29,154 nucleotides of DNA from a virus (lineage: Duplodnaviria > Caudoviricetes), in IMG/VR virus record IMGVR_UViG_3300025671_000362, positions 1 through 29,154 of that record. The stretch is one strand, 5' to 3'. The stretch's first letter is position 1. Every line of letters starts with the position of its first letter. The position numbers and the translations under genes are program-made. A model generated the notes under the pieces. The model saw only the letters and a list, made by a program, of their open reading frames with translations. It had not been told where the DNA came from and made no database searches. Positions 1 to 29,154 of this stretch are shown here, one piece after another.

Positions 1-24
1 AAGAGAAACTGTTTAGGAGGGACG

Positions 25-216
25 ATGTATTTAATGACGCTACATGGGACTACCAGGCGACCATTGAGTGAACGACTGCGAGAGAGGTTGGACAAGCTGG
101 ATTCAAAACCCAGCATGTTGTTCTGTGGGCAGTGCGAAACGCACAAGCCCAACCGTATGCCGTACTGGAAACCAGGCCATGCTCGATGTCGTCACTGTGA
201 AAGGATTAAAGGATGA
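25..216 (+). CDS. Small putative zinc-ribbon protein
   Basis: SD AGGAGG at 15-20; CGQC...CRHC pairs; ATGA overlap with the next gene. Confidence 0.65.
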   Translation: MYLMTLHGTTRRPLSERLRERLDKLDSKPSMLFCGQCETHKPNRMPYWKPGHARCRHCERIKG

Positions 217-398
217 GCTACCCGCACACGGGGAATCGACAGTGCCGCAACTGTCGACACTACAAGACTGCGGGGAACTTCAGACTGCCCTCCTCTTATA
301 TCTGGGGGATGTGTGGAGTGACTGGGGCAGATGAAGCACCCTTGCACTCCTGCGGATTTTGGGAGTGGGACGAAAACAGGAAGGAGAAGAAGGATTGA
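213..398 (+). CDS. Small Cys-rich hypothetical protein
   Basis: CRNCRH...GMC...HSCGFW pattern; coupled to neighbours at both ends (ATGA, TTGA). Confidence 0.65.
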   Translation: MSYPHTGNRQCRNCRHYKTAGNFRLPSSYIWGMCGVTGADEAPLHSCGFWEWDENRKEKKD

Positions 399-1510
399 GC
401 GAGAAGCGATGGAACGCTCCCAGAATCTGTGTGATGTGCGGAATGAAGTACATCCCTTTAGTAGCACGACAAAAAACCTGCGGAGAGATCTGCAGCAGAG
501 AATACAAACTAGAGCAGGAAAAACTGAAGTATCGGTCGGTCAATCCGAAACCGTGCATCGTCTGCAAAGAAATATTCCAGGCAGATCGACGAGCAAAAAC
601 CTGCAGTGAGGAATGCAGTCGCAAATGGCGGAACAGAAGGATTGGGAGAAAGTATCCACCCAAGAATTGTGTCGTCTGCAAGAAGGAATTTTACGGCAGT
701 CCTCGCGCAATCACCTGCAGTGCTGAGTGCAGTTATCAGTCGAAGTTAGAGAGAGCAAGGTTGGGGTTGTATCTAAAAGATCGACCTCCGAAACCTTGCG
801 AAACCTGCGGAACGATCTTTAAACCCAAGACACTATCCCATCGATTCTGTGGTCGAAAATGCTGGGAATCGAACCCCAGAAAACCTCCCCAGATTGTGGC
901 CTGTCTGCAATGTGGAAGTGACTATACGAAGATCAAAAGCCACCAGAAATACTGCTCTCCCGATTGTTTTGAGGAAGCAAGAAAGGAGAGAGCACAGCGA
1001 ACTAATTGGAAAGTCCGTGGGGTTCCAGAGAAGAAGGTGGTGAAGTGCAAGTCCTGCAACTTCCATTTTGAACAGAAGCACTCCCGCCACGTCTACTGTT
1101 CCGCAAGTTGTAATTCGGATGCCCAGCGAGAACGAGGACGACTGGCAACCCAGAATTCTCCGATTCGACCAAAGAAGTGTCTGCACTGCAAAGGGGAGTT
1201 CAAACCCAGAACTCGGAAGTCGATGGCAAAATTCTGCAGCCATGCTTGCCGAGGTGGGTATCAGGTAGGAAAGAGGCAGGAGAAGATTGACGAGCTCGAG
1301 AAGGAACAGAAGAACTTGGTTGAGCTGCAGAAAAAATGGGACGACTCATCGATTGAGATCCGAGATTGTCCTCCAGACACGGCATATGCCAAGGAGATCT
1401 GGGCCTATCTGAAGAAGGGGAAGACGATCACTCGGTACCTGCACCCGATTTGGGCAGTAGGCTCGACCATCAATGAGGAGGAAGAGGAACTGATTGAATT
1501 AGAAATTTAA
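395..1510 (+). CDS. Tandem zinc-finger protein (7 CxxC-x13/15-CxxxC treble-clef-like repeats, coiled coil, small C-terminal domain)
   Basis: Repeats CVMC..CGEIC, CIVC..CSEEC, CVVC..CSAEC, CETC..CGRKC, CLQC..CSPDC, CKSC..CSASC, CLHC..CSHAC. Start moved from 359 to TTG 395 (AGGAG at 382-386, overlaps the upstream stop). Confidence 0.8.
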   Translation: MSEKRWNAPRICVMCGMKYIPLVARQKTCGEICSREYKLEQEKLKYRSVNPKPCIVCKEIFQADRRAKTCSEECSRKWRNRRIGRKYPPKNCVVCKKEFYGSPRAITCSAECSYQSKLERARLGLYLKDRPPKPCETCGTIFKPKTLSHRFCGRKCWESNPRKPPQIVACLQCGSDYTKIKSHQKYCSPDCFEEARKERAQRTNWKVRGVPEKKVVKCKSCNFHFEQKHSRHVYCSASCNSDAQRERGRLATQNSPIRPKKCLHCKGEFKPRTRKSMAKFCSHACRGGYQVGKRQEKIDELEKEQKNLVELQKKWDDSSIEIRDCPPDTAYAKEIWAYLKKGKTITRYLHPIWAVGSTINEEEEELIELEI

Positions 1511-1511
1511 C

Positions 1512-1630
1512 GGTGCTGGGCAAAGTGGTTAGGGGAGTCCTCCCAAAATAAAATCCCCGCATTCATGTGCCACCTAATCAATACGGGGGTTTTTATAGTT
1601 TTCTCCCCCTACGATCTCAGCACCTCCTAA
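1512..1630 (+). ncRNA. Putative multibranch structured RNA with anti-SD-like loops
   Basis: Closing helix 1512-1520/1616-1624; inner helices 1526-1531/1575-1580, 1532-1536/1554-1558 and 1585-1589/1605-1609. G-U pairs favour the + strand. Confidence 0.45.
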
Positions 1631-1640
1631 CCCCACTGAT

Positions 1641-1845
1641 CTGCATCAGGCCCATCCTGTGGGTCTGGTAGAGACCAGTGAAAAGACTGCAAATCGAGAG
1701 ATGAAATCACGCTATATATCTCTCCAGCATTTTGCTGTCGTGCGCAGGAAATCTGTGAGGCTCAAGACAGACGGGTTTCTTTGAGGTTCTGCAGTCCAAA
1801 CTGATGCGGCTTACTTCGGACTTAGGCTCAAGGTGCTGGTCTCTG
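1641..1845 (+). ncRNA. Putative pseudoknotted structured RNA / leader of the replication operon
   Basis: Helices 1641-1649/1801-1809 and 1669-1679/1835-1845 (crossing), 1685-1691/1790-1796, 1696-1702/1718-1724, 1725-1729/1733-1737 and 1746-1756/1771-1781. Confidence 0.55.
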
Positions 1846-1866
1846 TTTCAACTGTTTTGGTGAATC

Positions 1867-2781
1867 ATGCGAATTCAATCCATGTGGTCTCCTGAACGGG
1901 GATGGCTCTGGTGGAGTCCACGAAAAAACGATTACACGATTCCGCACCTCAAGGATGGCAAGGTCTGGAATCACAATCAAAAAAGGTACGAAATGCTGGA
2001 ATACATCACAATGGGGAGGATGGACCTACCCTGGAAAGTTTTGATTCATGGACCACCAGGTGCGGGGAAGACCACACTGGCAAGCACCTTCCCCAATCCT
2101 GTCTTTGCAGACATGGAAGGATCTTCTGAGCGTTATGATGTTGCTCGGATTGATCTGAGGGATGTCCCGTTTGAGGTGCTTGATCCGAAGACCAAGAATC
2201 CAATCACACCAAAGCAAGATCCTGCCGTTTCTTCTGTCATGAACTTCTTGCGGACCCTGGCATCTCCCAAATCCAAACATGAATACAAGAGTCTGATCAT
2301 TGACACCCTGGACTGGCTGGAACCAAAGATCTGGGAGCATACCTGTCAAAAGATGGGGATTGCCTCAATGGAGACCTTGAACTACGGCAAAGCCTATGTT
2401 GAGGCAGACAAGGAATATGATGCCTTTCAGGGTGCCTTAAATTATTTGATGACTGCCAAACAGATGAACATTGTGGTCCTTGCCCATACGAAGACGAAGA
2501 TTACACAGGACAAGGACATGAATGAGATGCAACGGCATGACATCAAACTGCAGAATCGGGCATCTGCCAAGTTCGTTGAATGGGCCGAGGTCATTGGGTT
2601 TTTGACCTATGACACCTTCCTGTCGAAGAAGAATGGGAAGGAAACCGCAAAGCATACCGGAGACCGAATCCTGATTGTGCAGGAGGACGGACAGTATGTG
2701 GCAAAGAACCGATTCGGGTATCAGGGGGAACCCATCAAACCAGTAGATTACGACACACTCCGAGGAAAACTCTATGGCTAA
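1867..2781 (+). CDS. Sak4-like AAA ATPase (single-strand annealing recombinase, AAA_24-type)
   Basis: Walker A HGPPGAGKTT, Walker B LIIDTLDWLE, VLAH motif, C-terminal YVAKNRF; followed by an SSB-like gene as is typical for sak4. The real start may be ATG 1993 (MLEYITMGR, AAGGT upstream). Confidence 0.85.
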   Translation: MRIQSMWSPERGWLWWSPRKNDYTIPHLKDGKVWNHNQKRYEMLEYITMGRMDLPWKVLIHGPPGAGKTTLASTFPNPVFADMEGSSERYDVARIDLRDVPFEVLDPKTKNPITPKQDPAVSSVMNFLRTLASPKSKHEYKSLIIDTLDWLEPKIWEHTCQKMGIASMETLNYGKAYVEADKEYDAFQGALNYLMTAKQMNIVVLAHTKTKITQDKDMNEMQRHDIKLQNRASAKFVEWAEVIGFLTYDTFLSKKNGKETAKHTGDRILIVQEDGQYVAKNRFGYQGEPIKPVDYDTLRGKLYG

Positions 2782-3403
2782 ATCATTATTCAATGCTGCA
2801 AATCATGAGATCAGTGAACGGGTTCTGAAGTCAGGGAACTACCTTGCCAAGATCACCAGTATTGAAGATCAGGAGAAGGGCAGAGGGAATCAGTTTGTAC
2901 TCAAGTTCCTTGCCCCAGAGGGTCAGATCCGCCAGGGGTTCTGGTATGACCATGAGGTCGAAGCTGCAGAAAGAATTGGAAAGAATGATCTGAAACGAAT
3001 CTGTATCTACACAGGCAATCGAGACATTGATCTGCAGGAAGACCCCAGAACCTGGGAACCTCTGAAGGACAAACCGATTGCCATTGCGGTGCGGAGACAG
3101 AAGGACAAGGAAGGGAACTGGGGAACGTACACCAAGGATGGGGTTACCTATGACTCGTATGAGATTCAATTCTTTGCCTCTTCCAAGGAAGAGTTGCCGA
3201 GTTATGACCCTGATTTTGATGAGGAGGAGGATGAAGAGGATGATGCTCCTGCTGTCAAAACTCAGACACCGGATGTCGATCAAATCATGAAAAACGTTTC
3301 CAGAGGAGGCAATCATGAGCCAGCAGGATTCCACGCAGATCCACCAGCCGGAGCACCGAACCCAAAGAAAGAACCCGAAGTCGAAGATGATGTACCGTTC
3401 TGA
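2774..3403 (+). CDS. Single-stranded DNA-binding protein (DUF669-like)
   Basis: Directly after the Sak4-like gene; N-terminal GNYLAKITSIE; acidic linker; SSB-type C-terminal tail EDDVPF. Confidence 0.78.
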   Translation: MAKSLFNAANHEISERVLKSGNYLAKITSIEDQEKGRGNQFVLKFLAPEGQIRQGFWYDHEVEAAERIGKNDLKRICIYTGNRDIDLQEDPRTWEPLKDKPIAIAVRRQKDKEGNWGTYTKDGVTYDSYEIQFFASSKEELPSYDPDFDEEEDEEDDAPAVKTQTPDVDQIMKNVSRGGNHEPAGFHADPPAGAPNPKKEPEVEDDVPF

Positions 3404-5681
3404 CCATCGGATTACTCGCTTTGAAGGAGTCACCGATACCCTGAGTGTGTCGGATGAAACCCTCTGCAGTTTTGTGGAGATCGTCCGGTCAGGTAGTTTT
3501 AAGGACAGCAGAGGGGTTCCGCAACGGTTTGGGAAGAAGATCATCAAACTGCGGGGGTATCTGGAGTCTGGGGAGAAGAAGACCTACGACACCAACAAGA
3601 AGAAACTGCTGGGGGTGACTTTGACCGGAGTCTTCCGTGAAGGAAGGCATGACCGCGACCTGACCGACTACTCTGGTCTGGTGCATGTTGATCTGGACAA
3701 GCTGACCGTGGAACAGGTGCAGTCGTACCGAGAGATTCTTGAGAAAGATCCCTTTGTCCTGGTGGTCTTTGTCAGTGCATCAGGGAGAGGGTTGAAGGTG
3801 ATCTGCTGGCATCCTCTGGGGTCAGAGTATCATGAACAGGTGTACTGGATCTTCCGCAGTCATGTCCAGCAGTTGGTGACATGTCACGATGAGGCCATTG
3901 ATGATTCAGTACGGAACCTCTCCCGTCTGTGCTTTGTCTCCCACGATCCCAGTGCCTACCTGAACCTGGAGGCATCTCCGATTGTTTCTACAGTTGAGGA
4001 TCTGGGAGAGATGGACTTCCGTGACATGTCACAGAAGGAGGAGGAGAACCCTGAACCTCCGAAACCGGAAAAGAAGTCCAAGTCTCTCTTTGATGCTTCC
4101 AGACATACGATCTTTGATGATGGGAAGTCTTATGAGAAGTATGGTGCTGCTGTCCTTGATGCTGCCTGTGACATGATCCGTGCTGCGGCACCAGGGCAGA
4201 AACATCAGACCCGTCTGTATCGGGCAAGGACAGTGGCTGGATTTGTCTCTGGGGGATACATCGAGGAGTCCGTTGCCTTACAGAGACTGATCTCTGCAGC
4301 TCTCGACAATACTGATGACCCCAGACTCGCAGAGAAGGACATTCGGGATGGGTTTGAACATGGGAAACGAGAACCTCTGGAAGTTCCTGATCCTGATCCG
4401 CAGTTCTTTAGTGGAGGATTTGGCAAAGGTGGGGAAGAAGGTCCAAAGGTCCGACAGGCTGATCCAGACATGGATGAGAAACTGAAGAAGGTTAAAGGGG
4501 TTGCTGAAGAGTTTGCCGAGGGTTCTGCAGAAGGTGAGGAGAAATTCAAACGCAAGAATCCCTTCATTCTGTTAAGGGACTTCCTTACGGATGTGCGGCC
4601 TCCTCAGTATCTGGTGCAGGGGGTTCTGGAAGCCAATTCCTTTGTGACCTTGATTGGAGAACCTGCTTCTGGGAAGTCCTTCCTTGCCATCGATTGGGCC
4701 TGCTGTATTGCTTCAGGACATGACTGGCATGGAAGAACTGTCAAGCAGGGTTCTGTGATCTACATGGCAGGAGAAGGTCAGGATAATATGAAGAGTCGAT
4801 TTTTCGCCTGGAGAGATCGGTTTGGCAAGAACCCACTGGATCAAATCCTGATGCGTTTGGATAGTCCTATTCTGAACAATCAGGAAGTTGTGCAACAAAC
4901 CTATGAGGATCTGCAGGAAGCCATTGAAGTCACCGGACCACCAAAACTGATCGTGATTGATACCCTGGCACGACACTACGGGGGAGATGAGAACGATACC
5001 CAACAGATGAATCGGTTCGTCAACTGCCTGCAGGTCCTGCGTTACGAATACCAGTGCTCTGTGCTGATTGTTCACCATGTGGGGAAAGATAAAACCAAGG
5101 GAGGTCGAGGATCTTCTGTCCTGCATGGTGCTGTCGATGCCTCCTATATGACAGAACGCACCAATGATCTCAATGATCCCAATGCTCCCACCAAACAATT
5201 CCGACTGAAGAACATTAAGATGAAGGATGGAACGGCACCGAAAGATCAGTTTCTGGATCTGATGGGGTCCAAGGTTCATCGTCTGGATGGTCATCCTCTG
5301 TATTATGATGATGGGGTGACTCCTGTTACAAGTTGTTACCTTTTACCGAATGAGGAAGCTGCAGAAAGTTTTGAGGGGTTTGAGGCTGGAGGGAGTTCAC
5401 AGGGAAAGAAACCGAAGGAGATTGAGATCAAGGCGTTTGAGGCATTTTTAGAACTGTGGGAAAAAGGGAAGGAAAACCTATTAGAATCCGGTGGAAGTCT
5501 GCAAGATTTAACGGTTGATCCAGAGGACTGGTCGAGCAAATGTAAATCACCAAAATATAATTTATCTCGGTTTAATGTGAGTGATATTCGGAACAATAAA
5601 CGAAGCGCATTTAATTACTTTCATTCTAAGGTAATTGTGGATAGAAAGCATATGATTTTGAAGGAAACTAATGAGGTGTAG
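3315..5681 (+). CDS. Primase-helicase fusion (BT4734/VirE-N-like primase domain, helical domain, RepA/AAA_25-type helicase)
   Basis: GLVHVDLD, VSASGRGLK and SRLCFVSHD in the N-terminus; Walker A GEPASGKS, Walker B LIVIDT, VHHVGK..RGSS. SD GGAGG at 3305-3309; alternative start 3387/3390. Confidence 0.88.
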   Translation: MSQQDSTQIHQPEHRTQRKNPKSKMMYRSDHRITRFEGVTDTLSVSDETLCSFVEIVRSGSFKDSRGVPQRFGKKIIKLRGYLESGEKKTYDTNKKKLLGVTLTGVFREGRHDRDLTDYSGLVHVDLDKLTVEQVQSYREILEKDPFVLVVFVSASGRGLKVICWHPLGSEYHEQVYWIFRSHVQQLVTCHDEAIDDSVRNLSRLCFVSHDPSAYLNLEASPIVSTVEDLGEMDFRDMSQKEEENPEPPKPEKKSKSLFDASRHTIFDDGKSYEKYGAAVLDAACDMIRAAAPGQKHQTRLYRARTVAGFVSGGYIEESVALQRLISAALDNTDDPRLAEKDIRDGFEHGKREPLEVPDPDPQFFSGGFGKGGEEGPKVRQADPDMDEKLKKVKGVAEEFAEGSAEGEEKFKRKNPFILLRDFLTDVRPPQYLVQGVLEANSFVTLIGEPASGKSFLAIDWACCIASGHDWHGRTVKQGSVIYMAGEGQDNMKSRFFAWRDRFGKNPLDQILMRLDSPILNNQEVVQQTYEDLQEAIEVTGPPKLIVIDTLARHYGGDENDTQQMNRFVNCLQVLRYEYQCSVLIVHHVGKDKTKGGRGSSVLHGAVDASYMTERTNDLNDPNAPTKQFRLKNIKMKDGTAPKDQFLDLMGSKVHRLDGHPLYYDDGVTPVTSCYLLPNEEAAESFEGFEAGGSSQGKKPKEIEIKAFEAFLELWEKGKENLLESGGSLQDLTVDPEDWSSKCKSPKYNLSRFNVSDIRNNKRSAFNYFHSKVIVDRKHMILKETNEV

Positions 5682-5787
5682 GCGTGTAGGCGAGTGTAGG
5701 CGGCCTACATCGGCCTACATCGGTTCAAGTGTAGGCGAGAGTGTAGGCGCGGATGGCCTTCTGGAAGAAGAGGCCAACCGCCTACAT
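5676..5787. repeat. TGTAGGC iteron-like cluster, probable replication origin
   Basis: GTGTAGGC at 5676, 5684, 5694, 5729 and 5741; inverted GCCTACAT at 5703, 5713 and 5780; begins at the primase-helicase stop codon. Confidence 0.75.
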
Positions 5788-5842
5788 CTCGACTCACAGA
5801 ACTTGGGACATTTTTCCATTCAGGATGAAGGAGAACAGGAAA

Positions 5843-6505
5843 ATGATTGAAAAAGGGATGAAGCATAACGAGATCATCAATGTCATTGCTGGAGCATTTG
5901 AAGATCATTTTGTTGTAGAAACGAATGTCCAGGGTTGGTCGCACTATCGAGGTAGTCGTGTTAGTTGTCGTGCAGATTTGATGTTGTATGATCGTGCAAA
6001 TGGTTTTCTGTTTGGTGTTGAAGTGAAAAATTTTTATACGTTCAATCGAGAATGGATGAAGGAAGCAATTGAACAGATGATGAGTTACAACAATGCGGCT
6101 TTTAAGATGCCAAACCATCTGAACCGTCCTCTGCATCCTCATGCCTTCTTTCTGGCCTCACCACTGACGAACTACTGGACTAATACCAATTTAGATGATC
6201 CGCAGAGTACCTGGTTCTCTCCACTGGAACTGCTGCCTGGGGGTTTGGGTCTACTGCAGATGAAAAGTATTGTTTTGGACCCAGAGAAACCTGCCAAGAC
6301 ACTGCTGGATCTGCGGCTGATGAGTGACGAGCAAATCTGGAGCAGCAAGCTGGGGTATCATGTCAATGTCGATGATCTGCTGAGTCCGCAAGTGGGATCA
6401 CAGAAGGTCATGCATGAGGCAGTAGGGATGAAACTGGAGGGGGATGAATATCGGAAGAATACCTCTCTGAGTTCTCAGAATCGTTGTGAGAAGGTTTTTA
6501 AGTGA
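5843..6505 (+). CDS. Putative PD-(D/E)XK nuclease-fold protein
   Basis: E..V, RADLMLYD, GVEVK and EQMMSY motifs. Start set at ATG 5843 (AGGAG at 5829-5833) rather than 5753, which lies inside the repeat cluster. Confidence 0.65.
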   Translation: MIEKGMKHNEIINVIAGAFEDHFVVETNVQGWSHYRGSRVSCRADLMLYDRANGFLFGVEVKNFYTFNREWMKEAIEQMMSYNNAAFKMPNHLNRPLHPHAFFLASPLTNYWTNTNLDDPQSTWFSPLELLPGGLGLLQMKSIVLDPEKPAKTLLDLRLMSDEQIWSSKLGYHVNVDDLLSPQVGSQKVMHEAVGMKLEGDEYRKNTSLSSQNRCEKVFK

Positions 6506-6536
6506 TGGTTGGTGGTTCGGTATGGGTGGGTTTGAA

Positions 6537-6572
6537 AAATGCCGATAATTTGGATTATATTGATTATTGATA
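6537..6572. promoter_or_regulatory. TAAT-N4-ATTA / 9-bp-period site, copy 1 (upstream of the terS operon)
   Basis: AAATGCCGA TAATTTGGA TTATATTGA TTATTGATA; palindrome at 6546-6557. Confidence 0.6.
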
Positions 6573-6585
6573 TATTGGAGATGTT

Positions 6586-6966
6586 ATGTCGTCAGATGAT
6601 GTGTTTTCAGCAAGAGATGCGTTGAATGTTTTGCAGTCCATGAAGAAGATGCAAGATGATACATTGCCCAAACTTATACCCTATAATCATTTGTTCCCAC
6701 AATGTCTGTTTTGCAAGTTTTGGAAACGTGGACTCAAGCAATTGGAGAATCCTACAGATATGGAACTCAATCGATTAGGTCAATGTCGTAGACATGCGCC
6801 CACTGCAAGTGTTGTCGGTAATCTTGACATGGAGCAAAGAGATCATTCTTTGTCTTTGTTCCCAATCACGAAGGATGTCCATTGGTGTGGGGAGTTTGAG
6901 AGAGGATTCCATGTACGACATATCAAAGCCAAAGATGATTTTGATCATCGCATTAGAGAAGAATAA
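6586..6966 (+). CDS. Hypothetical metal-binding phage protein
   Basis: SD GGAG at 6577-6580; CLFCKFW...GQCRRHAP...FP.T...WCGEF four-Cys pattern. Confidence 0.75.
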   Translation: MSSDDVFSARDALNVLQSMKKMQDDTLPKLIPYNHLFPQCLFCKFWKRGLKQLENPTDMELNRLGQCRRHAPTASVVGNLDMEQRDHSLSLFPITKDVHWCGEFERGFHVRHIKAKDDFDHRIREE

Positions 6967-7412
6967 TGACTGCACCCAAGAAATCTAACCGGAAATATTC
7001 TGATGAGGATGTCGAAGCCTTCTGTAATCACATTGCCGATGGCAAGAGTCTTCAGGAGACTGCAGATCTCTATGGCATGACGAGGTATGCACTCTACCAA
7101 GTGCTGAACCGGAATCATCAGGAACGTTATATGTCTGCTCTCAACGAGAGGGCAATGCGCCACGCAGAACACATTGAGTATCTTGCCAAAGAGTGTGAAC
7201 AGGGACGGATTGATCCCAGAGCTGCAGATGTTTCGATCCGTGCCAGACAGTGGATCTGTGCAAAGTATCATCCTGAGTTCCTTGCCGAGCGAATGAAGAA
7301 GGATGTGAGTGTGGAACACTCGATGAGGAAGGAACACTTGGACACCATGAAGAAGATTGCCAAGAGAAAAGCGGAGATTGAACACAAGTCTGAGCAGATG
7401 CCCAAGGATTGA
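6966..7412 (+). CDS. terS: Terminase small subunit (Sf6 gp1-like)
   Basis: N-terminal HTH YSDEDVEAFCNHIADGKSLQE, helical middle, IRARQWICAKYHP motif; lies upstream of terL. Confidence 0.8.
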   Translation: MTAPKKSNRKYSDEDVEAFCNHIADGKSLQETADLYGMTRYALYQVLNRNHQERYMSALNERAMRHAEHIEYLAKECEQGRIDPRAADVSIRARQWICAKYHPEFLAERMKKDVSVEHSMRKEHLDTMKKIAKRKAEIEHKSEQMPKD

Positions 7413-7721
7413 GCAGATGCCCGTTAACATTACGCACACCTGATCATACGCACATGCTCGACATTAAAACTATTATTTATCTGACAATGATTCCTGTCAC
7501 AAAACCTAGTGTTTTGATTGATTCCTCGCTAGACCAGTAAACATGGGGGTGTGAATGTTTACTAATTATAAAAGTATACATTGGGACGGGCCAGAGCGCA
7601 ATTTTCGCAGACCCCCCCAGGGGTGGTCGAACCGAGGGGGTGGTGCGTGGGCGCACCCCTCCACTTCTCCACCCGATTCTCAGAACCCCCCGTACCCCCT
7701 AGAACCTAGAACGGCACCCCC
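7391..7721. other. Structured non-coding spacer after terS (candidate packaging/terminus or promoter region)
   Basis: Direct repeats TGAGCAGATGCCC (7391, 7410) and TACGCACA (7431, 7447); inverted repeat AGTAAACAT/ATGTTTACT at 7536-7563; GC-rich nested hairpin at 7621-7674. Confidence 0.45.
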
Positions 7722-8090
7722 ATGCTAAAAATTTTTAAAATTTCCCCAGTTGCCAAACCCAGGATGACCCGCAGAGATGTCTGGGCCAAGCGGAAGGTCG
7801 TCATCCGGTACCGTGAGTTCTGTGATGAACTGCGGAGTCAGGCAGAGGGTTGGGAACTACCGGATGCTTTCCGTGCGAGGTTCATCGTGCCAATGCCCAG
7901 CAGTTGGTGCAAGAAGAAGAGACTGCAGAAGGTTTCAACCCCGCACCAACAGAGGCCCGATGCAGACAATTTGTGCAAGGCCTTGATGGACGCACTGCTG
8001 AAGGAGGACTCAACGGTCTGGAAACTGGAGATTGAGAAGATCTGGGGAGAGGAAGGTGCAATCATCATTGACGATCTACGAGACCAATAA
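7722..8090 (+). CDS. rusA: RusA-family Holliday junction resolvase
   Basis: PVAKPRMT N-terminus; catalytic RPDADNLCKALMDAL..ED; C-terminal KIWGEEG. Confidence 0.87.
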   Translation: MLKIFKISPVAKPRMTRRDVWAKRKVVIRYREFCDELRSQAEGWELPDAFRARFIVPMPSSWCKKKRLQKVSTPHQQRPDADNLCKALMDALLKEDSTVWKLEIEKIWGEEGAIIIDDLRDQ

Positions 8091-9466
8091 TGCAGCTCTC
8101 TGAACTGATCCTAACCTACGAACGGCATCCAGACCTGTTTGTCGAGGACCTGCTGGGCGTGACTCCCCAGGACTGGCAGAGGGAAGTGATGTCTGCAGTG
8201 GCAAAGGGACAGCGGAGGTGCAGCATCCGCTCTGGGCATGGAGTCGGAAAATCATCCTGTGCCAGTTGGTTGATGATCTGGTTTCTCCTGACGAGGTATC
8301 CGGTCAAGGTGGTGGTCACAGCACCAACAGCCTCCCAGTTGTTCGATGCCCTCTTTGCAGAGTGCAAGAGATGGATCAAGGAACTCCCCACCCCAATCAA
8401 ATCTTTATTGGAAATGAAATCTGACCGGATTGAGTTGGGTTCTTCTCCAACGGAGGCATTCATCTCAGCCCGAACGAGCAGATCCGAATCCCCAGAATCC
8501 CTGGCAGGAGTCCATGCAGACCATGTATTGCTGGTCGTAGACGAGGCCAGTGGGGTACCGGAGTCGGTCTTTGAGGCAGCGTATGGTTCGATGTCTGGGA
8601 AGGATGCCACAACGATCCTGCTCGGCAACCCCACCAGATCATCAGGATATTTCTACGAAACGCACACAAGACTGCGGGACAGTTGGTGGACGAAACAGGT
8701 CAGTTGCCTTGATTCTCCCCTGGTCTCTCCAGACTTCATCCAAGAGATGGAACTGAAGTACGGTGCCGAGAGCAACGCGATGAAAGTGCGGGTATATGGT
8801 GAGTTTCCAACTGCAGAGGACGACACCCTGATCTCTCTGCATGCGGTGGAGCAAGCCAGCAAACGCACAGTCGAGCAACCGGAGGGGACCCCTGTCGTCT
8901 GGGGATTGGATGTCGCACGATATGGGGACGATGCCAGTGTCCTCTGCATCCGCCAGGGCAGACACCTGATGGAACTGCACAGTTGGAAGAAACTCTCATT
9001 GATGGAACTTGCCGGACGGGTGCTGGATCTCCTGCACAGCAGTGACGAACCTCCCGAGGAAATCCTGGTGGACAGCATTGGTTTGGGGGCAGGGGTCTTG
9101 GACCGACTGCGGGAACTCGACATCAGTGCCAGAGGGGTGAACGTCTCAGAGAGTCCTGCAATGGCAGACCGATATGCGAATCTCCGTGCAGAGTTATGGG
9201 ACAAGACAAAGGATTGGTTTACGCAAGAGGTGCAGATTCCCAATGATGATTCTCTGATCGCAGACCTAACAGCACCAAGATACTCGTTCAACTCATCGGG
9301 CAAGATGCTGGTGGAGAGCAAGGCAGAGACCAAGAAACGGTTGGGCAGGTCAACCGACTTTGCAGATTCGTTGGTCCTCACATTCGCAAGCACAGCAGCC
9401 GGAGCATCAGGGCAGTACAGACGGAAGAAACGAGGCCGCAGGAGGAATGTGGGAGGAGTGGTTTGA
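8090..9466 (+). CDS. terL: Terminase large subunit
   Basis: Walker A RSGHGVGKS, Walker B VVDEASG, coupling motif LGNPT, RNase H-fold nuclease motifs GLDVARYGDD and STDFADS. Confidence 0.96.
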   Translation: MQLSELILTYERHPDLFVEDLLGVTPQDWQREVMSAVAKGQRRCSIRSGHGVGKSSCASWLMIWFLLTRYPVKVVVTAPTASQLFDALFAECKRWIKELPTPIKSLLEMKSDRIELGSSPTEAFISARTSRSESPESLAGVHADHVLLVVDEASGVPESVFEAAYGSMSGKDATTILLGNPTRSSGYFYETHTRLRDSWWTKQVSCLDSPLVSPDFIQEMELKYGAESNAMKVRVYGEFPTAEDDTLISLHAVEQASKRTVEQPEGTPVVWGLDVARYGDDASVLCIRQGRHLMELHSWKKLSLMELAGRVLDLLHSSDEPPEEILVDSIGLGAGVLDRLRELDISARGVNVSESPAMADRYANLRAELWDKTKDWFTQEVQIPNDDSLIADLTAPRYSFNSSGKMLVESKAETKKRLGRSTDFADSLVLTFASTAAGASGQYRRKKRGRRRNVGGVV

Positions 9467-9468
9467 GG

Positions 9469-9529
9469 TTCCAACTTTTTCCAACTAAATTCCAACTAAA
9501 TCCCCCAGTAATTTATACATATATATATA
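9469..9529. repeat. Three phased TTCCAACT repeats followed by an AT/(TA)n tract
   Basis: TTCCAACT at 9469, 9479 and 9490; TAATTTATACATATATATATA at 9509-9529, ending at the dcd SD. Confidence 0.6.
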
Positions 9530-9540
9530 GGAGCAATCGG

Positions 9541-10062
9541 ATGGTCCTCTCTGACGAAAAACTGATGGAATTGATTCACAGTGGCTACATCCCCAGTGAT
9601 GTCCATTTGGGACCCTGTTCAGTGGATCTGACTCTGGCAGAAGACTACCTAGTGCCACACTTACCAGAAGATCGTCCGTACATCACGGTCACAGAAGACT
9701 ACCCCCACCGTCTGGCCCCCGTTGAGACCTTTGTTCTCTACCCACAGAAGTTTGTGTTGGCCTCAACGAATGAACTGATCAAGATTCCAGATCATATGTG
9801 CGGAGTCGTGCATGGGAGATCGAGTGTGGGAAGGTTGGGCATCCAAGTACAGAATGCAGGTTTCATCGACGCTGGATTTGTAGGGCAGATCACCCTGGAA
9901 CTGGTGAATCAGAGCAATGCTCCAGTCCTGCTGAAACCAATGATGCGGATCTGCCAGCTCGTGATGCACAACCTACATGGACAGTCGAAGCGCCCATACC
10001 GAGGGAAGTACCAGGGGCAGGTGGGTCCCACTCCATCGAGGATCAAGGAGGACGAGGAGTGA
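9541..10062 (+). CDS. dcd: dCTP deaminase
   Basis: MVLSD start, PCSVDLTL, GRSSVGRLG, AGFIDAGFVGQITLEL, RICQL, YRGKYQGQ. SD GGAG at 9530-9533 supports start 9541 rather than 9463. Confidence 0.93.
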   Translation: MVLSDEKLMELIHSGYIPSDVHLGPCSVDLTLAEDYLVPHLPEDRPYITVTEDYPHRLAPVETFVLYPQKFVLASTNELIKIPDHMCGVVHGRSSVGRLGIQVQNAGFIDAGFVGQITLELVNQSNAPVLLKPMMRICQLVMHNLHGQSKRPYRGKYQGQVGPTPSRIKEDEE

Positions 10063-11057
10063 GAACCCATCTCGATCTCTTCAGTGGGATTGGAGGTTTT
10101 GCGCTTGCTGCAGGTTGGGCAGGTTTCACCACAGTAGGATTTGTAGAATATGAAGATTTTCCAAGAAGAATTCTGGGGAAACAGTTCCCAGGTATACCCA
10201 TCCATTCAGACATCCACGACTTTGACGCAACCCCCTTCCGAGGAGTTGACCTCATCACAGGCGGATTCCCGTGCCAACCGTTCAGTGCTGCCGGGAAGCA
10301 AAGAGGCAAGGAAGATGACCGTTGGCTCTGGAAGGAAATGCTCCGAGTTATTGTCGAAGCACAACCCACTTGGGTCCTTGCTGAAAACGTTGCTGGTCTC
10401 ATCAACATGGCACTCGACGAGGTGCTGGCTGACCTGGAAGCCCAAGACTACGCCACGGCAACGGTTATACTTCCAGCTTGTGCCAAGAATGCCCTCCACC
10501 GCAGAGACCGAGTCTGGATCATTGCAAAGCGGGATGCTGGGAACCCCAACAGCAGTGTCAAAGGCAAGATCAGAGAGATTCCAAGCAGGCAATCGGATTC
10601 CGAATCCAGAGGAGTTCGTCCAGATGTGGCCTACCCCGAGGGCAACGGACTTCAAGGGGGCAGGGCCAGGAACAAACGATCAGAGTATTCAGAAGAGGTT
10701 GGACAACGGAACCAAGAATCTCTCCGAAACAGTGCAGGCAGTACAGAGGGGGATGTGGCCCACTCCGACAGCAAACGAGGATGCAGCAGGGACTCCGAAC
10801 GGCAAGATGCAGAGGATGCTGGGCAATCATCCAGAAGTACGCAACACGGGACAGGGAAGTTTGTCGGCAGACTGGACGGAGCAGTTGATGGGATATTCAG
10901 CGGGTTGGACTTCCCTCGACGATGGGGAGACGGATCCTGGGAAGACGGAATCCCTAGAGTGACCACACAGAAGAAGGGAAGAACCCAACGACTGAAGGCA
11001 CTAGGCAACTCGATTTTACCACAGGTTGCCTACGAGATCATCCGACATTTCGACTAA
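10059..11057 (+). CDS. DNA (cytosine-5)-methyltransferase, catalytic (alpha-like) chain
   Basis: GTG start overlaps the dcd stop. Motif I DLFSGIGG, IV GGFPCQPFS, VI ENV, VIII HRRDRVWI, X LKALGNS; no motif IX recognisable in this frame. Confidence 0.92.
   Translation: MRTHLDLFSGIGGFALAAGWAGFTTVGFVEYEDFPRRILGKQFPGIPIHSDIHDFDATPFRGVDLITGGFPCQPFSAAGKQRGKEDDRWLWKEMLRVIVEAQPTWVLAENVAGLINMALDEVLADLEAQDYATATVILPACAKNALHRRDRVWIIAKRDAGNPNSSVKGKIREIPSRQSDSESRGVRPDVAYPEGNGLQGGRARNKRSEYSEEVGQRNQESLRNSAGSTEGDVAHSDSKRGCSRDSERQDAEDAGQSSRSTQHGTGKFVGRLDGAVDGIFSGLDFPRRWGDGSWEDGIPRVTTQKKGRTQRLKALGNSILPQVAYEIIRHFD
10150..10962 (+). CDS. Nested +1-frame ORF: putative beta chain of the methyltransferase (PTP repeats plus motif IX-like segment)
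   Basis: 270 stop-free codons inside the MTase gene; repeats MLGTPTA, MWPTPRA, MWPTPTA; C-terminal LSADWTEQLMGYSAGWT resembles motif IX. Start uncertain. Confidence 0.65.
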   Translation: MKIFQEEFWGNSSQVYPSIQTSTTLTQPPSEELTSSQADSRANRSVLPGSKEARKMTVGSGRKCSELLSKHNPLGSLLKTLLVSSTWHSTRCWLTWKPKTTPRQRLYFQLVPRMPSTAETESGSLQSGMLGTPTAVSKARSERFQAGNRIPNPEEFVQMWPTPRATDFKGAGPGTNDQSIQKRLDNGTKNLSETVQAVQRGMWPTPTANEDAAGTPNGKMQRMLGNHPEVRNTGQGSLSADWTEQLMGYSAGWTSLDDGETDPGKTESLE

Positions 11058-11104
11058 CCCAGATTTAACTTGCATCTCCTGCAAAACCTTGCTGCAGTTT
11101 CCGG

Positions 11105-11131
11105 TAATCTGAGTAATCCGAATTATCTGGA
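11105..11131. promoter_or_regulatory. TAAT-N4-ATTA / 9-bp-period site, copy 2 (upstream of the portal-containing gene run)
   Basis: TAATCTGAG TAATCCGAA TTATCTGGA; palindrome at 11114-11125; abuts the SD of the gene at 11137. Confidence 0.65.
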
Positions 11132-11136
11132 GACAG

Positions 11137-11412
11137 ATGGCAATTACTTACCGAAACGAACGGTTTGCTGGCTACAACAAGGCCAAGCGAACCCCCTCCC
11201 ATCCGAAAAAATCCCATGCGGTGCTTGCCAAGGAAGGGGACACCGTCCGCTTGATCCGCTTTGGACAGCAGGGAGTCCAGGGTGCAGGGTCCAATCCCAA
11301 GACCAAGTCGGAGAAGGCACGACGAGCATCCTACTATGCCCGTCACAATGCCCAGGGCAAACCGACCTCCAAACTCTCAGCCAAATACTGGTCCCACAAA
11401 ACAAAATGGTGA
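11137..11412 (+). CDS. Basic hypothetical phage protein
   Basis: SD GGAG at 11129-11132; RLIRFGQQG...RRASYYARH...SAKYWS pattern recalled from small viral proteins. Confidence 0.8.
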   Translation: MAITYRNERFAGYNKAKRTPSHPKKSHAVLAKEGDTVRLIRFGQQGVQGAGSNPKTKSEKARRASYYARHNAQGKPTSKLSAKYWSHKTKW

Positions 11413-11413
11413 A

Positions 11414-11590
11414 ATGAAACCAGGACTCTACGCGAACATCCACAAGAAGAAAAAGAGGATTGCCGCACAGAAAGCGGCAAAGAAGGCAGGCAAGAATGTG
11501 AAGGTGGAGAAAATGCGAAAACCTGGATCGGCAGGCGCACCGACTGCCAAGGCATTCAAAGAATCCGCAAAAACGGCAAAGAAGAAGTGA
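11414..11590 (+). CDS. Small Lys/Ala-rich basic protein
   Basis: MKPGLYANIH...KMRKPGSAGAPTAKAFKESAKTAKKK; ATG 1 nt after the upstream stop; GTGA overlap downstream. Confidence 0.78.
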   Translation: MKPGLYANIHKKKKRIAAQKAAKKAGKNVKVEKMRKPGSAGAPTAKAFKESAKTAKKK

Positions 11591-12303
11591 GGAAACTAGA
11601 ATACCAGCAGGGACTGCTGGATGAACCGACAGATTTGGACGAATCCGACTTTCTGGAATCCATTGCCCGAACAATCTTCCGCAAGGGAGGAGGTTTGCTC
11701 GGAGAACTGCTGAACCCTGCAGAGACTGGTCTGGACGAAGGATACCTCGATGATCAGGGGAGACTGGTTGTCACAGAACCCCTGGTGCGGGAGAGGAACT
11801 TCCGCAACTGGTTTGGAGACAGCAAGGTCGTTGATGAGGAGGGCAAGCCTTTAGTGGTGTATCACGGAACAGGTGCAGATATTAAAGAAATTAAACCTGC
11901 AGGACGACAAGACAAGTCCTCAGAAGAAGCACTGGATTGGTTTAGAGACCGAATTTCAAAAAACAGGAATATCCCTCTGCACAGTTGGCGGATGGGGTCC
12001 TTCTTTTCGCCAAAACCAGAATACACCGATAGTTATACAAATGAAGGCAAGGGGATGGTCTATCCGGTTTATTTAAAAGCAGAGAACCCTGCTTGGAGAG
12101 ACAACGTGGAGAAAACGTACAAGGTAACAAATCCGAAGAAAACTCCTGATGCGTTGATCATTCACCACAATGGAGACATCAACGAGATCGTTGTCCCAGA
12201 CCCAACCCAGATCAAGAGCATCCACAACCGTGGAACGTACAACCCAGATGATCCTGACTTGCTAGGAATGAACACAATGAACATGAGCCTACTCTATGGC
12301 TGA
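11587..12303 (+). CDS. Putative ADP-ribosyltransferase (ART-PolyVal-like domain)
   Basis: NFRNWFGDSKVVDEEGKPLVVYHGT, GSFFSP, VYPVYLKAENP and NEIVVPDPTQIKSIHNRGTY match my recollection of the ART domain of phage/plasmid polyvalent proteins. Confidence 0.75.
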   Translation: MRKLEYQQGLLDEPTDLDESDFLESIARTIFRKGGGLLGELLNPAETGLDEGYLDDQGRLVVTEPLVRERNFRNWFGDSKVVDEEGKPLVVYHGTGADIKEIKPAGRQDKSSEEALDWFRDRISKNRNIPLHSWRMGSFFSPKPEYTDSYTNEGKGMVYPVYLKAENPAWRDNVEKTYKVTNPKKTPDALIIHHNGDINEIVVPDPTQIKSIHNRGTYNPDDPDLLGMNTMNMSLLYG

Positions 12304-14386
12304 ATCCCCCACTCCAATGACTGCAGAAGATCTGAAAGCCTGGATTGCTGGCACGATCCAAGACTCCGTGGACCACATCGATGACGAGGTTTCACCCGTC
12401 CGTGCCTCTGCATTTAGATATTACCTTGGTGCTCCCTTCTCTGACAGTGGAGACTCTCCTGCGGAGGAAGATGGCAGATCGCAGGTAGTCAGTCGGGAAG
12501 TCCATGATGCCGTGCATTCAATGTTGCCTAGTCTGATGCGGGTCTTCTTTTCTCATGACAAGAGTTGTGAGTTTATCCCACGGGGTCCAGAGGATGTCGC
12601 AGGTGCCGCACAGGCCACGGAGTTGGTGAGCTGGTATCTCGAACAATCCAATGCCTACTCGGTATTCGCAGATGCCATCAAAGATTGTTTGATCAAGGGC
12701 GAGGGCATCATCAAGGTTTGGCATGAAACCCAGTACGACATTCAAACGCGAGAACTGCAGGGCCTGGATGAGCTGCAGATCGGTCTGTTCGTTCAAGAGG
12801 GCTATGAAGTAACGTCAAGCGAAGAGTTGGAAGATACTCCAGGTTTGTATTCGGTCGTGCTGACGAAGCGAACTCCACGGGGCAAGATCCGGTTGGAGTG
12901 TCTTCCACCAGAAGAATTTTTGATCAATAGAACAGCAACTTCCTTGGATGACGCGAAGATTGTCGCACACCGACAACTGCTGCGGGTCGGAGACCTGGTT
13001 GAACTCGGCTACCCCTACGAAACCATCATCCAGTACAAGGGATATGAAGATGATTTTAGATCAAACGAAGAATGGAACCTGAGACATCCGAACTGGAGAG
13101 AAGAGGACGATACCGACAGTGACCCTAGCAATCGATTAGTCCAGTACGTTGAGAGTTTCGTCAGAGTTGATGCCGATGGAGATGGAGTGCCCGAACTGCG
13201 GAGGATCTGCACCATTGGGCAGGGCCATGAGATCATCATGAACGAACCTGTTGATTCTCACCCCTTCTTGCTCATCCGCAAAGATCCCTTACAGCACACC
13301 TGGAGAGGGATGAGTCTGTACGATGAGTTGGCAGACATCCAACGGATCAAGTCGGCAGTCATGCGGAACATGCTGGACAGTCTCTCTCTCAGCACCAGAC
13401 CCCGCATTTCATACCTTGAGTCTGCTGTGGACTGGGAAGACCTCGCCAATGATGAGGTTGGGGCACTGATTCCAATGCGACAGGCAGGCGCAATCCAAAT
13501 GCTGGAAATGCCTTTCGTGGGTGCTGCTGCATTCCCTTTGTTGCAGTATTTGGATCAAGTCAAGGAAACCCGCACAGGAATCTCCAAGGCATCACAAGGA
13601 CTCGATGCCGAGCATCTCCAATCAACCACTGCAATCGGGATATCTGCGAGTCAGAAGGCAGCCCAGGCCAGACTGGAGTTGATCGCAAGGAACATTGCAG
13701 AGTCCGGTTTCAAACCGTTGTACAAGAGACTGCTGCAGCTCACACTCCTCCATATGGACCAACCCACCGTGATGCGGCTGCGGGGTGAGTTCGTCCAGGT
13801 CGATCCTCAAGGGTTTGCAGACTACGATGTGCTGATCACCCTCCCTCTGGGACGAGGCAGTGAGGAGGAACGCAGACAGGCACTGCTGGGACTGCTGGAA
13901 AAACAGGAGATGCTGATTGCCCAGTACGGACCCATGAATCCGATTGTCGGACCCGAACAGTATTACCAGACATTGCAACGTCTCTTTGCAGATCAGGGGT
14001 TAGGTGCCGAGGCAGGATCATACCTACGTCCTCCACAGCAGATGCAGGCTCTCTTGCAGCAACAGATGCAGCAAGTTCTGCAGCAACAGAACGAACCTCC
14101 AAAACCCTCACCGGAAGAAATGCTGGCCCAGGCAGAGATCCAACGCAAACAGCTCGAGGTGGCCCAACGTGCCGAGGAGATGAAACGAGAGGATGACCGC
14201 AAACGGGATGAGATGGAAGCGGAGTTGTTCCTGAAATTGAAGGAACTCTCCTTCAAATACGGACAACCGATTGATGCCTCCCCACTGCTGGATGCCCTGA
14301 CCCGCAACCGTGAGCTGGAGAGAGTGGACCAGGTGAGACAACAGCAGTTGTATGAGCAAACTCCACCAGGACAGATGCCAGTATGA
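12296..14386 (+). CDS. Portal protein (P22-like/podoviral)
   Basis: 696 aa; GRSQVVSREV, LMRVFF, FIPRGPEDV, PPEEFLI, LADIQRIKS..RNMLD, ETRTGIS; Gln-rich coiled C-terminus; lies between terL and scaffold. Confidence 0.92.
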   Translation: MAESPTPMTAEDLKAWIAGTIQDSVDHIDDEVSPVRASAFRYYLGAPFSDSGDSPAEEDGRSQVVSREVHDAVHSMLPSLMRVFFSHDKSCEFIPRGPEDVAGAAQATELVSWYLEQSNAYSVFADAIKDCLIKGEGIIKVWHETQYDIQTRELQGLDELQIGLFVQEGYEVTSSEELEDTPGLYSVVLTKRTPRGKIRLECLPPEEFLINRTATSLDDAKIVAHRQLLRVGDLVELGYPYETIIQYKGYEDDFRSNEEWNLRHPNWREEDDTDSDPSNRLVQYVESFVRVDADGDGVPELRRICTIGQGHEIIMNEPVDSHPFLLIRKDPLQHTWRGMSLYDELADIQRIKSAVMRNMLDSLSLSTRPRISYLESAVDWEDLANDEVGALIPMRQAGAIQMLEMPFVGAAAFPLLQYLDQVKETRTGISKASQGLDAEHLQSTTAIGISASQKAAQARLELIARNIAESGFKPLYKRLLQLTLLHMDQPTVMRLRGEFVQVDPQGFADYDVLITLPLGRGSEEERRQALLGLLEKQEMLIAQYGPMNPIVGPEQYYQTLQRLFADQGLGAEAGSYLRPPQQMQALLQQQMQQVLQQQNEPPKPSPEEMLAQAEIQRKQLEVAQRAEEMKREDDRKRDEMEAELFLKLKELSFKYGQPIDASPLLDALTRNRELERVDQVRQQQLYEQTPPGQMPV

Positions 14387-16611
14387 CACCTCGACGGTAC
14401 GGCTCAAGAGGGAGCACGATCCAGACAAATGATGATTACGGGAAAAGGTTCCGCAACTTCATTGATGCGATCACAATGTTCAGTCCTCTGCAACCTGCAG
14501 CAAAGTCTCTGCTGTACGAAGAGGACTACCCCGTAGCACCGTTTGCCACACCACGGGACAGACTAGCAAACTTGCTGGAGGAACCAGAGTTTGAGCAGAG
14601 TCTCACAGAAGCAGGAATGGCAGGACAGGGGTTGCCCACTGCTGCAATTGGGTCGGTCTCTAAAAAACTCCCAAAACTAGGTGGTAAGTTTAGTGAGGTT
14701 CCCATCTTTAATCCGTCTGAGCATGTTGGGAAAACCATTGCTCCGATTGAGGCAGACTTGACTGCAGGCAGTCGGTATTTCACAGGCATTGGCAGTTCTA
14801 AAATTGATGCACCAGAGCCCTTGTTAGGCGGCCCTGAATACGTTGTGCAGGAAGGTCGAGTTGCTCAGACAGTAGATCCCCAGAAGAGAGCAAGGATTGC
14901 AGAAGCTCAGACCAGAGACTTACCTGTCCCCACCTTTATGCAGGAGATGGGGCAACCTCGCAAACCTGCGGAGGCAATCTGGGCAGCACGGAAGAATGAC
15001 TTGGTTGGAGGTCAAGGGAAACAAGCAGACTACATCACAGTTCACGCAATGAGTCCCGAAAGCCATCAGTCGAATCAGTCTGTGATGAATGCCACACTGA
15101 AACAGTTGGCAGCATATGTCCGAGACAATCGCTTGACTGCTGAACAGGTAAAAGATTTAGACGATTTAATTCAGAAGAAAGTCCCTGAGTTTCCAGGACT
15201 GCAGGACCCTGATGTATTTAAGATTACCGATCAACTGAGTTTTGATAAACGTGCAGAAATTTTGAAGACCTTGCAGTCTGCAAAGGCAACAGATGCTGGA
15301 TCGCCTGCTGCGAAAATTGTACGAGAGACACTCAGCGATGAATTTGCTGGGGCACAGAGACACCAACCAATGTTGGTGATGAAACCGTATCGTGATGCAG
15401 ATGGCAACCTGATTCCTCTGGAGATGGGGAAGGATGTACTGGGAGAGCATCCATCGTACACCAAGACTTTTGCAGGTGAGGTAGTAGGGAGATTTGCTGC
15501 ACCTGTCAAATCAGAGACATTGTACCCTGAGTTCTATGGTTCTCGACGGGCAGCAGGAATGCCAGAGAGAGACATCAATTATGTATTTGGGTCAAGGGAC
15601 TACCCCCTGCAAATGATCACACCAGAAATTGCGTCATCAATCCGTTCTCAACCTTTTGAGTTTATTCAATCCCCAAGGCAAGCACGGTTGGCAACAGATG
15701 CAGGTCTGGGCAATTGGCGAGTGATGAGTGGCAAGCAGACAAAAGGTGCTGCAGACTTTAACCGTGAACTGATGCTATCTCCAGCTTCTTCTACTTTGAC
15801 TCGGTATGATGGACAGAACGGAAGAATGACTATGAAGGATCTGAACAAGATGATCAGGTCTGAGAAGATGTCATTGTACTCATTAGGAGAGAACGGCAAG
15901 ATTGGATTTGGATTAAAACGAGAAACAAACTACAACAATGAATATGGACTAAACAACCCATTGTTTGCCAATGATGATGTGGCAATCGTCAGTGTGTTCA
16001 ATAATGAGAAAGGCGCAAGAGGAGTAGCAGGCCCTGGCACAATGTTGGAAGCACTCCGAAAAGGTGGAAACGTTCTTGATGCCTTCTCTGTCCCAACGGC
16101 AAAGAACCCCAACGGATTCCTGCCAGACACCTATGAAAGATTTGGCTTTGAAGTAGTCGAAAGAATTCCGTTCAACAAAGAATTTTATACTAAAAAAGAA
16201 GTTGAAGATCTGGTAGACTATTGGAGAAGTACAGGTTGGGATGAATCTCAGGGGATGCCTGAGATTGTCGTAATGAAATACACCGGAGACCCAGATGTTA
16301 GACAAAACCCAGTCAGAACTTTTTTTGAACAGGGTCGAATCGGTTCTGCAGGAAGAGTTGAGAACATCGACAGATCAGCAAGTAGCAGTCTTGTTAGACG
16401 GGCTAGACGGGCTTCTGAATCGGTTCCAACCAGAGCAGATAACCGACTTAATGATCCAGGGACAGTGGGACGTAGCAACCCACCTGCATCCCGTGGACGG
16501 TTCTCTGGCCTACTAAATGAGATTGCGTCACTAAATCCTACCGACGCATTTAATCTCGACCTCCCTCAGTCTGACATTTCTTCTCTACAATCTCTTCTTT
16601 TTGACCCTTAG
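14383..16611 (+). CDS. Large multidomain protein with a C-terminal GNAT-like domain
   Basis: 742 aa, ATGA-coupled to portal. The segment IVSVFNNEKGARGVAG...LDAF...LPDTYERFGFEVVERIPF...PEIVVMKY resembles an acetyltransferase fold; the central domain is unassigned. Confidence 0.65.
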   Translation: MTPRRYGSRGSTIQTNDDYGKRFRNFIDAITMFSPLQPAAKSLLYEEDYPVAPFATPRDRLANLLEEPEFEQSLTEAGMAGQGLPTAAIGSVSKKLPKLGGKFSEVPIFNPSEHVGKTIAPIEADLTAGSRYFTGIGSSKIDAPEPLLGGPEYVVQEGRVAQTVDPQKRARIAEAQTRDLPVPTFMQEMGQPRKPAEAIWAARKNDLVGGQGKQADYITVHAMSPESHQSNQSVMNATLKQLAAYVRDNRLTAEQVKDLDDLIQKKVPEFPGLQDPDVFKITDQLSFDKRAEILKTLQSAKATDAGSPAAKIVRETLSDEFAGAQRHQPMLVMKPYRDADGNLIPLEMGKDVLGEHPSYTKTFAGEVVGRFAAPVKSETLYPEFYGSRRAAGMPERDINYVFGSRDYPLQMITPEIASSIRSQPFEFIQSPRQARLATDAGLGNWRVMSGKQTKGAADFNRELMLSPASSTLTRYDGQNGRMTMKDLNKMIRSEKMSLYSLGENGKIGFGLKRETNYNNEYGLNNPLFANDDVAIVSVFNNEKGARGVAGPGTMLEALRKGGNVLDAFSVPTAKNPNGFLPDTYERFGFEVVERIPFNKEFYTKKEVEDLVDYWRSTGWDESQGMPEIVVMKYTGDPDVRQNPVRTFFEQGRIGSAGRVENIDRSASSSLVRRARRASESVPTRADNRLNDPGTVGRSNPPASRGRFSGLLNEIASLNPTDAFNLDLPQSDISSLQSLLFDP

Positions 16612-16615
16612 AAAA

Positions 16616-16638
16616 TAATCGAAATTATACGGATTATT
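16616..16638. promoter_or_regulatory. TAAT-N4-ATTA / 9-bp-period site, copy 3 (upstream of the scaffold gene run)
   Basis: TAATCGAAA TTATACGGA TTATT; palindrome at 16616-16627. Confidence 0.6.
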
Positions 16639-16734
16639 ATGCCCAACCCGATGAAATTCAAACCCTGTCCAACGTGTCCTGCTCCGAAGGTCTGTGCAAA
16701 ACTGGGCAGGTGTATCAAACAACAAAGGAAATGA
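16639..16734 (+). CDS. 31-aa four-Cys peptide (not in the ORF track)
   Basis: Hand translation MPNPMKFKPCPTCPAPKVCAKLGRCIKQQRK; fills the intergenic gap; ATGA overlap with the next gene. Confidence 0.6.
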   Translation: MPNPMKFKPCPTCPAPKVCAKLGRCIKQQRK

Positions 16735-16979
16735 TGACAGATCCAATCATCCGTGTCGGTGATCAAGCAAAGAAAATCCTGCAGGAAGATGCCGTTCGTC
16801 AGGCATTCGATGACCTCAAGTCTGGCCTAGTCCAGCAATGGATTTCCGGTAAGAGTCCAGACGAACGGGAATCCTGTTGGAACGCATACCATGCAGTCGT
16901 GAACCTGCAGAACGAACTGAACGCCCAGGTCCAGAGATCCATTCGCAGGAAAAAACAAACCTCTAAAGGAGACGAGTAA
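16731..16979 (+). CDS. Small helical protein preceding the scaffold
   Basis: MMTDPIIRVGDQAKKILQ...QWISG...ERESCW; AAGGA upstream; start 16731 preferred to 16674. Confidence 0.8.
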   Translation: MMTDPIIRVGDQAKKILQEDAVRQAFDDLKSGLVQQWISGKSPDERESCWNAYHAVVNLQNELNAQVQRSIRRKKQTSKGDE

Positions 16980-16981
16980 GA

Positions 16982-17962
16982 ATGTCCGAGTACGCAGACT
17001 CCGTCAATGTCCCAGCAGAGACAGATGGAACACCTCAAACTCCCGATATGATTGTGGCAGATAAGTTTGATGATCTCCTTGGAACACGTCCTCCAGAGCA
17101 GACCGAAGAAGTTGACGAACCTCAAGACGAGTATGACGATGTACAAGACGAAGAAGAAGAAACCGAAGAAGTAGAGGCAGCAGAACCTGAACTCTACAAA
17201 GTAATTATTGATGGGGAAGAGGTCGAGGTCTCCCTCGATGAGCTGCAGAAGGGATACAGCAGGCAATCAGATTATACACGCAAGACCCAGCAACTTGCAC
17301 AGCAGAGAAAAGAGGCCGAGGCACTGCAACAGGACTATGCTCAACGAGTTCAGCAACTCAATCAGTTTGCCCAACAGATTCAGCAGCAACCGGATATTCC
17401 CGAACCCCAATGGACTAGTGATCCGCAAGCCTGGGAACGTCTGCGACACGAAGATCCAGTCCAGTTTGTTTTGGAAAAGGATGCTGCGAGAGACCGACAA
17501 CTGGCGAGGCAAGAACGCCAACAACAGATGCAGTACCTCCAGAGTGAACAGCAGCAGTTGCAACAACAGCAGTTTGCCCAGCATCTCGACACACAACGAC
17601 AGCAGTTGAACGAATTGATTCCTGCCTGGTCCGACAAAGAGACCGCAAAGGCCGAGAAAGCAGAACTACGAAAGTGGGCTAGTGATGCCTACGGATTGAC
17701 CGAACAAGACCTGAGTCAAGCCTACGATGCTCGACTAGTAAAGATCCTTTATGACGCCTGGACTGCGAACAAGACTACCTCGCAGGCCAAGCAACAACTG
17801 AAGAAGAGTCCTGAATCGACAGTCAAGACTGCACCGAAGATGGGCCGCAATTTTACCCCTACTGATGAAGGTGCATCACGACTCAAAAAGTCAATGCAAC
17901 GCCTGCAGAAGTCTGGGAAGAACCAAGACGCAGTTGCAGTATTCGACGCACTATTGCGTTGA
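16982..17962 (+). CDS. Capsid scaffolding protein
   Basis: Acidic N-terminus; YKVIIDGEEVEVSLDELQKGYSRQSDYTRKTQ; Gln-rich coiled coil; immediately before the capsid gene. Confidence 0.9.
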   Translation: MSEYADSVNVPAETDGTPQTPDMIVADKFDDLLGTRPPEQTEEVDEPQDEYDDVQDEEEETEEVEAAEPELYKVIIDGEEVEVSLDELQKGYSRQSDYTRKTQQLAQQRKEAEALQQDYAQRVQQLNQFAQQIQQQPDIPEPQWTSDPQAWERLRHEDPVQFVLEKDAARDRQLARQERQQQMQYLQSEQQQLQQQQFAQHLDTQRQQLNELIPAWSDKETAKAEKAELRKWASDAYGLTEQDLSQAYDARLVKILYDAWTANKTTSQAKQQLKKSPESTVKTAPKMGRNFTPTDEGASRLKKSMQRLQKSGKNQDAVAVFDALLR

Positions 17963-17981
17963 ACCTGCAAATTTTTTTGCC

Positions 17982-18008
17982 CAATATGGGTAATCTAGAT
18001 TATTGGAG
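17982..18008. promoter_or_regulatory. TAAT-N4-ATTA / 9-bp-period site, copy 4 (upstream of major capsid)
   Basis: CAATATGGG TAATCTAGA TTATTGGAG; perfect palindrome TAATCTAGATTA at 17991-18002; the third unit contains the SD. Confidence 0.65.
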
Positions 18009-18017
18009 TAAGTCACA

Positions 18018-18980
18018 ATGGCACTTCTCACGAATGCCTCTACGTCCTACGACATCAAAACGTCAGGCACGGAAGAGGATGTAATTGATATCAAAGAGAT
18101 TGTTTATAACATCTCTCCCACAGAGACCCCATTCGTCAACAGTGTAGGGACCCGCAACGTGTCCAACACTGTCTTCGAGTGGATCACAGAAGAACTGAGT
18201 GCGACCAGCACAACGACTGACCTGGAAGGTGATGCGATCAGTGCTGCTGCGGCAAGCCTGACCACCCGCAACAGCAACGTCTGTCAGATCATGTCGAGGG
18301 CAGTAGCTGTGACAGGGACCCAGTCTGCGATTAAGTTGTACGGGAAAACCAGCCAGATGGCCCATCAGATGGCAAGACGCACCAAAGAATTGAAACGTTC
18401 TGTGGAAGCTGCACTGCTGTCAAACCAGGCCAAAGCCACAGGTAACGCAACGACTGCGCGAACCTCCGCGATGATTGGTGCCTGGTTGGACACCAACACC
18501 AGTTTTGATGCCACGTCTGGTGCAGATCCGGTGACAGTTGGATCAACAGCCCGAACCGACTCCTCGGCACAACGAGCATTGACTGCAACCTTGATCAACA
18601 CCGTGATGCAGTCCTGCTACACGGAAGGTGGTGAGCCAGATCGACTGATGGTCGGTCCTTACAACAAGACCGTGGTTTCAACATTGACCGGACGATCTAT
18701 CGCCCGTGAGATGATTGATTCCAATACGGCTGGTAGCAACGTAACCGTGTTTGCGACGGACTTTGGAGATCTTCAGGTGATGCCAAATCGCTTTCAGCGA
18801 GAGCGGGACGCATTCCTCATATCGCCCGATTTTGCGAAGGTTTCCTACTTGAGAAATTTCCAGGTAAGTACCCTCGGAAAGACCAGTGATGCGGAGACCA
18901 AGTACCTGGTCGTCGAGATGGGTCTGGAGATGACTCAGGAAGCGGCACACGGTGGGATCTTTGATCTGGAAACCTCCTAA
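18018..18980 (+). CDS. Major capsid protein (DUF5309/SU10-like)
   Basis: IYNISPTETPF-like N-terminus, FEW, NVCQI, KELKRSVE, TDFG, PNRFQ, LGKTSDAE; 320 aa directly after the scaffold. Confidence 0.92.
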   Translation: MALLTNASTSYDIKTSGTEEDVIDIKEIVYNISPTETPFVNSVGTRNVSNTVFEWITEELSATSTTTDLEGDAISAAAASLTTRNSNVCQIMSRAVAVTGTQSAIKLYGKTSQMAHQMARRTKELKRSVEAALLSNQAKATGNATTARTSAMIGAWLDTNTSFDATSGADPVTVGSTARTDSSAQRALTATLINTVMQSCYTEGGEPDRLMVGPYNKTVVSTLTGRSIAREMIDSNTAGSNVTVFATDFGDLQVMPNRFQRERDAFLISPDFAKVSYLRNFQVSTLGKTSDAETKYLVVEMGLEMTQEAAHGGIFDLETS

Positions 18981-19010
18981 TTTTTAACTAACAGACTGCA
19001 GGTTGGAATT

Positions 19011-19337
19011 ATGTTGACCAAACAGATCCTTGATCATACGGGACATGTAATGAGTGAGTTCTATGTTGATGAAGTAGACTCGCGCAACCTGCAGATTCAC
19101 CATAAGGTCACGCAAGATATTGAACCAACCCTCCAGTTGACCAAGACCTTGCGTGACAACCAGCACCTTGATCCGTTTGCAAATAAACAAAGCGGATGGA
19201 AACGAGTTGCCGAGATCCCACGGGTTCTCTACGACCAACTCGCGCAGCAGGGAATCACCAGAGACAAGAAGAAATTCCGAGCATGGTTGAATGACTATGC
19301 AAACAAACCCTTCAGAGTCTGGGAGGGCAGACTGTGA
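19011..19337 (+). CDS. Hypothetical protein following the capsid gene
   Basis: TQDIEP...WKRVAEIP...WLND..NKPFRVWEGRL; GTGA-coupled to the adaptor gene. Confidence 0.82.
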   Translation: MLTKQILDHTGHVMSEFYVDEVDSRNLQIHHKVTQDIEPTLQLTKTLRDNQHLDPFANKQSGWKRVAEIPRVLYDQLAQQGITRDKKKFRAWLNDYANKPFRVWEGRL

Positions 19338-19954
19338 CCTTTGACGAACTAAAAAGCAATATTGCAGACTGGCTCAACCGAACGGATCTGACCTCGGTCA
19401 TTCCGACCTTCATCACCTTGGCGGAAGCCAGGTTGAACCGACAGCTCAGGACGACCAATCAGTACACCCGTGCAGACATCTCGACGAGTGATCAGTACCT
19501 CTCCATGCCAAGTGATTTCCTAGAGATGCGGCATCTGCGGATGACAAGCCCAAAAGAGAGGGATCTGGTGGAAATCGCAGCTCATGCGATCAATGAGTAC
19601 ACCGACACCAATTTCATCGCAGGACTGGCAGACTCGTATCCCAGATATTTCGTGTATGGCAACGCCTTGCGGATCATCCCTGCACCGAGTGAGGCGATCA
19701 CCTACGAAATGTTTTACTACGCCAAGATCCCAGCACTGTCCTCAACCAACACAACAAACTGGGTTTCTACCTCTCACCCCGATGCCTATCTCTACTACAG
19801 TTTGATGCAGGCATCTCCGTATCTCGGAGAGGATGAGAGAATCCAAATCTGGCAACTGCAGGCAGAACGTGCCGTTGCTGAGATCCAGGCATCAGATGAC
19901 CGAAGGAGAACGAAGGGCAGCAGGCACTCCCTGAACTTCCAGGCCATGTCATGA
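19334..19954 (+). CDS. Head-to-tail adaptor (tail tubular A / gp4-like)
   Basis: ELKSNIADWLNRTDLT..IPTFITLAEARLNRQLR; TNW....PDAYLYYSL..A.PYL; position after the capsid gene. Confidence 0.85.
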   Translation: MTFDELKSNIADWLNRTDLTSVIPTFITLAEARLNRQLRTTNQYTRADISTSDQYLSMPSDFLEMRHLRMTSPKERDLVEIAAHAINEYTDTNFIAGLADSYPRYFVYGNALRIIPAPSEAITYEMFYYAKIPALSSTNTTNWVSTSHPDAYLYYSLMQASPYLGEDERIQIWQLQAERAVAEIQASDDRRRTKGSRHSLNFQAMS

Positions 19955-20133
19955 GTGAGTTGATCCGATACGGCACAAAAAGATATGGGATTGGGCCGTT
20001 TGTGATTCGGCTCGAATATCGAGAGCAGTTACCGCCAAGTTCGACCTGGACAGAAAGAACAGATCCCACAGATGAATTCTGGACGAAACGTCCAGATGCC
20101 ACTGTGGAGGAATGGACACAGAGGACGTTATAA
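19951..20133 (+). CDS. Small hypothetical (probably virion) protein
   Basis: Coupled at both ends (ATGA, TAATG); YGTKRYGIGPF and three WT(E/K/Q)R repeats. Confidence 0.65.
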   Translation: MSELIRYGTKRYGIGPFVIRLEYREQLPPSSTWTERTDPTDEFWTKRPDATVEEWTQRTL

Positions 20134-20525
20134 TGCCAACAACGACCAATTACAGTATCACCCTTCCCACGGTTGGAGGGGATAAAAATCGATGGGCCAC
20201 GGTTCTAAATGACGCATTCCAGTCATTAGAAACGGAGGTCTATAATGTGGACCAAGTGCTAGGGGAAGCATCTGACAGTAGCACCCCGTCACTGGCGTAC
20301 AACCTCACCCAAGCCAGCACGAACGCCAGCACTGCAAAAACGAACTCTGAGACTGCAATCAGTGTGGCGAACAAACAGGTCAATACGACTCTGACGACTT
20401 TGACAACGAGAGTGTCCGCACTGGAAACCCTAGTGGGTGCTGTTGGGACCAGTGGCTCAGTCGCAGATGATGCGAGAACAGCAAAAACGACTGCACAATC
20501 CGCCTACACTGCAGCAACGACCTGA
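20133..20525 (+). CDS. Short fibre-like protein with N-terminal anchor motif and coiled coil
   Basis: MPTTTNYSITLPTVGGDKNRWATVLNDAF; Thr/Ala-rich heptads LTTRVSALE; TAATG coupling gives start 20133. Confidence 0.72.
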   Translation: MPTTTNYSITLPTVGGDKNRWATVLNDAFQSLETEVYNVDQVLGEASDSSTPSLAYNLTQASTNASTAKTNSETAISVANKQVNTTLTTLTTRVSALETLVGAVGTSGSVADDARTAKTTAQSAYTAATT

Positions 20526-20527
20526 TT

Positions 20528-21478
20528 ATGTCATTCACCTCCTCCCCCTACACGGACCTGATCCTACCGACTCCGAATGAGGATAATTCAACGTATGGGA
20601 CGATTCTCAACACCTACTTTCAGGCGTTGGAAACCAAGCTCAAAAATCTATCTGACCGGATCAATGCCGCAGGTGTGGGGAGTAGTTCCACTTTGGCTCA
20701 GATCAATCGGGACATCGCTCAAGTAAACACAAACACCTCTGGGATTCTCCCAGACCCGTACAGTGGAGATTTTACAACCGTTTCAACGTGGCCTGCGTTC
20801 AATACGGAACTGACTGCGTTGGGCCTGTCTCCTCCAGAGACTGCCAGTGAGATTGAGGCGTTCTTTAGTGGGTCAGACCTTACTGCTTTTGTGAACTTTC
20901 TCAACGGGAAACTCTCTGCACTCGACACGCTGGTCAGCACAGCAGAAACCGACATCTGTATTGCGAACAAATATTCAGACACGGTGCTAAATCCAGAGGA
21001 CTATCTGGTGTGGGCCCAGACGTCTCAGACCACTCATTCGTTTACGACCACAAACTCTTTTATTGCTGCCGGGACTTACACGAACGCAACATTTATCCCA
21101 GGATCTGGGACTGGATACCCCCCTCCTAGTTGGAATTCTGGAAATGCTCTCAACGGGGTGACGATGTACACCTCGTTACCTGACGCCAGCACTTACGGAT
21201 TATCTGACGTTGGGCTGACCCGCACAGTCGTTAGCGATTCCCGCATTACGTTTGTTTCAAATTCCACAGTCGTGATCAATGTTCCCGATCAGAATTCTGG
21301 GACTGCGTATGCCACTAATTACACGTTTCAGTTAGCAAGCGCTTGGAATGGAGATGGCCCTTATTATCGGACCTATACTTCCAATGGCCCAGTGGTTAGT
21401 GGAAATGTTTATGATTATAATATGACGATGACGACATACACCCTCAGTCTTCCTGCACCTGATACGAGCACTTGCTGA
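20528..21478 (+). CDS. Fibre/spike-like virion protein
   Basis: Anchor-like N-terminus LILPTPNEDNSTYGTILNTYF; coiled coil; Thr/Ser/Tyr-rich beta-type C-terminal domain. Confidence 0.7.
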   Translation: MSFTSSPYTDLILPTPNEDNSTYGTILNTYFQALETKLKNLSDRINAAGVGSSSTLAQINRDIAQVNTNTSGILPDPYSGDFTTVSTWPAFNTELTALGLSPPETASEIEAFFSGSDLTAFVNFLNGKLSALDTLVSTAETDICIANKYSDTVLNPEDYLVWAQTSQTTHSFTTTNSFIAAGTYTNATFIPGSGTGYPPPSWNSGNALNGVTMYTSLPDASTYGLSDVGLTRTVVSDSRITFVSNSTVVINVPDQNSGTAYATNYTFQLASAWNGDGPYYRTYTSNGPVVSGNVYDYNMTMTTYTLSLPAPDTSTC

Positions 21479-23118
21479 TGCCAACCACTACGACGAACTA
21501 CGCACTCAACCTACCCATAGTAGGATCTGATGATGATCAGTGGGGTACGTATCTAAATACAAATTTTACCAAGATCGACACCGAACTGAAGACTCTGAAT
21601 GATTCGATTGCAGATCAGGATCTGGAGGAGTTAGGGAATGTGGTCAATACCACTCCAGCCGAGGACCAGGTCCTTCAGTTCAACGGTCAGAACTGGTCAG
21701 CATCTTCTCTCACAATCTCCGACATCTCAGGACTTCAGACTGTCCTTGATGCTAAAGCAGACGACAGTGACCTCACAGGCATCACGACGAATCCAGCAGA
21801 TGGGTCCGTATCTTACGCCAAGCTCAACACTGCACTCCAGGTGCAGGTTGATCGAATCCTGCTGACCGATGATGATGCCAGTCCTACCGATAATCAGATC
21901 CTCAAATATTCAACTACCGATTCAAAGTGGGAGTATGCAGATCTTCCAGGTTCAACGGTTCAAACACTTTCAGACGTAAACACGTCATCCCTCGCAGACG
22001 ATGCTGTGCTGGTTTACAACAGCACTGCAGGAGAGTTTCAGTTTGAGTCTGGTGCAACACTAAGGACCACGTTAGGGGTCGATGTCAGTGGGACTGATAA
22101 CTCGATTCCGGTGACTCTATCGGGGTCTTTGGATTACCTGACTTTATCCGGTCAAGCGATCACCCTGCAGCAAGTCAACCTTACGACAGATGTGACCGAC
22201 ACCCTCCCAGTTGCCTCTGGTGGGACAGGCAGTGCGACTGCTTCAGATGCCAGGACTGCTTTAGGACTGGGGGCATTAGCGACCCAGGACACGATTACCG
22301 AGTCGCAGATTTCTGATCTGCAATCTTACCTGACTGCCGAGACCAATGATCTCAGCACAGCAGTAACGGGAACTCTCGGAACAGGAAATGGGGGAACTGG
22401 ACTGACTGCAATCGGGACTGCAAACCAGGTCCTGGCAGTCAATAGTGGTGCGACTGCACTAGAATTCCAGACTCTAGCGACTGGCGGAACGGTTACTTCT
22501 GTCGCAGTTTCTGGCTCAGATGGGATCGAGGTAGATAGTGGGTCTCCCATTACTAGCAGTGGGACGATTGCACTTGGGATCAACGCAACGAGTCTGAGTA
22601 CTCATCTTGGTCTTGGCACTGCAGCAACGACAGCAGCAACGGATTATGCTACGGCAGATCAGGGTGCTACTGCAGACAGTGCCTTACAAGATGTGGTCAA
22701 CGATACGACACCGCAGTTAGGTGGCAACCTGGATGTTAACGGGAACAGCATCGTTTCGGTTTCAGCAGGGAACATCAGCATTACTCCCGATACTACTGGT
22801 AAAATCATCCTAGACGGGCTTTCTTGGCCTACTGCAGACGGGTCTGCAGATCAGGTTCTGAAAACCGATGGTGCTGGGAATCTCAGCTTTGTCAATCAAA
22901 GTGCTTTGGTCGTTGGGACTGCAAACTACATCGAACACAGCAGTACCGTTTCTGACTCGCTAGCTATTAGTGCAGGAACGAATCGAATGTATGTGGGGAA
23001 TACCAGCTTTAGTAGTGGTGGAGTGACGATGGCAGGAACTTTGGTCGTAACTGGCGGATATGCAAATTTTACTAGTGCTTCAGCATTAGTTATTACCGGA
23101 ACCCTAAACGTGATTTAA
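21478..23118 (+). CDS. Tail fibre protein
   Basis: Anchor N-terminus plus fibre modules DQVLQFNGQNW, ISDISGLQTVLDAK, LPVASGGTG, GTVTSV, TPQLGGNLDVNG and PTADGSADQVLKTDGAGNLSF. Confidence 0.87.
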   Translation: MPTTTTNYALNLPIVGSDDDQWGTYLNTNFTKIDTELKTLNDSIADQDLEELGNVVNTTPAEDQVLQFNGQNWSASSLTISDISGLQTVLDAKADDSDLTGITTNPADGSVSYAKLNTALQVQVDRILLTDDDASPTDNQILKYSTTDSKWEYADLPGSTVQTLSDVNTSSLADDAVLVYNSTAGEFQFESGATLRTTLGVDVSGTDNSIPVTLSGSLDYLTLSGQAITLQQVNLTTDVTDTLPVASGGTGSATASDARTALGLGALATQDTITESQISDLQSYLTAETNDLSTAVTGTLGTGNGGTGLTAIGTANQVLAVNSGATALEFQTLATGGTVTSVAVSGSDGIEVDSGSPITSSGTIALGINATSLSTHLGLGTAATTAATDYATADQGATADSALQDVVNDTTPQLGGNLDVNGNSIVSVSAGNISITPDTTGKIILDGLSWPTADGSADQVLKTDGAGNLSFVNQSALVVGTANYIEHSSTVSDSLAISAGTNRMYVGNTSFSSGGVTMAGTLVVTGGYANFTSASALVITGTLNVI

Positions 23119-23119
23119 T

Positions 23120-23833
23120 ATGGCAGGCGAAATACAACTTAACAGCACCACGATGGCAACCGAGTCATCAGGTAGCATCACGGCAGAACTGGATACGATC
23201 AGACCGAATTCAACAAACGGTAGTTTAACGTTGCAGGGAGACAGTTCTGATTCTGGTGTGACGGGATTAACGATTGATTCCAGCGGCAATGCTACGTTTG
23301 CTCAGACGATTTCTGGTGGGACGATTGGTAGTGGGGTTGTGTTCCCAACAGGAGTAGTAATTGGAATGGCTTTTTTGGCAGATGTTACAAACGGTACTGG
23401 TGGAGCATCAAGCACTTCTGCTACTTTGCGAAAGTTGAACACAACCATTTTTAGCATTAACTGTCCTGTCACAATTTCGTCTAATGAATTTTCTTTTGAT
23501 GAGATTGGAACCTATGTAATAAATGCAAGCGCACCTGCTTTTGGAGCAAATAGGCATATTTTGCGTTTGAGTGATGATGGGGGATCATCATTTATTGGAG
23601 TTGGTTCACCAGAATATACTGAGACAACTGCTTCTAGTATCTTCGTGACTACAAGATCGTTTTTATGCAAAAACGTTACTGTTGCATCATCTCAGATTAC
23701 TGGTGGCGGATCTCAACGAGATTTTGGGCTTTTTCATATAGTAGATGTTACAGATGCTAATGGCTGGGGTATTAGTAATGATGACACAACGACTGAACAA
23801 TTTTTACAAGTACAAATTTTTCGATTGGCTTAA
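23120..23833 (+). CDS. Distal fibre / receptor-binding-type protein
   Basis: Gly/Ser/Thr-rich N-terminus, beta-rich C-terminal domain (GTYVINASAP); 3' two-thirds looks more AT-rich; sits between the fibre and chaperone genes. Confidence 0.65.
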   Translation: MAGEIQLNSTTMATESSGSITAELDTIRPNSTNGSLTLQGDSSDSGVTGLTIDSSGNATFAQTISGGTIGSGVVFPTGVVIGMAFLADVTNGTGGASSTSATLRKLNTTIFSINCPVTISSNEFSFDEIGTYVINASAPAFGANRHILRLSDDGGSSFIGVGSPEYTETTASSIFVTTRSFLCKNVTVASSQITGGGSQRDFGLFHIVDVTDANGWGISNDDTTTEQFLQVQIFRLA

Positions 23834-23835
23834 CT

Positions 23836-24171
23836 ATGAAACATCCAGATGGCTACTATTACTATCGGTTAGAAACTCGAATCGTTTGTTCGAAAGATCA
23901 GATGCCAAAACACGCAGGTAAGGAGATCTTACCAACAGATCCAGAATTTTCGGATAGATGGGCCACCGAACCAATGCGCCAACTCCGAGAACAACGCAAC
24001 CAACTCTTGGCTGAAACCGATTGGCGGATGGTATCCGATTACCCAGGCTCTAATCAAACGGAGTGGCAGACGTACAGACAAAGTCTTAGGGACATAACAA
24101 CCCAATCACCATCACTTGACGAAAACGGACAACTGACGGGCATCACTTGGCCCACACCACCTAACGATTAA
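23836..24171 (+). CDS. Tail fibre assembly chaperone-like protein
   Basis: LREQRNQLLAETDW...WQTYRQSLRDIT...ITWPTPP. Confidence 0.87.
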   Translation: MKHPDGYYYYRLETRIVCSKDQMPKHAGKEILPTDPEFSDRWATEPMRQLREQRNQLLAETDWRMVSDYPGSNQTEWQTYRQSLRDITTQSPSLDENGQLTGITWPTPPND

Positions 24172-24214
24172 TCAAGGCCGATCCAATGCCAGCAGAACCA
24201 AAACGAGTAACCCG

Positions 24215-24496
24215 ATGGATATAGAATTGATCAAAGAATTATCGAACCTGGGTGGCCTATTCATCGCTCTAATTGGGGCTGGTTGGTACGTCCGGTACAT
24301 CTCTGATCAACATCGGGAAGAACGAAAAATCCTTTATGACAAGGACTCAGTAAACGATGAGGCTCTACGCCAGTTGATGTCTAGTTCCCACAATCAATTA
24401 ATTCAGATAATGACCGGAGTTAATACAACACTAAAAGAGATGACAGTGGCAATTTCGGAATTAAAGCAAACGATAGAACACGGGGAAAGAAGGTGA
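24215..24496 (+). CDS. Putative holin-like membrane protein
   Basis: One N-terminal hydrophobic helix (LGGLFIALIGAGWYV) followed by a coiled coil; upstream of the endolysin. Confidence 0.55.
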   Translation: MDIELIKELSNLGGLFIALIGAGWYVRYISDQHREERKILYDKDSVNDEALRQLMSSSHNQLIQIMTGVNTTLKEMTVAISELKQTIEHGERR

Positions 24497-24798
24497 AACT
24501 CCTGCTCCCCTTGTTCCTCCTCAGTACGACAGCAGTTGCTACAGAATTGGATTACAAGACCCACTTCCTCTTCACCTGGACCAGTAGTTGTGTGCAGAAA
24601 ATCCTTCCAGATTACCAACGACAGGGGATGCCGTACCTGTTCGCAGTCAGCATGGCGAGCCAGGGGTGTGGATGTGTGATTGACGAGTTTCGTAAACATC
24701 ACACCCAAGACCAAGTGCTGGGGTTCAGTGACGAAGAGAGGATGAAAAAATCAATGTACTACACACGGATCTGTGCAGGCGAAATCAAGGAGATGTGA
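24493..24798 (+). CDS. Secreted Cys-containing hypothetical protein
   Basis: Signal-peptide-like MKLLLPLFLLSTTAVA; four Cys (SSC, CGC, RIC). Confidence 0.68.
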   Translation: MKLLLPLFLLSTTAVATELDYKTHFLFTWTSSCVQKILPDYQRQGMPYLFAVSMASQGCGCVIDEFRKHHTQDQVLGFSDEERMKKSMYYTRICAGEIKEM

Positions 24799-25190
24799 TG
24801 TCGGTCAGTGAATCGAAAAATTTTAGTCGTGATGAGTTGAAGTGTAGTTTCTCAGGTGAATGTGAAATCGAGGAAGATGCCCTGCAAAGACTGCAGGCGC
24901 TACGAGATGAATGGGGCAAACCAATGAAACTATCCTCTGCGTACAGATCTGCACAACATCCCAGAGAGAGATTAAAACCAAACGGCCCAGGATACCATCA
25001 CGGGAAAAACGGTAATGGAGGGCAGGCATTCGACTGTCTGATTGCTGGTGAGGATGTTGTCCCGTTTATCGCTCTTGCCATTAAACACGGATTCAAAGGG
25101 ATTGGAGTCTGTCAGTCTCCTAAAACTGAATGGAATCAGAGGTTTATCCATATTGATACACGAGACAAATACGCTTGCTGGAGTTACTAA
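24798..25190 (+). CDS. Peptidase M15 family endolysin
   Basis: NFSRDELKCS, LSSAYRS, H...AFD, GFKGIGV, FIHIDTR; SD AGGAG at 24788-24792 (GTG 24795 is an alternative start). Confidence 0.88.
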   Translation: MSVSESKNFSRDELKCSFSGECEIEEDALQRLQALRDEWGKPMKLSSAYRSAQHPRERLKPNGPGYHHGKNGNGGQAFDCLIAGEDVVPFIALAIKHGFKGIGVCQSPKTEWNQRFIHIDTRDKYACWSY

Positions 25191-25342
25191 TGGAATTCAT
25201 GGAACTGCTGAACTCAGCAATTGAGTCAGGTGGGGTAGAACTGGTCTTGACTGCAATTGGATTACCGATGGCAGCAGCAGGGGTCGGAGTCTACCGCAAG
25301 GTCCGCAAAGCCAAACAACTGAAAGAGAAAATCCTTGGCTAA
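25190..25342 (+). CDS. 50-aa single-pass membrane protein (not in the ORF track)
   Basis: Hand translation MEFMELLNSAIESGGVELVLTAIGLPMAAAGVGVYRKVRKAKQLKEKILG; TAATG coupling to the endolysin; overlaps the next start. Confidence 0.7.
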   Translation: MEFMELLNSAIESGGVELVLTAIGLPMAAAGVGVYRKVRKAKQLKEKILG

Positions 25343-27125
25343 ACAACTTCAGGAGGTTCAGATCCCTCCAGGGTTTGTGGACGGGACTGCGCGAGAGATC
25401 AAGCAAAGATGGCTCAAGGGCAATCTCGTCCGTTTCCGAGATGGACGACTGCGACCCATTGGAGGATGGTCTACTTTCCCTTTGTCGCGGCACTCAGAGA
25501 CTCTGGACTCGGCAGTACGGGGGCATCATGTGTGGCGCAATAACTCAAATGTGGGTTTGTTCGTTTTGGCAACTGCGGGTTCAGGATCTCCGAACTACGG
25601 AAAACTCTATGCTGCCGAGATCGCCAGTGCCGCGAGTTTCACGGATTCCACTGCAGACACGACTGATGGCAGTGCAGACATTACGGTTGACGATGCTACC
25701 TCCTTTGAGGTTGGAGACACAATCACCGGATCAGGCATCCCTGCAGGTTCAACAGTCACAGGGATTTCCTCCAACACTGTCACGATTTCAAACAACTGCA
25801 CAGCAACTGCGACCAACATCACCGTAACCGTCAACCAGACCCAAGCCTATCAACGATTCTACGACATTACCCCAACCGGATACCAGGCATCTGGAGACAG
25901 TGAGTACCGACCAGGTTACGGATATTCCCACTATGGAGACTGGTTTTATGGATACAGTTTCACAGGGCCTGGATCTGTCTCCTTCTCTCGCACAGCACAC
26001 TGGAGTTTCGACAATTTCGGAGAGAATCTGGTGTTTACGCATTCAGGAGACAAGGCCATTGGATACTGGACTGGAGATCCAACGGTAGCTGCAGAAGAGA
26101 TCACAACAGCAAATGGATATACCGAAACTGCCCCCACGGCAGTGGGGGTGCTGGTCACACAGGAAAGGCATGTCCTGGCGTTAGGTGCAGATTCAGATGC
26201 TCGACTAGTCCGGTGGTCGTCTCAGGAAACTGTGGACGAGTGGACTGCAAGCGCAACCAACACTGCAGGCAGTTTACCTCTCCAGACAGAGGGATACATC
26301 GTTGCCGCACGACGGGTTCCCCAAGGAGTAGCGATCTGGACAGACCAGGATGTTCATCTACTGCAGTATCTTGGACCTCCCTTGGTCTACGGCATCAATA
26401 AACTCGCAGACAACGCAGGGGTATACTCGCCCTATGCGATTCACAGTTCCTCAGAGATCACCTGTTGGCTCAATCGAGGTGGGTTCTGGGTCATGGATGG
26501 TCTCGCCAAACCTCTACCCTGTCCAATTCAGGATCGAGTGCTGAGAACCGTGGACTGGTCTCAGGAGGGTTTGATCTACTCAGGCGGGAATGCGGAATTC
26601 GGTGAAGTCTGGTGGTGGTGTCCAAGCACCTCTGGGACAGACGGAGAGTGTGAATACTATGTGGTTTATAATTATCGTGACAATGTCTGGTACGACTCAC
26701 TGAGCACATCAGGAGTCTCTCGGAACTGCTGGATCGATAAAGGGATCTGGCCTGCTCCGGTTGCAGTTGATGCAGGGGATAATACGATCTACCAGCACGA
26801 ATCGACAGATCCCGCACAGACGGAGAACGCAGAGGCAGAAACTGGAGCAATTGACCTGATGCGAGGGGAGAGGTACAGCAGGATTTCCAAGATATTTACC
26901 GACTCAGACCAGCAGGCAGCAGGGGCAATCAATTTCCAGTTCTATACTGCGGCAAGCGGAGATGCTGCGGAGACTACCTCCAGCAGTTATCCATTAGAAA
27001 CCGATGGGGAGATTGATGTGCGACTCCAAGGTAGGCAAGTGAGATACCGAGTGACGGGAGCATTGACTCAGGATTGGACGGTGGGAAACACCCGATTTGA
27101 GACCCATGTCGGAGGTCGCAGATGA
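25335..27125 (+). CDS. Tail nozzle / DNA stabilisation protein (P22 gp10-like)
   Basis: NLVRFRDG..RPIGGW, WSFDNFGENL, RWSSQE...W......TAG, EVWW, YVVYNY...W, RLQGRQ; beta-propeller-like composition. Confidence 0.82.
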   Translation: MAKQLQEVQIPPGFVDGTAREIKQRWLKGNLVRFRDGRLRPIGGWSTFPLSRHSETLDSAVRGHHVWRNNSNVGLFVLATAGSGSPNYGKLYAAEIASAASFTDSTADTTDGSADITVDDATSFEVGDTITGSGIPAGSTVTGISSNTVTISNNCTATATNITVTVNQTQAYQRFYDITPTGYQASGDSEYRPGYGYSHYGDWFYGYSFTGPGSVSFSRTAHWSFDNFGENLVFTHSGDKAIGYWTGDPTVAAEEITTANGYTETAPTAVGVLVTQERHVLALGADSDARLVRWSSQETVDEWTASATNTAGSLPLQTEGYIVAARRVPQGVAIWTDQDVHLLQYLGPPLVYGINKLADNAGVYSPYAIHSSSEITCWLNRGGFWVMDGLAKPLPCPIQDRVLRTVDWSQEGLIYSGGNAEFGEVWWWCPSTSGTDGECEYYVVYNYRDNVWYDSLSTSGVSRNCWIDKGIWPAPVAVDAGDNTIYQHESTDPAQTENAEAETGAIDLMRGERYSRISKIFTDSDQQAAGAINFQFYTAASGDAAETTSSSYPLETDGEIDVRLQGRQVRYRVTGALTQDWTVGNTRFETHVGGRR

Positions 27126-27334
27126 TTCTCCCCAATCCTCCAGGGACGTACCTGCAATCCTATTTTGCACCAATTCTCCAGCAGATTGCCAAGTTACTGA
27201 CGACATCATATCAGAAAAACCAAGACGTAGAATTGAACGCAGATCAACGATTAATCATTGTTTCGCCCAATGGGACCCGTTACCAAATTGAGACGGATAA
27301 CTCAGGGAATCTTTCCACTTCAGTAGTGAGTTAA
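27122..27334 (+). CDS. Small tail-associated hypothetical protein
   Basis: ATGA-coupled; LPNPP..Y N-terminus; LIIVSPNGTRYQIETDNSGNLST C-terminus. Confidence 0.75.
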   Translation: MILPNPPGTYLQSYFAPILQQIAKLLTTSYQKNQDVELNADQRLIIVSPNGTRYQIETDNSGNLSTSVVS

Positions 27335-27338
27335 CCCC

Positions 27339-29154
27339 ATGATTCGACAAGATCAAAATAACACGGGTAGTCAGGTTGGGCAGTATGGGCTGAATCCCAA
27401 TGCGTACCGCACGAACCCAGCAGGGAGGTCTGCTGCTGCAGTTGACCCCTGGACTGCTGCTGCAGGAGTAGGGTTGTTGACGACAGTTCTGGGGCAAGGG
27501 GGTTCACGGTCAGGGAATCAAACGACGACGCAACAGAATCTACCGGACTGGGCGATCCCCTATGCCCAGAACACGATGAATATCGGTTCTCAGTTTACGA
27601 TGAATCCCAACTATCGTCCCACCACTCTGGATCGGGATTATTCTGGGATTCGTGGATATACGGGACCTCCTCCGACAACTCAAGGATCACGGGTTCAAAC
27701 TCAGTCTCCTGTTGGGGTAGATTACGGGCAGGTCTCTGTGCCAGACAATCTGCAGACTGGGCGCACCTCCAGCCGAGGAGGTGGACGACAGAATTCCAAG
27801 GTACTAGAAGAACAAACCCAACTGCTGGAAAACCCTGCAGCGGCAACTCTTCCATCAGGGGATCCTGTCTATATTGGATACGGACGGGATTATGATCCAA
27901 CAAAAATCTACACGGATCTGGAACTGAATGCTCTGGCTCAGTCACCCAGTGGGGAATTCAATTCGTCTCTTTATCAACAACTGCTTGCCTCCCAAACTGC
28001 CTTGAAAAACGCACAGCAGGCAGCATCTAGTCAGGGAACTGACGGAGCTCAAGACGGTGAGGAGGATGCCGTGCCCTTTGGTGACATGCTTACCCCCTTC
28101 TCCGCATACGACCGGCAACGCTTTGCCGCACCGTCTGACCGAACACTGCAGGGTGAGAACCTGCTGGCTGGACGTTATGCTGATCGATTCGGGGCAGATG
28201 GGACAGACACAAATCCATACTCTTCAGCAATCAATGCAGCAAACAGTGCTGCTAGCTATACATCAGGATATTCTCCTGCATTGCTGGATATCACAGGACC
28301 AACAGCAAACTCGTATAGCAATCTAAACTCCGCACTTACGGCAGAAACTTACAGCAATGCCAACAGTGGTCTAACGGGTGCCAAGGACTACAGTCGGGAT
28401 TTCGCTCAGAACCTGGCACAGTTCCAAGATCCCTACACCTCTCAGGTCGTAAATCAGACGATTCAGGATCTGGATCGAGCAAGACGGATCACCAATAATG
28501 ACATCTCTGGAGGTGCTGCAAAGTCAGGAGCATTCGGGGGAAGTCGTGAGGCACTGATGCGGACGGAAAACAACCGCAACTTTGCAGATCGAACTGCCGC
28601 AGCAGTCGGACAGCTCCGGTCCCAAGGGTTCCAGCAGGCCGCAGGCCGTGCCGCACAGGAACAAATGCAGAGGTTGGGATTGACGGCACAGGATACCCAG
28701 AATGTGAGAGGCTACCAGAGTGCTGCCAATCTGCAGGGTCAGGGACTCACAGCACAGGATTCCAGAGATGTTCGTAACCTGATTTCACAGGGTGGGTTGG
28801 CATCTCAGGCGTTGAGTGCTCAGAGTGACCGTGATGCTATGAACTACGCTAATCAGTTGCAGATGCAAGGGAACCAACTAGACGTCGAGCAGGCACGATT
28901 GGCAGAACAGTTTAGGCAGGGTGCTGGTGCCCTCAACCTGCAGGGTGCAGGCGCATTGGGCAACCTACAGCAGATGTCGATAGCAGACGAAAGACAACGG
29001 ATTGCAGATCTACTGGCAGCAGGAGCCGGACAGGATAACCGAAATCAGCAGGATCTCGACTTTATTTACAACGAGTTCCAAAGAGAACTTGGGTATCCAA
29101 TGGATATGATCAATTTGAGGAATGCGGCAATCTCTCCTGCAACGAACAGTGTGG
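27339..29154 (+). CDS. DNA ejection / internal virion protein (partial, runs off the window; not in the ORF track)
   Basis: I read 605 codons from ATG 27339 with no stop. Gly/Ala/Gln-rich; contains TTTQQNLPDWAIPY, FQDPYTSQVV, GAFGGSR, GFQQA and YNEFQRELGYP. Confidence 0.85.
   Translation, partial: MIRQDQNNTGSQVGQYGLNPNAYRTNPAGRSAAAVDPWTAAAGVGLLTTVLGQGGSRSGNQTTTQQNLPDWAIPYAQNTMNIGSQFTMNPNYRPTTLDRDYSGIRGYTGPPPTTQGSRVQTQSPVGVDYGQVSVPDNLQTGRTSSRGGGRQNSKVLEEQTQLLENPAAATLPSGDPVYIGYGRDYDPTKIYTDLELNALAQSPSGEFNSSLYQQLLASQTALKNAQQAASSQGTDGAQDGEEDAVPFGDMLTPFSAYDRQRFAAPSDRTLQGENLLAGRYADRFGADGTDTNPYSSAINAANSAASYTSGYSPALLDITGPTANSYSNLNSALTAETYSNANSGLTGAKDYSRDFAQNLAQFQDPYTSQVVNQTIQDLDRARRITNNDISGGAAKSGAFGGSREALMRTENNRNFADRTAAAVGQLRSQGFQQAAGRAAQEQMQRLGLTAQDTQNVRGYQSAANLQGQGLTAQDSRDVRNLISQGGLASQALSAQSDRDAMNYANQLQMQGNQLDVEQARLAEQFRQGAGALNLQGAGALGNLQQMSIADERQRIADLLAAGAGQDNRNQQDLDFIYNEFQRELGYPMDMINLRNAAISPATNSV

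Follow-up and report, generated by a model that had tools for sequence, protein, structure and literature searches.

A putative small RNA of a marine temperate phage and its chromosomal relatives in SAR324 bacteria

The C4 RNA of phages P1 and P7 (RF01695), as presented in the available part of PMC5320573, is cut by RNase P at a GGU and uses one loop for the ribosome-binding site and another for specificity. The cuckoo family and CcsR sRNAs of the alphaproteobacteria, in the portion of PMC4615179 that deals with them, consist of two to four adjacent hairpins, each with CCUCCUCCC. DicF, AgvB, AsxR, VpdS and PreS, in the accessible portion of PMC12197685, are sRNAs of phages and prophages directed at mRNAs or sRNAs of the host, DicF blocking the cell-division mRNA ftsZ and AgvB mimicking a target, and some of the phage sRNAs treated there work via Hfq. 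CsrB/RsmZ-type sponges carry many loop GGA motifs on the transcribed strand, and the CsrA consensus is RUACARGGAUGU (both from an extract of PMC7652899). 6S RNA, of which a cell usually has only one, and SRP RNA are each conserved, structured and independent of other genes, and are closed by a long stem.

Here we describe RNA A, which lies on the + strand of the window (the whole stretch of viral DNA that was analysed, 29,154 nucleotides), in the early operon of a marine, temperate phage, and which resembles 6S and SRP RNA in the general respects just given. Compared with C4 as set out in that part of PMC5320573, it is likewise a three-helix RNA of a phage in which P1 opens with GGU, with two single-stranded seeds, one of them suited to ribosome-binding sites, and with similar structures among chromosomal paralogues. 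Unlike C4, it is not matched by the RF01695 model, is about 115 nucleotides long rather than about 77, has generic anti-Shine-Dalgarno (anti-SD) and anti-AUG seeds, accompanies no a/b target sites above shuffles in five phage contigs, and has its closest relatives among host chromosomal RNAs. With the cuckoo and CcsR RNAs, within the same portion of PMC4615179, it shares a conserved C-rich anti-SD loop on a freely varying stem and, as a family, several paralogues per genome; it differs in having one UCCUCCC (or variant) loop, in the placement of that loop inside a three-way junction, in a conserved UCAU bulge and in phylum. RNA A thus fails cuckoo membership on its hairpin arrangement and C4 membership on model and targets, and the first-pass annotation of this DNA, which had placed it beside the C4 and CI RNAs, is not upheld in this respect, with neither an Rfam match nor cis targets above shuffles in the five contigs. 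Temperate-phage origin and, by inference, a rewiring of host translation are shared with DicF and its companions, whereas AgvB mimics a target and RNA A is homologous to the sRNA itself, and the probable host of RNA A is without Hfq; none of the phage sRNAs covered in that portion of PMC12197685 is presented as homologous, in the same sense, to an sRNA family of the chromosome. A sponge of the CsrB/RsmZ type was rejected because the GGA motifs lie on the minus strand and the G.U pairs favour the + strand.

RNA A may be taken to represent a new RNA family that would, by analogy, act like the anti-SD sRNAs and has C4-like ends. The literature searched, which included the accessible part of PMC2864571 and mostly excluded subscription papers, held neither a description of this family nor a small-RNA study of SAR324. 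The names of five contigs were absent from the supplement of PMC10690425, three files of which lay outside the search, and the motif may be in that catalogue. The features to which we refer are as follows.

359..1510, + strand: gene for a CxxC-repeat protein, directly upstream of RNA A; PHROG matches annotated HNH endonuclease fall on the repeat part
1512..1627, + strand: RNA A, three-way-junction small RNA, phage member of an uncatalogued SAR324 family (17 distinct phage alleles; host-only model match; covariation)
1512..1520, + strand: P1 5' strand, pairing with 1616-1624; GGU start, one base past the stop codon of the upstream gene
1525..1529, + strand: P2 5' strand, pairing with 1569-1573
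1532..1558, + strand: P2b hairpin (1532-1536/1554-1558); pairing kept, stem sequence wholly different between alleles and between phage and host
1538..1544, + strand: conserved apical loop motif UCCUCCC, then an A-rich run; complementary to Shine-Dalgarno sequences
1563..1568, + strand: conserved bulge motif UCAUGU, complementary to the start codon and its neighbours
1577..1615, + strand: P3 arm, a near-invariant AUC/GAU helix, then a GGGGG/CCCCC stem and a variable U-rich loop
1616..1627, + strand: P1 3' strand and unpaired NCC tail (tRNA-like end); CC invariant in 17/17 phage alleles
1636..1844, + strand: RNA B, a second conserved multi-branched structure; 98.4% of cells paired, 16/48 pairs changed on both sides
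1867..2781, + strand: gene for a Sak4-like annealing protein, downstream; different genes occupy this slot in relatives

Fold of RNA A and its phage alleles

Scans of viral and metagenome collections yielded 49 loci with RNA A, many of them the same contigs, and these reduce to 17 distinct alleles; loci that matched the motifs and had no flanking stems were left out as chance. Further motif scans for viral copies turned up another 4 and 54 loci, all of them lacking the full architecture. The + strand of RNA A folds better than its shuffles (z -3.04, with 0 of 200 shuffles as good), the corresponding value for the minus strand being -1.58, and the G.U pairs of the RNA favour the + strand. The first-pass annotation had proposed a closed, structured RNA, and in this it is borne out by the fold and by the conservation of the closing helix 1512-1520/1616-1624, which contains one G.U and of which the outer 8 pairs are kept in 17/17 alleles. 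One P1 pair is U-A in phage and A-U in host, and the G.U at the junction is present in 45/48 sequences. The P2b helix is changed on both sides at all 7 pairs of the model and has three sequence types among the phage alleles, arranged around the loop UCCUCCC. Its length, read by eye from the alignment, is 5-8 bp, an automatic measure being confounded by alternative pairings.

Stem covariation, which the earlier reader had suggested as a check, is evident. In the phage alleles alone, fitted to the model, 8 of the 26 pairs are changed on both sides, and in a joint alignment of 48 distinct phage and host sequences, which is also fitted and hence leans towards the model, 92% of cells are paired and 22/26 pairs are so changed. 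Covariation of this strength excludes a chance origin. For the window allele taken singly, the minimum free energy structure (-43 kcal/mol) is a cross-paired alternative fold, and the comparative fold comes to about -35 to -36.

The loop UCCUCCC is predicted to be unpaired with a probability of 0.78-0.95. CCUCC is found in 17/17 phage and 28/31 host sequences, and so is UCAU, the longer UCAUGU being present in 16 and 24 of them respectively. Throughout the alleles and paralogues the stems are free to vary around fixed CCUCC and UCAU, a pattern that points to sRNAs that present seeds.

The first-pass annotation had read the same region as a scaffold of four arms, each the complement of a ribosome-binding site. 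All the letters and complements that it quoted are present where it placed them, and it was correct in seeing a structured, non-coding, + strand phage RNA with exposed anti-SD and anti-AUG motifs; the ends of this RNA, GGU and a stem followed by NCC, resemble those of C4. The four arms themselves fare unequally. Within 1537-1553, UCCUCCC at 1538-1544 forms the hairpin loop in all alleles. Only part of 1560-1575 is exposed, 1559-1568 being unpaired and CCAC (1570-1573) being the 3' strand of P2, and the target proposed for this segment would leave just 3 nt to separate SD from AUG. The 3' CC of 1591-1606 is in a stem, and the centre, which was expected to face AUG, is ATAG in only 4/17 alleles. 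The supposed anti-SD core at 1621-1628 consists of CACC, a strand of P1, and a variable tail. The match of 1623-1630 to the Shine-Dalgarno sequence TTAGGAGG at 13-20 is real and unconserved, since the contig L001 has CTAGGAGG there. Neither four independent arms nor pairing with the Shine-Dalgarno sequence at 13-20 is thereby supported, for outside the two conserved unpaired motifs the quoted segments lie in stem strands or are variable.

Taken together, a four-arm scaffold, a minus-strand peptide gene and mere chance are explanations that we consider highly improbable and already largely refuted. Complements can indeed be written for this one allele; two of the four segments are nevertheless stem strands or variable, the minus-strand reading frame is open in 5/17 alleles and stops after 2-7 codons in the other 12, the G.U pairs favour the + strand, and chance is countered by the covariation.

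The phage, its probable host and the chromosomal copies

The window encodes Sak4, a primase-helicase, a terminase, an SU10-type portal and capsid proteins, all on the + strand. L001, which is identical to the window over RNA A, reaches 4 kb further left, into an integrase gene (PF00589) and divergent HTH genes. There, a stretch that by eye looks like the 3' half of a tRNA-Arg, and in which ARAGORN finds no whole tRNA, matches over 41 bases three contigs of the GTDB collection, one of them titled SAR324, and the genomes behind all three belong to one genus. This match to a putative att core makes SAR324 bacteria the likely host. Phage contigs and host-like contigs also co-occur in one metatranscriptome run. 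SAR324 is a marine lineage and is widespread.

Chromosomal relatives of RNA A, which the first-pass annotation had overlooked together with the second structured RNA that follows it, came to light through a search for complements of the loop in 45 genomes of the host family. This returned one recurring intergenic site, which is not a gene start and which was rejected as a target, since its opposite strand is itself the gene of an RNA with the loop, the bulge and the three helices of RNA A. An unfitted alignment of 18 host copies has 91% of cells paired and 6 pairs with changes at both positions. RNA A in the window is detected even when the model is made exclusively from host copies (36.4 bits, E 7e-6). 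Applied to 26 sources (238 kb), this host-only model gave 18 matches, every one of them the phage element, in 18 of the 18 sources that hold it, and no other match at E up to 1; these E-values are not fully independent, because the host copies were first located by means of the phage motifs. RNA A and these chromosomal small RNAs of SAR324 are homologous, RNA A being the phage-borne member of the family.

With the joint model, 43 places were found in 25 of 88 genomes of the SAR324 phylum, a count subject to strict filters and incomplete genomes, with up to 5 copies per genome, and all 43 fall within a single family of 45 genomes. The host family is detectable only through motif and model; BLAST of RNA A and RNA B against the 88 genomes gave only short chance matches. 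Rfam has no match at RNA A in the window (up to E 5) or at 15 host loci. Identity with 6S RNA (RF00013) or bacterial SRP RNA (RF00169) was considered and dropped, as neither matches at the RNA and each has a separate gene elsewhere in 5/5 hosts. The 16S RNA of SAR324 ends in GGAUCACCUCCUUU, which matches the loop of RNA A and, as ACCUCCU, that of several paralogues.

The host copies are intergenic, the genes that they face run in either orientation, and by eye several copies are preceded by promoter-like hexamers and followed by a hairpin with a U-run; from this siting and these signals of their own we infer that they act in trans. The P3 loop is short in most of them, and their junction bases are near-invariant. 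A group of paralogues ahead of tctC has the AAUCAAUACGGG junction of the phage. In the host genus, three copies (L510, L512 and L513) follow the stop codon of a gene for a protein of 233-247 aa; a gene with weak replication-initiator matches comes after the RNA in L510 and L512, a bacterioferritin gene adjoins L512, and one copy has a resolvase gene nearby (seen in L516). This arrangement is suggestive of the RNA having been captured a second time, by a mobile element.

Two further observations concern individual host loci. At L310-L313, paralogues precede an operon of genes for a solute-binding protein and a DtxR-type repressor, and on their other side is a palindrome that we take to resemble a DtxR/SirR-type box; these are possible metal-regulated members. 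In one genome a CRISPR spacer (L316:1531-1566, G061:C71) is identical over 36 bases to that genome's own copy of the RNA; the array is of type III (Cas10, Csm genes, Cas1), with no reverse transcriptase seen.

Mode of action and candidate targets

The interpretation towards which we lean is that RNA A, as a homologue of the SAR324 family, is a putative sRNA that is excised from an early transcript and represses the translation of host mRNAs by pairing through its loop and bulge. RNase P would cut the phage transcript at the GGU, a step suggested because the GGU start, stem and NCC end are as in C4 RNA. The loop UCCUCCC would then pair with the Shine-Dalgarno sequence and the bulge UCAUGU with the start codon, UCAU, the complement of AUGA, serving as one seed and the anti-SD loop as the second. 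For a single mRNA the two motifs are reversed in sequence order; across the end of P2 their order is right, and the P2b stem of 5-8 bp could span the SD-AUG spacer. Hfq is absent from the five host genomes tested, CsrA is present in all five, and the pairing would be independent of Hfq. As to expression, part of the region 1-4000 is present in ten RNA runs, and in the four runs compared, contigs span RNA A (as alleles of relatives) and its flanks alike; because these contigs cover the flanks and carry neither strand nor ends, they give no evidence of a discrete RNA A. No promoter-like site was found ahead of the phage copy.

Among the findings that count against this preferred reading is the conservation of the three-way-junction core, which exceeds what antisense pairing by itself would demand. 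A protein or ligand might instead recognise the conserved junction (GGNAAU, AAUCGAU, AAGAUGUCU) together with both motifs, the phage copy being a decoy that titrates a host factor. The near-invariance of the junction in host copies, the failure of the mRNA target searches, and the position of some paralogues, which are upstream of transporter genes and separated from them by a hairpin and U-run, one group lying beside a DtxR-type repressor gene, would all fit. Recognition of this kind is nonetheless unlikely in our estimation: the phage copy has altered part of the junction and yet retained both single-stranded motifs, the copies of the probable host genus have convergent downstream genes, which rules out a cis sensor there, and the bases flanking the motifs differ among paralogues, as expected of seeds for different targets.

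A third proposal, that RNA A is an immunity RNA of the C4/CI type regulating the phage's own genes, draws on the temperate phage, the early operon, the GGU start, the NCC end and the three helices, and on early-gene starts of the form GAGGAC-RC-AUG, which give two 5-6 bp matches. However, five phage contigs, two with a completeness of 95% and 100%, contain on both strands no complementary site that exceeds the shuffled controls, the variable loop covaries with no phage site, and the motifs are common to host copies lying outside prophages, so that we regard such a role as very unlikely. The first-pass annotation had likewise found no full-length target in the window, and our search there agrees, with none above shuffles.

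Searches of the host were also largely negative. In five host genomes a two-site pattern of SD and RYAUGAR gave 33 matches, as against 52 in a reversed control, and complements were not enriched at start codons, the annotation's own proposed test. Exact complements of the loop in 45 genomes lie mostly away from gene starts, and SD+AUG patterns at 60 loci included few true starts and no clear recurring target. For 314 genes, called heuristically in 400 kb of the genome G003 (about a tenth of one genome), loop pairing was no better at start regions than in mid-gene windows, and bulge pairing was slightly better at starts. Three candidates were discarded: a coxM-like start, the only recurring SD+AUG candidate, is weak and has an open upstream frame; a bacterioferritin gene, present in 6/45 genomes, matches well in one genome and loses the match in an orthologue; and the loop complement of an iron-linked paralogue, at 15 loci, gave no convincing target.

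The best lead is ftsA, which of the 314 genes has the highest rank with host seeds and the next highest with phage seeds and is the top two-site match in the G003 gene set; chance is expected to give about one such start per 314. Ahead of its start lies GAGGAGCAUGG, non-coding and near-invariant in 30 loci from the 40 genomes with the gene; the upstream reading frame ends 154-350 bases earlier, some genomes having an in-frame stop just before GAGGAGCAUGG, and none of three control genes (ftsZ and two others) shows comparable conservation of the start region. As a fragment, the bulge of the window allele pairs over 10 bp across the ftsA start codon. When whole RNA A was cofolded with the ftsA leader, no net binding resulted, loop-loop contacts being outside the reach of the method. 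At the ftsA site the two paired blocks adjoin, with no spacer to separate them; the site is identical in genomes without a detected RNA and fits the CsrA consensus, and in its one variant, in G049, the CsrA motif is kept and the RNA pairing is broken. We therefore treat ftsA as a lead only, which would be equally explained as a CsrA site. Apart from RNA A, the SAR324 ftsA leader (L448-L477) is itself of note as 150-350 non-coding bases with a near-invariant GAGGAGCAUGGAUG end; GAGGAGCAUGGAUG resembles a textbook CsrA hairpin over the start codon, and CsrA may control cell division here.

RNA A might interfere with the Csr system if it paired with CsrA sites that contain GGA, either on mRNAs (ftsA, for example) or on CsrA-sequestering RNAs. 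The hosts have CsrA and are without Hfq, the commonest phage bulge can form pairs, one of them G.U, with a sequence resembling the SELEX consensus given in the extract of PMC7652899, and AUGGAUG occurs at the ftsA site and where two phage genes that follow RNA B begin. This we think quite improbable, since the paralogues keep UCAU and vary the flanking GU, which is a better fit to AUGA than to ACANGGA.

A more ambitious form of the repression that we favour can be offered only tentatively, and we hold it to be doubtful. The RNA would be a protein-free clamp on the translation start, with copies of the 16S anti-SD tail and of the initiator anticodon held a fixed helix apart; it would define a family of regulators in the Hfq-less SAR324, which a temperate phage and another mobile element would each have acquired separately, and the phage bulge, extended over the ftsA start codon, would block host cell division. 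Whatever its targets, SAR324 gains a conserved, multi-copy candidate regulator, and a phage with its own homologue of a host sRNA is unlike the target mimics and unrelated sRNAs in the accessible portion of PMC12197685. If the two-seed geometry is true, it would be a compact design for Hfq-independent translational silencing.

RNA B and the neighbouring genes

In the relatives examined the CxxC-repeat gene is always directly upstream of RNA A and its stop codon abuts the RNA. Its product in the window has 383 aa, made up of tandem CxxC-CxxxC repeats and a conserved C-terminal domain that is found only in 12 close relatives. RNA B, which follows RNA A, is separable from it, for in one lineage a 78-codon HTH-like reading frame lies between them (L050:1499-1735). 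It has no match in Rfam and was found in 0/45 host genomes. Group I intron, RNase P, tmRNA, SRP and riboswitch identities were tried by eye against their motifs, and none held across the alleles. About half of the alleles have, by eye, a kink-turn-like internal loop, and there is a conserved loop motif, ACGCUAU. At its 3' end RNA B has GGUGCUGG, a repeat of the sequence with which RNA A opens and a potential partner for the 3' strand of RNA A.

Some observations on the phage genes may be recorded here. GAGGAC-RC-AUG starts several early genes (L001:3327-3350, L013, L042, L050), with an unusually short spacing between SD and AUG, and GGAG-(C/A)A-AUGGAUG is the start of two genes behind RNA B. 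A 419-codon reading frame at 9798-11057, the start of which resembles a DNA cytosine methyltransferase, overlaps in another frame the methyltransferase reading frame at 10150-10962. Just ahead of the portal gene, at 11587-12303, is a gene with an ART-PolyVal ADP-ribosyltransferase domain.
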